Positions 1-64,000 of a stretch of 64,000 nucleotides of DNA are shown one piece after another. Position 1 is the stretch's first letter; every line of letters starts with the position of its first letter. The notes under the pieces were generated by a model. That model had not been told where the DNA came from. It searched no databases and saw only the letters and a program-made list of their open reading frames with translations. Source of the stretch: Dehalococcoidia bacterium (GTDB taxonomy: Bacteria > Chloroflexota > Dehalococcoidia > UBA2979); NCBI GenBank assembly GCA_965262725.1, contig OZ253555.1:1856001-1920000 (forward strand), written 5' to 3'. The position numbers were made by a program, and so were the translations under genes.

Positions 1-830
1 CGAACGGGGCGGGGAAGACCACGACCGTGCGCATCCTCTCGACGCTGCTGCTGCCGAGCTCGGGCTCCGCGCGCGTGCTCGGCCACGACGTCGAGCATGA
101 GGCGGGCGAGGTGCGCAAGCACATCGGGCTCGCCCTCGGCGGCGAGCGCGGGCTCTACGGCCGGCTCTCCGGCCGCGACAACCTGCGCTACTTCGGGGCG
201 CTGCAGCACATGTCGGGGCGTGACGCCGGGCGCCGCATCGACGAGATCCTGGAACTCGTCGGGCTCGCGGATTCCGGTGGCACGCTGGTCGAGCGCTACT
301 CGCGCGGGATGCGGCAGCGGCTCCAGATCGGCCGTGCGCTGCTCGCGCGGCCCGAGGTGATCTTCCTCGACGAGCCGACGATCGGGCTCGACCCGCAGGG
401 GGCTCAGGAGTTCCGGGCGCTGGTGCCGGAACTCGCCGCTGCGGGCGCGGCCGTGCTGCTCACGTCCCACTACATGCTCGAGGTGGACCAGCTGTGCGAG
501 ACGGTCTGCGTGATCAACGAGGGCCGCGAGGTGGCACTCGGCAGCCCCGCCGAGATCAAGCGCCGATTCGGCCGCGCCTCGGTGATCGAGGCGCTGCTGA
601 CGGAGCTCCGCGAGGGGCTTGTCGGCACGCTCGAGTCACTCCCGGCGGTGCAGCGCGTGGAGGTCACGAGCGACGGCGGCACGCACCGGGCGATGGTCCA
701 CCACGCGCCGGATGCGGATGTCAGCGCCCACGTGACTCAGATCGTGGGCGCTGCGAACATCGTGCACATGACCACGCGGGAGCCGACGCTCGAGGAGGCC
801 TACCTCGAGCTGATCAGCCGCGAGCGATAG
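1..830 (+). CDS. ABC transporter ATP-binding protein (5'-partial)
   Basis: Frame open from window start: NGAGKTT Walker A, YSRGMRQR signature, FLDEPT Walker B, LLTSH H-loop. Confidence 0.95.
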   Translation, partial: NGAGKTTTVRILSTLLLPSSGSARVLGHDVEHEAGEVRKHIGLALGGERGLYGRLSGRDNLRYFGALQHMSGRDAGRRIDEILELVGLADSGGTLVERYSRGMRQRLQIGRALLARPEVIFLDEPTIGLDPQGAQEFRALVPELAAAGAAVLLTSHYMLEVDQLCETVCVINEGREVALGSPAEIKRRFGRASVIEALLTELREGLVGTLESLPAVQRVEVTSDGGTHRAMVHHAPDADVSAHVTQIVGAANIVHMTTREPTLEEAYLELISRER

Positions 831-993
831 CGGTGGAGTATCACGGGGCCGTCCGGAGGGACGAGCGGCGCGTCTGGCCGAGCGGCCGCTGCGAGTGGGC
901 CTGCGGGGCGCGACCGGACCGCGACGGTGACGGCGTGATGGTTGCCGCGGCGGTGGGTCCGGAGGGCGCCGGGCCCGGGCTGCGAGCGAGGCG

Positions 994-1623
994 ATGACAG
1001 GGGAGCGGTGGCACCCCGGGACGCCAATCACCGGCCGCAGCCTCTGGTGCGGGCGCGTGTTCGCAGCCTGGCCATTCGTCGTGGTCGAGGATCGCGGCGA
1101 CACCATCGCGGCCTTTACGCCACCCGGCGCGGTGTGGAGGCGCCCGACGGACCTCGAGGGCAACGACATTCGTCTGCCACACGTCGCGTGGCGTCTTCGC
1201 GACGACATCTGGTACGGCCGCGGAATGGTGCGCGTATTCATTCGCGACGCCGCACACTCGGTACTGGTCTTCCTCGACGAGGCCGACGTAAGGAATTGGT
1301 ACGTGAATCTCGAAGCGCCCTTCCGCCGGACCGCGATCGGTCTCGACACGAGCGACCATCACCTCGACGTCGTCTTTCCTCCCGACCTCGGTGAGGCGCG
1401 GTGGAAGGACGAGCACGAACTCGATGAGGCCGTCTCCTTCGGCAGCATGACCCAGGACGGGGCCGAGACGGTTCGCGCCGAGGCCGAGCGGGCGATCGAG
1501 TGGATCCAGCGCGGCGACCACCCTGCCATCGACGATCGCTGGCGCAGCTGGAGCCCGCCGTCCGAGTGGCGTATCCCCGTCCTCGCTCCCGATTGGGAGA
1601 CGCTTCCGCCGCTCGTGACCTGA
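994..1623 (+). CDS. DUF402 (FomD-like) domain protein
   Basis: WYVNLEAP...DTSDHHLDV...WKDEHEL motif typical of DUF402. Confidence 0.85.
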   Translation: MTGERWHPGTPITGRSLWCGRVFAAWPFVVVEDRGDTIAAFTPPGAVWRRPTDLEGNDIRLPHVAWRLRDDIWYGRGMVRVFIRDAAHSVLVFLDEADVRNWYVNLEAPFRRTAIGLDTSDHHLDVVFPPDLGEARWKDEHELDEAVSFGSMTQDGAETVRAEAERAIEWIQRGDHPAIDDRWRSWSPPSEWRIPVLAPDWETLPPLVT

Positions 1624-1969
1624 CAAGGCGGCGCGGACAGGGAGACTGGGCTCCCGCCGCGGCTGCCGCGTAGCGCGCGTGCGTCGTCAGACGCGGACCG
1701 CTCCGCCCCGACTGCCGACCGGCTGCCCTCGTGGCACTCCACCCACGCCACTCCGTGCGACAGCCGGCCCGCCGGCAGGGGCGCAAGCAGCCGGAGGGGC
1801 AGTCGTCTCGTCCGTGTCTCCCTCAGACGCTACCGGGGCGGTGGTGAGGCAGGGGGGCATCGATCTTCGCAGTCCTGATGCACGTCTCCCGTCGAGGACG
1901 CAGCTCGCGGCGGAGGCGACCGTGTGCATCGTTTCGTTCAATGCGATGCGCAGGGTCGCGTACATCCCT

Positions 1970-2012
1970 ATCCCCATTGCGCCCCCCCGATAGGGGGGGA
2001 CGCAATGGGGAT
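1970..2012. terminator. Long GC-rich hairpin between convergent genes (probable terminator)
   Basis: ATCCCCATTGCG-C7-loop-G7-A-CGCAATGGGGAT inverted repeat about 50 bp downstream of the flotillin stop. Confidence 0.55.
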
Positions 2013-2062
2013 CGAGGTCACGCCACATGGCCGGAGCCTGGGCCGCGTCGGCGCCGCCGGGA

Positions 2063-3460
2063 TCAGCGCTCGGCGCCGATTCCGTCATCAGACGTAGCGC
2101 CGCCTTCCGGCTTGGCTGGGTCATCGTTTGACGGGAAGGAGCCGAGAAACGCGGGAAGTTCGATGCCAGCGCTCGCGGCGAGATCGTGGATCGGCGGAAG
2201 GGTGGTTGCGAGGCTGCGCACGAAGCCGGCCAACCCACCAGCGGGGCCCCCGCCCTCCCAGACGACAACCTTGTCAATGCCGATCCCGGAGATCGCCTTG
2301 GCCTGCTGCTCCACGAGGGCCGGCATCTGCTCGGCCATCAGCAGCAGGACCGCATCTCGGGGACTGTTCCCCGCTGCTCCGACGAGGTCACTGATACCTT
2401 CTGCGCGCTTCGACAGGATCGCGTACTGGCCGTTGGCTTCGGCTTCCAGGAGCTTCTGGTTACCCTCAGCCTGGCCTCCATTGAGGATGCTGATGCTGGC
2501 AGCCTCGGCTTCGGCGATGACGCGAGCCCTCTCCCGTTCCACTTCGGCGGGCATGATGACGTCCGCCTGCTGCTTGGCCCTGTCGCGGATCGTGCGGGCT
2601 TCCTCGGCCTCCGCCTCGGCGGCGAATGCCTCTGCCTCCGCCGAAGCAGTCGTCACACGCTCGGCGGCGATGGCAGCCCGTTCCGCTTCCGCTGCGCGCT
2701 GGCGGCGTGCACTCTCCGAGTTGGCGACGACCACTCGCGACTCGTTCTCGCCCTCAGTGGCAGTCGCTTCCTCTTCAGCGACCCGCACGCGTCGCTCGCG
2801 GTCCGCTTCGGCGGCGCCAACGGAGCCGTCACGTTCCTGCTCTGAGACTCGGATCTTCGCCTCGTTGATGGCGCGGGCGGCGGCTTCCCGCCCAAGAGCG
2901 TCGATGTAGCCGGACTCGTCGGTCACGTCCTGAATGTTGACGTTGATGAGCCGCAGTCCGACCTTGGCCAGCTCGGCTTCAAGCGACTCGGTGATGTTCG
3001 CGATCAGCTTCTCGCGGTCGGTGTTGATCTCCTCGATCGGCATCGTGGCAATAACCACGCGCATCTGGCCGAAGATGATGTCGCGAGCCAGTGTCTCGAT
3101 AGCTGGCAACTCGAGTCCCAGCAACCGTTCGGCGGCGTTCTGCATCACGCCGGGATCGGTGGAGATGCCGACAGTAAACGTGGCAGGCGTGTTGACCCGG
3201 ATATTCTGCTGGGACAGTGCGCCTTCCAGCCTGATGTCGATGGACAGCGGCGTGAGGTCCAGGAACGCGTGCCCCTGGAGGACGGGCCACACCAGAGCGC
3301 CACCACCATGGAGGCAGCGTGCTGATTGGCCTTCGTCACCGACACGCCCATAGATGACGAGCACGCGGTCTGAGGGGCAACGCTTGTAGCGCCCCGCGAT
3401 CGACAGCACGGTCAGCAGCACGATGGCTACGAGACCGCTCACTAAGACAATGGCATCCAT
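2063..3460 (-). CDS. Flotillin / SPFH (Band 7) family protein
   Basis: N-terminal TM helix, SPFH domain (RYKRCPSDRVLVIYG, GLRLINVNIQD), Ala/Glu-rich coiled coil, IDKVVVW tail; next to NfeD. Confidence 0.93.
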   Translation of the reverse strand: MDAIVLVSGLVAIVLLTVLSIAGRYKRCPSDRVLVIYGRVGDEGQSARCLHGGGALVWPVLQGHAFLDLTPLSIDIRLEGALSQQNIRVNTPATFTVGISTDPGVMQNAAERLLGLELPAIETLARDIIFGQMRVVIATMPIEEINTDREKLIANITESLEAELAKVGLRLINVNIQDVTDESGYIDALGREAAARAINEAKIRVSEQERDGSVGAAEADRERRVRVAEEEATATEGENESRVVVANSESARRQRAAEAERAAIAAERVTTASAEAEAFAAEAEAEEARTIRDRAKQQADVIMPAEVERERARVIAEAEAASISILNGGQAEGNQKLLEAEANGQYAILSKRAEGISDLVGAAGNSPRDAVLLLMAEQMPALVEQQAKAISGIGIDKVVVWEGGGPAGGLAGFVRSLATTLPPIHDLAASAGIELPAFLGSFPSNDDPAKPEGGATSDDGIGAER

Positions 3461-3540
3461 CGGAGGCCCCTTCCTGAGTCCCTGTGGTTATGAGTCCCTT
3501 GAGTCCCTGTGCCTATCCTGAGACGACGTTGTTGGTCCGG

Positions 3541-4101
3541 TCAGACCGAGAATGGGCGGACCAGAACAGTGGTTGGGTTGATGGTGCCGACGACTTCGAC
3601 ACGCTCTCCGACCGCTACGGCACCGCTACCTGGTTCGGCCACGGCTGCCACCTCTCGCAGCCGGCCCTGCACCATGACTTCGATTTTCCCTGCCCGTGAT
3701 CGGTCGTCAGGGACGGTGAGGTAGACGCGGCCGACAGATCCTACTGCCGTGCTGTAGTCGAGTGAGCCATCCGACTCGAGGCTTGAGAACTTCCGCCACA
3801 TGATGCCTGCGCCCACCATGGCCAGCGTTCCGGACACGGCCGCGCCGCCCACCGAGGCGGGGAAGGGCACGTTCGCATCCACCAGGAGCACGCCGACCCA
3901 GCCGAAGACGAAGAAGAACGCAGTCAGCCCGCGGAGGGATATCATGCCCGAGAGCCCGGCCTCGTCGCCGCCGAAGTCGAAGTCGCCGCCGAATCCGACT
4001 GCGAGCAGGAGCAGCTGCAAGGCGAGCGCAGCTGCGGCGGCGAACCCGATCGCGTAGAAGACTTGGAGTGGGCCCGTGAGCCCATCCCACCATCCGGGCA
4101 T
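3541..4101 (-). CDS. NfeD-family membrane protein
   Basis: Three TM segments plus C-terminal OB-like domain (VGSVGRVYLTVP...GKIEV...GERVEVVG); directly upstream of flotillin. Confidence 0.85.
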   Translation of the reverse strand: MPGWWDGLTGPLQVFYAIGFAAAAALALQLLLLAVGFGGDFDFGGDEAGLSGMISLRGLTAFFFVFGWVGVLLVDANVPFPASVGGAAVSGTLAMVGAGIMWRKFSSLESDGSLDYSTAVGSVGRVYLTVPDDRSRAGKIEVMVQGRLREVAAVAEPGSGAVAVGERVEVVGTINPTTVLVRPFSV

Positions 4102-4434
4102 CTCTATCCATCCTTATGCGGCAGGGCACGGGAGCGAGCCCCAGGCGGCATTCAGTGTAGGGGACGTACAGCGGTTCCGCTGCTGGTCATGTCACTGGCG
4201 GTGGCGAGGCGTACACACCCGACTCAGACGGGGAGATCGTAGCGTCCGCTACCGCGGTCAGGGTGAGGCAATGGACGCGTGCGCGGAACTACAGCGAGAG
4301 CCATGTCTGATTCCGTCCTCGTCGATCTCGGTGTACCAGCAGATTGATGGTACGCCCGTGTCAGACGCGAACGTGATTGAGGCGGCTTGTGCTGCGTCCG
4401 CTACGCTGCACGGTGTGCTGACTGCGGAGCGGCG

Positions 4435-5349
4435 ATGAGCGACACACCGGCCATCCGCTTCGAGGGCCTCGTGAAGTCGTACGGCGACGTGCGCGCCCTC
4501 GACGGCATCGACCTCGACGTGCCGCGCGGCGAGGTCTTCGGCTTCCTCGGCCCCAACGGTGCGGGCAAGACCACCGCGATCCGCGTCCTCATGGACCTGA
4601 TCCGTCCCAACGCCGGCCGCGCCGAGGTGCTGGGGTTCGACGCCCAGCGCGACTCGATCGAGGTACGCCGGCGCTGCGGCTACCTGCCCGGCGACCTCGC
4701 CCTCTACGACGCGCTCACCGTCGACGCCTGCCTCGACCTCGTCGCGGCGCTGCGCGGGGGCGTCGACCGGCGCTACCGCGAGGAGCTCGTCGAGCGGCTG
4801 CGGCTCGACGGTGACCGCCGCGTCGGCGACCTGTCGCGCGGCAACTACCAGAAGGCCGGCCTCGTCATCGCGCTCATGGCGAAGCCCGACGTGTTGGTGC
4901 TGGACGAGCCGACAAACGCCCTCGACCCGCTCGTACAGGAGGAGGTCGAGGCGATCCTGCGCGAGGCGGTCGCCGAGGGGCGCACGGTCTTCTTCTCCTC
5001 GCACGTCCTCGCCGAGGTGGAGCAGCTCGCGCGCCGCGTGGCGATGCTGCGCGAGGGCCGCATCGTCGCCGTCAGCGACCTCGCCGAGCAGCGCCGCCTC
5101 GCGCCGCGTCGCGTGAGCGTGACCTTCGAGGAGGCCCCGCCGGCCGGGGACTTCGGACGGCTGCCCGGCGTGCGCCTCGTCTCGCTCGAGGGGCGAGACG
5201 CCGTGTTCGAGACGCACGACGCGATGCACGCGCTGATCCAGGCGCTCGCAGCCCATCGCGTACAGACCCTCGAAACCCACGAGATCACGCTCGAGGAGCT
5301 CTTCCTGTCGTACTACGAGGAGCCCGCGGGGGCGGCCACGCATGCCTGA
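4435..5349 (+). CDS. ABC transporter ATP-binding protein
   Basis: GPNGAGKTT, LSRGNYQK, VLDEPT, FFSSH; ATG at 4435. Confidence 0.95.
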   Translation: MSDTPAIRFEGLVKSYGDVRALDGIDLDVPRGEVFGFLGPNGAGKTTAIRVLMDLIRPNAGRAEVLGFDAQRDSIEVRRRCGYLPGDLALYDALTVDACLDLVAALRGGVDRRYREELVERLRLDGDRRVGDLSRGNYQKAGLVIALMAKPDVLVLDEPTNALDPLVQEEVEAILREAVAEGRTVFFSSHVLAEVEQLARRVAMLREGRIVAVSDLAEQRRLAPRRVSVTFEEAPPAGDFGRLPGVRLVSLEGRDAVFETHDAMHALIQALAAHRVQTLETHEITLEELFLSYYEEPAGAATHA

Positions 5350-6211
5350 CCGCACGATCGTGCGCAAGACGCTGCTCGACCTGCGCTGGCAGGTCGTGGG
5401 CTGGGGCCTCGGCCTCGCGGCCCTCGCGGCGATGCTCGTGCTGATCTACCCCGCCATCAGCGCGCAGTTCGAGGGCGTCGAGATGGAGAACATCGGGTTC
5501 GGGGAGATCCAGGACCTCTCGGACCCGCGCCAGTTCTTCCAGGTCGAGTTCTTCACGTGGTCGCCGGTGCTGATGACCATCTTCGCGATCATCGCCGGCG
5601 GTGCGCTGCTGGCCGGCGAGGAGGGTGCGGGCACGCTCGAACTCCTCCTGTCGCAGCCACTCGCCCGCCGACGGCTCTTCCTCGGCAAGCTCGCGGGCGT
5701 GGCGGTCGCCGTCGTCGGCGTCCTCGCGCTCGCCGGGCTCGGCTTCCTGTTGACGGCCCCGTTCGTCGATCTCAAGGGCGCGGTGGCCGCGGGTGAGCTG
5801 GCGGTCGCGCCCTTCTCGCTGCTGCCGTTCGCATGGTTCGCGCTCGCGGCGACGGTCCTCGCCGCCACGCTCACGCCGACGCGCGGACGAGCTGCGGCGC
5901 TGATGACAGCCGGCGCCTTCGTGGCCTACGCGCTGAACATCGCGGCCGACCTCGTCACCTCGCTCGACTGGCTGCGCTTCTTCACCCCCTACTACTACTC
6001 CGACGCCCAGCGCGTGCTGACCGAGGGCACCGTGTGGTGGCATCAGGTAGCGCTGCTCGCGGCCGCGCTAGTCTGCGCCGCACTGGCCCTCGCCGTCTTC
6101 GAGCGCCGCGAGATCGGCGTCGGGCGCTCGCCTCTCGCCCTGCTCCTCGGCCGCGAGCCGTCTGCCGCCGAGACCGCTGAGGCCGCTCGCGAGCCCCTGG
6201 TCGCCCGCTAG
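5342..6211 (+). CDS. ABC-2 type transporter permease
   Basis: About six TM helices, GEE.GTLELLLSQP.R motif; overlaps the ATPase stop. Confidence 0.92.
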   Translation: MPDRTIVRKTLLDLRWQVVGWGLGLAALAAMLVLIYPAISAQFEGVEMENIGFGEIQDLSDPRQFFQVEFFTWSPVLMTIFAIIAGGALLAGEEGAGTLELLLSQPLARRRLFLGKLAGVAVAVVGVLALAGLGFLLTAPFVDLKGAVAAGELAVAPFSLLPFAWFALAATVLAATLTPTRGRAAALMTAGAFVAYALNIAADLVTSLDWLRFFTPYYYSDAQRVLTEGTVWWHQVALLAAALVCAALALAVFERREIGVGRSPLALLLGREPSAAETAEAAREPLVAR

Positions 6212-6424
6212 CAGCGTGCTAGAAACGCCTTCCGGGCAGCGGAGCGGGCGCCGCGCGGCCCGCCTCGAGTTGCGTCGTCGTGCTTCCGGCGTGCTGGTCC
6301 CCTTCCACGGGACGCCGCCTGCCGTCCGCCAGACCCCTGCCGGTGGGTGCGAAGGTCGACGAACCGATGCTCGATCCCCCGCAAGGCCCGTCAGGCGAGG
6401 AGGCTGCCCGTGAGCCCGGCACCG

Positions 6425-7096
6425 ATGAACACGCCGCGGCTGGCCGTGAGAGCCGTCTTCTGGGACCTGGACGACACTGTCCTGGACACTCTGACGGGCC
6501 GGGTGGAGGCGCTTGCCGGGGCGTATGAGGACTGTCTCGGCAGCCGACCGGACGCACGTGCGCTGTGGCGGGGGCACGATGGCCGCACGCTTCACGAACT
6601 CGCGAAGGAGTTGATGGGCGATGACTGGCCGCGTTTCGTCGAGTGCTACCGGGAGCGGTACTTTGCTCTCGACATCGCCTCCGAGCCGTTCCCCGGCGTT
6701 GTGGACACGCTCGATGCGCTCAGGTCGGACGGGTTTCAGCTGGCGATTGTCACCTCGAAGCTCGCGTGGCGGGCGACGGAAGAGCTCGCACGCGCGGGAC
6801 TGTTTGGCCGCTTCGCGGCTGTGGTCGGTTGGGAGGACAGCGAGCGGCACAAACCGGAGCCGGATCCGCTGCGCGTTGCGATGGGGCGCCTCGGCGTCGG
6901 TGAATCGGGCTCCATCGCGTACGTCGGGGACACGCCAGCCGACGTGAGGGCTGCACGGGCGGCAGGGTGCCACGCGATCGGAGCGGCATGGGGGTCGCTT
7001 GACGCCGATCGGGTGCGAGAGGAAAACCCGGACGTGCTGGTGGAACATCCGGCCGACGTGCTTGCCTACGTGCGCCGCGTGGGGCCGGAGAGGTAA
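6425..7096 (+). CDS. HAD-family hydrolase (phosphoglycolate phosphatase / PpaX-like)
   Basis: WDLDDT motif I, VTSK, KPEP, YVGDTPAD. Confidence 0.92.
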   Translation: MNTPRLAVRAVFWDLDDTVLDTLTGRVEALAGAYEDCLGSRPDARALWRGHDGRTLHELAKELMGDDWPRFVECYRERYFALDIASEPFPGVVDTLDALRSDGFQLAIVTSKLAWRATEELARAGLFGRFAAVVGWEDSERHKPEPDPLRVAMGRLGVGESGSIAYVGDTPADVRAARAAGCHAIGAAWGSLDADRVREENPDVLVEHPADVLAYVRRVGPER

Positions 7097-7130
7097 GAGC
7101 CCCGCCGCCGAAGTGGTGAAACGCTGCCAC

Positions 7131-7676
7131 TCAGCGTTCCTGCAACCGCTCGCGCGCCTGCCACTCGGCGCCCAGCACCGCGTAGAGAACGCCGTCGGCG
7201 CGCTCACCTCGGACGGGACGATTCATGCGAACTACGCCCTCCCGCTGCATGCCGAGCTTCTCTATAACACGCCACGAGGCCGTGTTGCGGATGTCGGCGA
7301 CGGCCTGGACGCGGGCGAGGCCGAGCTCTTCGAAACCGAATGCGATGACCGCCGCCGCTGCCTCCGTCGCCAGGCCCTGGCCCCAGAGCGGGCGCGCAAT
7401 GTCGTAGCCGATCTCGGCCGAGTCGGCCCCGCCGATTCCCAGGTTGAGGCCGCCCGAAGCTCGGCCCTCGTGGGCGATCGCCCATTGGAACCTGGTCTCG
7501 TCGTCGGCACGGATGGCCTTCGCAACAAACTCCTCAGCACTACGTCGCGTGTACGGACGTGGCACGGGGAGATACCGGGCCCACTCGGGGTCCGTCGCGT
7601 AGCCGACGACGTCATCGACATCGTCGAGTCGGAAGGGGCGCAGGAGCAGGCGCTGCGTTCGGAGCGTGGGCGGCAT
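7131..7676 (-). CDS. GNAT N-acetyltransferase (RimJ/RimL type)
   Basis: LRTQRLLLRPF, EIGYDIARPLWGQGLATEA, NTASWRVIEKLGM. Confidence 0.92.
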   Translation of the reverse strand: MPPTLRTQRLLLRPFRLDDVDDVVGYATDPEWARYLPVPRPYTRRSAEEFVAKAIRADDETRFQWAIAHEGRASGGLNLGIGGADSAEIGYDIARPLWGQGLATEAAAAVIAFGFEELGLARVQAVADIRNTASWRVIEKLGMQREGVVRMNRPVRGERADGVLYAVLGAEWQARERLQER

Positions 7677-7821
7677 GATCGGCCGAGTATCACACGGCGC
7701 GGCGCCGACGCCTCCCACGCATCGAAGTCGCAGGGGTCGTCGCAGACCTCCTGGCGCATGAGTCCGCCGGGGGCGAGCCCGGGCTCAGCCTCGGGAGCGA
7801 GCGCCGGAGCGTCGAGTGACT

Positions 7822-10800
7822 CTACTCCGGCTCCTCGAGGAACCCTGCGTCGGCAGGCTCGAGCAGCCCTCCGGCGTCCACGCGCCTGCGCGCTTCGGCG
7901 AGCGCCGCCTCGACCTCGGTGTGCCCGGGCCACGCCAGTTCGCCGCTGCGCAGGAAGAGCAGGCCCGCGTTCGCCGGAGCCCCGACGGCGGCCTCGATGG
8001 CGCGCTGGTAGAGCCCGATCTGCACGGCGTAGTGGCGTGCCGCCTCCTTAGCCGAGGTCCCGTCCAGCCGATCGCTCTTGAAGTCGATCACGTGCCAACC
8101 GCTCGCGTCGTGGTAGACGAGGTCGATGCTGCCGTGGACCGGCACGCCGTCCCAGTCCCAGGCGAACGGCAACTCGAACCAGCGCTCGACATCCGGCGCG
8201 GCCAGCGCGGCGGCGACCGGCGACCGCGTGAAGCGGTCGAGCATCTCCCGGGCCTCGCCGGCCAACGCCCGCGCCGTCGCGTCGTCGAGGGCGCGCTCGC
8301 TCTGCTCCCGGGCGAGATCGGCCAGCGCATCGTCGTCGAGGGAGCCGGGTGCGCCCCCGGAGACCTCGAAGGCGCGGTGCACGAGCAGGCCACGCAGCGC
8401 CGCCAGGCCGTCACCGTGCTCGTGCTGCCGCGGGGCGGTCTCCGGAGGGCGGAGCGCCGTGACGGGCGTGCTCGCGCGCAGCGGGATCGCGGGCGGCCGC
8501 GCGAGCAGCGGCGAGATGTAGTCCTCCTCCTCGGATGTGTCGGGGCGCTCCAGGGCGGAGGGCGCCCGCCGCCTGGCGATCGCCTCGAGGTCGGGTGGGA
8601 CCGGCTCGCGCAGCTGGATCTCGCGCAGGGCGCCACTGGCGTGCGCGTCGCGCACCGAGTGCAGCCAGCCCCCGCCTCCCGTCTCGTCGCCCGAGATATG
8701 GAGGTAGTCCCCGGCACGCGTCGCCGCGACATAGAAGAGACGCCGCTGCTCCTCCGCATCCTCCAGTTGGTCCTGTTGCTGCAGGTGCGCGTAGAAGCCG
8801 GGCCGCGGCCGCTTGTCGTCGTCCTCGTCGCGCTCCAGCATGACGGAGACGCCGTCCTCGCGAGACCAGCGGACCGCGTCCCAGGTCGACCAGGATGAGA
8901 GGTGCGCCTCCGGCACGAAGACGATCGGGAACTCGAGGCCCTTCGCGCCGTGCACCGTCATCAGCTGCACCGCATCGGGGCGGTCGAGCGTGGCCGGCCC
9001 CTCGCGCGGGTCGAGGTCGTCGCGACGCTGCTCGAGGTAGGAGACCACCTCGGAGAGCGGGTGCCCGGCCAGCGTGCGCACGATGCGCAGCAGCTTGCGG
9101 ATGTTCGCGCGGGCTTGCTCGCCGCCCGCGAGCGGCGCCCATGACGCCTCGACGGCGGTGCGGTCGAGAGCCAGCTCGAGCAGCGCGTCGGCCGGCAGGG
9201 AGGCAGCGGCCCGTCGCAGTGCGGCGAGCGTCTCCCGGGCATGCGCGCAGCGTGCGCGCTCCTCGCCGGCGATCTCGTCGGGCGGATCGGCCAGCGCCGC
9301 CACCGGCCTGCCCCGCTCGCGCAGCGCCAGCAGCGTGTCGTCCCCGAGGGCAAAGAAGGGCGATCGCAGCACGCCGCTGAGCGCGAGATCGTCCTGCGGC
9401 TCCGCCAGCCAGCGCAGCAGGTTGATGCAGTCGAACACCTCCTGCCGCGTGAAGAAACCCGTGCCGCTCGGTGTCGCGGCCGTGATGCCATGCGTGTCGA
9501 GGGCTTGCTGGAAGACATGGACGTGCCTGAAGCGCCTCAGCAGGATCGCGATGTCGCCGCGCTGCGCGGGGCGCATCACACGCTCGTCCCGGTCCCAGAC
9601 CAGCCGCCCGCCGGCGAGCAGCCTCTCGATCTCCTCCGCGACCACGTCCGCCTCGACCCGTCGCCGCTCGGGCTCGCGCGGCCGCCCGCCGTCCGGCGCC
9701 CTGCTCCCGATCTGTGTCAGCGTGAGGTAGGTGCCGTCGTCCGGCGCCTCGCCGGGGCGGCCCGTCATCGGTGGTAGCGCCGCGAGGGACGGCGCCGTAC
9801 CGGCGAAGACCTCGCCGAAGAGCTCGTTGATGCGCGCCACCAGTGCGTCGTGGCTGCGGAACGAGCGGCTGAGCGGCAGCAGCGGCCCGCCCCGGCGGGC
9901 GACGAGGCCCTGCAACGCGGTGAAGCGGTGCACGTCCGCCCCGCGGAAGCGGTAGATCGATTGCCGCGCGTCGCCGACGAGGAAGAGCGCGGGTCGCGGC
10001 CCGTCGCCGTCGCCGCCGGCAATCAGCTCGATCAGCTCCGCCTGCACGGGGTTGATGTCCTGTGACTCGTCGACCATCAGGTGGCGGAAGCGCTCGCGCA
10101 CGGCGGCGGCCACGGCCGGGTGATCGCGGAGCAGGCCGACGGCGCCCAGCTCGAGATCGAGGTAGTCGAGCGCGCCCTGCGCCTCCTTCGCCGCCGTGTA
10201 GCGCCGCACCGCGTTCTCGAAGAGCGCGCGCAGCCCGGCGAGCGCTTCGAGAGCCGGCTCGTCGTGCTCGTTCCAGGCGGGCAGCCTCCCGGCCTCGCCG
10301 GCAAGCTCGCGCAGCTCGCGCAGCGCGTCCTTGACGTCGGAGTCGGGCGGACTCCTGCGCCCCACGTTGAGTCTGATGCGCGCCGCCGCGTCGCCGAGGA
10401 GGGCGGCGAAGTCTTGCCAGGAGTCCGCCTCGCAGGCCTCGGTGAGCGGCGCCAGGACGTCGCGCACGACCTCGGCAAGCCTGTCGCTCACGGCGTCGGC
10501 GTCGCGCCTGATCCGCGCGGCGATCGTCGGCGTCTGCTCCTGGATCGATCTCTGTCGGGGCCCGTAGCGCCCGTCGAGGGTGGCGCGGACGCGGCCGGGC
10601 CAGCCGGCGCTGTCCGCGCCCATCGCCGCGAAGGCGGACTCGACGGCGTCCCGCTCGGCGACCATCCGCGGGAGCCGGACACCGGCGTGGTAGACGCCGA
10701 TCCCGCGCAGCGCGGTGGTGCGCTCGTCGTCGGCCTCCGCGGCAGCATCGATCGCCTCGATGCAGGCCGTGCGCCGCAGCAGTTCCGCCTCGTCGTCGGC

Positions 10801-11142
10801 GAGCACGGCAGCCGAGGGGTCGAGTACCGCCTCGACGGGGTGCTCGCGCAGCAGGCGCAGGCCCAGCGAGTGCACCGTCCCGATCGCCGCCTCGTCGAGC
10901 AAGGCGCGATGCTGCTCCAGCGCGGGGTCCAACATCACCGCGCTGCGCACCCGCTCGCGCATCTCGGCGGCGGCCGCCTCGGTGAAGGTGATCGCCGCGA
11001 TCTCCGGGATCGAGCAGTCGCGCAGCAGCCGCAGGTAGCGCTCGACCAGCACGCGGGTCTTGCCGCTGCCCGCGCCGGCCGCGACCGTGAGGTCCGAGGC
11101 GTCCGCCTCGATGATCGTTCGTTGCTCGCCGGTCAGGTCCAC
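7822..11142 (-). CDS. addA: AddA-like UvrD helicase with C-terminal PD-(D/E)XK nuclease
   Basis: AGAGSGKT, VDESQD, VGDARQSIYRFRGA, MTVHGAKGLEFP, RLFYVAATRA; C-terminal GSIDLV...IDFKSD...QIGLY. Confidence 0.9.
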   Translation of the reverse strand: MDLTGEQRTIIEADASDLTVAAGAGSGKTRVLVERYLRLLRDCSIPEIAAITFTEAAAAEMRERVRSAVMLDPALEQHRALLDEAAIGTVHSLGLRLLREHPVEAVLDPSAAVLADDEAELLRRTACIEAIDAAAEADDERTTALRGIGVYHAGVRLPRMVAERDAVESAFAAMGADSAGWPGRVRATLDGRYGPRQRSIQEQTPTIAARIRRDADAVSDRLAEVVRDVLAPLTEACEADSWQDFAALLGDAAARIRLNVGRRSPPDSDVKDALRELRELAGEAGRLPAWNEHDEPALEALAGLRALFENAVRRYTAAKEAQGALDYLDLELGAVGLLRDHPAVAAAVRERFRHLMVDESQDINPVQAELIELIAGGDGDGPRPALFLVGDARQSIYRFRGADVHRFTALQGLVARRGGPLLPLSRSFRSHDALVARINELFGEVFAGTAPSLAALPPMTGRPGEAPDDGTYLTLTQIGSRAPDGGRPREPERRRVEADVVAEEIERLLAGGRLVWDRDERVMRPAQRGDIAILLRRFRHVHVFQQALDTHGITAATPSGTGFFTRQEVFDCINLLRWLAEPQDDLALSGVLRSPFFALGDDTLLALRERGRPVAALADPPDEIAGEERARCAHARETLAALRRAAASLPADALLELALDRTAVEASWAPLAGGEQARANIRKLLRIVRTLAGHPLSEVVSYLEQRRDDLDPREGPATLDRPDAVQLMTVHGAKGLEFPIVFVPEAHLSSWSTWDAVRWSREDGVSVMLERDEDDDKRPRPGFYAHLQQQDQLEDAEEQRRLFYVAATRAGDYLHISGDETGGGGWLHSVRDAHASGALREIQLREPVPPDLEAIARRRAPSALERPDTSEEEDYISPLLARPPAIPLRASTPVTALRPPETAPRQHEHGDGLAALRGLLVHRAFEVSGGAPGSLDDDALADLAREQSERALDDATARALAGEAREMLDRFTRSPVAAALAAPDVERWFELPFAWDWDGVPVHGSIDLVYHDASGWHVIDFKSDRLDGTSAKEAARHYAVQIGLYQRAIEAAVGAPANAGLLFLRSGELAWPGHTEVEAALAEARRRVDAGGLLEPADAGFLEEPE

Positions 11143-11360
11143 TGCTTACGCCTCGTGAACTGGTTGACGCGACAGATATGGCGGAAGGCGCAGTAGCTGG
11201 GGCAGGTCGGCACCTGCGGGTCCACCCGGAAGTCACCTTCGGCCACCGAGGTACGCACCCCCTCCGCGTGTTGCGCCGCCTCCTCGATCAGCGCAGCATC
11301 GTCCGGGTTCGAGATCGAGCCCCGAATGTGGCAGGGCCCGATCGTCGCCTGCCTGGGGCG
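11133..11360 (-). pseudogene. addB: 3' remnant of AddB-like nuclease gene
   Basis: Manual translation ...AEGDFRVDPQVPTCPSYCAFRHICRVNQFTRRKQWT*, with the C-terminal Fe-S cysteine pattern of AddB; overlaps the addA start; no upstream part before vapC. Confidence 0.8.
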
Positions 11361-11361
11361 C

Positions 11362-11751
11362 TCAGCGCTCGGCTGGGATGGTCTGCACGCCGTAGCGGGA
11401 AATGATGCTGTCGGAGGTCACGATGGTCAGTCCCTCGACCTGAGCCTGAGCGACGAGCAGCCGATCGAACGGATCGCGGTGGATGGGTGTGAGTCCTCCC
11501 GCATGCTCCGCGTGGAAGAGGGTGATGGGCAGACCCTTGAAGCCATCCTGCTCAATCCGCCCGGCGAGATCGGGAGGAGCCCGCAGTTTTCCCAGGGCCT
11601 GCTTGATGGCGATCTCCCAGACCGAGGCGGCGCTCGCGTACGCGTCGTTGTCGGGGTCGGTGATGGCGTCACGGGCGCTCGGTCCAAGCCTCGGATGATT
11701 CCCGAGCGCCCACACCAGGGCCTGGGTGTCGAGGAGCAGGCGGAGCATCAC
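11362..11751 (-). CDS. vapC: VapC PIN-domain toxin
   Basis: LLLDTQALVW, SAASVWEIAIK, HRDPFDRLLVAQA. Confidence 0.95.
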   Translation of the reverse strand: MMLRLLLDTQALVWALGNHPRLGPSARDAITDPDNDAYASAASVWEIAIKQALGKLRAPPDLAGRIEQDGFKGLPITLFHAEHAGGLTPIHRDPFDRLLVAQAQVEGLTIVTSDSIISRYGVQTIPAER

Positions 11752-11990
11752 GCAACGTCACCACTGGCGCCCTCGAATGCCTCGATTACCTCCAACGGGG
11801 TGTCGTCGAAATCCTCGGCGATCCAGATCTGACCCTCAAGCGATCCAAGCTCGCGCCGGCGTCGCTCCCGGTAGGGTTGGAGCAGCAGGTACGGCTTGCC
11901 GGCCTTGGCGATCACGATCTCCTCTCCGCTCCACGCCAGCTCGCCGAGACGGGAGAGTTGCGACTTCGCCTCGTGCATGTTGACCTGCAT
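11748..11990 (-). CDS. Phd/YefM-family antitoxin
   Basis: VNMHEAKSQLSRL...GEEIVIAKAGKP; 4-nt overlap with vapC. Confidence 0.93.
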   Translation of the reverse strand: MQVNMHEAKSQLSRLGELAWSGEEIVIAKAGKPYLLLQPYRERRRRELGSLEGQIWIAEDFDDTPLEVIEAFEGASGDVA

Positions 11991-12004
11991 CGGGGGCTCC
12001 TTAG

Positions 12005-12019
12005 CTAAGCTGGGCTTAG
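12005..12019. promoter_or_regulatory. Palindromic operator upstream of TA operon
   Basis: CTAAGC-TGG-GCTTAG, about 15 bp upstream of the antitoxin start; typical of TA autoregulation. Confidence 0.5.
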
Positions 12020-12205
12020 TCGATTATTGGGGCAACGCGCCCCATCCGCAACGCGGCGGCGAAGGTGCGGGTGCCTGTCGGGCTCGTTACAAGCGGAGCT
12101 CCCGATACTCAGCGTGAGAATCCGGGGCTCACGGCCCTGCGTGGTCGCGCGCGCCGAGGCACTAGAATCCAGCTGGAGGCATCATTCGTAGCCGGGGGGG
12201 TCGCG

Positions 12206-13306
12206 ATGGAGATCAAGGCGGCAGTGCTCTACGAGGCGAACACCCCGCTGGTCGTCGAGCCCGTGCAGCTCGACGCCCCGAAGCATGGCGAGGTTCTCGT
12301 GCGCATCGCCGCGGCGGGCGTGTGTCACTCCGACTACCACGTGATGAAGGGCGAGTGGACACTGCCGCTGCCGATGGTGCTCGGCCACGAGGCCGCCGGC
12401 ACCGTCGAGAAGGTGGGCCCGGGAGTCGAGCGCGTGCGGCCGGGCGACCACGTGATCCTGAACTTCCGCCCGAACTGTGGCTGGTGCGACCACTGCAGCC
12501 GGGGCGAGCCCGTGCTCTGCAACGGAGCGGACAGCGAGCGCTGGCTGCTGTTCGACGGCACCACGCGCCTGCACACCGGCGGCGGGCGGGACCTCAATCA
12601 CTTCGCACGAGTCGCCTCGTTCGCGGAGTATGCGGTCGTCCCCGAGTCGGGCGCGGTGCCCGTCCGCAACGACGTGCCTCTCGACAAGGCGGCGCTGATC
12701 GGATGCTCGGTGATGACCGGGGTCGGAGCGGTCATCAACACCGCGCGGGTCGAGGTCGGCAGCTCGGTGCTGGTGATCGGCTGCGGCGGGGTCGGCCTGA
12801 ACTGCATCCAGGGCGCCGTGCTTGCGGGGGCGGAGCGGATCATCGCCGTCGACGTGAGGGCCAACAAGCTCACGTACGCAAAGCAGTTCGGCGCGACCGA
12901 CGTCCTCGACGCGAGCGAGGGCGACACCGCAGCCCGGGTTATCGAGCTGACGGGTGGGGGCGTGGACTACGCGTTCGAGGCGATCGGCTTCTCGAAGACG
13001 ATCGTCGACTGCTACGAGTCGACGCGGCTCGGCGGCACGACGGTCGTCGTGGGTATGACGCCCGAGGACGACATGATGACCATCCCCGCGCTCTCGCTTC
13101 CGCGCACGGAGAAGGTGCTGCGCGGCTCGTGGTATGGCTCCGCCCGGCCCTGGATCGACCTCCCGAAGATGGTCGACCTCTACATGGGCGGCCGCCTGCA
13201 GGTCGATCCGCTCGTCAGCCGCACCTACCCGCTCGAGGAGATCAACGAGGCGTACGCGGCCCTCGATCGCGGCGAGGTCGCACGTAGCGTGCTGCTGATG
13301 GACTGA
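12206..13306 (+). CDS. Zn-dependent alcohol dehydrogenase (class III / formaldehyde dehydrogenase-like)
   Basis: GVCHSD, GHEAAG, CxxCxxC-x7-C structural Zn site, GCGGVG Rossmann motif. Confidence 0.93.
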   Translation: MEIKAAVLYEANTPLVVEPVQLDAPKHGEVLVRIAAAGVCHSDYHVMKGEWTLPLPMVLGHEAAGTVEKVGPGVERVRPGDHVILNFRPNCGWCDHCSRGEPVLCNGADSERWLLFDGTTRLHTGGGRDLNHFARVASFAEYAVVPESGAVPVRNDVPLDKAALIGCSVMTGVGAVINTARVEVGSSVLVIGCGGVGLNCIQGAVLAGAERIIAVDVRANKLTYAKQFGATDVLDASEGDTAARVIELTGGGVDYAFEAIGFSKTIVDCYESTRLGGTTVVVGMTPEDDMMTIPALSLPRTEKVLRGSWYGSARPWIDLPKMVDLYMGGRLQVDPLVSRTYPLEEINEAYAALDRGEVARSVLLMD

Positions 13307-13311
13307 GCCGC

Positions 13312-13390
13312 TCACCAGCCGATTCGTTCGTTCGGGATGGTCTGCACGCCGTAGCGGGAAATGATGCCGCCGGACGTCACGATGGTCAGT
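13312..13390 (-). pseudogene. 3' fragment of a second vapC
   Basis: 13334-13390 matches 11375-11431 at 54/57 nt; reads LTIVTSGGIISRYGVQTIPNERIGW*. Confidence 0.8.
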
Positions 13391-13553
13391 GGAGTCGGCT
13401 AGACGACGCGCAGACGGTCATGAGGCTCGGGCGGCAACCCGACCAAGATCCGGTCGCCAGGCTGCACTCCGCCGGTATGCGAACCCGCGACCCCCAGTTG
13501 GCGAAACTGGCGCTCAGGCGCGCTCGCACCAGGTACCACGAGCCGGATGACGA

Positions 13554-13885
13554 TCAGTCGATCACCAAGGCGTCGATAGTCGTGCTGAAGGTCCCGGCCG
13601 AGTCAATGCTGCGATCGAGCCTGGCTTGCGACCACGCTCGATCTCGGAGAGATAGCTGAGGGCCACACCCGAGCGCTCCGACAACTCGCGCAAGGTGAGC
13701 CTGTGCTGGTCGCGGAATGCACGGACGGGGCTGGCACCTTCCATGATGGCGAGCGCCACCTCGTGCGGAAGCCTTGCATCGCCCTCCGCCTCGGCGGCGG
13801 CCAGACGGTCCTCAAGCACGGCGGTCCGCTCGACAAGCGCGTCGTACTGCTCGCGTGTCAGCGTGACGATCTCATCGGCGCTCAT
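13554..13885 (-). pseudogene. XRE-family HTH antitoxin (HigA-like), probably frameshifted near the C-terminus
   Basis: LTLRELSERSGVALSYLSEIERGRKPGS HTH; natural-looking tail (TTIDALVID*) lies in another frame. Confidence 0.75.
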
Positions 13886-14085
13886 ACGCCTCCCTCCTGT
13901 GCCGGACTCTCAGCACGACCATGACAGGCGGATCGCGGTGCTCGACGGCGAAGATCACCCTGTAGCTCCCGACCCTCAGACGGTGGTACCTGCTCCCGGT
14001 CAACGGCGTCACCTGCCTGGCAAGCGTTTCCGGGTCCTGAGCGTACTGTTGGCGCGCGTGGCTCATCCACAACTTCTGGCTATAC
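13872..14085 (-). pseudogene. RelE/ParE-family toxin, 5'-truncated
   Basis: YHRLRVGSYRVIF...VLRVRHRREAY; overlaps the XRE gene; 5' end abuts the VirB4 relic. Confidence 0.8.
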
Positions 14086-14088
14086 CTC

Positions 14089-14570
14089 GGAGCTGCGGTC
14101 GCTCGCCACCTACGTGGTCGCCGATCATGTCTGGCGCGCGGTTCGCCGCGAGCCGAAGCCGCTCGTGCTCCTCATAGACGAGGCGTGGTCGCTGATGCGC
14201 CACGTGGAGGGGGCGCGGTTCTCGCGCAGATGGCGCGCCGCGCCCGCAAGCGCTGGCTCGGCCTGACGACGGTGACGCAGGAAGTCGAGGACTTCCTGGC
14301 CTCGCCCGAGGGGCACACCGTGCTCGCCAACAGCTCGGTTCAGATGCTCGTGCGGCAGGACAGCTCGGCGGCGGACTGGTCGCCGAGACCTTCGGGCTCT
14401 CCCCCGGGGAGCGGGAGTTCGTGACGTCCTCCCGGCGGGGGCAGGGGCTGCTCCTGGCCCACGGCAACCGCGTGGCGCTCGGCATCGAGGCGAGCGATCT
14501 GGAGGCGTCTCTCGCGACCACCGACCCGGCGGAGCTCGCGGCAGGCGGCAGGGGGATGGAGGTGGCGTGA
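14089..14570 (+). pseudogene. VirB4-like ATPase 3' fragment (frameshifted paralog of 40176-42002)
   Basis: LLIDEAWSLMR, RRARKRWLGLTTVTQ, GHTVLANSSVQ match the intact VirB4; two frameshifts. Confidence 0.9.
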
Positions 14571-14668
14571 TGACGATGACGACCGATATCGAGCGCGTGA
14601 AGCAGTGCAATCCGATCGAGGATGTCGTGGCCCGCCGCGGCGTGGAGCTTCGGGGGCAACCCGACTGA
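14570..14668 (+). pseudogene. Primase N-terminal fragment (paralog of 39091-40179)
   Basis: MTMTTDIERVKQCNPIEDVVARRGVELRGQ versus MSHIDIDQLKRRNPLADIVRRHGVELRGQ; same gene order as in the ICE. Confidence 0.85.
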
Positions 14669-14697
14669 AGCGTGGAGCCCTCCTTTGATCAGTCTGC

Positions 14698-15915
14698 CTA
14701 GCCAGCTGTGAACTTTGCCGCTTCCCCCGAACCGCCTGTAGCATCCCCTTCGCTGTATGAGTGGGCTCCTGTTCCAGCAAGGGCGCCTCCCTGGACAATC
14801 AGGTACTCCTCCCTAATCGGCCGTCCATCCAACCAGCATTCCAGAATCTCACGGACTCCCGCTGAGTAGCGGGCTTGGGCTGAAAGCGAAGTGCCCGAGG
14901 TGTGGGGAGTCATGGCGTGGTTGGGCATGGACCTCCAGGGGTGATCATTGGGAGCCGGCTGAGGGAACCAAACGTCGCCCGCATACCCTGCCAGTTGACC
15001 GCTTTCGAGAGCTCTGACGATGGCGTCCCGGTCACAGATTTTGCCGCGGGCCGTGTTGACGATATAGGAGCCGCGCTTCATCTTGCTAATCAGAGCATCG
15101 TTGAACATATTCTCAGTCTCGGGATGGAGAGGACAATGGATGCTGACCACATCACACACACTGACGAGCGACTCAACGGTTTCGTGGAACGTCAGGCCAA
15201 GCTCTTGCTCGACATCAGTGGCAAGCCGATGTCTGTCGGTATAGTGGAGAGTGACGTCGAAAGGCTTCATTCGTCTCAGGACCGCTAAGCCAATTCTGCC
15301 GGCCGCCACTACACCCACGTCCATTCCCTCAATGTCGTAGGACCTGGAAACGGCGTCCGCAATGTTCCATCCGCCCCTGACCACCCAATCGTGCTGGGGG
15401 ATGTAGTCCCTGACCAGCGCCAACATCTGCATGACCGCATGCTCCGCGACGCTTATGCTGTTGCACCAGGTCACTTCACAGACAGTGATGTTCCTGCCGA
15501 TGGCCGCCTGAAGGTCGACATGGTCCGACCCAATGCCAGCGGTTATGGCTAACTTGAGGTTCGGAGCCTTTTCAATGCGCTCGGCGGTGAGGTACGCGGG
15601 CCAGAAGGGTTGGGAGATGACTATATCGGCATCAGCCAGTTCTCTTTCGAAAACGGAATCGGGTCCATCCTTGTCCGCCGTTACGACGAACCTGTGTCCC
15701 CGTTCAGCCAAGAACCTCTCCAGCCCAAGTCCGCCCGAAACAGATCCCAGAAGGTGGCCAGGGATGAAGTCTATGGCGGCCGGTGAGGGTAAGGTCTGGC
15801 CGTCCGGATACTGGGTGAGGTTGGGTATTCTTTCGCGGGCATAGTCCGGAGGAAATCCTGCCACTGGATCGGAATAGAGAACACAAAGCACTTTCTGAGC
15901 GGAAGAGGAACTCAT
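14698..15915 (-). CDS. fdh: NAD-dependent (metal-independent) formate dehydrogenase
   Basis: SQPFWPAYLT, GIGSDHVDL, NSISVAEH, AAGRIG, YTDRHRL, YAGDVWFPQP, MTPHTSG; AGGAG RBS; visibly lower GC than the flanks. Confidence 0.96.
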   Translation of the reverse strand: MSSSSAQKVLCVLYSDPVAGFPPDYARERIPNLTQYPDGQTLPSPAAIDFIPGHLLGSVSGGLGLERFLAERGHRFVVTADKDGPDSVFERELADADIVISQPFWPAYLTAERIEKAPNLKLAITAGIGSDHVDLQAAIGRNITVCEVTWCNSISVAEHAVMQMLALVRDYIPQHDWVVRGGWNIADAVSRSYDIEGMDVGVVAAGRIGLAVLRRMKPFDVTLHYTDRHRLATDVEQELGLTFHETVESLVSVCDVVSIHCPLHPETENMFNDALISKMKRGSYIVNTARGKICDRDAIVRALESGQLAGYAGDVWFPQPAPNDHPWRSMPNHAMTPHTSGTSLSAQARYSAGVREILECWLDGRPIREEYLIVQGGALAGTGAHSYSEGDATGGSGEAAKFTAG

Positions 15916-16769
15916 AGTAATCTCCTAAGTATATCTCCGCATATTGTATGTCGACCAATAGCCAGGGGTGGTCTTTGCCACCCCGCTGCTGCGGGATGTC
16001 CTCGAGTTCATGCCCGACGAGCTTCCAGCCCATCGGGGTCGGGGACCAAGGCCTGTCACGGCCAGCCGCCCCAAGGATGTGGCGACAGGCCGTCCCTGAC
16101 TGCCGGGCTGCGCCTCTGTGCAGACACGGCCGGGTGGTAGCGTTCTTGCCCCCGTTCCCGCGGAGCGAGGCGTCCGGAACCGTCGGCGTTCATCGACTCG
16201 CCCCTCGGTTGGGCTGTGGCCCATGCTCGCTTCCACGTCCTCGCGCGCCCGCCTGGATGCGGCCTCCAATTCGAGACGCGCCCGGCCCCACGCCTCCGAC
16301 TGTACTGGCCCGGTCGGAGACTACAAGAACTTGCAGAAACAAGCTCTGAGTCTCACAGTCACCCTACACTGCGCTTGTATGCTTTGGTGGTGCAGGTGAC
16401 AATGAACGCTGCAATTGGCGGCACCGTCCTGAGGATGCACAGCGGGGGCAACGGCGCAGGCAAAGAGTTTGCCCTGCTTCAATCCGCGCGGGCGGTCGAG
16501 CATCAATCGGGAGTACTACTCGCCGGCGCGTACGAAGCCATCGCCCTACACGATGCCGATGCCCCTCCAACACGAACCAACCCGGCTATGGCGAGGGCCT
16601 GCTTGTCGCTAAGACGTGCGATGAGCGAGGCGCAAGGCCCTCGGATGGCGATGGAATACGGCGAGGACCGCGTCGTAGTTGGCATCAGATTGAATCAGGC
16701 GAAGCATGCCTTCGTCCAAGCCGACGAGATAGGCGAACGGGCCAAGATTGTGGCCGCTGGGAAGACGAA

Positions 16770-17927
<1,158 letters not shown>

Positions 17928-18264
17928 CACCTGGGCTTTGCCGCAGAAGCGCGGCCGGCGTGCCAAGGCCAAGAGGCCCCTCCGGCTTCACGGGGTTGAC
18001 GCCGCGGACTTACCCGAGCGCGGTGCTGCTGTCTAGTGCTCGACATAATCCCCACTGGACGAACATGGGGATGTCCGTTCAGCTGCGATAAACGATGAGC
18101 TGCCTCGCGGGGTGCGCTTTCGCTGCACGTTCCACACTGCGAGTAGGCGGACGCCAGTCGGGCACGGCGGCCGTCGTCAGACGTCTAAGAGCCGCCACAG
18201 GAGCGGCTCCCCGTCGTTGAGGGCTACCAGCGCCTCGCAGATCGATTCGGGCAGGCTCTTCGAA

Positions 18265-18336
18265 GTAGTCCGTCTCGAACCAGACGATCGTCGGGAAATC
18301 GACGGAATCGAGGCCCGTCTGCACCAGCCGGGGGTG
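18265..18336 (-). pseudogene. SF2 (SNF2-like) helicase C-terminal fragment
   Basis: HPRLVQTGLDSVDFPTIVWFETDY; overlaps in sequence with the 49113 fragment. Confidence 0.65.
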
Positions 18337-18384
18337 GCGACGAGGTCGAGGAGCGCCTATGGGGCTCCCGTGGGCAGAACGAGA

Positions 18385-18588
18385 TCTTCAGCTCGTTTGC
18401 GGTGAGGGACATGCTCAAGAACGCGTTCTACCTCGGGATGGTCACACATACCGCGGCGACACGTTTCGCGGTCAGCACGAGCCGATCGTGACCCAGCAGC
18501 GCTACCAGCACGAGCAGGCGAGGCGCAGCGTCGTGCCGCCCAGAAGCACCACCGGCGGTGCCACGGGACTCCTTCACGGGCGGCTCCG
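18385..18588 (+). pseudogene. Large serine recombinase internal fragment
   Basis: VRDMLKNAFYLGMVT / YRGDTFRGQHEPIV...GLLHGRL (recombinase-domain pattern, one frameshift). Confidence 0.7.
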
Positions 18589-18627
18589 AGATATCGTCAA
18601 GAGTTGTGGATCGCTGGCCAGGGCAAG

Positions 18628-18881
18628 TCAGGCGGCGTACCTCCCGTGGCGTGCGTCGTCGCTCGCATCCGGGCTGACGGCTCGTTCCTGTAGGACGCCA
18701 TCGACGAAGACGCCGCCCGCCCGGACGACGGCGACGAGTTGCGGGGCGTTCACCCGCCGCCAGCGCTGCTGCGCGGCGTCGAGCAGTTTGTAGGCCATCG
18801 CCAGTCCCGCCGACCGCGACCCGGCGCCCTTCGTGACGCGCTGGCGCAGCCGCACCGTCGCGAAGGTGGACTCGATCGGGT
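18628..18881 (-). pseudogene. IS256-family transposase 3' fragment, cut by the group II intron
   Basis: PIESTFATVRLRQRVTKGAGSRSAGLAMAYKLL...WRRVNAP; ends exactly at the intron GTGCG. Confidence 0.85.
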
Positions 18882-20115
18882 GTGCGCCTTGAAGTTGAAG
18901 GACGGTGCAGGATGACCTGACCAGTCTGGAGACGTGCTCGTTGTCGCCAACCGGTGCAAGTCCGGTCCGGGTAACTATCAGGAGGCTCGGTAGCAGGTCG
19001 GCGGCTTGGTCTGGAAACGGACCGGGTCGGAGCCCGACGTCGAAAGCCCTTTCAGGGGAAGCAAACACACGGTCCGCAGCATAAAGCGAAGCCTGCCGCG
19101 TCGTAAGAGTCCCCGCCATTGGCGGGAAAGAGGAAGAGCCGAGCCCCGACCCTCAGGGCGAAGGCCATGGAAGAGATGAAGACCTGGAATCGCAATCTCG
19201 AAGAACTTCCCGGCGTAAGCCCTGATCCAGAGCGCCAGGCTAACTGGCGAGTAGGCAGGAGGTGGAAGTCCTCTATGGCAAAGAGCTAGCCACTCATGTC
19301 ATTCCGCGAGCCGTGCGCGGGTCGTCGCGAGGCGGCTTGTGAAGCGTCGGCAGCGGGGTGTGCGGGCGGGGCTAATGAGCATCGAAAGGGCCATTTGGGG
19401 TGCCGAGGCTCTTGGATTGGTCGAAGGCAATACCGGCGACGGCGCTACTGGCGAGTCGTGGTCGGGCCCCACGGTGTCGAAGACCCCATGCACGCACACA
19501 CGTCTATCGCCGGGACTTGGGAGAGCTGCGCGTTGTCCCGACGAGTCGTACGCCGGGACCGCGTCGGGAAGGGACGTAAACCGTAGCCGATGATGAACGA
19601 TGCGCAGCAGTCTGATGGGGCCGTACGAGCGATGAAGGCGGCGAACAAGGGGGCGCGAGCCCCGGCGGAGTCGCTGGAGCAAAGGGCCCCAACCGAGAGG
19701 AATCCTCAAAGCACCGGCACGGTCCGGACGCAGAGTCGGGGTGCGGTGTCACCCGGAGCGGAGAGGATACGGCAGTTCGTGGAACGGAAGCCGGGAGAGA
19801 AACTCACCGCGCTCTTGCACCACATCACGCCGGAGGCGCTGCGGGAGGCGTATCTCGCGTTGAAGCGGGATGCGGCTCCGGGCGTGGACGGGGTGAGGTG
19901 GCGAGAATACGGGGACGGGCTGGACGAGCGATTGCTCGACCTGCATGGCCGCGTACACCGTGGAGCGTACCGGGCGAAGCCCGTCAGGCGGGTAGAGATA
20001 CCCAAGCCGGACGGGGGAATACGGCCGCTCGGTATCGTCTCGCTGGAGGACAAGATCGTTCAGCGGGCGGTGGTGGACAATCTTTTGAACCCGATTTACG
20101 AGTCGGGCTACTACG

Positions 20116-21443
20116 GGGCACCTCGAAGAACTCGCGATTGTTGATGAAGGTATCGGTGAGGGCACGAGGGGGCAGAGGGCGTAGCTGAGGAGACCCCAGG
20201 GGGTGTGGGTGAGTCCGCGAGAGCATAGGTGAAGCGGGATAATTGACAGTTAAACGGGACTGTCAAAGCACCGAACTAGAGGCTGGTGTGAGGTCTGTGG
20301 ACGGGTGGCGGCAAGCTAGGCCGCGGCAGCCGTACGGCGGTGTTCGAGGTGCGCCAGACGGCGAATATTGTACGCCAGGTTCTTGAAGCCGATCTGCGTC
20401 ACTGCCCGCCGCACGCCGATCGTACGGATGTGCGTGCCGCCCATCTCGTTCGTCTGCGAGCCGAAGATGTGCTCAACCCGGGCCCGTACTTGCGACCATC
20501 CCCGGTTGACCGCCTCCTCAGCCGCCGTCAACGGCCGGTTGGCAGCGGCCTTCCGATGGATGCGGCTCGTCAGACCTTTCTCCGTGAGCATTGCCTCAAT
20601 CGCCCGCGACCGATAGGCACGGTCTGCCCACACATCGGGTGACGTGTTCGGAGAGTCGAGCAGCTGGTCGATCACCTGGCTGTCATGGACCGCGGCATCG
20701 GTGACGGCGTAGGAACGCACCAGCTTGTGGCGCCGATCGATGGTGATGTGGTTCTTGTAGCCGTAGTGACTCTTCCCGTGCTTCTTCGTCCAGCGGGCGT
20801 CGAGGTCTTTCTGGGCCAGCTTCGCCGGATTGAAGACCCACTCCGAGGGAATGAGGTCCTGCTTGAGCGACTCGTTCTCCCGGCGGCTGTTGCGCTGGAT
20901 CGGCACCGAGACGATCGAGGCGTCGACGATCTGTCCGCCACTGGCGCGGTAGCCCTGGCTGGCGAGATAGTGGTCGAAGGCCTGGAACAACTCGGCGATG
21001 GCGCCCGCCCTGGTCAACTGCTCGCGGTAGAGCCAGAAGGTGGTGGCGTCGGGCACCCGGCCTTCGATGCCTGTGCCGCAGAAGCGGGAGAAGGAGAGAC
21101 GGTCGCGGATCTGATACTCAATCTGTTCATCGGAGAGGTTGTAGAGTACGCCGAGTATCAATCCCTTGAAGATGACGATTGCGTCCCATGGCTTGCGTCC
21201 GGCCGGTGATTTACGCTCTTCTTCGGGCGTGGCCCAGACGGCTTCTAACTGAGGTCTGAACTGCTCCCACGGGATGATTTGGTCGAGCTTGGCGAGTGGG
21301 TCGCCCTTGGCGTCGAGAGCGTCGTAGCGGTCGTCCACATTGAAGAACCCAAGTTGGCCCATATCATCCCCCGTAACCATGACCCTAATGGCTACAGTAT
21401 ATCATTCACCATGCCGACGATATAGTCATTCTTCGAAGTGCCC
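20116..21443 (-). mobile_element. IS5-family element
   Basis: IRs GGGCACCTCGAAGAA / TTCTTCGAAGTGCCC (14/15); TACG TSD (or CTACGG if the ends are taken 1 nt shorter). Confidence 0.93.
20316..21362 (-). CDS. IS5-family transposase
   Basis: MGQLGFF, VPDATT, IVDASIV, YGYKNHI, WADRAY, RARVEHIFG. Confidence 0.95.
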   Translation of the reverse strand: MGQLGFFNVDDRYDALDAKGDPLAKLDQIIPWEQFRPQLEAVWATPEEERKSPAGRKPWDAIVIFKGLILGVLYNLSDEQIEYQIRDRLSFSRFCGTGIEGRVPDATTFWLYREQLTRAGAIAELFQAFDHYLASQGYRASGGQIVDASIVSVPIQRNSRRENESLKQDLIPSEWVFNPAKLAQKDLDARWTKKHGKSHYGYKNHITIDRRHKLVRSYAVTDAAVHDSQVIDQLLDSPNTSPDVWADRAYRSRAIEAMLTEKGLTSRIHRKAAANRPLTAAEEAVNRGWSQVRARVEHIFGSQTNEMGGTHIRTIGVRRAVTQIGFKNLAYNIRRLAHLEHRRTAAAA

Positions 21444-22479
21444 TACGGCTTCTCGCATGGCTTCAGGCCGGGGCGTTCGGCGCATGACGCGCTGGACGCA
21501 CTGGCCTACGCGGTCGAACGGCGCAAGGTCAGCTGGATTGTCGAGGTGGACATCCGGGAGTTCTTCGGCAGCATCGACCGGGGGCGGCTGATGTCGTTTC
21601 TGGAGATGCGCATCGGGGACCAGCGGGTGTTGCGCCTGATACGAAAGTGGCTGAGCGTCGGCGTCATGGACGCGGAGCCGGAAGTCGATTTCGTGCGGGG
21701 GATGCCGCAGGGGGCGCCGATATCGCCGCTGCTTGCGAACGTGTACCTGCACAACGTGCTCGACGACTGGTTTGCGCGCGAGTGGCGACCGCGGGAGGTC
21801 CGGGGCGAGGCGTACATCGTGCGGTATGCCGATGACTTCGTCCTGGGGTTCCAGCACCGCAGCGATGCGGTGCGGTTCATGGAGGCACTCCGGGAGCGGT
21901 TCGCGGCCTACGGGCTGGAGCTGCACCCGGAGAAGACCCGTCTACTTGAGTTCGGCAGGTTCGCGCTGGCGAACAGGCGGAAGCGCGGGGAGGGCCGACC
22001 GGAGACGTTCGACTTTCTCGGCATGACGCACTACTGCCGGACCCGACGCGACGGGAGATTCGGGCTGGGGCGCAAGCCCGTTGCGAAGCGGATGCGCCGG
22101 ACGCTGAAGGCCATCAAGGCCGAGTTGTGGCGGCGCATGCACGACAACCCCGTGACGACGGGGCAGTGGCTGGGGCGGGTACTGCGTGGGTGGCTTGGCT
22201 ACTACGCGGTGCCGACCAGCTCGCCGGCGCTCACGCGGTTTGTTCGTTTCGTGAAGCGGCTCTGGCTGCGCGTTCTCCGACGGCGGTCGCAGCGCGACCG
22301 TTTCACGTGGGAGCGCATCCTTGCCCTGTGCCAGAAACACTGGCCCCGAATCTCCATCCTTCACCCGTGGCCTGCGGAGCGATTTGCCGTCACGCACTTG
22401 AGGTAGGAGCCGGATGCCCGAGAGGGCACGTCCGGATCTGTGCGGGGGGTGCCGGGCAACCGGCATCCCTACCGCGAAC

Positions 22480-24127
22480 CGAAGAAGAGTGCGCGAGCGG
22501 CTGGGGTTGGGTGCTCCGCTGTAGCTGGGACAATGGTTTTTGACCGAATCACGTCACAGCCACAGGGAGCACCCATTCGATGTTAGCAACGAGCAGCCCC
22601 GACCGGATACACATCGCCTTCGACGACGACCGCCTCGTGGACCACGCGGGCCTGCTGCTCCCGGCCACGCTCGCTGGCCGGCTCGGCCTCCGTGAACTGG
22701 CAGACGCCCAGCTCGACCTCGGTGACGCAGCGGGGCGGGCGAACGTCGGCGACAAGCTGATGACTCTCATCGCCTCGGCGCTCGCGGGCGGCGACTGCAT
22801 CGATGACGCCGATGCCATGCGCTCAGGCGGCGCCGGGCGCGTGCTCGGCTGCACCGTGAAGGCGCCGTCCACCCTCGGGACCTTCCTGCGCAGCTTCCGG
22901 TGGGGCCACGTCCGCCAGCTCGACCGCGTCAGCCGCGAGTTGCTGGCCCGCAGCTGGGCGGCCGGGGCGGGACCCGGCGCGGCGCCGTTCACGATCGACC
23001 TCGACTCGACGCTCTGCGAGACCTACGGCCTCGCCAAGGAGGGCGCCCGGCACCACGGCTACACGGGCGTGCGCGGCTATCACCCGCTGCTCGCGGTGGC
23101 GGCCGGGACGGGTGAGGTGCTGATGGCGCGGCTGCGCGGGGGCCGTGCCAACACCGCTCGGGGGGCCGCACACTTCCTGCGTGAGACGGTGGCGCGGGTG
23201 CGCGACGCCGGGGCCTCGGGGCAGCTCACGCTGCGCGCCGACAGCGGCTTCTACAGCCACGCTGTCGTCGCCGCCTGCCGCAAGCAGGATGTCCGCTTCT
23301 CCATCACCATTCGCCAGCAGCCGAACGTACGCCGGCTGATCGAGGCGATACCGGAAGAGGACTGGACGCCGATCCCGTACTGGCTGCCGGGCGGCGCCGC
23401 TGTCGCCGAGACGACCTACACGCCGTTCCAGCACACGGGGGACGCCACCGCGGTGCGGCTCATCGTGCGGCGCGTCACGCCGACGCCCGGCTCACAGCTC
23501 GCGCTCTTCGTGGACTACAGTTACCACGCCTTCATCACCAACCGCGCGGGGGAGATGATGGAGCTGGAGGCCGACCATCGCCGTCACGCCGAGATCGAGA
23601 ACGCGATCCGCGACCTCAAGTACGGCGTCGGGTTGAACCATCTCCCATCGGGCCGCTTCGCCGCGAACGCGGCGTGGCTCGCGGTGCAGGTGATCGCGCA
23701 CAACCTCGCCCGCTGGACGGCGCGCCTCGGGCTCGGCGAGGGAATCATGACGACCAGGACGCTCAGGCGGCGCTACTTCTCTCTCGCCGGACGGCTCACC
23801 CGCTCTGCCCGGCGGTGGACTCTGCACCTCCCGAAGCGCTGGCCCTGGGCAGAGCAGCTGGCAGCCGCGCTCGCGCGACTACGGGCGATACCGCTCCCGG
23901 CCTGACGCTCGCTCACAGCGCCGACCCGGGTCCGAGGCTCGCGCCAGCATGCCCGCGCACGCCTCGCGCACCCTCGCGCCCGCACCCTCAGCGCCCACGA
24001 GCGGTGCTGAGCGACGGCTTCTGGCTCCGGCCCGCCCCCGGCGCCGCCCGGCGAACGCCGGCACGCCCGCCGAACTCTCCGGCAGCCCGGCACCCCGCCT
24101 CGTCAAGCTTCGATCGGTGGATTCGAG
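22480..24127 (+). mobile_element. IS1380-family element copy 1 (left IR not found)
   Basis: Transposase plus right end ...GATCGGTGGATTCGAG shared with 26007 and, inverted, 58051. Confidence 0.85.
22580..23905 (+). CDS. IS1380-family transposase
   Basis: TIDLDST, GYHPLL, LRADSGFY, RRHAEIENAIRDLK, PSGRFAANAAW. Confidence 0.95.
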   Translation: MLATSSPDRIHIAFDDDRLVDHAGLLLPATLAGRLGLRELADAQLDLGDAAGRANVGDKLMTLIASALAGGDCIDDADAMRSGGAGRVLGCTVKAPSTLGTFLRSFRWGHVRQLDRVSRELLARSWAAGAGPGAAPFTIDLDSTLCETYGLAKEGARHHGYTGVRGYHPLLAVAAGTGEVLMARLRGGRANTARGAAHFLRETVARVRDAGASGQLTLRADSGFYSHAVVAACRKQDVRFSITIRQQPNVRRLIEAIPEEDWTPIPYWLPGGAAVAETTYTPFQHTGDATAVRLIVRRVTPTPGSQLALFVDYSYHAFITNRAGEMMELEADHRRHAEIENAIRDLKYGVGLNHLPSGRFAANAAWLAVQVIAHNLARWTARLGLGEGIMTTRTLRRRYFSLAGRLTRSARRWTLHLPKRWPWAEQLAAALARLRAIPLPA

Positions 24128-24143
24128 CTTAGACCGATCACTG

Positions 24144-25770
24144 TGTCGACGAGCAGCGATTCGGTCAGGGGCTAACGCGTCAGCGACCCTGTCCTCCCTG
24201 GAAGCAGAAGCAGGGGGTGACAGTGCAGCAATCCGAACAGGCACGCCGCTATGTACTCGACAGCGTGATCGCAGGCGATCTGCGGGTCGCGCAGGCCGGC
24301 GAGATCATGGGCATCAGTCAGCGCCACACGCGGCGCCTCCTCGCCGCCTACCGCGCGCGGGGAGCCGCGGCGCTGGGGCACGGCAACCGCGGCCGTCGCC
24401 CCCACAACGCTGTCCCGGTCGCCGTCGCCTCCGCCGTGGTGCGCTTCGCCACCAGCGGCTACCCGGGAGCGAACCACACCCACCTCGCCGAGCTGCTCTG
24501 GGAGCACGAGGGTCTGGAGGTGAGCAGCTCGTCCGTCCGCCGGATCCTGGCGAAGGCCGGCATCCCCAGTCCCCGACGCCGCCGGCCGCCCGAGCACCGC
24601 GTCCGGCGTGAGCGGATGCCCCGCGAGGGGATGCTGCTCCAGGTGGACGGCAGCCATCACGCCTGGCTCGAGGAACGAGGCCCCCGCTTCGCCCTGCTGC
24701 TCGCCGTCGACGATGCGACCGGCGCAGCCGTGCACGCGCTCTTCCGCCCCACCGAGGACGCGCGCGGCTACTTCCTCCTGCTGGAGGAGGTCGTCCGCGG
24801 CTGCGGCATCCCGCTCGCCCTCTACAGTGACCGCCACGGCGTCTTCCTGGCCGGTCCCGGCGGGCGGCGTGGGCTCAAGGCCTCGACCCAGTTCGCGCGG
24901 GCGATGGGCGAACTCGGGATACGCCAGATCTTCGCGCGATCACCCCAGGCGAAGGGGCGCGTGGAACGTGCCGCAGGTACGTTTCAGGACCGGCTGGTGA
25001 CCGAGCTGCGCCACGCCTCAGCCTCCACCATCCCCGAGGCGCAGGCCGTGCTCGAGGGCTTCCTGCCGCGCTTCGACGCCCGCTTCCGGGTCCCGGCGGC
25101 GCAACCCGAGCAGGCCTACCGCCCGCTCGACCCCGCGCTCCCCCTCGCCTCCATCCTCAGCTTTCGGAACCCCCGCACCGTCGCCCGCGACAACACAGTC
25201 AAGTACCGCTGGCGCACGCTGCAGCTGCTGCCGGGTCCCGAGCGCACCAGCTACGCTGGGACACGGGTCGAGGTCGTGGAACGGCCGGGCGGCGAGCTCT
25301 CCGTCCAGCACGTAGGCGAGACGATCCCCTCTCGCCCGGCACCGCCGCGCGCGGGGATGCTGCGGGAGGCTCGCTCCGAGCTGGCTCTCCGCCCCGACCA
25401 CGAGCGCATCGCCTCAGGGCTCGGCTCCGGCGGCGCGCCTCGGCGGCTCAGTGCGCCCCCCGTCGCCCCGTCGGCGGTTGCGGCCGGCAACGGCGCTGCG
25501 GTCAGGCCGGAGACCAACGGCAAGCAACTCCCTGCTCCGACGCCCCGGCAGCTCGCCCGCTGGAAGGCGATTCAGCAGGCGCAGCTGCAAGGGCTCTCGA
25601 TGCGGGCGACCGCCAGGCTGCTCGGGATCGCCCGCGACACCGTCCACAACTACGTCCTGGCTAACGGCGTGCCTGGACGCCGCAACGGCGCCGCGGCATC
25701 CTCCGACGACCAGGGCGACACTGACAGAGTCGCTGACGCGTTACGAGGACAGAATCGCTGACCGTCGACA
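24144..25770 (+). mobile_element. ISNCY / IS1202-like element
   Basis: TGTCGACG...CGTCGACA ends with internal repeated boxes (CAGCGA-yt/cc-TGTC type); 7-bp imperfect DR ATCACTG/GTCACTG. Confidence 0.85.
24217..25761 (+). CDS. ISNCY/IS1202-type DDE transposase with extra C-terminal HTH
   Basis: LGHGNRGRRP, LQVDGSHH, VDDATG, YSDRHGVF, SPQAKGRVER...QDRL; tail GLSMRATARLLGIARDTVHNY. Confidence 0.9.
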   Translation: MTVQQSEQARRYVLDSVIAGDLRVAQAGEIMGISQRHTRRLLAAYRARGAAALGHGNRGRRPHNAVPVAVASAVVRFATSGYPGANHTHLAELLWEHEGLEVSSSSVRRILAKAGIPSPRRRRPPEHRVRRERMPREGMLLQVDGSHHAWLEERGPRFALLLAVDDATGAAVHALFRPTEDARGYFLLLEEVVRGCGIPLALYSDRHGVFLAGPGGRRGLKASTQFARAMGELGIRQIFARSPQAKGRVERAAGTFQDRLVTELRHASASTIPEAQAVLEGFLPRFDARFRVPAAQPEQAYRPLDPALPLASILSFRNPRTVARDNTVKYRWRTLQLLPGPERTSYAGTRVEVVERPGGELSVQHVGETIPSRPAPPRAGMLREARSELALRPDHERIASGLGSGGAPRRLSAPPVAPSAVAAGNGAAVRPETNGKQLPAPTPRQLARWKAIQQAQLQGLSMRATARLLGIARDTVHNYVLANGVPGRRNGAAASSDDQGDTDRVADALRGQNR

Positions 25771-26104
25771 GTCACTGGTCGGGTATTAGAACGATCGGAA
25801 CAGACCCGGGTCCGAGGCTCGCGCCAGCATGCCCGCGCACGCCTCGCGCACCCTCGCGCCCGCACCCTCAGCGCCCCCGAGCGGTGCTGAGCGACGGCTC
25901 CTGGCTCCGGCCCGCCCCCGGCGCCGCCCGGCGAACGCCGGCACGCCCGCCGAACTCTCCGGCAGCCCGGCACCCCGCCTCGTCAAGCTTCGATCGGTGG
26001 ATTCGAGCTAAGGGGATCCGACTCCGTAGGGGCCTCGACTAGGTGGCGTGGTTCGACGCGGCGGAAGTTCCTGCGTGGTGGATCAACGACGAAGAAGGAG
26101 CATT

Positions 26105-26380
26105 ATGAACGACCTGATCGGCGAATACATCAACGCGGCTCGGAAGGTGCCACAGCTCGAGGAGGAGGCTGACAGCGCACTGGCGGTCGCTCAAGAAGCG
26201 CAGAAGACACGCGACGAGGCTGTTGCAGACCGCGAATCACAGAGCGTCTACGACGCAGTTCAATCGTGGGCCATTGCAGCGGACGCTGCTGAGAGAGCGC
26301 AAGGCGAACTCGAATTGGTCAAGAAGCGGCGTGATAACGCCGAGAAGGCGATCATGGCATATCTTCGCCTGCCTTCCTAG
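26105..26380 (+). CDS. Hypothetical coiled-coil protein
   Basis: GAAGGAG RBS, 91-aa helical sequence. Confidence 0.6.
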   Translation: MNDLIGEYINAARKVPQLEEEADSALAVAQEAQKTRDEAVADRESQSVYDAVQSWAIAADAAERAQGELELVKKRRDNAEKAIMAYLRLPS

Positions 26381-26465
26381 GCGCCGGTGTCCCTACACAC
26401 TACTCCCATGCTCAGCTCAGACTGGGTAGACAGCGCCTGGTCACGCGGAGAGTCGGTGGCGACTC

Positions 26466-27194
26466 TTACCGCGACCGTCGTAGAGAGAGATCGGCAACGA
26501 CGCCGAAATGATCGGAGAGCTTCCGCTTCGCGAAGACATTGCTCATCACGTCCACCGGCCCGACCGCCAGATCCTTGCTGAGCGCGATGTGGTCGATGCT
26601 CTTGCGACCCTGGAAGGTGACGGGACCGGTCGCGATCGGAATATCCGACGAGAAGCACTCGCGCAGCATCGACCTGGTCCTGGCCGGCGCTCGGCCGCCG
26701 GGTCCGACGACCTGATTGAAGTCGCCCATCACGATGAGGCGCTCCGGGGTCCCCCGCCTCAGAATCGCCGCGAGGCCGGCCAGGTAGCGCTCATGGTCTC
26801 CCCACGGCCGCCTGCGCTCCGGCCCGCGCCTCTTCTCGGTCCGCGACCGGAACCACGGGATGCAGACCCCGATCACGGTGACAGGTCCCAGCGACGTCTG
26901 CGTGACGCCGGACACGTACCGTCCGGGCGGCATGGAGGCAATGCCCACATCGTCGACGTGCTGCCACGGCTCCCGCGACCAGAGCATGACCTTCCTGCGG
27001 TGTTCCCGGATCGAGTAGCCATAATCAGGCCGTGAGCGCGCGATGTACCCGTCTGGACCAAGCAGCTCGTCATGGGTCTCGGTGAGACAGAGCACCTCGG
27101 GATCCCAGCCGGCAATGCGGCGCAGGATCTCAGGCGTTGCCCAGGATGCGGGAGTGGCCCACTCCACATTCCACGTCGACACCCTCAGCTGCAC
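26466..27194 (-). CDS. Endonuclease/exonuclease/phosphatase (EEP) family protein
   Basis: STWNVEW, LCLTET, VMGDFN, IDHIAL, SDHFGV; GAGGGAG RBS before GTG. Confidence 0.9.
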   Translation of the reverse strand: MQLRVSTWNVEWATPASWATPEILRRIAGWDPEVLCLTETHDELLGPDGYIARSRPDYGYSIREHRRKVMLWSREPWQHVDDVGIASMPPGRYVSGVTQTSLGPVTVIGVCIPWFRSRTEKRRGPERRRPWGDHERYLAGLAAILRRGTPERLIVMGDFNQVVGPGGRAPARTRSMLRECFSSDIPIATGPVTFQGRKSIDHIALSKDLAVGPVDVMSNVFAKRKLSDHFGVVADLSLRRSR

Positions 27195-27421
27195 GACCCG
27201 ACTCCCTCGGTGGGCTGTCGGCTTGTCCGGAGGCCCGAAAACCTGACTGACTCTCTCCGCTCCCGGGTGCATTCCCGAACTCTGACTGGGACACGATACG
27301 CGGCGGAACCAATGACCCATGCTGCGCCGCCCACCCAGTACGCCGATTGTGCGCGAGAGACGGTCTTGGGAACGCCCGGTGCCGACCGCCGCACAGTCCG
27401 TGCGAGGTGAGGCGTGGCAGA

Positions 27422-27781
27422 ATGTCCGCCATGGTCTCCCCGCTCCCCATCATGACGCTGATCGCGCGCGCTTCATGGCGCGAGGCGGTGACGTACCGCG
27501 AGACATGGCCCCACGAGTACGTCGTGATCCAACGTGACGGGCAGCAGGCGCTGCTCGCCGCCTTCTGCGCCCGCATCGCGCGCGGCGAAGGCGTCGAGTG
27601 CCGCTTCTTCGGGCGGACGCGGCGCCATCTCTTCCTTGCCGATCACAAGTACTGGACGATGACCGACTGCGCCGACATCGACCTCGACGCCGATGACTAC
27701 GTCCTCAACCGCGCACGCCTTTACCGCGACCGCCGCGACTTCGATGTGCGGCCGGGCGACCACGGCGCGCGGGACGGGTAG
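27422..27781 (+). CDS. Conserved hypothetical protein (WPHEY / KYWTM motifs)
   Basis: WREAVTYRETWPHEYVV...HKYWTM...VLNRA; typical codon usage; stop 7 bp before the next gene. Confidence 0.7.
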   Translation: MSAMVSPLPIMTLIARASWREAVTYRETWPHEYVVIQRDGQQALLAAFCARIARGEGVECRFFGRTRRHLFLADHKYWTMTDCADIDLDADDYVLNRARLYRDRRDFDVRPGDHGARDG

Positions 27782-27788
27782 CCTTGCC

Positions 27789-28775
27789 GTGTCCGACGCG
27801 CACGAAGACGCCGCCGAACGGTTGGACGTCCACACGCTGTGGGGCCACGAGGCGCTCGACTTCACGCCCTGGCTGGCCGCCAATCTCGACCCCCTCGGCA
27901 AGGCGATCGGTCTGCGGCTCGAGCTACTCGACCGCGAGCACGCGGTCGGCCAACTCTCGCTCGACCTCCTCGCTCGTGACGCCGATGCGCGCGTGCGGGT
28001 GGCGATCGAGAATCAGCTCGCGGTGGCCGATCTCTCGCACCTTGGACAGCTCATCACCTACGCCACGGGCAGCGACGCCCCTACGGCCGTGTGGGTCGCC
28101 ACGGGTTTCCGGCGCGAACTGGCCGACGCGCTGCACTGCCTGAACGCCTGGACCGGCGAGGGCATCCGCTTCTACGCCGTCCAGGTGGAGGTCGTGAGGC
28201 GAACCGAGGACGCCGATCCGGAGCCGAGGTTCCGCAGGGTCGTCTACCCGGGCGGCCGGGACGAGTCCTTTGCGCTGGCCGCCGCGGAGCCGTCGCCCGA
28301 GGCCCGGCGCTATCAGGAGTTCTTCGAGCCGCTGATCGCCGAACTGCTGCGGACGGGCTTCGCCGGACGCGCCGTGCAGCACTTCGATCACACGGGGCGG
28401 TTCTTCCGCTCGCGCCTCGATCCCGGCATCGGCTACGCCGCGTCGCTCTGGAGGGGCGTCGCGTGGGTCGGGCTGCATATTCGCATGGACGGCACGGCTC
28501 ACACCAAGCGCGTCTTCGACACGCTGCACGGCGAGCGGGCGAGCATCGAGGCCGACCTCCCCGCGACCGACGGGTCGACGTGGTCGTGGCTGCGGCACGG
28601 CGCCTACACGTTCTCCAGCATCAACCTCCGCCGCGACGGCGCGATCCACGACCCGCCGGACCGTCTGGCCGAGACGCGAGAGTGGATGCTCGACATGCTG
28701 CCGCGGCTTCGCGCTGTCTTCGACCCGCGCGTCGCGGCCATTCTTGAGGGCCTGCGTGCGTCGGGGAACGCGTAG
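27789..28775 (+). CDS. DUF4268-domain protein with N-terminal PD-(D/E)XK (NucS-like) nuclease domain
   Basis: EALDFTPWLAANL, SLDLLA...VAIENQL...HLGQLITYA. Confidence 0.8.
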   Translation: MSDAHEDAAERLDVHTLWGHEALDFTPWLAANLDPLGKAIGLRLELLDREHAVGQLSLDLLARDADARVRVAIENQLAVADLSHLGQLITYATGSDAPTAVWVATGFRRELADALHCLNAWTGEGIRFYAVQVEVVRRTEDADPEPRFRRVVYPGGRDESFALAAAEPSPEARRYQEFFEPLIAELLRTGFAGRAVQHFDHTGRFFRSRLDPGIGYAASLWRGVAWVGLHIRMDGTAHTKRVFDTLHGERASIEADLPATDGSTWSWLRHGAYTFSSINLRRDGAIHDPPDRLAETREWMLDMLPRLRAVFDPRVAAILEGLRASGNA

Positions 28776-29064
28776 GACGCTGGCGAGACAGCCGCCTGCG
28801 GCGGCAGCGTCCCTATGGCTCGATCCTCGACCAGGAGAACTCTCCCACCCCGCTTGAGCTGCCGCCGCCGGGCCGCTTCACCACTCGGGCTCCGCCTTCG
28901 CACGGCCCCGCACGCCGCCAGGGACAGGAGAGCCCACGATGACCGTCACCACCTCAGAACTCCGCCCGCTGCTCATGCGACTCAAGCTCGGCTGGCTCAC
29001 ACGCTCGTGCGCAACCTGTCGAATAGAGTCGGCACGACTTGCGACCGAATCGCGCGGCAAGGTC

Positions 29065-29204
29065 GGGTCGATGGAGTCGGGCAGGGCGGTCCCGGCGGCG
29101 ACCTGCTCCAGCGCGGTCGCGAACTCGTCCGGGCTGAAGGAGCGGCCTTCGCGCGCTTCCTCGCGAAGCGTCATGACCCGGTACGATGGGTCCACGGCCG
29201 TCAC
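29065..29204 (-). pseudogene. DUF499 ATPase N-terminal fragment
   Basis: GGAGG RBS then VTAVDPSYRVMTLREEAREGRSFSPDEFATALEQVAAGTALPD, resembling the DUF499 N-terminus. Confidence 0.65.
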
Positions 29205-29240
29205 GCCTCCCGTGCTCGCCGCGCTGGATCCGCACGCGGC

Positions 29241-29327
29241 TTCGGGCCGCAGGTTCTGAAGGCGCTGGTTCCCGATTCTGGGAGCGAGGTGAGGCCTCAG
29301 GATTGTGCGGTAGTTCTCCGCAACGCG
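29241..29327 (-). pseudogene. Fragment of a tyrosine integrase paralogous to 33103-34266
   Basis: RVAENYRTILRPHLAPRIGNQRLQNLRPE versus RVAENYRTIVRLHLAPAIGSLRLQELRPD. Confidence 0.85.
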
Positions 29328-29606
29328 CAGGCCGCGGATCCTCATCCTGTCCGCGGGCCCGTCATCGGAATCTCCGGCGACGCGCCATTGGAGCTGGTAG
29401 CGAGCCCCGCTGGCATCGTCACCATCCTGATGATCGTCGGCATCGCGCTGGACCGCGTGATGAAGGACAGGCGCAAGGCCATCGTCGACGAAGGGGGGTC
29501 TCAAGCGCGCCCGGCGCGAGCTCGACGACGACTAGCATGTCCTGCTTGTCAAGCATCGCGCGCCCGTCCAAACTCGTCGCAGGACCGGCGACGAGGGGGC
29601 CGAGGA

Positions 29607-29849
29607 ATGCCGTTTAGCGATCAGGTGAAGGGCGAGGCCTTCCGCCGCTCCAGGGGGCGGTGCGAGTGCCGGAGGAAGACGTGCTCGAACCGGCGCCACA
29701 AGACGCCGCGGTGCACTACTTCGATCGTGCGGAGCGTCCACTACCACCACGTCCACGCCGAGAGGCTCGGCGGGTCTAACGGCCTGTCGAACTGCGAGGC
29801 GCTTTGCATACCGTGCCACAAGGCGACTGCCAACTACGGGCGCTCGTGA
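29607..29849 (+). CDS. Small HNH endonuclease
   Basis: GRCECRR...HYHHVHAERLGGSNGLSNCEALCIPCH. Confidence 0.85.
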   Translation: MPFSDQVKGEAFRRSRGRCECRRKTCSNRRHKTPRCTTSIVRSVHYHHVHAERLGGSNGLSNCEALCIPCHKATANYGRS

Positions 29850-30083
29850 ACTCGAATGGCGGCTGGCGCGCGTCGCGCCTGAGACACATTCGATCCCAGT
29901 CGACGCCAGCGGGAGACGCGGCGTCTAGCGGCACAGCGTCCAGATCCGCATGTCCGCCGAGTTGCGTCTCTTAGGCGAGTGGCCTCGGACTCGGCCTCAA
30001 CCCAGTCGTCGTAGCGACCGCAGACGCTCGAGCCGGTGAGAGGGCTCGCGAGCAGGAGTAGGGGGGCACAATTGCTCAAGGCA

Positions 30084-30593
30084 ATGCGGGGATACTTCGC
30101 ACACCCGCACGGCAGGAAGCGAATTATTGCTCCTTGGAAATGGGCATGGCGAGACAGGATCCTACTTGGCGGTGAAGCAATAGCTGTGTGTGCCTCAATT
30201 GCCGCGATACCTGTCGAACTCGCCGAATCGGACTTCGGACCTTGGTTGGTAATAGGAGCGACGATTGTAGGAACTGCTGCACTTCTATGGTATGCGCTCG
30301 ACCTGATCTCAGCGGGAGAGATGCCGCTAACAAATAGATCGGCTCACACGATCAGGCAGGTCGTACAAGCCATGAAAATGGAAGAACAGGGAGCCATTTT
30401 CGAGTGGGACAATATCAGTCCAGACGGTGGAATACCGTCAGACCTAGCGAATTGGGCAAGATTGAGGCCAGAATTGAAAAGACTCATTAGACAATACAAT
30501 ATCCCTCTGACGGTGGCGGTGGGCATGTTGGATGCTCAAGAAAAGGCGAGAGAAACATCAGGCATCCCCGACGAAGGAGAAGCGCACGGGTGA
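30084..30593 (+). CDS. Hypothetical membrane protein (2 TM), low GC
   Basis: Long ORF in an AT-richer patch with two hydrophobic segments; start uncertain. Confidence 0.6.
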   Translation: MRGYFAHPHGRKRIIAPWKWAWRDRILLGGEAIAVCASIAAIPVELAESDFGPWLVIGATIVGTAALLWYALDLISAGEMPLTNRSAHTIRQVVQAMKMEEQGAIFEWDNISPDGGIPSDLANWARLRPELKRLIRQYNIPLTVAVGMLDAQEKARETSGIPDEGEAHG

Positions 30594-30889
30594 TCTCACT
30601 AGAGATTCACCACATGCGTCATCTCACTGGGGCTGGGCGGTAGCCTGACGCGCAGGGCACCGCCTGCGAGAAACGAAGTCGAGCGCGGGGATGACCCTCG
30701 CGACCACCACCTGTGCCGTGCGGGTCTTCGCGTGGCGGCCGCGAGGCCATGGTGCAGCACGGCGACTGTGCGCCAGTGCCGCCGCGGCCGCGCGGTAGTG
30801 TCTGCGTGCGGTTACGCGAGCGGCCAGAGGGTCACATATGCCGAAGCAGTACAAGTTGAGCCGTGCGCGGGCCGCCAACAACGATGTGC

Positions 30890-31114
30890 TCACAGCCGCT
30901 CGAATTCCTCGCGAGTCAAGCCAGCCTGCCGGATGATGGCGCGCAGGAGACCCGCGCCGATCTCCCGATGGCGGGGCACAATGGTCACCCGGCGGCGGCC
31001 ACCCGTTGCCCGGCCGAACTTGACGTGACTGCCTTGTTGGCCGATCTCCGCGAACCCCGCCGCCATGAGCTTCCGCGCGACCTCGCGATAGGGAAGAGGC
31101 CTAACCGCTGGCAA
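30890..31114 (-). CDS. hicA: HicA-family toxin
   Basis: LMAAGF...QQGSHVKF...TIVPRHREIGAGLLRAIIRQAGL. Confidence 0.92.
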   Translation of the reverse strand: MPAVRPLPYREVARKLMAAGFAEIGQQGSHVKFGRATGGRRRVTIVPRHREIGAGLLRAIIRQAGLTREEFERL

Positions 31115-31307
31115 CCTCTACCTCGACCCGGTGAATTCGGGGGGGGCTCGTGGCGACGGGCGGCGTCAAGTACAGCTCTAGCGCCTCGCGCAGATTTGCC
31201 AGCGCACTGTCGACGGTCTCGCCCTGGCTGGCGACATCCACCTCCAGCGCCTGAGCGACGTACCACTCGTCTTCCTTCTGCACGCTCGCCGTGAACACCT
31301 GTCTCAC
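31101..31307 (-). CDS. hicB: HicB-family antitoxin
   Basis: WYVAQALEVDVASQGETVDSALANLREALELYL. Confidence 0.92.
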   Translation of the reverse strand: MRQVFTASVQKEDEWYVAQALEVDVASQGETVDSALANLREALELYLTPPVATSPPRIHRVEVEVASG

Positions 31308-31588
31308 CGTCGCCGCCCCGTTCCATTCCGATCCCGCAATCCGGTCCGGGTACTCTGACATGTTCGGTCGTCGGACCTGCCTCGACGGCTCCGGTGAGGC
31401 GGGCGCAGGCGCATTCCGTTCCCTTGCAGGAGTGTCACGACGCTGAGCGGCTGCGGGTTCACAGGATACTCCCAAGTACATAGCCCTGCCCATTATTGGG
31501 GGACTACATACCTTTGGCCACTCTCACGCTGACACCTAGCCGTCTACCGGTTGCCCAGGGGCGATGCCCGTTGCGACGGGTGGCTCAA

Positions 31589-33006
31589 AGTAGCGTCCCA
31601 GCAAGTGGTGTCACAGGCGGGGAGACGGTCTCCGCAGGGGGACCTACTACCGACCACGGTGCCCATGCAGGTGGACGTAAGAGACCACCGCATCATCCTT
31701 CACGAAGTTATGACGAACGTGGAGGAGGACGACGGTGGTCAGAGAGAGCGTGGACGTGTTGGAACTGCTCCGCAAGCAGGCATCGGGAGCTGACCTCGAT
31801 TTCCTGCGCGAAGCGGTGGCTGTGCTCGCCGAGGCGGTCATGGACCAGGAGGTCTCGGCGCAGGTCGGCGCCGGCTACGGCGAGCGCAGCGAGATGCGCA
31901 CCACCCGGCGCAACGGCTACAGGCAAAGACGCTGGGACACGCGGGTGGGCAGCATCGACCTGCAGATCCCGAAGCTCCGCCAGGGGTCCTACTTCCCGGC
32001 GCTGCTCGAGCCCCGGCGCCGCTCAGAGCGCGCCTTGCTAGCCGTCGTCCAGCAAGCGTACGTGGAGGGCGTCTCCACTCGCCGCGTCGACGACCTCGTG
32101 CGCTCGCTCGGCTGCGAGGGCATCTCCAAGAGCCAGGTCTCGCGTATCTGCTCGGAGCTCGACACGGTCGTCACAAGTTTCCTCGGCCGGCCCCTGGACT
32201 CCGGCCCCTACCGATACCTCTGGCTCGACGCGCTCACCCAGCGGGTGCGCGAGGAGGGCCGCATCGCCCAGGTGAGCGTCGTCGTCGCCACCGCGGTCAA
32301 CGTGGAGGGGAAGCGCGAGGTGCTGGGCATCGACGTCGGTACCAGCGAGGACGGGGCCTTCTGGCTGGCATTTCTCCGCGGCCTCGTAGCACGAGGGCTC
32401 TCCGGCGTGGAGCTGGTGACCTCCGACGCCCACCAGGGCCTGAGGGGAGCGATCGCGACCGTCTTCGGCGGCGCCTCCTGGCAGCGCTGCCGTACCCACT
32501 TCATGCGGAACCTGCTCACACGCGTGCCGAAGAGCGCCGAGGCGCTGGTGGCGACGACCGTGCGCACCATCTACCAGCAGCCCTCGGCCTCCGAGGTGCA
32601 CGCCCAGCACACGCGGGTCGTGGAGCAGCTCGGTGCGCGCTTCCCGCAGGCCGCGGCAATGCTCGCCGACGCCGCGGAGGAGATCCTGGCGTTCACGGCC
32701 TTCCCGGTGGCGCACTGGCGGCAGATCTGGTCGAACAACCCCCAGGAGCGGCTCAACAAGGAGATCCGCCGGCGCACCAACGTGGTCGGCATCTTCCCCA
32801 ACCGCTCAGCGGTCATCCGGCTCATCGGTGCGGTGCTCTCCGAGCAGCACGACGAGTGGGCCGTGGGGCGGCGCTACATGACGATGATGACGCTGCTCTC
32901 CCCGCCGGGGAGTGAGCTCACGTCAGGCAAGGAGGTGCTGCTGCAGGCTGCCGGCTAACAAATGATAAGGATGATGCGCAGTGACACCACTTGCCGGGAC
33001 GTGACC
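31589..33006 (+). mobile_element. IS256-family element (no TSD)
   Basis: 26-bp imperfect IRs containing GCAAGTGGTGTCAC / GTGACACCACTTGC; flanks do not match. Confidence 0.9.
31735..32958 (+). CDS. IS256-family transposase
   Basis: IPKLRQGSYFP, YLWLDA, VTSDAHQGL, WQRCRTHF, NNPQERLNKEIRRRT. Confidence 0.96.
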   Translation: MVRESVDVLELLRKQASGADLDFLREAVAVLAEAVMDQEVSAQVGAGYGERSEMRTTRRNGYRQRRWDTRVGSIDLQIPKLRQGSYFPALLEPRRRSERALLAVVQQAYVEGVSTRRVDDLVRSLGCEGISKSQVSRICSELDTVVTSFLGRPLDSGPYRYLWLDALTQRVREEGRIAQVSVVVATAVNVEGKREVLGIDVGTSEDGAFWLAFLRGLVARGLSGVELVTSDAHQGLRGAIATVFGGASWQRCRTHFMRNLLTRVPKSAEALVATTVRTIYQQPSASEVHAQHTRVVEQLGARFPQAAAMLADAAEEILAFTAFPVAHWRQIWSNNPQERLNKEIRRRTNVVGIFPNRSAVIRLIGAVLSEQHDEWAVGRRYMTMMTLLSPPGSELTSGKEVLLQAAG

Positions 33007-33102
33007 GACACCACTCGTATCGGTACCAACAACCACAACAGGGGCTGCGGATGGGAGGCGCGATTGGTAGACGGCGCAGAGGGGCCGAGGTCCCCGTGCT
33101 CG

Positions 33103-34266
33103 TCACTTCGCAATCAGATGGTCGAGCGCAGCCGCCGCCGCGCTCTGCTGGCCACTCAGGAGATGCCCGTACACATCCATGGTGAACGCCGCGGAGCCGT
33201 GGCCGAGCCGCCGTGAGACCGTCAGCAGGTCGACGCCGGCCTTGATCCACTGACTCGCCGCCGTGTGGCGCAGCGAGTGAAAGTTGACCGTACCGGGATC
33301 GTCGATCCCGCTCGAACGGAGCAGGCGGCGAAAGCCGGTATAGAAGGCCTGCCGGTACTGGAACCGGCCGGATCCGTCGGGGAACACGAGATCGTGATCC
33401 TGCCAGGCGGCACCCAGCCGAAGCCGCACGGCGTTCTGTTCGGCGCGATGCTGACGCAGCAGGGCGACGGTTGCTCCCGAGAGTTCGATGGTGCGACGGG
33501 AATTGCGCGTCTTCGGGGGCAGCAAGCGGAACTCACCGCCGACGCTCTGGAGTGTCTGCCGCACGAGAAAGCTCGCGCGTTCCAGGTCGATCGATGCCCA
33601 CCTCGCACCGAGCAACTCCGCCTGCCGCGCGCCGGTGGCGAGCGCGAAGCGTAGCGGGACGTCGTAGTCCGTGTCCTGGACGGCCCCGAGCAGCTTCGCG
33701 ATCTCGCTCTCATCCAGCGCGCGGCGTTCGCGCATTTTCCCCGCCAGCGACGGGCTCGGTACAGCGGAGGCCGGGTTGCGGACAAGCAGCTGCCCGGCGA
33801 CGGCGGCCCCGAGAGCCTGGCGGAGCAGACCCAGTATCTTCCTGACTGTCGCGGGCGCTCGTGACTTCGACAGGCCATCCTTCAGGTCGAGAATGTGGTC
33901 GGGACGGAGTTCCTGGAGGCGCAGGCTTCCGATTGCGGGAGCGAGGTGGAGCCTGACGATCGTGCGGTAGTTCTCGGCAACGCGCGGGCCGATCGCCTGA
34001 TCGACCGTGCGCCGTTCGAGCCACAGCGCCAGCCACTCGCCGACCGTGATCTGGCTCGGGTCCACGCCGCCGTGATCGCGCTCGCCCAGCGCCTCTCGGA
34101 GTGCGCGCTGCGCGTCGCGCTTGGTGCCCTCGACCGAAAACCGGCGGCGCCGTCGCCTGCCGGTGCCAGCATCGCGCGGCAGCTCGACGGTGACCCGCCA
34201 GCTGCCCCTGGAGCGCTGCTCAATCGACCCGAGCCGTAGTCGCGCCTGGCCATCAGTCGCCTCCAC
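33103..34266 (-). CDS. Tyrosine integrase
   Basis: GSIEQR arm-binding N-terminus; TGARQAEL, PKT, FHSLRHTAAS, RRLGH, TMDVYGH. Confidence 0.96.
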   Translation of the reverse strand: MEATDGQARLRLGSIEQRSRGSWRVTVELPRDAGTGRRRRRRFSVEGTKRDAQRALREALGERDHGGVDPSQITVGEWLALWLERRTVDQAIGPRVAENYRTIVRLHLAPAIGSLRLQELRPDHILDLKDGLSKSRAPATVRKILGLLRQALGAAVAGQLLVRNPASAVPSPSLAGKMRERRALDESEIAKLLGAVQDTDYDVPLRFALATGARQAELLGARWASIDLERASFLVRQTLQSVGGEFRLLPPKTRNSRRTIELSGATVALLRQHRAEQNAVRLRLGAAWQDHDLVFPDGSGRFQYRQAFYTGFRRLLRSSGIDDPGTVNFHSLRHTAASQWIKAGVDLLTVSRRLGHGSAAFTMDVYGHLLSGQQSAAAAALDHLIAK

Positions 34267-34344
34267 GGTCTCGCGTTCGGGCGCTCCCGCGACTTGACGC
34301 GGCCTCTCCGCCCCGACTGCTCCCGGCCGTCCGGATTCATCCTA

Positions 34345-34554
34345 TCAGAACTGTTGTGCTGTTACGGGTCGCTCGGGCTTCGCGGCCGACTTCTCCAGCC
34401 AGTCGTCGAGCTCCCTCCTCGGTATCCGGATCACCCTGCCGAGCCTCACGGCCGGCAGCTCTCCGCGCGCCACCAGCTCGTAGGCGAGATTGCGCGAGAT
34501 TCGGAGCAGCCTCGCGGTCTCGGGGACGGTCAGCAGCATTGGGCTATCGTTCAT
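34345..34554 (-). CDS. Excisionase-like HTH protein
   Basis: LLTVPETARLLRISRNLAYELVARGELPAVRLGRVIRIPR; immediately upstream of the integrase. Confidence 0.92.
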   Translation of the reverse strand: MNDSPMLLTVPETARLLRISRNLAYELVARGELPAVRLGRVIRIPRRELDDWLEKSAAKPERPVTAQQF

Positions 34555-34627
34555 CCGTCACCTCCGGCGAGCGATCCCGCGCGGTGCGCGGAACCGATCT
34601 GGGCCATCCGGCCTTCCCTGAATTGGT

Positions 34628-36580
34628 TCACGCGCCGGCCCCATCGCGAGACCCGCCGGTGAACCGCCACGTAGGGGACCTGAAAGTGTCTTGTTCGCCT
34701 TGCAGATCGACCCCCCTTCTGTCCGCTGAGTCCGTCACAGTCACTGGTCGCCGCGTCCGACTGATCGCCAGCCCCGGCGATCGCCTGCGCCGCTCTGGTG
34801 CGTTGGCCGGCCGCGCCGACCGAGCACCCATGTGTCGTCCCTGGCACTCGGTTCGCCATTCCGTGGTCGTGAGCACGCCGGCCTGCCCCGCCCACTCTCT
34901 CGCGGCCCGCCCGACCCGTGCCTCGGCGTGGTGGTCGCTGCAGACGAAGAGCAACGCGGGCTCGCTCGGGAAGTGGTCTTCCCACGCCGCGGCGGCGTAG
35001 TAGCGCCGGTACCCCTCGAACTTCGCGCGGTAGTCGCCCGAGTCGAGCGTCCCGCGGTCGTACTCGAGGAGGAACGGCCGCGACTCCGCGCCGCGCACGA
35101 GCACGCCGGACGCATCCGGACGGATCCAGGCGATCCGCCCGTCCTCCGCCACGAAGCGATGCGTCGACTCCGCCTCGTTTCGCCATTCCGCGAGGCGCCA
35201 GCCCGCGGCCCTGGCATCGAGGGCCAGGCGAGCGGCGAAGCGGTTCACGCCGAGCGTGTGCTCGCGGTGCCGGACCACCCGCGCGCGGTCTGGCTGCTGC
35301 GCGGAGACGAAGGTCACTCCCCCGTGCCGCGCGTAGATGGCCGGAGGGACGCCGGCCCGAGCGGCGATCGACCGCATCCCCAGTTCCGTCAGCAGGTAGC
35401 GGGGCTCGTCGACGCCGCTTTTCTGGCGGGCTTCTGCTCTCCCCGGCGGTTCGGCGTCGGCATCGATCGCGCCGCAGCGCGTGATCCACTCCAAGCGGCG
35501 CCCGATCAGTCCTCCCGGTTCGCCCGTGAGGGCCGCGAGCTCGGCGGCGCTCAGTAGCGGGTGCCGCGCCACCCATTCGATCAGGATCTTCTCGGCCGCG
35601 CTTGTCGCGAGCGCGAGGCCGGCAAGACGTTGCCGGTCCGGCCCCACCCTCCCGCTCGTCGCCTGATCGAACGCACGCCTGCCATACGATGTTCCGGCGC
35701 GGCGGGTCGGCGGCCGGCAGTCGTCGAGCGCCCGCGCGATCCAGACCGCGTCCACGACCGGCGCCTCCCCCCACCCGAGCTGCTCGACGAGCGGCGCCGG
35801 CGCGCGGCCCGGTCGCCACCACCGCGCTTCGTCCGCGGCGGCCGCGTGCAGCTCCTCGCGGGTGGTGAAGAGCAGGTCCGGAGACCCGGGCCCTACGCCG
35901 TCCCGCTTCGCCAGCGCGTCCTCCCACACCCGCCACTCCCGGGCGGAGGGGCAGATCACGAGCACGGGCGGGAGTCCTTCGGTACCCCAGAGCCGGTCGA
36001 CACGGGCGCTCTCCGCGAACCACCCGGCCAGCCTCCTGCGGCGATGGACGTCCGGCGCCGCCGCGCGGTCCCACGCCACGAGGAACGGCGCGTGGATCGG
36101 ACCCGAGCGGAGGCAGCCGTAGCCCTCCGTGTCCGGGAGCCACCAGCGCTCGGCCGGAGGCAGGGCGAGCGGGAGCGACCGCGCGTCGGCGAGCTCGGCG
36201 ATACCGGAGCTCTCGAGATCGTCGGCGAGGTCGGCCAGGAAGCGATTTACGCAGGCGGTGATCTCCAGGCGGGCCACGCGCCTCGAGAGATCGCGCGGGC
36301 GGACCGGGACGGCGCCGGCGAGCGAGGCGAGATCCCGTCCGCACGCGGCCGCCAGGGCCGGCACCGCCTCGTCCCGCAGGACGGCGAGTCGCCGCGGTTC
36401 CAGCTCCGGCGAGGCGGCCGCGACGGTCTCGACCCACCCCTGCGCGGAGAGCAGGTGGATGAGCCGGCGGGCGTCGGACTCGTCCACGCCGAGCAGCCCG
36501 GCCAGTTCCGGCTCGCCGCAGAGGGGGAGCCGTGCGATCCACTCCAGGGACCGCGCGAGACGCGCCGCTTCATCGCGCAT
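34628..36580 (-). CDS. Replication-relaxation (Replic_Relax) family relaxase with tandem domains
   Basis: C-terminal HTLGVNRF...IRPDASG...FLLEYDRGT...KFEGY; degenerate N-terminal copy; follows the T4CP. Confidence 0.82.
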   Translation of the reverse strand: MRDEAARLARSLEWIARLPLCGEPELAGLLGVDESDARRLIHLLSAQGWVETVAAASPELEPRRLAVLRDEAVPALAAACGRDLASLAGAVPVRPRDLSRRVARLEITACVNRFLADLADDLESSGIAELADARSLPLALPPAERWWLPDTEGYGCLRSGPIHAPFLVAWDRAAAPDVHRRRRLAGWFAESARVDRLWGTEGLPPVLVICPSAREWRVWEDALAKRDGVGPGSPDLLFTTREELHAAAADEARWWRPGRAPAPLVEQLGWGEAPVVDAVWIARALDDCRPPTRRAGTSYGRRAFDQATSGRVGPDRQRLAGLALATSAAEKILIEWVARHPLLSAAELAALTGEPGGLIGRRLEWITRCGAIDADAEPPGRAEARQKSGVDEPRYLLTELGMRSIAARAGVPPAIYARHGGVTFVSAQQPDRARVVRHREHTLGVNRFAARLALDARAAGWRLAEWRNEAESTHRFVAEDGRIAWIRPDASGVLVRGAESRPFLLEYDRGTLDSGDYRAKFEGYRRYYAAAAWEDHFPSEPALLFVCSDHHAEARVGRAAREWAGQAGVLTTTEWRTECQGRHMGARSARPANAPERRRRSPGLAISRTRRPVTVTDSADRRGVDLQGEQDTFRSPTWRFTGGSRDGAGA

Positions 36581-39110
36581 GGTGGCCTCGGTGACCGTTG
36601 CCGCGGCTCGGCGGCCTCGCGGCCCTCCGACTCTCGGGCCGCTCCGCTCCGCTCGCCGACTTCGCGTCGGCGCCGCTCGTCCCGGCGGCACTCCCCGGCC
36701 CTGCCCCGGCCACCTCCTCCTGGGACTTCCGCTCCCGGCGGCCCGCTGCCTGTGACGGCGAGCGCTCCCAGAGCGCCCGCGTGATCTCCTCGACCACCTG
36801 CTCGCGCGGCCGGCCGACGCGCTCGGCGGAGCGTGCCGCGATCGCCCGGGCCCGGCCCGGGACGGTCGGTGGCGGCGGGTCGACCCGGAACGAGAAGGCA
36901 GGCGGGCGGGCGCGGCCGTCCCACCAGCGCGCATAGCAGGTGAAGTCGTCGAGCGAGACGAGGTCGGGGACCTCGATCCCGCCGCCCAGCTCCGGCGTCA
37001 GCCGGCGGGCGTCTTCGGCGCTGACCCCGAAGACGGTGAGGCCGTCGGAGTTGGCGAAGATCGTCGGGGCGAGGTTGCGGTCGATGGCGTCGAGCTTGGC
37101 GAGCGACTGCGTCACCAGCACGAAGCTCGCGCCGTACTTGCCGAGCTCGGAGAGCATGCGCGTGTAGTCGACGGCGCCGAGCGTGCTCGACTCGTCGATG
37201 AGCCCGATCACCTTCCGCCGGCGCTCAGGCGGCAGCGCCACCTGCTCCTCGATCAGGAGGCCGAGCAGGTTGAGCAGCGTCGCGCCGACGAGCGAGGCGG
37301 CGCCCTCGCCGAGCGCGCCGACGGCGGTGTTCACGACGAGCACGCCGCCGTCGCGCACGATCCCGCGCGGATCGAAGGTGGAGCGCGCCTGCCCGAAGAC
37401 CAGGCGCGAGGCCTCGGTGACGGTGAAACGGCCGATCTTCGAGGTGACGGGGTTCGCGGTCTGCTGCTGCAGCACGCGACCCGCGCGGTCGTAGTTGTCG
37501 CGCCACCAGGCGCGCACCGCCGGGTCCTGCACCTGGTCGAGCACGCGCTCGCGCAGCTCCCGGTCGGTGAGCATCGGCGCGACGTCGAGCAGCGTGAACT
37601 GCGCCTCGCGCTCGTAGTGGCGGTTCGCGTCGAGCAGCGCCAGCAACGAGGCCCGCAGGGCGCCCTCCATGCGCGGCCCCCAGTTCGCCGGCCAGAGGCG
37701 GTTCATCATCGTGACGATGTGCTCGGTCGTCCGGTCGCGGTCGGGGAAGAGCGCGGCGTCGAGCAGGTTGAGGCCGACCGGCCGCTCCAGGTTCGCGAAG
37801 TCGAGGTAGGTCGTGCGGTCCTCGAGGCCCGGCGGCACGGCGTCCAGCACCGCCTCGGCGAGGTCCTGGTGGGGGTCGACCACCACCAGCGCCGTCCCGT
37901 CCGATCCCCCGGCTGCCCCCTCCATCACCCGGGCGGCGAGGTGCCTGAGCAGCGTCGACTTGCCGCGCCGCGTCTTCGCGACGATGAGCTGGTTCCGGTG
38001 CAGGAGCGGCGCGGGCAGGTGGACGGGAGCGCCCGTGCCCTCCGCATCGGAGGCGCCGACGCGCGCGCCGCGCGCCGCGTGACCGGGCGCCGGCGGAAGC
38101 CGCTGCGCCGTGGTGCGGCGGATCCCGGCCGGGCCCCCCGCCTGGTCGGGCAAGTGCCAGAGCCCGGCGAGCTCGGCGGTGTTCAGGAGCAGCGGCAGCT
38201 TCCGGTCCGGCGTGCGGCGAGGCGGGCGCGGAGCCGCGGGGCGCAGGCCCCCGCCCGCTGAGTCGTAGGCGCCGTAGGCCCCCGCGGTCTCGGTCGCGAG
38301 CAGGCGCAGGCGATCGGGATCCGAGCCCCGCCCGCCGATCGCGTGGACCTCGAGCCGCGCCGCGACCAGGGGGGAGGCCAGCTTCTGCTCCACCACCCTC
38401 GGCGGCAGCGGTTCGGGGGAGCGCAGCATGCGCATGGCGATCGCCCCGGCGAGTGGCAGGCCGACGAAGACGCAGGCACCGCCGGCGACCAGCAGCGGCC
38501 ACTCCCCATCGAGGTACCACTGCCGTCCCTGCAGGCCCGCCGCGGCAATCGCGAGCGCCCCGACGAGCGGGACCGGGCTCGGGCCCGGGTCGCCGGCGGG
38601 CTCGCGCCGCGGCGCTCCGGCGGGCGCCGCGCGGCGGTGGAGGCGGCCGGCCGCCCCGGCCGGCGCGGGACCGAGCGTGAGCCGGCAGACGACCCGCTCG
38701 TCGCCCCGCGGCGCCGCCCGGGCCAGCACGCCGGTCAGCGGGGAGGGCTCGTTCCGCCAGTCGCTGCGGAGCGAGAGGATGTCCCCGCTGGACGGCCGCA
38801 GCCCGACCACGACGGCCTGCTCCGGCCCGAGCACCCGGACCGGGTCGAGATCGTCTCGATCCGGCGGGATCAGCTCGGCCCGGGCCTGCGGGTAGGCCGC
38901 GCGCAGCTGCGCGAGCGCCCGCTCGAGGCCCGTTTCGGTGGCGGAGCGCACGTACCAGCGCGGGCCGGTGTGGCCCGTCGTGATCTCGAGCGAGATCGAC
39001 TCGCCGGCCAGCGCGCCGAACATGCCGCGCGCTGAGGCGATGCTCGCCTCGAGATCCCGGGGCGCGACGACCTCTGCCAGGTACGAGAGTTCAGTACGTG
39101 ATCGCGACAT
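36570..39110 (-). CDS. Type IV coupling protein (VirD4/TraD-like)
   Basis: Two TM helices, AKTRRGKST, VVVDPHQDL, GLNLLD, LIDES, ELGKYG...TQSLAKL. Confidence 0.88.
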   Translation of the reverse strand: MSRSRTELSYLAEVVAPRDLEASIASARGMFGALAGESISLEITTGHTGPRWYVRSATETGLERALAQLRAAYPQARAELIPPDRDDLDPVRVLGPEQAVVVGLRPSSGDILSLRSDWRNEPSPLTGVLARAAPRGDERVVCRLTLGPAPAGAAGRLHRRAAPAGAPRREPAGDPGPSPVPLVGALAIAAAGLQGRQWYLDGEWPLLVAGGACVFVGLPLAGAIAMRMLRSPEPLPPRVVEQKLASPLVAARLEVHAIGGRGSDPDRLRLLATETAGAYGAYDSAGGGLRPAAPRPPRRTPDRKLPLLLNTAELAGLWHLPDQAGGPAGIRRTTAQRLPPAPGHAARGARVGASDAEGTGAPVHLPAPLLHRNQLIVAKTRRGKSTLLRHLAARVMEGAAGGSDGTALVVVDPHQDLAEAVLDAVPPGLEDRTTYLDFANLERPVGLNLLDAALFPDRDRTTEHIVTMMNRLWPANWGPRMEGALRASLLALLDANRHYEREAQFTLLDVAPMLTDRELRERVLDQVQDPAVRAWWRDNYDRAGRVLQQQTANPVTSKIGRFTVTEASRLVFGQARSTFDPRGIVRDGGVLVVNTAVGALGEGAASLVGATLLNLLGLLIEEQVALPPERRRKVIGLIDESSTLGAVDYTRMLSELGKYGASFVLVTQSLAKLDAIDRNLAPTIFANSDGLTVFGVSAEDARRLTPELGGGIEVPDLVSLDDFTCYARWWDGRARPPAFSFRVDPPPPTVPGRARAIAARSAERVGRPREQVVEEITRALWERSPSQAAGRRERKSQEEVAGAGPGSAAGTSGADAKSASGAERPESRRAARPPSRGNGHRGHHAR

Positions 39111-40179
39111 CCGCTTCCCTCCTCCCTGCATCGAGCAGCCGGAAGAAGGCGTCGCGCCCTCCCGGCCGTGCGCCCAGCTCGCTCACGTCCTTGACGCCCG
39201 CGGGCAGCTCGAGGACCTCCGCTCGCCCTCCGAGCTCGGCGGCGAGCCGCTGCGCGGCGTCGCGACCGGCCTCGTCTGAGTCCATCACGAGCACGACCGA
39301 GCGCGCGCGTTCGAGCAGCCGCAGCACGCCGCGGCCGGGCTGCGTCCCGAGCAGCGCGCACGCCGGCAGCCCCCAGCCCGTGAGCGTCAGCCAGTCGAAC
39401 GGCCCCTCGGTGAGGAAGAGGCGTCGCCTGCCGCGCTCGTAGCCGAGCAAGGGCTTCGGGAGCGAGAGCCCGCGGTACTTCGGACCTCCGCCGCCGTCCG
39501 GCGCGCGGCCGACCATCCAGCCGCAGTGGGCGCCTCGCAGCTCCGGGATCACGATGCGGCCGCTCATCGCCTCGTCGCCGGAGGCGAACAGCAGGCCGAG
39601 CTCCCCGGCGCGCTTCAGGCTGAGCCGGCGGCGCTTCAGGTAGGGCACGAGCCTCTTGCCGTCGCTGGTGCCGAGCCGGCAGCGCTTCGCGACCCAGGGC
39701 TGAACCCCCCGCTCATCCAGGTAGCGCAGCGCCGCGGGCGTCTCGAGCAGCGTCTCGTGGTAGAGCTCGCAGGCCGCCGTGAGGATCAGCCGGTCGTCGA
39801 GCGACAGCACCGGGGCCTGCTCGGTCTTCTCCGGCACGCGGGCCCGCACCGGGGGCGGTGGCGCGTGGGCGGCGGTCCCGATCGAACTGCCACCGGAACC
39901 GCCGCCAACGGCTCCGCCTCCGAGCCGCAGAACGGCCTCGCGGAAGCCCAGGCCCTCGGTGCGGCGGATGAAGTCGATCACGTCGCCCGAGGCGCCGCAG
40001 CCGAAGCAGTGGAAGGACTCCGTCTCGGGATAGACGCAGAGGCTCGGGGTCCGGTCCTCGTGGAACGGGCAGCGCCCCGTCAGTCGCCTCCCCTGCCCGC
40101 GCAGCTCGACCCCGTGGCGCCGGACGATGTCGGCGAGCGGGTTGCGGCGCTTCAGCTGATCGATGTCGATGTGGCTCAT
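39091..40179 (-). CDS. DNA primase (CHC2 zinc finger + TOPRIM)
   Basis: CPFHEDRTPS, FHCFGCGASGDVI, LTEGPFD, MDSDEAG, KDVSE. Confidence 0.93.
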   Translation of the reverse strand: MSHIDIDQLKRRNPLADIVRRHGVELRGQGRRLTGRCPFHEDRTPSLCVYPETESFHCFGCGASGDVIDFIRRTEGLGFREAVLRLGGGAVGGGSGGSSIGTAAHAPPPPVRARVPEKTEQAPVLSLDDRLILTAACELYHETLLETPAALRYLDERGVQPWVAKRCRLGTSDGKRLVPYLKRRRLSLKRAGELGLLFASGDEAMSGRIVIPELRGAHCGWMVGRAPDGGGGPKYRGLSLPKPLLGYERGRRRLFLTEGPFDWLTLTGWGLPACALLGTQPGRGVLRLLERARSVVLVMDSDEAGRDAAQRLAAELGGRAEVLELPAGVKDVSELGARPGGRDAFFRLLDAGRREADVAITY

Positions 40180-42002
40180 GGCTGCACCTCCGTCCTGTCG
40201 GCAGCGCGTTCCGCGGGGTCTGTCGTCGCCAGCGCGTGCTCGAGCGGGCTCGCCTCGACGCGCAGCGCGATGTGGTTGCCGCGGGCCAGGAAGAGGCCCT
40301 CGCCCCTGCGGCAGGCGAGCAGGAACTCCCGCTCCGCGGCCGAGAGCCCGAAGGTCTCCGCGACGAGCCCGGCCGTGGAGCTGTCCTGCCGCATCAGGAG
40401 CTGCACCGAGCTGTTGGCGAGCACGGTGTGACCCTCCGGCGAGGCCAGGAAGTCCCCCACGTCCTGCGTGACCGTGGTGAGGCCGAGCCAGCGCTTGCGC
40501 GCCCGGCGCGCGAGCTGCGCCAGGAAGCGAGCCCCCTCCGGGTAGCGCATCAACGACCACGCCTCGTCGATGAGGAGCACGCGGGGTTTCGGGTCGTGCT
40601 TCACCCGCGCCCAGATGTGATCCGCGATGAGGTAGGTGGCGAGCGGGCGCAGCTCCTCCTCGAGGCCCTCCACGTTGAAGACCACGAAGGGACGGTCGAG
40701 CGAGGCCGTCGTGCGCTCCGAGAAGACGCGGCCGAGGCTGCCCGAGACGTAGCGCTCGAGGCGCCCCGCGAGCCCGTGCTCATCGCCTGAGCCCTCCAGC
40801 ACCCGGACCAGGTCGCGCAGCACCGGCGCGGGGCGGTCGTGCGTCGCCGGGTCGGCGGTGATGCCGGCCCGCCGGTAGCTCTCGTAGAGCGCCCGGTCGA
40901 GCACGCCCCGCTCGTGCTGGCCGAGCGATTGGCCGGGCCCTGCCAGCATCAGCGCGAGCAGACCCTGCAGCGCCAGCACGCGCTCCGCGAGCGGGTCGCG
41001 CGCATCGGGATCCGCTCCGGCCGGCTCCGGCCCGCCCGGCGGCAGGTCGAAGGGGTTGATGCGGACGGGCGAGCCGCCGGAGAGGCGGACCATCTGCCCG
41101 CCGACCGCCTCGCAGATCCGGCCGTACTCGTCCTCGGGGTCGATGACGTAGTACTCGACCCCGAGCAGCAGCGCCCGCAGCGCCTCGACCTTGCAGGCGT
41201 ACGACTTGCCGGCCCCGCTCTTGGCGAAGACGACCTTGTTGGCGTTCTCCTGGTCCGCACCGAAGGGGTCGAAGACCACCAGCGAGCTGTTGTGGACGCT
41301 CTCGCCGTAGAGCAGCCCGCGGCCGGTGGCGAGCGCGCTCGAGGTGAAGGGGATCATCGTCGCCACGCTCGAGGTGTCGAGGTTGCGGCGCCGGCCCAGG
41401 TGGTCCTGCCCGGCCGGGAGGCACGAGAGCAGCCCCGGCATCATCTCGTAGAGAGCCGGCCGCGCCTTCGCCATCATCCCGCCGAGCGTCCCCTCGACGC
41501 GCGCCGCGGCCCGGTCGAGCTCCCGGGCCGAGCGGCCGTGCACCCTGAGGTAGAGGCCTCCCGAGAAGACTCGCTCGTCGCCGCGCTCCAGCGCGTCCCG
41601 CAGCCGCTCGGCATCCTCGTAGGCGACCTCGCGCTCGGCGGAGGCGATGCGCCCGCCCCTGGCGTCGAGCAGGCGCGATGACTGGAGCTCCACCAGGCGG
41701 TGTGTCAGGCCGCGCACCGCGTCCCCCGAGTCCAGCGGCTCGAGGTGCAGGCTGAGGTCGAGCGGCTCGCCCTGGTCGATGAGCCGCCCGAGCCAGTTCG
41801 GGGCGACGTGGCGCGGGTAGTCCGTGAGCGCCAGCACCCGCGTGAGTTGCCCGTCGATGTCGAGGTGGTCTCGCGTCTCCTCCATCGCCGTGGGCGCGAT
41901 CAGGTCGGCGGTGGAGCGCTCGCCGGCGGCGAAGCGGTGCGCGCCCGCCGGGCTGCCTGCGCCGCGATCCCGACGCCGAAGGAGTGCCGCGGGGCTAGGC
42001 AC
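40176..42002 (-). CDS. VirB4-like conjugation ATPase
   Basis: AKSGAGKS, VIDPEDEY, INPFDL, LLIDEAWSLM, RRARKRW; AGGAGG RBS before GTG 42002. Confidence 0.92.
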   Translation of the reverse strand: MPSPAALLRRRDRGAGSPAGAHRFAAGERSTADLIAPTAMEETRDHLDIDGQLTRVLALTDYPRHVAPNWLGRLIDQGEPLDLSLHLEPLDSGDAVRGLTHRLVELQSSRLLDARGGRIASAEREVAYEDAERLRDALERGDERVFSGGLYLRVHGRSARELDRAAARVEGTLGGMMAKARPALYEMMPGLLSCLPAGQDHLGRRRNLDTSSVATMIPFTSSALATGRGLLYGESVHNSSLVVFDPFGADQENANKVVFAKSGAGKSYACKVEALRALLLGVEYYVIDPEDEYGRICEAVGGQMVRLSGGSPVRINPFDLPPGGPEPAGADPDARDPLAERVLALQGLLALMLAGPGQSLGQHERGVLDRALYESYRRAGITADPATHDRPAPVLRDLVRVLEGSGDEHGLAGRLERYVSGSLGRVFSERTTASLDRPFVVFNVEGLEEELRPLATYLIADHIWARVKHDPKPRVLLIDEAWSLMRYPEGARFLAQLARRARKRWLGLTTVTQDVGDFLASPEGHTVLANSSVQLLMRQDSSTAGLVAETFGLSAAEREFLLACRRGEGLFLARGNHIALRVEASPLEHALATTDPAERAADRTEVQP

Positions 42003-42705
42003 GGGAGGCCTCCTGACGGTGCCCGGAGAAGACGACGGGTGATGTGACGACGGGAGTGGCGACCGGAGGCCCATAGCCGGCGCCGCCGCCGAGCACGGCG
42101 CGCCAGAGCGCCGCCAGCTCGCCCGCGTCGAGCCGCCGCGTGCGCACCCCGAATGAGCCGAGGCCCTGCGCCACCTCGCCGCAGCGCAAGGAGAGCGTGC
42201 GCCGCGCCCGGGCGAGGTCGCTCTGCTGCCGCGGGGACCGCGCTCCCAGTCGCAGCAGCCGGCCCAGGCCCGGCCAGCCCGGCGTGGCCCGCCCGGGGGC
42301 GCCGTCCACGTCCGCCGGCAGGACGACGTAGAAGCGGCGGTCGAGCAGCGTCCGCTCGCGGGCGATACGACGCACGAACGCCTCGTGGTCGAGCGCGAGC
42401 CGCCGCAGCGTCTCCGTGCCCCGCAGGGCGCCCCCGAGACCGGCGAGGTAGCCCTCGACGTCGGCCGGGACCAGGCGAACCAGCACCTGCAGCGGGTAGG
42501 TGAGCCCGTTCAGGAAGCGCCGGTACCCGGCGAGGATCGCCTCCTGCTCGGGCTCCGACTTCAGCGCGAAGTGGACGCCCTGGGCCTCGAGCACGCAGCG
42601 GTAGTCGCCGCCGCGCAGGCTCACGACGTCGCCTGCGATCTCCTCCAGCGGCAGGATCTCCTGCACGCTCGCGAGGCGCCGCCTCCTGCTACCGCGTGAC
42701 CACAT
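41995..42705 (-). CDS. TraC-like protein (VirB4 N-terminal partner)
   Basis: HFALKSEPEQEAILAGYRRFLNGL...RRFYVV; lies between prgI and virB4. Confidence 0.7.
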   Translation of the reverse strand: MWSRGSRRRRLASVQEILPLEEIAGDVVSLRGGDYRCVLEAQGVHFALKSEPEQEAILAGYRRFLNGLTYPLQVLVRLVPADVEGYLAGLGGALRGTETLRRLALDHEAFVRRIARERTLLDRRFYVVLPADVDGAPGRATPGWPGLGRLLRLGARSPRQQSDLARARRTLSLRCGEVAQGLGSFGVRTRRLDAGELAALWRAVLGGGAGYGPPVATPVVTSPVVFSGHRQEASRA

Positions 42706-43084
42706 GTGCCACTCCCTTCCTCGTCACCGGGTGGACGGGCGGCGCCGCGAGCGGGCGCAGCACCACCTCGCGAGCCGCGCGCGGAGGCACGGAGCGCTCG
42801 CGCGGCCTCCAGACGGCGGCGCGGGGCACGGCCCAGTAGCGCAGCAGCACGAACACCCACTCCTCGAGCGGGCGTCCGGCGGGCCGCCAGAAGACGAGCG
42901 GCAGCACCGCGGCCAGCACGAGCGCGGCCGCGCACAGGCGAAGCGGGAGCGGCAGCGGCAGGTCGCCCGCGGCGCCGTAGGCCAGCGAGAGGCCGGCGGC
43001 GGCCGACAGCAACTGACGCATCGTCAGGCCCAGGACCGCCCTGTCGGCGACGCCGAGGTGGGTCGGGATCTCGTGGCGCCCCAT
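42689..43084 (-). CDS. PrgI-family protein
   Basis: HEIPTHLGVADRAVLGLTMRQL, two TM helices, PAGRPLEEW. Confidence 0.88.
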   Translation of the reverse strand: MGRHEIPTHLGVADRAVLGLTMRQLLSAAAGLSLAYGAAGDLPLPLPLRLCAAALVLAAVLPLVFWRPAGRPLEEWVFVLLRYWAVPRAAVWRPRERSVPPRAAREVVLRPLAAPPVHPVTRKGVAHVVTR

Positions 43085-43314
43085 CACGCCATCGCCCCCT
43101 GCACGATGCCGGCGATCGCGCGCGCGAGCAGCACGATCGCGAACCCCGCGAGCGCGTTGAGGATCGCCGTCTTGCCCGCCTCCATCTGGCGCGGCGATCC
43201 GGACGCCGACATGTAGAGGAATGCCCCCCACATCACGAAGAACGCCGAGACCGCCGCCGCCACACCGATGCCGATGTCGAGCAGGTTCCCGAACAGCACG
43301 TTGATCTCTTCCAT
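43084..43314 (-). CDS. Pilin (TrbC/VirB2-like)
   Basis: Two hydrophobic helices around GAFLYMSASGSPRQMEAGKTAILNA. Confidence 0.88.
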   Translation of the reverse strand: MEEINVLFGNLLDIGIGVAAAVSAFFVMWGAFLYMSASGSPRQMEAGKTAILNALAGFAIVLLARAIAGIVQGAMA

Positions 43315-43328
43315 CCCCGGCTCCCTTC

Positions 43329-43871
43329 TCAGCCGGCGCCCCGTGCGCCGGCCGGCTCCTCGCTCATCACAAGCACCTCCGTCACCAGCCAGCGGCCGCC
43401 CTCGCGGACGAGCCGCAGGCGGACGTGCTGGGTGACCTCTTCCCGGGCGGCGCGTCCGGACGCCGGGTCCAGCCAGCTCCGCTCGTGCAGCGAGCGGACC
43501 GTCGCCTCCGCGACAGCGGCGGTGAGCGCGGCGACCGAGACCGACTGGACGGCAGCGCGGCTCCGGCGGTCCCCGGCGATGGCGGCCGGATCGACCGCCG
43601 CTCCCGCGAGCGCTGCGCGGAGTTCGCCTGAGGTGAGCGCGGCGCGGCGCGCCATATAGCTGTCTGCGTCGCGGTAGTCGAAGCCGCCGTAGGCGACGAC
43701 GAACGCGGACGCCGCGGCCTCCACGGAGGCGGCATCGGCCGCCCGGCGCGCGGCGCCGTCCTCACCGCGCCCGGCGAGGCGCGAGGCCCCGCTCCAGGCG
43801 GAGGCGACGGCGACCGCCAAGAGCAGCGCGGCGAGCGCGAGCAGCGCGTAGCCCGGTCCGCGCCCGGTCAC
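43329..43871 (-). CDS. Conjugation protein, possibly VirB8/NTF2-like
   Basis: N-terminal TM helix, AASAFVVAYGGFDY, C-terminal LRLVREGGRWLVTEV. Confidence 0.65.
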   Translation of the reverse strand: MTGRGPGYALLALAALLLAVAVASAWSGASRLAGRGEDGAARRAADAASVEAAASAFVVAYGGFDYRDADSYMARRAALTSGELRAALAGAAVDPAAIAGDRRSRAAVQSVSVAALTAAVAEATVRSLHERSWLDPASGRAAREEVTQHVRLRLVREGGRWLVTEVLVMSEEPAGARGAG

Positions 43872-44281
43872 GACGCCGCCCCGGCAGACGCGGCCGGCAC
43901 GGGCGGCGGTGCCGTCATGAGCTCGGCGGCGGCATAGCTCTCGCGGGCGGGCGCCGGCGCCACGGCGGCCGCTGGCGCCTTGGTGCGGGCGCCGACGCCG
44001 CCTCGCATCGGGGCGATCGCCGCTGCCGGCAGCTCCGCGGGCACGCCGTGCGCAGCGCCGTCTCTGGAGATGGCGGTGGCGTGTTCGGGCGGAGGCGGAG
44101 GCGGTTCGGGACCGCCGACGCCGGGAAGTGCCGCGAGCAGCGTCGCCGCCAGCGCCGCCACGGCGATCACCACCACGAGCACGGAGGCGAGGACGAGCAG
44201 CAGGAGCGCGCCGGCGGTGCGGAGCGCCTCGCGCGGGAGGTCGCCGAGCAGCGAGCTGACGATGAGCGCGGCCTGGAGCAC
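43868..44281 (-). CDS. Membrane-anchored protein, apparently an eroded lytic transglycosylase
   Basis: Long TM segment then PEHATAISRDGAAHGVPAELPAAAIA, like the start of an SLT domain but without the catalytic ES. Confidence 0.5.
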   Translation of the reverse strand: MLQAALIVSSLLGDLPREALRTAGALLLLVLASVLVVVIAVAALAATLLAALPGVGGPEPPPPPPEHATAISRDGAAHGVPAELPAAAIAPMRGGVGARTKAPAAAVAPAPARESYAAAELMTAPPPVPAASAGAAS

Positions 44282-44284
44282 GGG

Positions 44285-45469
44285 CTACCTCCCGACCGCG
44301 CCGGCGGCGGCGCTACCGCGCCCGGCGACGCCGGCGGCGACGCGGCCGGCCACGACGAGCGCGACGGCCGCCCCGGTGCCCGATTGCTGGACCTGGCCGT
44401 GGAGGAGCGAGGGCACCCGGAGCGTCAGGGCGGCGATGGCGATGCCGAGGAGCAGGGTCAGCAGCGCGTCCGCGGCGCCGCCGGGCACGAGCTCGACCAT
44501 CAGCGCCGCGCCGAGGCGCAGCACGACGAGCTGGACCGCCTGCTGGAAGACCACGATCGGGAAGAGGTGCGCCCACCAGCGCGTCCAGCCCTGCGTCTGC
44601 GGCAGCACCCAGCAGAGCACCATCAGCGGCGACAGCACGATCAGCACGTCCAGGAGCGCGAGCCGCATCAGCATCTGGAAGACCAGCAGGAGCGCCATCA
44701 CGGCGTACGCGATCGCCACGAAGACGAGAGCGATCCCCTCCTGCGCGACGTTCGCCTGCTCGTAGCCGGGCAGGCCGACCTGGCCGACGGCTGAGGCGAA
44801 GGCGTTGTTGACCTCGATGAGGAGGCCCGCGAACTCGAGCGTGAGGTTCACGGCGAGGGCGGCGAGGATGACGCGGGGCAAGAGCTCCATCGCCCCGTGG
44901 TAGGGGCTGCCGATGTGCCGCCGGACGATGACGTTGAAGCCGCCCCACATCACCACCACGGCGAGGCCGGCGTTGGCGATGGCGCGCGAGAAGTCCCAGA
45001 GGGAGCGCACGGTCGGGCTCTCGTAGGAGCCCTGAGCCGGCGTGCGCGTGACGAAGTTGAGCGAGGAGCCCCCGAAGCCGAGCGCCCAGTCGATGAAGCT
45101 GCGCATCGCCCCGAGCAGCTCCCGCCCGAGCGCGCTCACGACGCCGTCGAGGATCGAGGCCGCCCACTCGCGCGGGTCGAGGCCGCTCAGCAGGTCGGAG
45201 GGGCTCGGGAGCCCGGGAATGCCGATCGCGGGGGCGGTGCCCGGCGCCGGTGCGACCGGGGCCGCCGCGGCGGCCGCCATCGGCCTCGCCGGTGCGGTGG
45301 GGCCGGCGGATGTGGGCGCGGCGGCGACGAGAGGTGCGCCGGCCCGGGTGAGGGCCGCGAGCGGATCCGCCGCCTGCTCCGCGTGGGCGGGCACGGCCAG
45401 CAGCAGCCAGCAGACGAGCGCAGCGGCAACGGCGAGCAGCGAACCCCGCACGGCCAGCCCCTTCCGCAT
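44285..45469 (-). CDS. VirB6/TrbL-like polytopic membrane protein
   Basis: Signal peptide and about six TM helices; RLALLDVLIVLSPL...LPQTQGWTRWW motif. Confidence 0.85.
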   Translation of the reverse strand: MRKGLAVRGSLLAVAAALVCWLLLAVPAHAEQAADPLAALTRAGAPLVAAAPTSAGPTAPARPMAAAAAAPVAPAPGTAPAIGIPGLPSPSDLLSGLDPREWAASILDGVVSALGRELLGAMRSFIDWALGFGGSSLNFVTRTPAQGSYESPTVRSLWDFSRAIANAGLAVVVMWGGFNVIVRRHIGSPYHGAMELLPRVILAALAVNLTLEFAGLLIEVNNAFASAVGQVGLPGYEQANVAQEGIALVFVAIAYAVMALLLVFQMLMRLALLDVLIVLSPLMVLCWVLPQTQGWTRWWAHLFPIVVFQQAVQLVVLRLGAALMVELVPGGAADALLTLLLGIAIAALTLRVPSLLHGQVQQSGTGAAVALVVAGRVAAGVAGRGSAAAGAVGR

Positions 45470-45529
45470 CGCCGCGCGCTCGCCCCGGTGGGCGGGGTGC
45501 GGCGATGCAGGGCTAGGGTGCGATCAGGC

Positions 45530-45600
45530 GTTCACAGAAAGTTCCGGCTACGTTCCATGAGAGTTCAAAACGTTCCGGATTTGTTCCGGATTTGTTCCGG
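45530..45600. promoter_or_regulatory. Phased GTTC direct-repeat array upstream of the tra operon
   Basis: GTTC at 45530, 45541, 45552, 45563, 45572, 45583, 45594. Confidence 0.65.
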
Positions 45601-45679
45601 GAGGCCAGAAATGGCTCAACGCGGGTCCGGGTGGCGTTTCCGCATGCTGCGGACACATGGGGCGACGCCCACATGCCCA

Positions 45680-45826
45680 CATGAACTCCGCCCAGGAGAA
45701 CAGAGACCGCTGCCGGCCCGGGGCCCGGGCGAAGACCGACTCGACCGAGGCGGCGTCCTCCCCGCCGGCGACGATCTTCCCGGCGAGCGCCAGCATCAGG
45801 TCGTCGCCCTCGTCCCCGTAGGCGGT
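45680..45826 (-). pseudogene. Helicase C-terminal tail fragment
   Basis: AYGDEGDDLMLALAGKIV...QRSLFSWAEFM; the SLFSWAEFM motif recurs at 55380-55460. Confidence 0.55.
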
Positions 45827-45855
45827 GGGCCTGCGCGTGCTCGGCGTGCGCTAGG

Positions 45856-47436
45856 CCGCGGCGCTCTGGCACCCGCCGGGGGCGAAGGACGAGACGCCGC
45901 TCGTCGCGCGGTCCGGGGCGAGAGTGCTCGTCCCCCAGGCGAGGGGACGTGAGCGGCGGGGCGCTCGTCGGGCAGACGACGGCGGGTGCGCCGCGGGAGA
46001 TCCGCTTCCCCGAGGACCTGCTGCGCCGCCACCACCTCTACGTGGCGCGCACGCGCATGGGCAAGTCCACGCTCATGCAGCACCTCGTCGCGCACAGGCT
46101 GCGCGAGAAGGCGGCGGGCCGCGACGGCGACGCGATCGTCGTCGTCGACCCCCACGCCGACCTCGTCGCCGACATCCTCCAGCAGGTCCCCGAGTCCCTG
46201 GCGGGGCAGGTACGCCTGCTCGACCTCGCGGGCGAGAGCGGCTACCCCGGCATCAACCTGCTCGACGCGCGCGTCTTCAGCGACCGCGACCGCACCGCCG
46301 ACTCGGTCGTGCGCGTGGCGAAGGGGATCTGGGAGCAGTGGGGGCCGCGCATGCAGTCGATCCTCGAGCAGGTCGTGAAGACCCTGCACGAGCACAACGC
46401 CCACCCCGCCACCGCCGCCGAGGAGCAGTACACGATCCTCGACGGGCTGCGCCTGCTCTCCGACGAGCGCTTCCGCACGCTGGTGCTGAAGCGCGTGAGC
46501 GACGAGTTCCTGCTGGACTGGTGGGAGCGCGACTTCCGGGGCTGGCGCCGCGAGTACCGCGCCGACGCGCTCGCGCCCGTGCAGACGCGGCTCTCCTACT
46601 ACGCCTCCTCGAAGCGGGCGCGCGCCATCCTCGGTCAGCCCCGCTCCACGATCGACCTGCGGCGCACGATCCTCGATGGCGGCGTGCTGCTCGTCTCCAC
46701 CGCGCAGGGCGCGGCCGGCAAGGACGTCGCCGCGCTCGTCGGGGCCTCCGTCCTCAACCTCACGGACGCCGTCATCCGCGAGCAGGGCGAGCTGCCCCAG
46801 GCGCAACGGCGCGGCGCGCTCGTGGTCGTCGACGAGATGCAGTCGATGCCGGGCGTCGACTACGAGTCGATGCTCTCCGAGCTGGGCAAGTACGGCGCGA
46901 GCTTCGTGCTCGCCACGCAGAGCCTCGACAAGCTCGACGACCTCTCCCCCACGCTGCGCAGCACGCTGCTCGCCAACGTCGGCTGCCTCGCCGTCTTCCA
47001 GGTGGCGGGCTCGGACGCGCGCCAGCTCGTCTGGGAGCTCGACCGCGAGCGCGTCTCCGAGGAGGACGTCGTCTCCCTGCCCGTGCACCACGCCTACGTG
47101 CGCGCGACGGTGGGCACGGAGCGCGCGCCCGCCTTCTCGATGGAGGTGCGCAAGCCGGACGACGGGAACCCGGAGACGGCCGCGCGCATCCGCGAGGAGG
47201 CGTCCGCCTACCTGCTCACCGAGGAGGAGATCGCGGCCCAGCGCGCCGAGGGCCGCAGGCGCGTCGATCTGTGGCTTGAGCAGATGGCGGAGGAGGACGA
47301 CGGCAAGGCGGAGTCCGGACCGGAGCAGCGGGACCAGTCGCGCGACGGCGCCTCCGGGGACGGCTCCCGCGGGAAGGGACCGCGCAGCAAGCGCACCCGG
47401 CCGCCAGGCGCTTCCTCCGGGGATGACGCCGCGTGA
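45856..47436 (+). pseudogene. Second type IV coupling protein, N-terminally truncated
   Basis: ORF 45949-47436 aligns with the ATPase half of 36570-39110 (ARTRMGKST, VVVDPH, ELGKYG); upstream ALWHPP segment is out of frame; no TM domain. Confidence 0.85.
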
Positions 47437-49205
47437 CGGTCGAACGCGACCTGCTGCGGCTGCTCGGGGAGATGCCCTTCCTCGACCGGCTGGAGGCGGC
47501 CGCCCTCTCCGGCTGGTCGCGGGGGGCGGTCTACGCGGCCTGCGCGGCGCTGGAGGAGGCGGGGCTGGTCGCCCCGCTCCCCCACGCCCATGCCTCGGAG
47601 CTGCTCGCGTCCACGCAGCGCTACCAGCTCACGCTGGCCGGGCTGCGCCGGCTCGCCGCCGAGGAGGGCGTCGACCTGGGCGAGCTGCTGCGCTCGCTCC
47701 CGCTCACGGCGCACTGGCGGCGGCTCCTGCTGGAGCGCCTCGACGGCGTGGCCTCCATCTACCGGCTCGCCTCCGCGATCTCGGACGCCGTCTGGCCGCT
47801 GCGCTTCCGCTGGTACCGGGCGATGCCGATGGACGCCGCGCTCGCACTCCCCGACGGGCGCAGGCTGTTCGTGGTCAGGGAGGGGCAGACCGCCGACCGC
47901 ACCTCCTTCGCCAAGCGCCTCTGGCGGCTGCGCGAGGGGCCGCGCCCGGGCGCCTGCCTGTTGCTCGTCCCCGACGCGGTGCGGCTGCGCCACACGGCGC
48001 GGCTGATGGCCCAGGCGTCCGTACCCGCCTTCCTCGCCCTGGAACGCGACGCGGCCTCTTCCGGTCTGGATGCGCGCGTCTGGCGCACCGCGGCCGGGTC
48101 GCCCTGGCTCTCGCTCCGGGAAGTCCTCGCGCACGTCGCGCGGCGGGGCGCGTGGCCGGAGGAGGAGCCGCTTGCCCGTGCGACCGTCCCGCGCGACCTC
48201 GGCCCGCGCGACCTGCGCGCGGACTGGATGCTCCCCGCCACGCTCGGCGCGGCCCGGAAGCGAGCCCTTGGCCTCGTCGCCGACTGGCCGTGGCTGGCGC
48301 CCGCCGACCTGGGGGCGCTGCTGGGCGTCTCCGCCCGGCAGGTCTCGCAGCTCCTGCATCCGCTCCGGGAGGCGTCGCTCGTGGCTCGCGTGCGGGGCCG
48401 GCTCGTCCTGCGGGACCGCGCGCTGGCGTTGCTTGCGCGCCGCGACCGCTCCGCCGCCAACCTCGCCCTCAGGCGCTGGAGCGCCCGGCCGCTGGACCCG
48501 GAGGCGCCGCTCAGCTGGCGCAACGTCGCCGGCAGGCGCAGCCGTCAGCTCCTGCGCACCATCGACCACACCGCCGCCGTGCACGGCTTCGTGGCGGCGC
48601 TGGCCCGGCAGGCGCGCGACGAGGGCTGGGAGGTGGCGCAGCTCGACCCACCCCACCGCGCGTCACGCTACTTCCGCCACGGCGGCGTCCTGCACTCCGT
48701 CCACCCCGACGCCTTCGGCGTGCTGATCCGCGAGGGGAAGCCGTGGGCGTTCTTCCTCGAGTGGGAGCGCCGCGCCGTGCGGCCCTCCACGATGGCCGCA
48801 CGCCTCGCCCCCTACCTGCGCTACTACGCCTCGCACCGCCCCACCGACGACCACGGTGTGCGCCCGGCCGTGCTCGTCGTCTTCGAGGATGAGATCGCGG
48901 CGGACCACTTCCTGCGCGTCGCGCGCAAGGAGATCGCCCGCGCCCGCATCGAGCTGCCCCTGCGGGTCTCGCACCGCGCCCTCATCGAACGGGAGGGGCC
49001 GCTCGGGCACGCCTGGCGCGCTCCCGCAGGCGGCCCCCCCGGCTCGCCCGTTCGGTTGAAGTGGGTCTTTCCCTACGTCAGCCCGCCCATCGTGTCCCAC
49101 GCGCTGCGTGCGACAGTCGTGTGGTCCGAAGCAGATTACAGCGTCTACACGATGCGGCAGGCGTCCCGCCGCTCGTGGCGCATCGGCCAGAGCGAGCCCG
49201 TGTAA
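47433..49205 (+). CDS. Second tandem-domain Replic_Relax relaxase (C-terminus fused to helicase relic)
   Basis: HTAAVHGF...VHPDAFG...FFLEWERR...RLAPYLRYY; last about 30 codons are helicase sequence. Confidence 0.8.
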   Translation: MTVERDLLRLLGEMPFLDRLEAAALSGWSRGAVYAACAALEEAGLVAPLPHAHASELLASTQRYQLTLAGLRRLAAEEGVDLGELLRSLPLTAHWRRLLLERLDGVASIYRLASAISDAVWPLRFRWYRAMPMDAALALPDGRRLFVVREGQTADRTSFAKRLWRLREGPRPGACLLLVPDAVRLRHTARLMAQASVPAFLALERDAASSGLDARVWRTAAGSPWLSLREVLAHVARRGAWPEEEPLARATVPRDLGPRDLRADWMLPATLGAARKRALGLVADWPWLAPADLGALLGVSARQVSQLLHPLREASLVARVRGRLVLRDRALALLARRDRSAANLALRRWSARPLDPEAPLSWRNVAGRRSRQLLRTIDHTAAVHGFVAALARQARDEGWEVAQLDPPHRASRYFRHGGVLHSVHPDAFGVLIREGKPWAFFLEWERRAVRPSTMAARLAPYLRYYASHRPTDDHGVRPAVLVVFEDEIAADHFLRVARKEIARARIELPLRVSHRALIEREGPLGHAWRAPAGGPPGSPVRLKWVFPYVSPPIVSHALRATVVWSEADYSVYTMRQASRRSWRIGQSEPV

Positions 49206-49295
49206 GTCGTCTTCATGGCCTACCGGAACACGCTCCAGGCCGACGCCCTCGAGCTCGTGGCGCAGAAGCTCCAGTCGTCGCTGGCCGTCGAGGGC
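49113..49295 (+). pseudogene. SF2 (SNF2-like) helicase C-terminal fragment with internal stop
   Basis: TVVWSEADYSVYTMRQASRRSWRIGQSEPV*VVFMAYRNTLQADAL...SSLAVEG (motif VI QxxxRxxRIGQ). Confidence 0.8.
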
Positions 49296-49478
49296 GTCTG
49301 GAGAAGCTGACGTGTACCGGCTCTCCGCATGCGTGCGTGCAAGGCTCCGGTCCGTTCTGCAATTCTGGAGGCAGAGGCAGGATGTTGAACGCCGGTACGC
49401 GCCTGCCCTTGCGCTCCTTGACTTCACCCGCCTCCCGTCGCTTTCGTACTCCCCGCCGTAGCTTGGCGCGAGTCATAG

Positions 49479-51154
49479 CCCGTGATCCACGCTATTGTTT
49501 GGCCCCACATTCTGAGGAAGCATGACCTCCTGTTGGCGTCACCGCCCTCGGGGGCATGCTTCCCTACCTCGACCTGCTGGCAGTCTCGGGTCTGCGCCAG
49601 TTGGCTGGAGCGTCACGCTCCCACGGCCCGCGCGCAGGGCTGGAGCGAGAGCCAGCTCTCCGTCGCCCTCGTGCTCCTCAACCTCGCCGGCGGCGAGTCG
49701 GTCGACGACATCGCCATGCTCGAGCAGGACCAGGGCCTGGGGCAGGTCGTGCGCGCGGCCGAGCTCCAGGGCGTGCGCCGCCGCAGCCTGCCCTCCCCCT
49801 CCGCCCTGCGTCGCTACCTGGAGTCGTTCCAAGGAGGAGCGGCGGGAGCGTGGACGGGCCTTCATCCCCGCGCCCGGCGCCGCCCTGCGCGGCCTGGGAA
49901 AGGTCAACGCCGAGCTCATGCGCTTCCTGCAGCGCCGGGCGCCGCAGACGCAGGCCACGCTCGACATGGACGCCACTGTGGTGGAGACGCAGAAGCGGAC
50001 GGCGCTCTACAGCTACGCGGGGACGCGCGCCTACCAGCCGCTCACGACCTACTGGGCGGAGGCCGGCCTGGTCGTCCACTCCGAGTTCCGCGACGGCAAC
50101 GTGCCCGCCGGCCACGAGCAGCGGCGCGTGCTCGAGGAGGCGCTTCAGCACCTGCCCGCGGGGGTGGAGCGGGTGCTGAAGCGCTCGGACACGGCCGGGT
50201 ACCAGTGGGAGCTGCTGCGCTCCTGCGCCGAGGGGCGCAACGAGCGCTTCGGGGTGATCGAGTTCGCCGTGGGTGCGGACGTGAGCACGGCCTTCAAGAC
50301 GGCTGTGGCGGAGGTGGACGAGGCGGAGTGGCGCGCGCTCTCAGGCGCCGGCGGCGAGGAGACGGGGCAGCAGTACGCCGAGGTGTGCTTCGTGCCGAAG
50401 GGGCTCGGGTACTCGCGCAAGGGGCCGGACTACCTCTTCCTCGCGATCCGCGAGCCGCTGCGCAATCCGCCCTTGCCGGGGATGGAGGAGGGACTGCCCG
50501 CCGTCGAGCTGGGAGGCGCGGGCTGGTACCGCATCCGCGGGGTCGTCAGCAACCGCCACGGCCTGCCCGGCGATGAGCTCATCCGCTGGTACCGGGCGCG
50601 CTGTGGCAAGGGCGAGGAGGTCCACGGCGTGATGAAGACGGACCTGGCGGGCGGGCGCCTGCCCGCGGGCCTGTTCGGGGCGAACGCGGCCTGGTGGGCG
50701 CACGTGCTGCTGGCCTTCAACCTGCACGCGGCGCTGAAGACGCTGGGGCTGGGGCCGGCGTGGGCGGGCAAGCGCATGAAGGCCGTGCGCTTCGCGCTGC
50801 TCGGGCTCCCCGGCCGCGTGGTCCGCCACGCGCGGAGGCTCATCATCCAACTGAGCGCCGGCCACCCCTCCTACGGGCTGCTGCTGTCTGCCCGTCGCAA
50901 CATCCTGGCGCTCGCCCACGTACCGCCCTGACCCAGGCGCGGCCTCCCGCACGGACCTCACTCGGGCGACCGGACGCAGTCGGCCTGGCGGTCGCATCCC
51001 CTCATCCCTGTCTCACCATCGCCGCCTCACCGCCCCCGAGCGTTGCCAGCCGCCCGGCAGCGCTCTGGCGCTCCCGCAGCTTCCCGAGAGCCCCTGCGGA
51101 GCGCGAATCACGCCCCCCACCGCCCCCTCGATGCACTCGGGTGGCGGATATGGG
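49479..51154 (+). mobile_element. Degraded IS1380-family element (different subfamily), frameshifted transposase about 49600-50931
   Basis: TLDMDAT, AYQPL, SEFRDGNVPA, RSDTAGY, RCGKGEE...MKTDLAGGRLP...GANAAW; ends only tentative. Confidence 0.8.
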
Positions 51155-51218
51155 CTGGTCTAGAACCTCTACTCAGGTTATACGATACCGGCAGCAAAGC
51201 GCTTAGGAGAGGATCGGT

Positions 51219-54200
51219 GTGGGGCTGATGTCAGATATCCCACGGGAACCGGCGGTCAGAGACGAGCGTGAGCAGCGCGCGGTCCCACCCGATCGTTCCG
51301 CCAGTGCCGCGACGTCAGCCGGGGCGGGCGCTCCGAGCCGCTGGTTCGTCGCCCTGCTGATCTTCGTCCTGATCGGCGCTGTCTGGGCGCTCGGCATGAC
51401 GCCTGTCGTGGACGCCAACGACAGCGACGGGCTCGCTCGAGATGGCGCATTGCAGGCGCCCATGACCGTCGATGCCGTCGTCGGGTGGGGGGTTTCTGTC
51501 TTCGAAGTGAGAGTGCCCGAGGGCGGCAGCCAGACTTACACTATGAAGCTGACCAAGCAGCCCACCGCCAGCGTGGTGATTAACTTGACCAGCACCGGCA
51601 GCGCCGACGTGACGGTGTCTCCGGCCTCCCTGACATTTTCCACGAGCAACTGGGCCACGAGGCAGACAGTGACGGTGCGGGCCGCCCAGGACGCTGACGC
51701 GAGGCCGGACAGTGCCTTCATCAACCATGCAGTTGCCTCCAGTAGCGCCAGTGAGTACGTCACCTACTGGAACAGCTTGACCAACTCTCGGCTTGGCGTG
51801 GTCGTCGACGACGACGAAGCCCCCGGGTTGACGCTGTCCACGTCCACGCTGACAGTGCCCGAGGGCGGCACGGCCACATACACGGTGAAGCTGGACGTGC
51901 TGCCCACCTCCAACGTCGTGATCGCCGTGAAGAGGAAGACGGGCAGTAGCGACGTGACGGTCTCGCCGGCCAACCTGACCTTCACGCCGAGCAACTGGGA
52001 CACGGCGCAGACGGTGACGGTGGCCGCCGCCCAGGACGACGACGGCGTTCCCGACAGGGCCACCATCGCCCACGCGGTGGTGGCCGCCGAGAGCGCCGAC
52101 GAGTACGACACTGTGACGATCCGCTCGGTGCCGGTGACCGTCTTCGATAACGACATCTCCTACAGGGTGCACGTGTCCGATGAGCGGGTGGTGGCGCGCG
52201 AGGAGCGCTTGTACATCAACCTCTATCATTTGGGCCTCAGTGTGCGGCCCACCTCCAACGTGGTGATCACCGTGAGCAGCAGCAACACGGGAGCCGTGCT
52301 CGTTCGGAACTCTCCGCTGATCTTCACCCCGACCAAGTGGAAACGAATCGATGTCCTCGTGAACCTCGTCCTCGACGACAATGCGGTTGATGAACAGGTC
52401 ACGCTCAGCCACAGGGTGGACAACGCCCGCAGCGCCGACGAGTACGACAATGTGAACATCGGAGCGGTGGTGGTGACGGTCGACGATTGGCACCAGGCCG
52501 GGGTCAGGGTGTCTACGTCTGCGCTATGGGTTTCTGAGGGCGGCAGCGGTTACTACGGGGTGGGCCTGAGCTCGGAGCCTTCCTCCGACGTGGTGATCCG
52601 CGTGACCAAGAGCGGCAGCTCCGACGTGACGCTGGACACCGACACGGGGACATCCGGCAACCAGGACAGGCTGACCTTCACGCCGAGCAACTGGAAAACG
52701 GCGCAGATCGTGATGGTGGCCGCAGCCCAGGACGGCGACGCCGATCCCGACACGGCCACCATCAGCCACATGGTGGTGGACGCCAGCAGCGCCAGGGAGT
52801 ACGCCCCGGTGACCGACGTCGCGCTCCCGGTGACCGTGGTCGAAGACGATGTTGCTGGTTTTACGTTGTCCGCGTCCAAGCTGGTATTGTCCGAGGGCCA
52901 CAGCAAAACCTACACCGTGAAGCTGGACGCACAGCCCTCCTCCGACGTGGTGATCACGCTCAGAAGAAGCAACGCGGAAGTGAAGTCGTCGCCTAGCCGG
53001 CTGACCTTCACCCCATCGAACTGGAACGTGGCGCAGAGGGTGACGGTGCGGTCGTTCAGGGATCCGAACACGGCGAATGAAACGGCAACGATTGGGCACG
53101 CCGTGGAAGATGAAAGCAGCGCCGATGAGTACGATGACGTGAACCACCGCTGGCTGGCAGTGACCGTCATCGACTACCACCCCCCCGCCGATGTGAACCC
53201 GCCCCCCAGCGGCGGCCCCAGCGCCGCCAACGCACCCAGCGGCGGCGGCGGCGGCCCCAGCGGCGCCAGCGGCCCCAGCGGCGCCAGCGGCCCCAGCGGC
53301 GCCAGCGGCCCCAGCGGCGCCAGCGGCGCCAGCCCAAGTGAGGCCGACTTCGAGTGGACTGTCGAGCGGGACATCGAGGAGTTGGACAGCGGTCACGACA
53401 CGCCCACAGGGCTGTGGTCTGACGGGGCCATCCTCTGGATCGCCCAGAACGGCGATGGCGCCGACGACGCCATCTACGCCTACGGCCTCAGGACCGGTGA
53501 GCGTGTCGAAGACCGTGCACTCAGGCTCGACGAGCGCAACAGCACCCCGCGCGGGGTCTGGTCCGATGGGACGACCATGTGGATCGCGGACAGTGGCCAG
53601 GGCAAGCTCTTCGCCTATGGCCTCGAGACCAGTGACCGACTCCCCGACGCGGACATTGGAACGGCGACTCGCAATCGCGACCCCCGCGGGATCTGGTCCG
53701 GGGGCGTCACCGTCTGGGTTCTCGACGGCAGCGCCGGCGCACTCTTCGCCTACGACATCGAGAGCGGCGACCTGCTCGCCGAGTACGCTCTCCACTCCGC
53801 CAACGACAGTCCCAACGGCATCTGGTCCGACGGCGTCACCGTCTGGGTCTCCAACGACGACCCGAAGAGCCTCTTCGCCTACCGCCTCCCCGCGCTGCCG
53901 GATGAAGCGGTCGAGTCTGGCGAGGAGGAGGCCAGGGAACTCGAGCGCGTCCGCGACGAGGAGTTCGGGCGACTGAGCGGGGCCGGCAACAACAGCCCCC
54001 GCGGCATCTGGTCCGACGGCGAGGTCATGTACGTCGCCGACGAGAACGACAACAAGGTCTACACCTACAACATGCCTGACGCCATCGATGCGCGGCTCGC
54101 TTCCCTCTCTCTGAGCGGCATCGACATCGGCGAATTCGATCCTGGCCGGACGGAATACCAGGGCACGTTTGGCGAAGGGCTAACGGAGACGGTCGTGTCG

Positions 54201-54977
54201 GCCGAGGCAATCGAGCCCGCTACCACCGTCGCGATCGAGCCGCCAGATACTGAGGGGGATGTGGAGGGATACCAGGTCGCCGTGGAGGGCCATGACTACA
54301 TCACCATCACCGTGACATCGGCCGATGGCAGCCGCTCGCGGGTCTACCGCGTGCGGCTCGCCGAGCCGGCGTGGGATCCGGTTCGCGATCTCTGGCCACA
54401 CTGCCTGAGCGGCGCCGTCGTCCAGGGCTTCAGCCTCGTCGTCTACGAGGGGGGCAGCATTGAGGAACTGGTCGAGTGCGCCGAGAGCCGGGGCATCGCG
54501 GCCTTCCACATCCTGCATGAGGGCGTCTACGTCTCCTACATCCTCGGGGCGCCGGACTTCGTGAACCGCGAGTTCAGGGAGCTATTCCCCGACGGGCTCG
54601 CAGCCATGGCGCCGCTGGTCGCCGGGAGTAACGGACCACCCTCGGCGGACCCGTTCGGGGATGACCTTGACCACGAGAGGCAGCAGCCGTGGCCGGAGTG
54701 CCTGCGCGGCACCGTCGTCGAGGGCTTCAGCCTCGTCGTTTACGAGGGGGGCAGCGTTCAGGAGTTGGGCGGGTGCGCGGCGAGCCGGCACGTGACTGCC
54801 CTCTACGCCCTGCAAGAAGGCGAGTTCGTTCCGTACGTCCCTGGAGCGCCGGACTTCGTAAACAGGGCCTTCCACGAACTGTACGCTGACGGTCTGGCCC
54901 CCATGGCGCCATTGGTCGCCAAGAGCACCGGGCCGCCCGTGGCCGGCGCAGGTGGGGGCGCCGCCGCTGAGAACTAG
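51219..54977 (+). CDS. Large secreted/surface protein: 5 Calx-beta/Ig-like repeats, GPSGAS linker, GIWSDG propeller-like repeats, cadherin-like sandwich, duplicated C-terminal domain
   Basis: N-terminal hydrophobic helix; repeated V.EGG..TYTVKL...LTFTPSNW...QTVTV.A.QD; five G[LVI]WS[DG]G; two WPxCL...GAPDFVNRxF repeats. Confidence 0.88.
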   Translation: MGLMSDIPREPAVRDEREQRAVPPDRSASAATSAGAGAPSRWFVALLIFVLIGAVWALGMTPVVDANDSDGLARDGALQAPMTVDAVVGWGVSVFEVRVPEGGSQTYTMKLTKQPTASVVINLTSTGSADVTVSPASLTFSTSNWATRQTVTVRAAQDADARPDSAFINHAVASSSASEYVTYWNSLTNSRLGVVVDDDEAPGLTLSTSTLTVPEGGTATYTVKLDVLPTSNVVIAVKRKTGSSDVTVSPANLTFTPSNWDTAQTVTVAAAQDDDGVPDRATIAHAVVAAESADEYDTVTIRSVPVTVFDNDISYRVHVSDERVVAREERLYINLYHLGLSVRPTSNVVITVSSSNTGAVLVRNSPLIFTPTKWKRIDVLVNLVLDDNAVDEQVTLSHRVDNARSADEYDNVNIGAVVVTVDDWHQAGVRVSTSALWVSEGGSGYYGVGLSSEPSSDVVIRVTKSGSSDVTLDTDTGTSGNQDRLTFTPSNWKTAQIVMVAAAQDGDADPDTATISHMVVDASSAREYAPVTDVALPVTVVEDDVAGFTLSASKLVLSEGHSKTYTVKLDAQPSSDVVITLRRSNAEVKSSPSRLTFTPSNWNVAQRVTVRSFRDPNTANETATIGHAVEDESSADEYDDVNHRWLAVTVIDYHPPADVNPPPSGGPSAANAPSGGGGGPSGASGPSGASGPSGASGPSGASGASPSEADFEWTVERDIEELDSGHDTPTGLWSDGAILWIAQNGDGADDAIYAYGLRTGERVEDRALRLDERNSTPRGVWSDGTTMWIADSGQGKLFAYGLETSDRLPDADIGTATRNRDPRGIWSGGVTVWVLDGSAGALFAYDIESGDLLAEYALHSANDSPNGIWSDGVTVWVSNDDPKSLFAYRLPALPDEAVESGEEEARELERVRDEEFGRLSGAGNNSPRGIWSDGEVMYVADENDNKVYTYNMPDAIDARLASLSLSGIDIGEFDPGRTEYQGTFGEGLTETVVSAEAIEPATTVAIEPPDTEGDVEGYQVAVEGHDYITITVTSADGSRSRVYRVRLAEPAWDPVRDLWPHCLSGAVVQGFSLVVYEGGSIEELVECAESRGIAAFHILHEGVYVSYILGAPDFVNREFRELFPDGLAAMAPLVAGSNGPPSADPFGDDLDHERQQPWPECLRGTVVEGFSLVVYEGGSVQELGGCAASRHVTALYALQEGEFVPYVPGAPDFVNRAFHELYADGLAPMAPLVAKSTGPPVAGAGGGAAAEN
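53253..53333 (+). repeat. 18-bp in-frame tandem repeat (GGCCCCAGCGGCGCCAGC x4.5)
   Basis: Perfect units encoding GPSGAS. Confidence 0.95.
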
Positions 54978-55379
54978 CAGGGTCGCCTCATGGGTTGCGT
55001 GGTCATCAGCAAGTTCAGGGGCCAGGAGACCGTATGCACTGAGCGCACGGACTCACATGACCGGAGCCACCATCAGCTCCGTGCAGTGGATCCCGACCGC
55101 TCGAAGCCGCGAGGCGCGGGATGAGTCGGGCACAGCGACTGGTACAGGATCGGGGGCAAGTCCACCGCAGTTCGCAGTGCAGATGAGGATGCTACAGCGC
55201 GGCCTGCGCGGGGCGTGCTCGACCCGATGACGCTCTTCGCCGTGGGCGCGCCCGAGGGTGCTCCCTTCAGCGAGCGGCTGCGGGCGGCGAGGCGCGGTCA
55301 TCGCCGCCGCGGGCGCATCGTCAGTCAACTGATCGCGCGCGCTGCATACGTCGTCTGGTTCGAGACGGCGCACCCGGGC

Positions 55380-55460
55380 CTGCGGGTCCGTCGCCTCGGC
55401 TGCTCCGGCTCCTCGGCCATAAACTCCGCCCAGGAGAACAGCGACCATTGCCCCTCCGGA
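55380..55460 (-). pseudogene. Helicase C-terminal tail fragment
   Basis: PEGQWSLFSWAEFMAEEPEQPRRR; nucleotide match AACTCCGCCCAGGAGAACAG to 45684. Confidence 0.55.
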
Positions 55461-55466
55461 GCCTAG

Positions 55467-55616
55467 CATGCTGCTGAAAACCCCTGATCCTGAGCCGCAG
55501 GGTCTCGCTGGCCATTCGGTGGGCTGGCGTAGAGCCCAGAAACATTGGGTTTCTTGATGTCGCGGTCAGCGCGATTTCAGCCCAAAACCGCCGCGGCAGA
55601 CTTTTTCATCATCCTG
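55467..55616. mobile_element. 150-bp MITE related to the IS5 at 56419-57716
   Basis: CTAG on both sides; ends CATGCTGCTGAAAACCCCTGATC / CTTTTTCATCATCCTG match the IS5 ends; no ORF. Confidence 0.88.
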
Positions 55617-55703
55617 CTAGTGTCCTGAGTCGCAATAGCGACATATAACGGGTATGGTGCGGCACAGCGGGGTTTTGCCCCATGGGGCAGACTCTGGAGT
55701 GTC

Positions 55704-56395
55704 ATGAGCACCCGAATCGGACGGCCGACGGTCGCGATCGTCCTGAGCGACGAGGAGCGTGAGACGCTGGAGCGGTGGGCGCGCCGGCCGACATCGGCCC
55801 AGGCGCTGGCGCATCGTCCTTGCAGCAGCCGAGGGGACATCGAATAGGGCGATCGGCGCGGCGCTCGATTGCCATCCGGTCACCGTCGGCAAGTGGCGCC
55901 GACGCTTTGCGCAGTGGCGGCTCGATGGGCTACAGGATGAGCGGCGCCCTGGGGCGCCGCGCACGATCACTGATGCACAAGTGGAAGCGGTGATCGTCAA
56001 AACGCTGGAGGAGCAGCCTTCCGACGCGACGCACTGGTCGACCAGATCGATGGCAGCCGCGCTCGGGATGTCGCAGTCGGCGATCGTCAGGATCTGGCGC
56101 GCCTTCGGCCTGAAGCCGCACCTCGTGGAGACCTTCAAGCTGTCGCCCGGCCCGCAGTTCATCGACAAGGTGCGCGACGTGGCCGGACTCTATCTCAACC
56201 CGCCCGACGCGGCCGTTGTGCTGTGTGTGGACGAGAAGACCCAGGTCCAGGCACTCGACCGCACCGCTCCGATGTTGCCGATGATGCCCAACGTCCCCAC
56301 CCGCCAGACGCACGACTACATCCGTCACGGCACGACGAACCTCTACGCAGCGATCGATGTCGCCTCGGGACACGTGATCACGGAGATGACCCCCC
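55704..56395 (+). pseudogene. IS630-family transposase (frameshifted, truncated)
   Basis: LSDEERETLERWARRPTSAQAL / VGKWRRRF, THWSTRSMA, VLCVDEKTQVQALDR, DYIRHGTTNL; left end TA|GTGTCC near 55620. Confidence 0.9.
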
Positions 56396-56418
56396 TGTTG
56401 CGATCGGTCTCGATCTAG

Positions 56419-57716
56419 CAGGGTGATGAAAAACCCCTGATCGTCTGGCAAGATGGAGTTGGCGGCGGGGGCGTAGCCTGGAGGCTGCCCCATGCGAGGC
56501 GACGCCGAGCGTCAGACGAACATGCTGCTGGCGGTGACGCCGGACTCCTTCATCCCGGACGACCACCCGATTCGCCGCATCAAGCCGATCGTCGATGCCG
56601 CGCTGCGGCGGCTCTCGCCGCTGTTCGACACGATGTACTCAACGGAGGGGCGGCCCTCGATCCCGCCCGAGCATCTGCTCAAGGCGAGCCTGCTGATCGC
56701 GCTCTACTCGATCCGCAGCGAGCGCCAGTTCTGCGAGCGGCTGCGCTACGACCTGCTGTTCAAGTGGTTCCTGGACCTCAACATCTCAGACGAGCCCTTC
56801 AACGCCACCACGTTCTCCAAGAACCGCGAGCGCCTGCTCGCGGCCAGCGTCGCACGCGCTTTCTTCGCCGAGGTGGTGGCCGAGGCGAGGCGGCGCAGGC
56901 TGCTCTCGGCCGAGCACTTCACCGTCGACGGGACGCTGCTCGAGGCGTGGGCGTCACTGAAGAGCTACCGCCCGCGCGACGACCAGGACCCGCCGTCCGG
57001 GGGCGGGCGCAACCCGGAGGTCGATTTCCGGGGGCAGCAGCGGCGCAGCGACACCCACGCCAGCAGCACGGACCCCGAAGCGCGGCTCTACCGCAAGGGG
57101 CGGGGGCAGAAAGCGGCGCTCAGCTACATGGGTCACCTGTTGACGGAGAACCGGCACGGCCTGGTGGTGGACGTCGAACTCACCGAAGCGCACGGACGCG
57201 CCGAGCGCGAGGCGGCAGTCGCGATGGTGGAGCGCAGCACCACAGGCCGCGCCACGCTGGGAGCAGACCGCGGCTACGACACGCGTGACTTCGTGGCGCA
57301 GCTGCGCTCGCGCGGGGTGACCCCGCACGTGGCGGTCAACGACCACCGCTGGGGTCACGGGGCAATCGACGGGCGCACGACGCGGCACGACGGCTACGCG
57401 CTGAGTCAGCGCCGGCGCAAGCGCGTCGAAGAGGTCTTCGGCTGGATCAAGACCGTGGGCGGAGGCCGCAAGCTCCGCTACGTGGGAGCCGCCGCCAACC
57501 GCTTCTGGCTGGAGCTCAACGCATCGGCCTACAACCTGGTCCGCATCGCCAAACTCGAACTCGACCCGGCGTAGGCGCAGTGCGCCCTCCTGCCTGTCTG
57601 CAGCCCCTGCAGACAGCCGCAGGGCAGCTCAGGAGCAACGACCGCACCGCCGCGGGGCGGCTTCAGCGCCGCCCGACGCCTCTCGCCACCACCGCAGCGG
57701 CTTTTTCAGCAGCCTG
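56419..57716 (+). mobile_element. IS5-family element
   Basis: IRs CAGGGTGATGAAAAA / TTTTTCAGCAGCCTG; CTAG TSD. Confidence 0.93.
56492..57574 (+). CDS. IS5-family transposase
   Basis: MRG start, GRPSIPPE, HFTVDGTLLEAWAS, LGADRGYD, RKRVEEVFGWIK. Confidence 0.95.
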   Translation: MRGDAERQTNMLLAVTPDSFIPDDHPIRRIKPIVDAALRRLSPLFDTMYSTEGRPSIPPEHLLKASLLIALYSIRSERQFCERLRYDLLFKWFLDLNISDEPFNATTFSKNRERLLAASVARAFFAEVVAEARRRRLLSAEHFTVDGTLLEAWASLKSYRPRDDQDPPSGGGRNPEVDFRGQQRRSDTHASSTDPEARLYRKGRGQKAALSYMGHLLTENRHGLVVDVELTEAHGRAEREAAVAMVERSTTGRATLGADRGYDTRDFVAQLRSRGVTPHVAVNDHRWGHGAIDGRTTRHDGYALSQRRRKRVEEVFGWIKTVGGGRKLRYVGAAANRFWLELNASAYNLVRIAKLELDPA

Positions 57717-57754
57717 CTAGACCAAGTGATCGGTCTAAAACCCGGCACCGGGCG

Positions 57755-57874
57755 CGGCGTGACCGGCGGCAGACCCTCGCGGAACTGCTGCACGAAGGCG
57801 TCGTTGACAAACTCCGGCGCTCCGAAGATGTAGGGCAGCCACTCGCCCGCCGCGAGCGCGTAGGCAGCCGTCAC
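57755..57874 (-). pseudogene. Fragment of a paralog of the surface-protein C-terminal domain
   Basis: VTAAYALAAGEWLPYIFGAPEFVNDAFVQQFREGLPPVTP versus VTALYALQEGEFVPYVPGAPDFVNRAFHELYADGLAPMAP. Confidence 0.8.
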
Positions 57875-58880
57875 GAGCGGTCGGCTCCCTCGAGCAGCGC
57901 GTTCAGCCCCGCGGCGGGCGGTGCGGTTTCTGCTCGGGAGACTGGGCGCCGTTTCCGCCCCTCCGCTCAGGACTGCCCGGTCTGTCGGCTCTCCATCTCC
58001 GGGAGGCCCGGCCGAGACGCTGCCGGCAGTCTCCGATGCCGGCCCCTTATCTCAAATCCACCGATCGAAGCGTGACAGGGCGGGATTCCGGGCTGCCGGA
58101 GAGTTCGGCAGGCGTGCCGGCGTTCGCCGGGCGGCGCCGGGGGCGGGCCGGCGCTGTGAGCGGGCGTCAGGCGGGGAGCGGAAGCGCCCGTAACCGCGCC
58201 AGGGCGGCTGTCCACTGGCCGGCCCAGGGCCAGCGCTTCGGGAGGTGCAGGGTCCAGCGCCGGGCAGAATGGGTGAGCCGTCCGGCGAGAGCGAAGAAGC
58301 GCCGCCTGAGCGTCCTGGTCGTCACGATTCCCTCGCCGAGCCCGAGGCGCGCCGTCCAGCGGGCGAGGTTGTGCGCGATCACCTGCACCGCGAGCCACGC
58401 CGCGTTCGCGGCGAAGCGGCCCGAGGGGAGATGGTTCAGCCCGACGCCGTACTTGAGGTCGCGGATCGCGTTCTCGATCTCGGCGTGACGGCGATGGTCG
58501 GCCTCCAGCTCCATCATCTCCCCGGCGCGATCGGTGATGAAGGCGTGGTAGACACCCCATGTCCGTAACGCGCAAGGGGCGCCCCCACCCGGGCAGCGAA
58601 TCGGGGTGTCGGGTGCGCGATGCGCAAGGAGATCGTGAGCAGTCGGAGCGCCGTGTTAGAGCCGTGCGCGCGGCGGTGTTCCGAGGTCGACGCCGCCGGA
58701 GAGAATGGTCTTGGCCGGCGTGAGATGGGTGTCGGCTTCTGCGGACATGCGGTGGCTGGCCGACCGCTGCCGGTCGCCCGTGACGCGGGGTGCGCAGGTA
58801 CTCGCCTCGCCGAGTTGCGCCCTCAACGAGCTCCAGACCCTGGATGAGTCGCGGCCCGCCGAGGCGCTCCGCGACCTCCG

Positions 58881-60107
58881 TCAGGCGGCGAGCTCAGCGT
58901 CCTCGGTGCCCAGGCCGCCCCAGGCAGTCTCCTCGTCGTAGAGCCGGCGCTTGTGCAGGCAGCCGTGCAGGAACGCGACCAGGCGGTTGGCGAGGGCGCG
59001 CAGCGCCTGGTTGTGCCCGTCGCCGAGCGCCCGCCGCTGCTGGTAGTACGCCCGGCACCCGGGACTCGCCTGGAGCGAGCAGAACGCCCACATGTGTATC
59101 GCGTCGTAGAGGCGCCGGTTCCGCACGTGGCGCGCGGTGACCGCCCGCTTCCGCCCCGATGATATGGTGAGCGGCGACGTGCCCGCGTAGTTCCTGCGGG
59201 ACTTCGCGGACACGAAGCGTTCGGGGTCATCCCCGAACTCGCCCAGCACCCGGGCGCCGAGCACGGGCCCCAGGCCCGGCATCGACAGGTAAATCGCGGC
59301 GTCCGGGTGCTCCTCAAGAGACGCGGCCAGCTTCGACTCCAGTACCTCGAGTTGCCGGTTGATCTCCTGGAGCTGGGCAACCTGGGCGAGCACGCTGTCG
59401 GCGAACGCCTCGCTGAGCGCGGGCGCGACCGGGAGCGTGCGGAGCCGGAGTACCTCGCGTATCTCTTCCGCCCGCGTGTCCAGGTTGCGCTTGCGGCCTC
59501 CGCGCCTGAGCGCCGCGCGGAGCTGCGTCCGCGTCAGCTTCGCCGCCGCGAGCGGCTCCGGGGCGACGGCCAGCACCGAGAGCGCATCGGGATGCGTGAG
59601 GTCGGGGAAGGCCTGGAGTGCGGCCGGGAAGTACTGCAGCAGCGCGCTGCGCAGCCGGTTGCTCTCGCGGGTGCGATTCCAGACCAGCTGCTGCTGGGCG
59701 CGGGCGCGCACCTGCACGGCGGAGGCGAGGGCGCTGTCGCCCGCGACCGGCCGGTGGTTGTGGCTGTCGGTGCGGACGAGGTTCGCGAGCATGCGCGCAT
59801 CGCCCCGGTCCGACTTCCCGCCGCCGACCTGGTGTCGCTCGCGGTAGAGGGCCGCCACCCGCGGATTGATGGCGTAGACCCGGTAGCCCGCGCCGATGAG
59901 CGCTGCGACCCACGGGCCGCGGTCGGTCTCGATGCCGACCACGACCTGGCCGGCCTCCTGTGCATGCTCGGCGAGCAGCGCATGGAGCGCGGTCATGCCC
60001 TCCGCTCCCTCGGGGAGTCGCTTCGCCGCGAGGCTCTCGCCCTCCTCGTTCATGAGATGGACATCGTGATGGTCCTCGGCCCAGTCGTCCCCCACGTACA
60101 CCGTCAA
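58881..60107 (-). CDS. IS110 DEDD recombinase
   Basis: VGDDWA, GIET, KSDRGDA (RuvC-like DEDD); PGLGP...GEFGDDPERF, AGTSPLTISSG, ALRALANRL. Confidence 0.95.
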   Translation of the reverse strand: MTVYVGDDWAEDHHDVHLMNEEGESLAAKRLPEGAEGMTALHALLAEHAQEAGQVVVGIETDRGPWVAALIGAGYRVYAINPRVAALYRERHQVGGGKSDRGDARMLANLVRTDSHNHRPVAGDSALASAVQVRARAQQQLVWNRTRESNRLRSALLQYFPAALQAFPDLTHPDALSVLAVAPEPLAAAKLTRTQLRAALRRGGRKRNLDTRAEEIREVLRLRTLPVAPALSEAFADSVLAQVAQLQEINRQLEVLESKLAASLEEHPDAAIYLSMPGLGPVLGARVLGEFGDDPERFVSAKSRRNYAGTSPLTISSGRKRAVTARHVRNRRLYDAIHMWAFCSLQASPGCRAYYQQRRALGDGHNQALRALANRLVAFLHGCLHKRRLYDEETAWGGLGTEDAELAA

Positions 60108-60149
60108 CCCGTGCTCCCTTCCGTCCCACCTGTCCGTCCCACCTGGCTG

Positions 60150-60355
60150 GCTAGACCCACGGGGCTGCTCCGCAACGAGCTAATGGCACGGTGCTCTACC
60201 GGCACGACACCCCATCAGTGCATCGCAGGCCCGAACGAACCAGCCGGGGCACGGTCTACCACTGGAGGTCGCAATCGCCTCAGCTATTACTAGTGCTCTC
60301 CGGCTGGCGGGTCCGGAACCAGTCTCCCGGATCGCTCTGGTCCTCTGGTTCGGCT
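60150..60355 (-). ncRNA. Predicted IS110 bridge RNA
   Basis: Two internal-loop stems holding sequences that match this element's target (GTAATAGCT, GTGGTAG) and donor (ATGGGGTGTC, CCATTAG); RNA ends approximate. Confidence 0.85.
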
Positions 60356-60964
60356 CCCATTAGCTGTAGCTGGTGAAGAGCGCGAGCTGGGAGCCGGGCG
60401 CCGGCTTCACGCGCCGCACGATAAGCCGCACCGGGGCAGCGTCCTCCCTGTGCCGGAACGGGGTGTAGGTCGTCTCGGCGACAGCGGCGCCGTCATCCAG
60501 CCAGTACGGGATCGGCGTCCAGTCCTCTTCCGGGATCGCCTCGATCAGCGCGCGCACGTTCGGCTGCTGGCGGATCGTGACCGAGAAGCGGACATCCAGC
60601 GCGCGGCAGGCGGCGACGACGGCGTGGGTGTAGAAGCCGCTGTCGGCGCGCATCGTCAGCTGCCCGCTCGCTCCGGCGCCGCGCACCCGCGCCACCGTCT
60701 CACGCAGGAAGTGGGCGGCGCCGCGGCCGCTGCTCGCGCGGCCCTCGCGCAGCCGCGCCATCAGCACCTCGCCTGAGCCGGCCGCCACCGCGAGCAGCGG
60801 GTGATAGCCGCGCGCGCCGCTGTAGCCGGGCTGCCGGGCGCCCTCCTTCGCCAGGCCGTAGGTCTCGCAGAGCGTCGAATCGAGGTCGATCGTGAACGGC
60901 TGGGAATGACAACTCCATTTGGCCCCACCTTGATCCTTGAAACTGGCCCCACCCCCGGGTGTGG

Positions 60965-61747
60965 TCAGCTGGTTGGTGCACCTCCCTTCGTGGCGGCGGT
61001 GACCCGCAGGCGATAGGAGTCGCTGCCGGTCTCGATGATGTGGGCGCGGAAGGTGAGGCGGTCGACGACCGCGGCGGCGAGGCGCGCGTCGGTGAAGGTG
61101 CGGCCCCACTCCGAGAACGGCGCATTGGAGGCGACCGCCACCGAGGCCCGCTCCTCGCGCTCGGTCAGGATCTGGAAGAGCAACTCGGCGCCGCGCGGGT
61201 CGAGGTGGACGTAGCCGAACTCGTCGAGGCACAGCAGGTCGAGCCGCCCGTAGCGGGCGACCAGGCGCGAGAGCGTGCGCTCGTCGGCCGCCTCGGCCAG
61301 TTCGTTCACGAGCTGTGCCGCCGTCGTGTAGCGCACCCGCAGCCCGCGCTGGCAGGCGGCCATGCCGAGGCCGATCAGCAGATGCGACTTGCCGGTACCG
61401 CTGTCGCCGAGCAGCACGACGGGCTCGCCCTGGGCGATCCACTCGCCGCGTTCGAGTGTGGCGAGCAGCGCCGGGTCGACGCTGGGCGCCGCCGCCAGGT
61501 CGAAGTCGGCGAGGTACTTGAGGCGTGGGAAGCGCGCCTCGCGGATGCGGCGCTCGCGGCGGCGCTCGTCGCGGTCGTCGAGTTCGGCCTGGAGCACCTC
61601 GGCGAGGTAGCCGAGATGGCTGAGCCGCTCGCGCAGCGCGGCCTCGGCGAGCGCAGCGGCCTGCTGGCGCACAGTCGGGAGGTGCAGCTCCCGGCTGGTC
61701 GCCTCGACCGTCAGCGCCGCCGCCTGCTCGGTCACGGGCGCGCTCAT
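60965..61747 (-). CDS. istB: IS21 helper ATPase
   Basis: GDSGTGKSHL, LCLDEFGY, SNAPFSEW, AVVDRL. Confidence 0.96.
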   Translation of the reverse strand: MSAPVTEQAAALTVEATSRELHLPTVRQQAAALAEAALRERLSHLGYLAEVLQAELDDRDERRRERRIREARFPRLKYLADFDLAAAPSVDPALLATLERGEWIAQGEPVVLLGDSGTGKSHLLIGLGMAACQRGLRVRYTTAAQLVNELAEAADERTLSRLVARYGRLDLLCLDEFGYVHLDPRGAELLFQILTEREERASVAVASNAPFSEWGRTFTDARLAAAVVDRLTFRAHIIETGSDSYRLRVTAATKGGAPTS

Positions 61748-63273
61748 CGGGCGCTCCCGGCGAGCAGCGCGTCGTAGCCGGCCAGGGCCGGGGCCGGGCG
61801 GTCGAAGCGCCGCAGCGCCGGCCGCTCCACGACGGCGCGCTCGCGGCGGCCGTCGGCGATGCGGCGCGCCTCGATAGCCACCAGCGCCGGGTTCACCGAG
61901 CCCACGCGCTCCACCGCATCGAGCGCGGCGTGCACGGCCACGAAGGGCAGGTGGCGGTGCAGCAGCAGCACCTCGATCAGCGTCCGCGTCCCCTCGCGGT
62001 CACCGAGCTTGCGGCGGGTGCGCTTCCAGAAGCGTTCGTGCACGGCGGTGAAGCTCCCCGAGGCGCGCGCCTGCTCGAGCGCGACCGCGCCGGGCAGCGC
62101 GCCGGGCTTGCGTGATAGCACCTCGAGGAAGTGGTCGAGCACGAGGATCTCGGCCCCCCGGTGCGCGCTGCGCTCGTGGCGGGCGACCACCCGGCCCTCG
62201 GCGAGGGCGGTGACGGTCCCGCCGCCGAGGCGCACCTCCACCGTGCGGCCCGCGTAGGCCGCGGGCACCGAGTAGCGCGAGCCGCGCACCGCGATGCGCG
62301 CCTTGCGGTCGGCCTTCGCGCGCAGCGGGACCGTGGAGTCGAAGGCTTCGGCGGGAAGGGGCCGCAACATCGCACGCTCGGCCTCCGCCGCCTGCCCGAC
62401 GGTGGCGAGCCTGCCGGCGATGTGGCGCGCGTCGTCTGAGCGGTCGGCGGCCTCGAGCAGCGCATTCAACTCGGCCAGGCTCTCCACGCGCGGGACCGGC
62501 ACGAGGTGGCGGCGGCGGAAGCGGCCGACCTCGCCCTCCACGCCGCCCTTCTCATGCGCGCCCGCGCTGCCGGGCTCGCAGAAGAAGCTGTCGAAGCCGA
62601 AGTGCGAGCGCAGCGCGGCGAAGCGGTCGCTCTCGACGCGGTCGCGCCCGGCGAGGACGCGCACCACCGCCGCCTTGAGGTTGTCGTAGCGGACCCGCCG
62701 CGGCACGCCGCCGAGGCGCCCGAAGGCGAGCGTGTGGCCCTCGAGGAACGCCTCCTGGCCCTCGCCCGCGAAGCACACGTGGACCGCCCGCCCCGAGTGC
62801 GAGAGCCGCATCACGAACATCGGCAGCACGGTCTCGACGCCCGCCAGCCACACGCTGACCTCGCCGAAGTCCACCTCCGCCTCCTCGCCCGGGGGATGCA
62901 GCTGGGGGATCGTCACGACCTGGCGGCCGGACTCGAGCTCGCGCCGCAGGCGGGCGACGCAGGCGCGGACCGTCGCCTCGGCGACCGTCGCGCCGTACTC
63001 ATCGACGAGGCGCTCCCAGACCCGCCGCGCCGTGTGCCGCTGCTTGCGGGGCGCGCTCAGGTCGGCGACGAGCCACTCCCGGATGATCTCCACGTACGGA
63101 CCGAGCTTCGGCGCCGCTCGGGACGCCTGCTTGCGCTGCGGCGGCAGCGCCGACTGCAGCGCCTGCCGTACCGTGCGCCGATGCACGTGCTGGCGGCGCG
63201 CCAGCTCGCGTATGGCCAGCCCCTCCTCTCGCCGTGCCCGTCGGATATGCTCGAACAACTCCACCCTCGACAC
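61744..63273 (-). CDS. istA: IS21 transposase
   Basis: PRKQRHTARRVWERL, AEVDFGE, YDNLKAAV, HEKGGVEGEVG. Confidence 0.96.
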   Translation of the reverse strand: MSRVELFEHIRRARREEGLAIRELARRQHVHRRTVRQALQSALPPQRKQASRAAPKLGPYVEIIREWLVADLSAPRKQRHTARRVWERLVDEYGATVAEATVRACVARLRRELESGRQVVTIPQLHPPGEEAEVDFGEVSVWLAGVETVLPMFVMRLSHSGRAVHVCFAGEGQEAFLEGHTLAFGRLGGVPRRVRYDNLKAAVVRVLAGRDRVESDRFAALRSHFGFDSFFCEPGSAGAHEKGGVEGEVGRFRRRHLVPVPRVESLAELNALLEAADRSDDARHIAGRLATVGQAAEAERAMLRPLPAEAFDSTVPLRAKADRKARIAVRGSRYSVPAAYAGRTVEVRLGGGTVTALAEGRVVARHERSAHRGAEILVLDHFLEVLSRKPGALPGAVALEQARASGSFTAVHERFWKRTRRKLGDREGTRTLIEVLLLHRHLPFVAVHAALDAVERVGSVNPALVAIEARRIADGRRERAVVERPALRRFDRPAPALAGYDALLAGSAR

Positions 63274-63672
63274 ACTCCTCTTCTTTCGCTCGGGGGAGGT
63301 TTCAGTCGCCCGAGCGTAGCTGCTGGATGGGTCGGGGGTGGGGCCACTTCAGAGGATCAAAACGGCTCCAGGTGGGGCCAAATCAGAGTAGCGTTCCCAA
63401 ACGGCGCCGCGCCGGGTCCCGCGGTCAAGTCCAAGGTCCGCAGCCGGAAGCCAAAGCCCGCAGCCGCGTCCCTGTTCGATTGGGCGCTCGCCCTTGAGCA
63501 GGATCGGGAGGCGGAGCCGGTCGGCGGGGCGCTAGCCCCCCTGCACGTCCATGTGTGCGGCCCTTTTCTGTTGCCCATTTTCCGGTGGGGCATTGATTCC
63601 TCTTCTTCGTTCGCCCTCTTCTTCGTTCGCCCTCTTCTGCGTCAGATGGTCCCATCTGGGGAAGCGGCGGGC

Positions 63673-63870
63673 ATGGAAGCCAATAAGAGGAGACTCACTC
63701 TGGACCTGGCCTCCACCTTTCAACGTTGGCTGAAGGTCTGGCGGTCAAGGGCGTCAGCATGCGCCGGAGCGGTCAAACCGCCGTCGACCGGGAGGCCGAC
63801 GAAGGGAGAGGCTGATACCCCGTTGCTCGGCAGTGCCAACACGCGCCGGGAGCGCCTCCAAGACGATATG
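63673..63870 (+). pseudogene. Degraded small ribbon-helix-helix (CopG-like) gene
   Basis: MEANKRRLTLDL...FQRWLK, then KGVSMRR in a shifted frame. Confidence 0.4.
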
Positions 63871-64000
63871 GACGATATGCCGTCCGCCCCCGGCTGAGGG
63901 CGCGTGGCTTTAGCAGAAGGGCATGTAGCCACTGCCAACCACAGACGAGGTCAACTGGTCTTCCAGGCTGCTTGGCGCGCACCCGCTCAACAAGTTTTCG

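Follow-up and report, generated by a model that had tools for sequence, protein, structure and literature searches.

A probable IS621-like bridge RNA in the left end of an IS110-family element from a high-GC Dehalococcoidia bacterium

Bridge recombinases are under development as programmable tools for DNA insertion, for which new orthologues that differ in their properties are useful starting material; Durrant et al. reportedly predicted thousands of orthologues. In the IS1111 group, which belongs to the same DEDD recombinase family and likewise relies on RNA to choose target and donor, the guide RNA (seekRNA) lies in the right end and the elements have long subterminal inverted repeats. Among the known systems closest to the locus described here is IS621 of Escherichia coli, with a 177-nt bridge RNA, as far as the excerpted text of the reports goes (PMC11208160; PMC11208158; PDB 8WT6). 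Left-end bridge RNAs have been predicted for 85.7% of the IS110 elements in ISfinder, according to an excerpt of PMC11208160. A literature search on bridge RNA in Chloroflexi, Dehalococcoidia or Actinobacteria gave no "bridge RNA" or "IS110" among the matches listed, and the subfamily may still be described. Here we report an element in a 64-kb window (the whole stretch of DNA that was analysed, 64,000 nucleotides of a Dehalococcoidia contig) that is very probably an intact IS110-group insertion sequence, encoding an RNA-guided DEDD/serine recombinase and carrying an IS621-like bridge RNA in its left end. It is a new orthologue and not a new mechanism, since the RNA-guided IS110 type has been known since 2024 and the protein is already so named in NCBIfam.

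The element spans 1812 bp (positions 58552 to 60363 of the window; this and all features below are on the minus strand), a length that includes the left copy of the CT core, and its boundaries are the points at which at least five copies in the genome diverge exactly. It is cleanly inserted at the CT core inside a gene for an IS1380-family transposase. At the left junction (60357-60370, GCTACAG-CT-AATGG), the IS1380-family gene contributes the left target (LT) GCTACAG as flank (60364 to 60370), which meets the left copy of the core (60362 to 60363) and then the right donor (RD) AATGG (60357 to 60361). At the right junction (58545-58560, ATGGGGTGT-CT-ACCAC), the left donor (LD) ATGGGGTGT, which forms the final bases of the element (58552 to 58560), is followed by the right copy of the core and the right target (RT) ACCAC (58545 to 58551). 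The string CTAATGG is invariant in 58 of 58 distinct left ends, and CT stands at both junctions in all related insertions listed. The sequence-only reading had deduced an empty target, GCTACAG-CT-ACCAC, and this target is real: 17 paralogs of the gene that lack the interruption align continuously over the junction. As in IS621, the insertion at CT is scarless, with the core at both ends and no target-site duplication. The host had been called high-GC, correctly so, the GC content of its genome being 70.6%.

Four runs, of DNA or unknown type, gave contigs only. One metagenome contig skips exactly 1812 bases at the element ends, with only 24 letters on its shorter side and with repeats as its flanks. 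Other contig joints skip 1823 to 1825 bases with replaced letters, and their source is the very abundant IS1380 paralogs, which have 100 to 1000 times the depth of the element. None of these joints is taken as a sign of excision.

The recombinase gene (58881 to 60107, with a TTG start as listed) encodes 408 amino acids. The protein matches PF01548 (E = 1.3e-34) and PF02371 (E = 6.9e-15), both above the Pfam cut-offs, and it scores 197 bits against NCBIfam NF033542, "IS110 family RNA-guided transposase," for which the cut-off is 140. It has in common with IS621 a DEDD RuvC-like domain and a Tnp domain with a catalytic Ser-Gly. The catalytic residues are D8, E60, D100, D103, and S317-G318; the D, D-x-x-D, and S-G motifs are in place in an alignment to the IS621 chain 8wt6_A, while the IS621 equivalent of E60 was read by eye from an I-E-T motif at which the phmmer alignment is one residue off. 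The two proteins are only distantly related (phmmer E = 5.4e-9), and the one described here is longer (408 versus 326 amino acids). The ISCro4 transposase (PDB 9t56), compared by protein only, is the same type of two-domain recombinase and also distant (phmmer E = 3.4e-7). The element had been proposed to be intact, and at the sequence level this was borne out by the full open reading frame, the catalytic residues, and a second genome copy with a protein identical at 407 of 408 residues.

The 254-nt left end contains each of the four guide strings at the place and on the strand given by the sequence-only reading. [quoted passage not shown] The right target guide (RTG), GTGGTAG (60256 to 60262), is the reverse complement of the core plus ACCAC. 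The left donor guide (LDG) is ATGGGGTGTC (60206 to 60215), whose agreement with the donor is limited family-wide to the final 9 nt (TGGGGTGTC), and the right donor guide (RDG), CCATTAG (60180 to 60186), is the reverse complement of the core plus AATGG. In this copy, the LDG matches at 10/10 positions, the RTG and the RDG each at 7/7, and the LTG at 6/9 (8/9 with wobble). The 10-mer ATGGGGTGTC is found twice in the window when both strands are counted, once in the right end and once as the proposed guide. The chance occurrences expected in 256 nt of left-end composition are 2.5e-2 for GTGGTAG, 4e-4 for ATGGGGTGTC, and 6.2e-3 for CCATTAG, and, taken jointly, the three exact matches far exceed what chance would give. 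For the LTG, the 6/9 match with two wobble differences reported earlier was reproduced: of the three positions that differ from its own site, two form U:G wobbles and the third is truly mismatched. The probability that a random 9-mer attains 6/9 is 0.0086 per position, so the LTG of this copy is weak when taken alone, and it is validated only by covariation across the family. The proposed LTG-RTG-LDG-RDG order and the strand paired by each guide (the bottom strand for LTG and LDG, the top strand for RTG and RDG) agree with the IS621 model in the excerpted text of PMC11208160. The 9-nt LTG that includes the CT core is also shared with IS621, whereas the RTG here consists of the core plus 4 to 5 nt as opposed to the core plus 2 in IS621, and the LDG, unlike that of IS621, covers only the first core base.

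The predicted left-end RNA has the IS621 parts, namely a 5' stem-loop, a target loop, and a donor loop, in five helices with 31 pairs. Across 58 distinct left ends of relatives, standard pairs were present in 98.3% of 1796 cells, and compensatory changes, on both sides of the pair, were seen at 17 of the 31 pairs. None of 500 shuffles reached any of the stem measures, and slid controls paired in 24 to 45% of cells. Helix 1, the 5' stem-loop (GAACCAG...CTGGTTC, 60316 to 60351), is paired in 93.8% of cells, and three of its five pairs have changed on both sides. Helix 2, the outer stem of the target-binding loop (5' strand, 60293 to 60308; 3' strand, 60239 to 60252), has 14 pairs and is paired in 98.8% of cells, with compensatory changes at 8 pairs; the pairing of CCAGCCGG..GCAC with GTGC..CCGGCTGG around the target guides, read earlier from a single sequence, is confirmed by compensatory changes. 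Helix 3, the inner stem-loop of the target-binding loop (GAGG...CCTC, 60265 to 60281), is 98.7% paired, and three of its pairs have changes on both sides in 26, 19, and 19 sequences. Helix 4, the outer stem of the donor-binding loop (5' strand GCAC, 60218 to 60221; 3' strand, 60172 to 60176), is 100% paired, with pair 176:231 being G-C in 34 sequences and A-U in 24, and helix 5, its inner stem-loop (GTGC...GCAC, 60191 to 60205), is 100% paired and nearly invariant. Both inner stems, GAGG/CCTC and GTGC/GCAC, had been proposed before and are upheld by the 58 distinct left ends.

RNAalifold recovered the target-loop stems independently. It also paired bases 1 to 7 (CTAATGG) with the RDG. Since transcription from the junction promoter would begin downstream of this stretch, we read the pairing as guide-donor complementarity and not as a helix of the RNA. 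The idea that the guides lie unpaired in the fold held in part: the consensus fold leaves both loops open, and the single-sequence minimum-energy fold pairs a few LTG bases with bases beside the RTG. The single-sequence fold energy of the left end was no better than that of shuffles (z = -0.46), and such folds of the left and right ends are uninformative at 70% GC. An Rfam search of positions 58300 to 60600 (E up to 1) gave no family match in the left end; the sole match was Ms_AS-4, antisense inside the coding region.

The target guides follow the sequences into which the elements are inserted. In 63 distinct guide/flank pairs, the LTG matched its own flank at 5.11 of 8 positions and the flanks of other elements at 2.90, and in 51 pairs the RTG matched its own flank at 4.43 of 6 positions and those of other elements at 2.43. 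None of 5000 permutations reached the own-flank value for the LTG, and none of 5000 did so for the RTG; the related insertions are phylogenetically clustered, so these tests overstate independence. The signal spans LT positions -1 to -7 for the LTG and RT positions +1 to +4, weakly +5, for the RTG. On the donor side, LD and LDG agree at eight of nine positions in all 31 distinct combinations, and the variable position (guide/donor) is G/G in 11, A/A in 11, and G/A in 9, with 0 cases of the nonpairable A/G. In the RDG, CATTAG is invariant in 58/58 and the preceding C is present in 56/58, so that the (nearly) invariant RD/RDG pair offers no test of covariation. Structure and guide-target pairing had been expected to covary across homologs, and both hold over about 60 related insertions.

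Further bases fit the handshake that IS621 also has. The target-loop handshake bases AC (60254 to 60255) are complementary to the GT that closes the left donor; A[C/U] at this place hardly varies and is able to pair with the GT of LD, itself invariant, which amounts to consistency and not to covariation. The donor-loop handshake base, C (60179), is complementary to target position -1 (G), and in 58/58 distinct sequences the nucleotide that follows the RDG on its 3' side is complementary to LTG column -1 (C:G in 46, G:C in 12). The handshake concept and the covariation of such bases in IS621 relatives, including those adjacent to the RDG, are reported in the excerpted text of PMC11208158, with which this complementarity agrees.

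A candidate promoter, here a pattern in the sequence only, also spans the circle junction; it agrees with the promoter rebuilt across that junction that is described for IS621 in the excerpt of PMC11208160. The -10-like TCTAAT exists only in the circle, where the right end meets the left end, and the -35-like hexamer TTGCGC (58570 to 58575) lies 17 nt upstream of it. In 46/46 relatives, a TTG-hexamer precedes the junction-spanning TCTAAT by 17 to 18 nt; the -35 hexamer is TTGAC- in 43 of these and TTGCGC in the clade of this element (3/46), in which the predicted -35 box of the junction promoter is weak. The integrated element, scanned for promoters and terminators, gave 0 sites and no sigma-70-like promoter, and no RNA run with the sequence was among the 24 runs listed.

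By homology with IS621, we infer the following course of events. The element would excise as a circle, and the joining of its right and left ends would build a promoter from a TTG-type -35 in the right end and a TCTAAT -10 over the junction. From this promoter the bridge RNA would be transcribed, starting just inside the left end, and it would be bound by the recombinase. The strands of the circle junction would be held by the LDG (TGGGGTGTC) and the RDG (CCATTAG), and those of the target, ..ATAG/ACAG-CT-ACCAC, by the LTG (GTAATAG plus CT) and the RTG (the complement of CT plus ACCAC). After the first exchange, the handshake bases adjoining the RTG and the RDG would pair with the incoming strands, and a recombinase tetramer would swap strands at the CT core, leaving the element inserted without a target duplication.

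Relatives occur in Dehalococcoidia metagenome-assembled genomes (proteins 93, 82, and 66 to 69% identical) and in Actinomycetota, including Mycobacterium, Nocardia, Rhodococcus, and Smaragdicoccus (about 58 to 64% identical). They have the same termini (CT-AATGG... and ...TGGG[G/A]TGT-CT), the same RNA architecture and donor guides, and the same junction promoter pattern; they differ in target guides and target sites, most have the canonical TTGAC- at -35, and the 5' stem-loop is longer in the actinomycetotal members. Unlike IS621, the element known here from its sequence resides in a 70% GC host and, in this copy, has a 329-nt noncoding right end (58552 to 58880). That end is unusually long and exceeds the left end, the reverse of what characterizes the IS110 group. 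Most relatives have right ends of about 40 to 65 nt, so that the family shows the usual proportion, which the clade of this element and the relative L018 lacks; only the last ~27 nt of the long right end are shared with the relative L020. None of three frames or open reading frames in it had a Pfam match, and the frame that continues into it from the recombinase gene is interrupted by stops. The extra ~300 nt of the right end find no explanation in frames, Pfam matches, guides, or fold.

The length of this right end is what speaks for an IS1111-type element with a seekRNA there instead of a guide RNA in the left end. No target or donor string was found in it at thresholds that recovered all three exact left-end guides, it had no fold signal (z = -0.20) and no Rfam match, and most relatives keep the left-end RNA despite their short right ends; we regard this explanation as exceedingly improbable. 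It is also very hard to sustain that the left-end motifs act as DNA, as internal copies of the ends that bind protein and resemble a bridge RNA incidentally. The LDG and RDG are direct and inverted copies of the termini that hardly or never vary, and by themselves they cannot separate DNA repeats from RNA guides. The LTG and RTG, on the other hand, track sequence outside the element, which a model of binding sites in terminal repeats does not predict; the stems around the guides keep their pairing through compensatory changes, a constraint at the level of RNA; and the tolerated mismatches are of the G:U/G:T wobble type, as at the variable LDG position, where G/A occurs 9 times and A/G 0 times.

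A bridge-RNA element of the IS110 family may also have become a stranded, immobile relic, with its guides legible and its expression or recombination lost. We consider this unlikely, although several features would suit it: the degenerate TTGCGC box peculiar to this clade, the unexplained right end, and an LTG that has a C-to-T change relative to copy c3 along with the one mismatch to its own site. Moreover, three of the five longer copies in the genome were disrupted by another element, and two further sites hold mere remnants of 39 to 42 nt. Against loss of function stand the full-length reading frame with its catalytic residues intact and the second intact copy (c2), which is 98% identical in DNA, sits elsewhere in the genome and so speaks for recent movement. 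The changed LTG can still pair through a U:G wobble and fits three empty ..ATAG-CT-ACCAC sites exactly, and the contig that skips the element precisely adds a little, being weak in view of its 24-letter shorter side and its repeat flanks.

The four genome copies differ mainly in their target guides, in which 10 of 14 columns vary, versus 12 of 195 others (Fisher p = 1.5e-8). The LTG and RTG differ between the window copy and c2, the two intact copies. The guides of copy c2 do not fit the flanks around it (LT 4/8, RT 2/6). Each of these flanks is repeated elsewhere, never contiguous with the other, and the RTG of another copy, c4, matches the right flank of c2 at 5/5 positions. Two explanations were considered: copies may have rearranged with one another, or a c4-like RNA may have guided the insertion in trans. 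Within this single genome, the copies occupy different sites and have different target guides, which lends indirect support to the earlier suggestion that the recombinase is possibly reprogrammable.

The element that disrupts the other copies may itself be aimed at them. IS-B, an IS110 element, was found inserted in the recombinase gene of the studied element, and the base adjoining the IS-B core is not the same in the two intact copies as in the three that were invaded. The core is changed from CT to TT, synonymously, in 14 of the 17 empty IS1380 paralogs. Differences number 31 in 256 nt of left end versus 4 in 1556 nt for the recombinase gene. It is conceivable, though we hold it only tentatively, that these form a three-level hierarchy, in which IS-B enters no gene but that for the studied recombinase, the studied element enters a conserved motif of IS1380 transposase genes, the targets escape by single-base changes in the core or beside it, and divergence or exchange of the left end runs at about ten times the pace of change in the recombinase gene.

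The known mechanism is unchanged by these findings. The orthologue is of interest for its 70% GC host and its longer right target guide (the core plus 4 to 5 nt), and nature offers a ready-made reprogramming experiment in recombinases that share 407 of 408 residues and are paired with differently programmed target loops. Within one genome, the target guides are the fastest-changing part of the element, and the RNA-guided elements here are aimed at other transposase genes. If the hierarchy is true, it would amount to a natural arms race, with RNA-guided elements swapping guides among themselves.

The element at positions 58552 to 60363 of the minus strand, hereafter the window copy, very probably belongs to the IS110 group and carries a bridge RNA of the IS621 type. 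It is 1812 bp long, and its sole long open reading frame (58881 to 60107, minus strand) encodes a recombinase of 408 amino acids, in which Pfam recognizes both IS110 transposase domains (PF01548, E = 1.3e-34, and PF02371, E = 6.9e-15). The NCBIfam model NF033542, "IS110 family RNA-guided transposase," gives a score of 197 bits against a cutoff of 140. The catalytic residues are intact: alignment to IS621 in its solved structure (chain 8wt6_A, E = 5.4e-9) showed that D8, D100-x-x-D103, and S317-G318 of the Tnp domain are retained, and E60 lies in an I-E-T motif at which that alignment is offset by one residue. The gene interrupted by the window copy belongs to the IS1380 transposase family, and the GC content is 69.8% in the window and 70.6% in the genome. 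A match to Rfam RF02464 (Ms_AS-4, an actinobacterial sRNA) at 59202 to 59283 of the plus strand, antisense and inside the Transposase_20 coding region, scored 51.7 bits, where the gathering score is 50, and probably reflects conserved IS110 coding sequence, not a separate sRNA gene.

The sequence-only reading had claimed that four guides are legible in the left end, in the order left target guide (LTG), right target guide (RTG), left donor guide (LDG), and right donor guide (RDG), as in IS621-type bridge RNAs. Every string it quoted is present where it was placed. The three exact guides, RTG, LDG, and RDG, stand in the right order and would be expected 2.5e-2, 4e-4, and 6.2e-3 times, respectively, at the same length and composition, and with such low expected counts their joint presence is not chance. 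The LTG is the weak guide, with 6 of 9 positions matching and two U:G wobbles; it has one mismatch and is not significant alone. The empty site that had been reconstructed is real, since the joined flanks align across the junction with 17 paralogs from this genome that have no insertion, and insertion at the CT core was scarless.

Relatives were sought by scanning one genome per species; 549 were found, and 80 loci were kept. Among these 80 of 549, the nearest are Dehalococcoidia metagenome-assembled genomes with protein identities of 93, 82, and 66 to 69%, followed by Actinomycetota at about 58 to 64%. A recognizable left end with the donor-guide motif was present in 70 of the 80 loci, and the 54 that remained after identical left ends were dropped, together with four copies from this genome, made a set of 58 distinct left ends. 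RNAalifold recovers the target-loop stems, outer and inner, along with the inner donor-loop stem. A written-out 31-pair structure, consisting of a 5' stem-loop and the outer and inner stems of both loops, has standard pairs in 98.3% of 1796 cells and changes on both sides at 17 pairs, and none of 500 shuffles reached any of the pairing measures. Sequences that are related may outscore shuffles even where no structure exists, but sliding the partners by 1 to 3 columns lowered pairing to 24 to 45%, which, together with the many distinct pair types, argues against such an effect. The left end would be transcribed as a bridge RNA and bound by the recombinase.

The relation between target guides and flanks was examined for every insertion with placeable ends. 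Right ends were placed by the conserved terminal motif, directly after which the flanks diverge in ten multicopy genomes, and loci with a flank cut off by a contig end were excluded. The LTG matched its own flank at 5.11 of 8 positions versus 2.90 for the flanks of others (63 distinct guide/flank pairs), and the RTG matched its own flank at 4.43 of 6 versus 2.43 (51 distinct pairs); each value was reached in 0 of 5000 permutations, counts that overstate independence because related insertions are phylogenetically clustered. By position, the LTG signal runs from -1 to -7, declining from 0.97 to 0.46 over a background that is mostly 0.24 to 0.33 (0.63 at -1), and the RTG signal runs from +1 to +4 and is faint at +5. 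On this signal, the LTG of the family is 9 nt including the core, like that of IS621, and the RTG is the core plus 4 to 5 nt, longer than the four-base RTG described for IS621 (PMC11208160). The bridge RNA may be reprogrammable.

On the donor side, the left terminus CTAATGG is invariant in 58 of 58 left ends, and the RDG CCATTAG is nearly so (all 58 have CATTAG, and 56 have the C before it), and the pair therefore gives no covariation. The left donor and the LDG agree over TGGG-TGTC in 31 of 31 distinct combinations, and the single variable position is G/G in 11, A/A in 11, and guide G with donor A in 9. Guide A with donor G occurred in no case; it is the sole combination for which not even a wobble would allow pairing with the bottom strand. 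The LDG had been read as a 10-mer, and its leading A does match in the clade of the window copy but is mismatched in 23 of the 31 combinations, so that the conserved guide is 9 nt with the first core base only. Handshake bases and a junction promoter go beyond what the sequence-only reading listed. The base directly 3' of the RDG (C, 60179) is complementary to LTG position -1 in all 58 left ends (C:G in 46, G:C in 12), the same relation as the handshake described by Hiraizumi et al., in which a donor-loop position is related to target position 7 (PMC11208158). The two bases 3' of the RTG (AC, 60254 to 60255) could pair with the last two bases of the left donor, an invariant GT.

When the right and left ends are joined, TCTAAT would arise across the core, and a TTG hexamer lies 17 to 18 nt upstream of it in all 46 distinct right ends (TTGAC- in 43). 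This putative junction promoter fits the account of the IS621 circular form, in which a promoter is rebuilt at the joined ends (PMC11208160). The -35 box is weaker in the window copy and in the two relatives nearest to it (TTGCGC, TTGCGA, and TTGCCC). The noncoding right end is 329 nt in the window copy, about 336 nt in the two 93% relatives (L018 and L019), and about 40 to 65 nt in most other relatives. No Pfam or Rfam match, open frame, fold signal, or guide-like string was found in the extra 300 nt or so (58580 to 58880, minus strand).

The genome is a single contig (G000:C1) of 3.67 Mb and contains a second full copy, c2 (G000:C1:678319-680118), that is 98% identical to the window copy. 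The near-identity of this second copy, weighed against a right end that is long and a -35 box that is weak, leads us to lean slightly toward the window copy still being active. Two further copies, c3 and c4, keep both ends and are interrupted at element position 1044/1045, as is c5, a fragment without the first 630 or so bases. There are also one right-end fragment and two left-end remnants of 42 nt (G000:C1:459269-459310) and 39 nt (G000:C1:1610502-1610540), both 100% identical to the element start and located in other IS1380 paralogs; the remainder of the element is deleted, and at one of the two sites some 40 nt of the target is gone too. All copies share the termini, starting with CT-AATGG and ending with ATGGGGTGT-CT, and differ in their flanks. 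At an additional site (G000:C1:2592019-2592084), about 200 nt past another IS1380 paralog, a left end begins that is related but not the same, with 79% identity over 67 nt and the terminus CTAATGGG kept, and then diverges; a sister element probably left this remnant.

When the four available left ends were aligned, the differences were concentrated in the LTG and RTG, with 10 of 14 guide columns variable versus 12 of 195 other columns (Fisher p = 1.5e-8; four copies, one genome), and the donor guides were identical in all four. The proteins of the window copy and c2 are identical at 407 of 408 residues, and their DNAs differ at 31 of 256 nt in the left end, 3 of 1227 nt in the coding sequence, and 1 of 329 nt in the right end. 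Several of the left-end variants of c2 are common to c4, a 93% copy, and given this sharing and the 31 differences in the left end against 4 elsewhere, the RNA module of c2 looks exchanged or fast-evolving. How far the guides match their own flanks varies among the copies: left target 6/8 and right target 4/6 in c4, 5/8 (7/8 with wobble) and 5/6 in the window copy, a moderate match in c3 (4/8 and 4/6), and a poor one in c2 (4/8 and 2/6), whose flanks are separate repeats that are nowhere else in the genome contiguous. The stretch that separates the donor loop from the ribosome-binding site (about 60119 to 60144, minus strand) contains a tandem repeat of about 13 nt (ACAGGTGGGACGG-like) present twice in the window copy, three times in c3, and once each in c2 and c4.

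The window copy and the two left-end remnants each occupy an ..ACAG-CT site in a paralog of one IS1380-family gene. The 17 uninterrupted paralogs (window about 23121 to 23921 and 16 other genomic places) include 14 without the CT core, 13 of which read ACTACAG-TT-ACCA, a synonymous change of the serine codon AGC to AGT, and one of which has a 1-nt deletion beside the core. The other three read ..TATAG-CT-ACCAC and are empty, and the guides of the window copy match their ATAG-CT-ACCAC exactly, better than they match the site that it occupies. The site is occupied in 3 of 6 CT-core paralogs versus 0 of 14 others; those 14 are near-identical to one another and so are not 14 independent observations. 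Loss of the CT core is possibly target escape, or possibly just lineage history. In contigs from four metagenome runs (X1, X2, X4, and X9) over 58252 to 60663, the summed depth of the flanking IS1380 sequence was 100 to 1000 times that of the IS110 element, and a contig from X2 omits precisely those 1812 bases that make up the element, with just 24 letters on its shorter side; these contigs gave nothing reliable on excision.

The insert that interrupts three copies of the element is itself an IS110-family element of 1713 bp with PF01548 and PF02371 (L098:896-2608, equivalent to G000:C1:125095-126807; also G000:C1:3421720-3423432 and 3476388-3479815). Its four occurrences are only within copies of the studied element, always at position 1044/1045, in the opposite orientation and with an AG core. 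At one site it forms a head-to-tail dimer whose internal junction displays the joined ends. Its left end holds TTCAAAAG versus a left target of CTCAAAAG, with 7 of 8 positions matching, and the base adjoining the AG core is T in the three invaded copies and C in the two intact ones (the window copy and c2).

In the study of Durrant et al. (PMC11208160), which used thousands of orthologues, 85.7% of the IS110 elements in ISfinder had a predicted bridge RNA. IS621-type bridge-RNA systems have been known since 2024, and the studied element is a further member. Of the IS621-type features testable by sequence, the junction promoter is a candidate one, and the element shows all the others except a left end longer than the right, which most relatives have and the window copy does not. 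Two aspects are less usual: the guides have diversified inside a single genome with a recombinase that hardly varies, and RNA-guided elements are nested.
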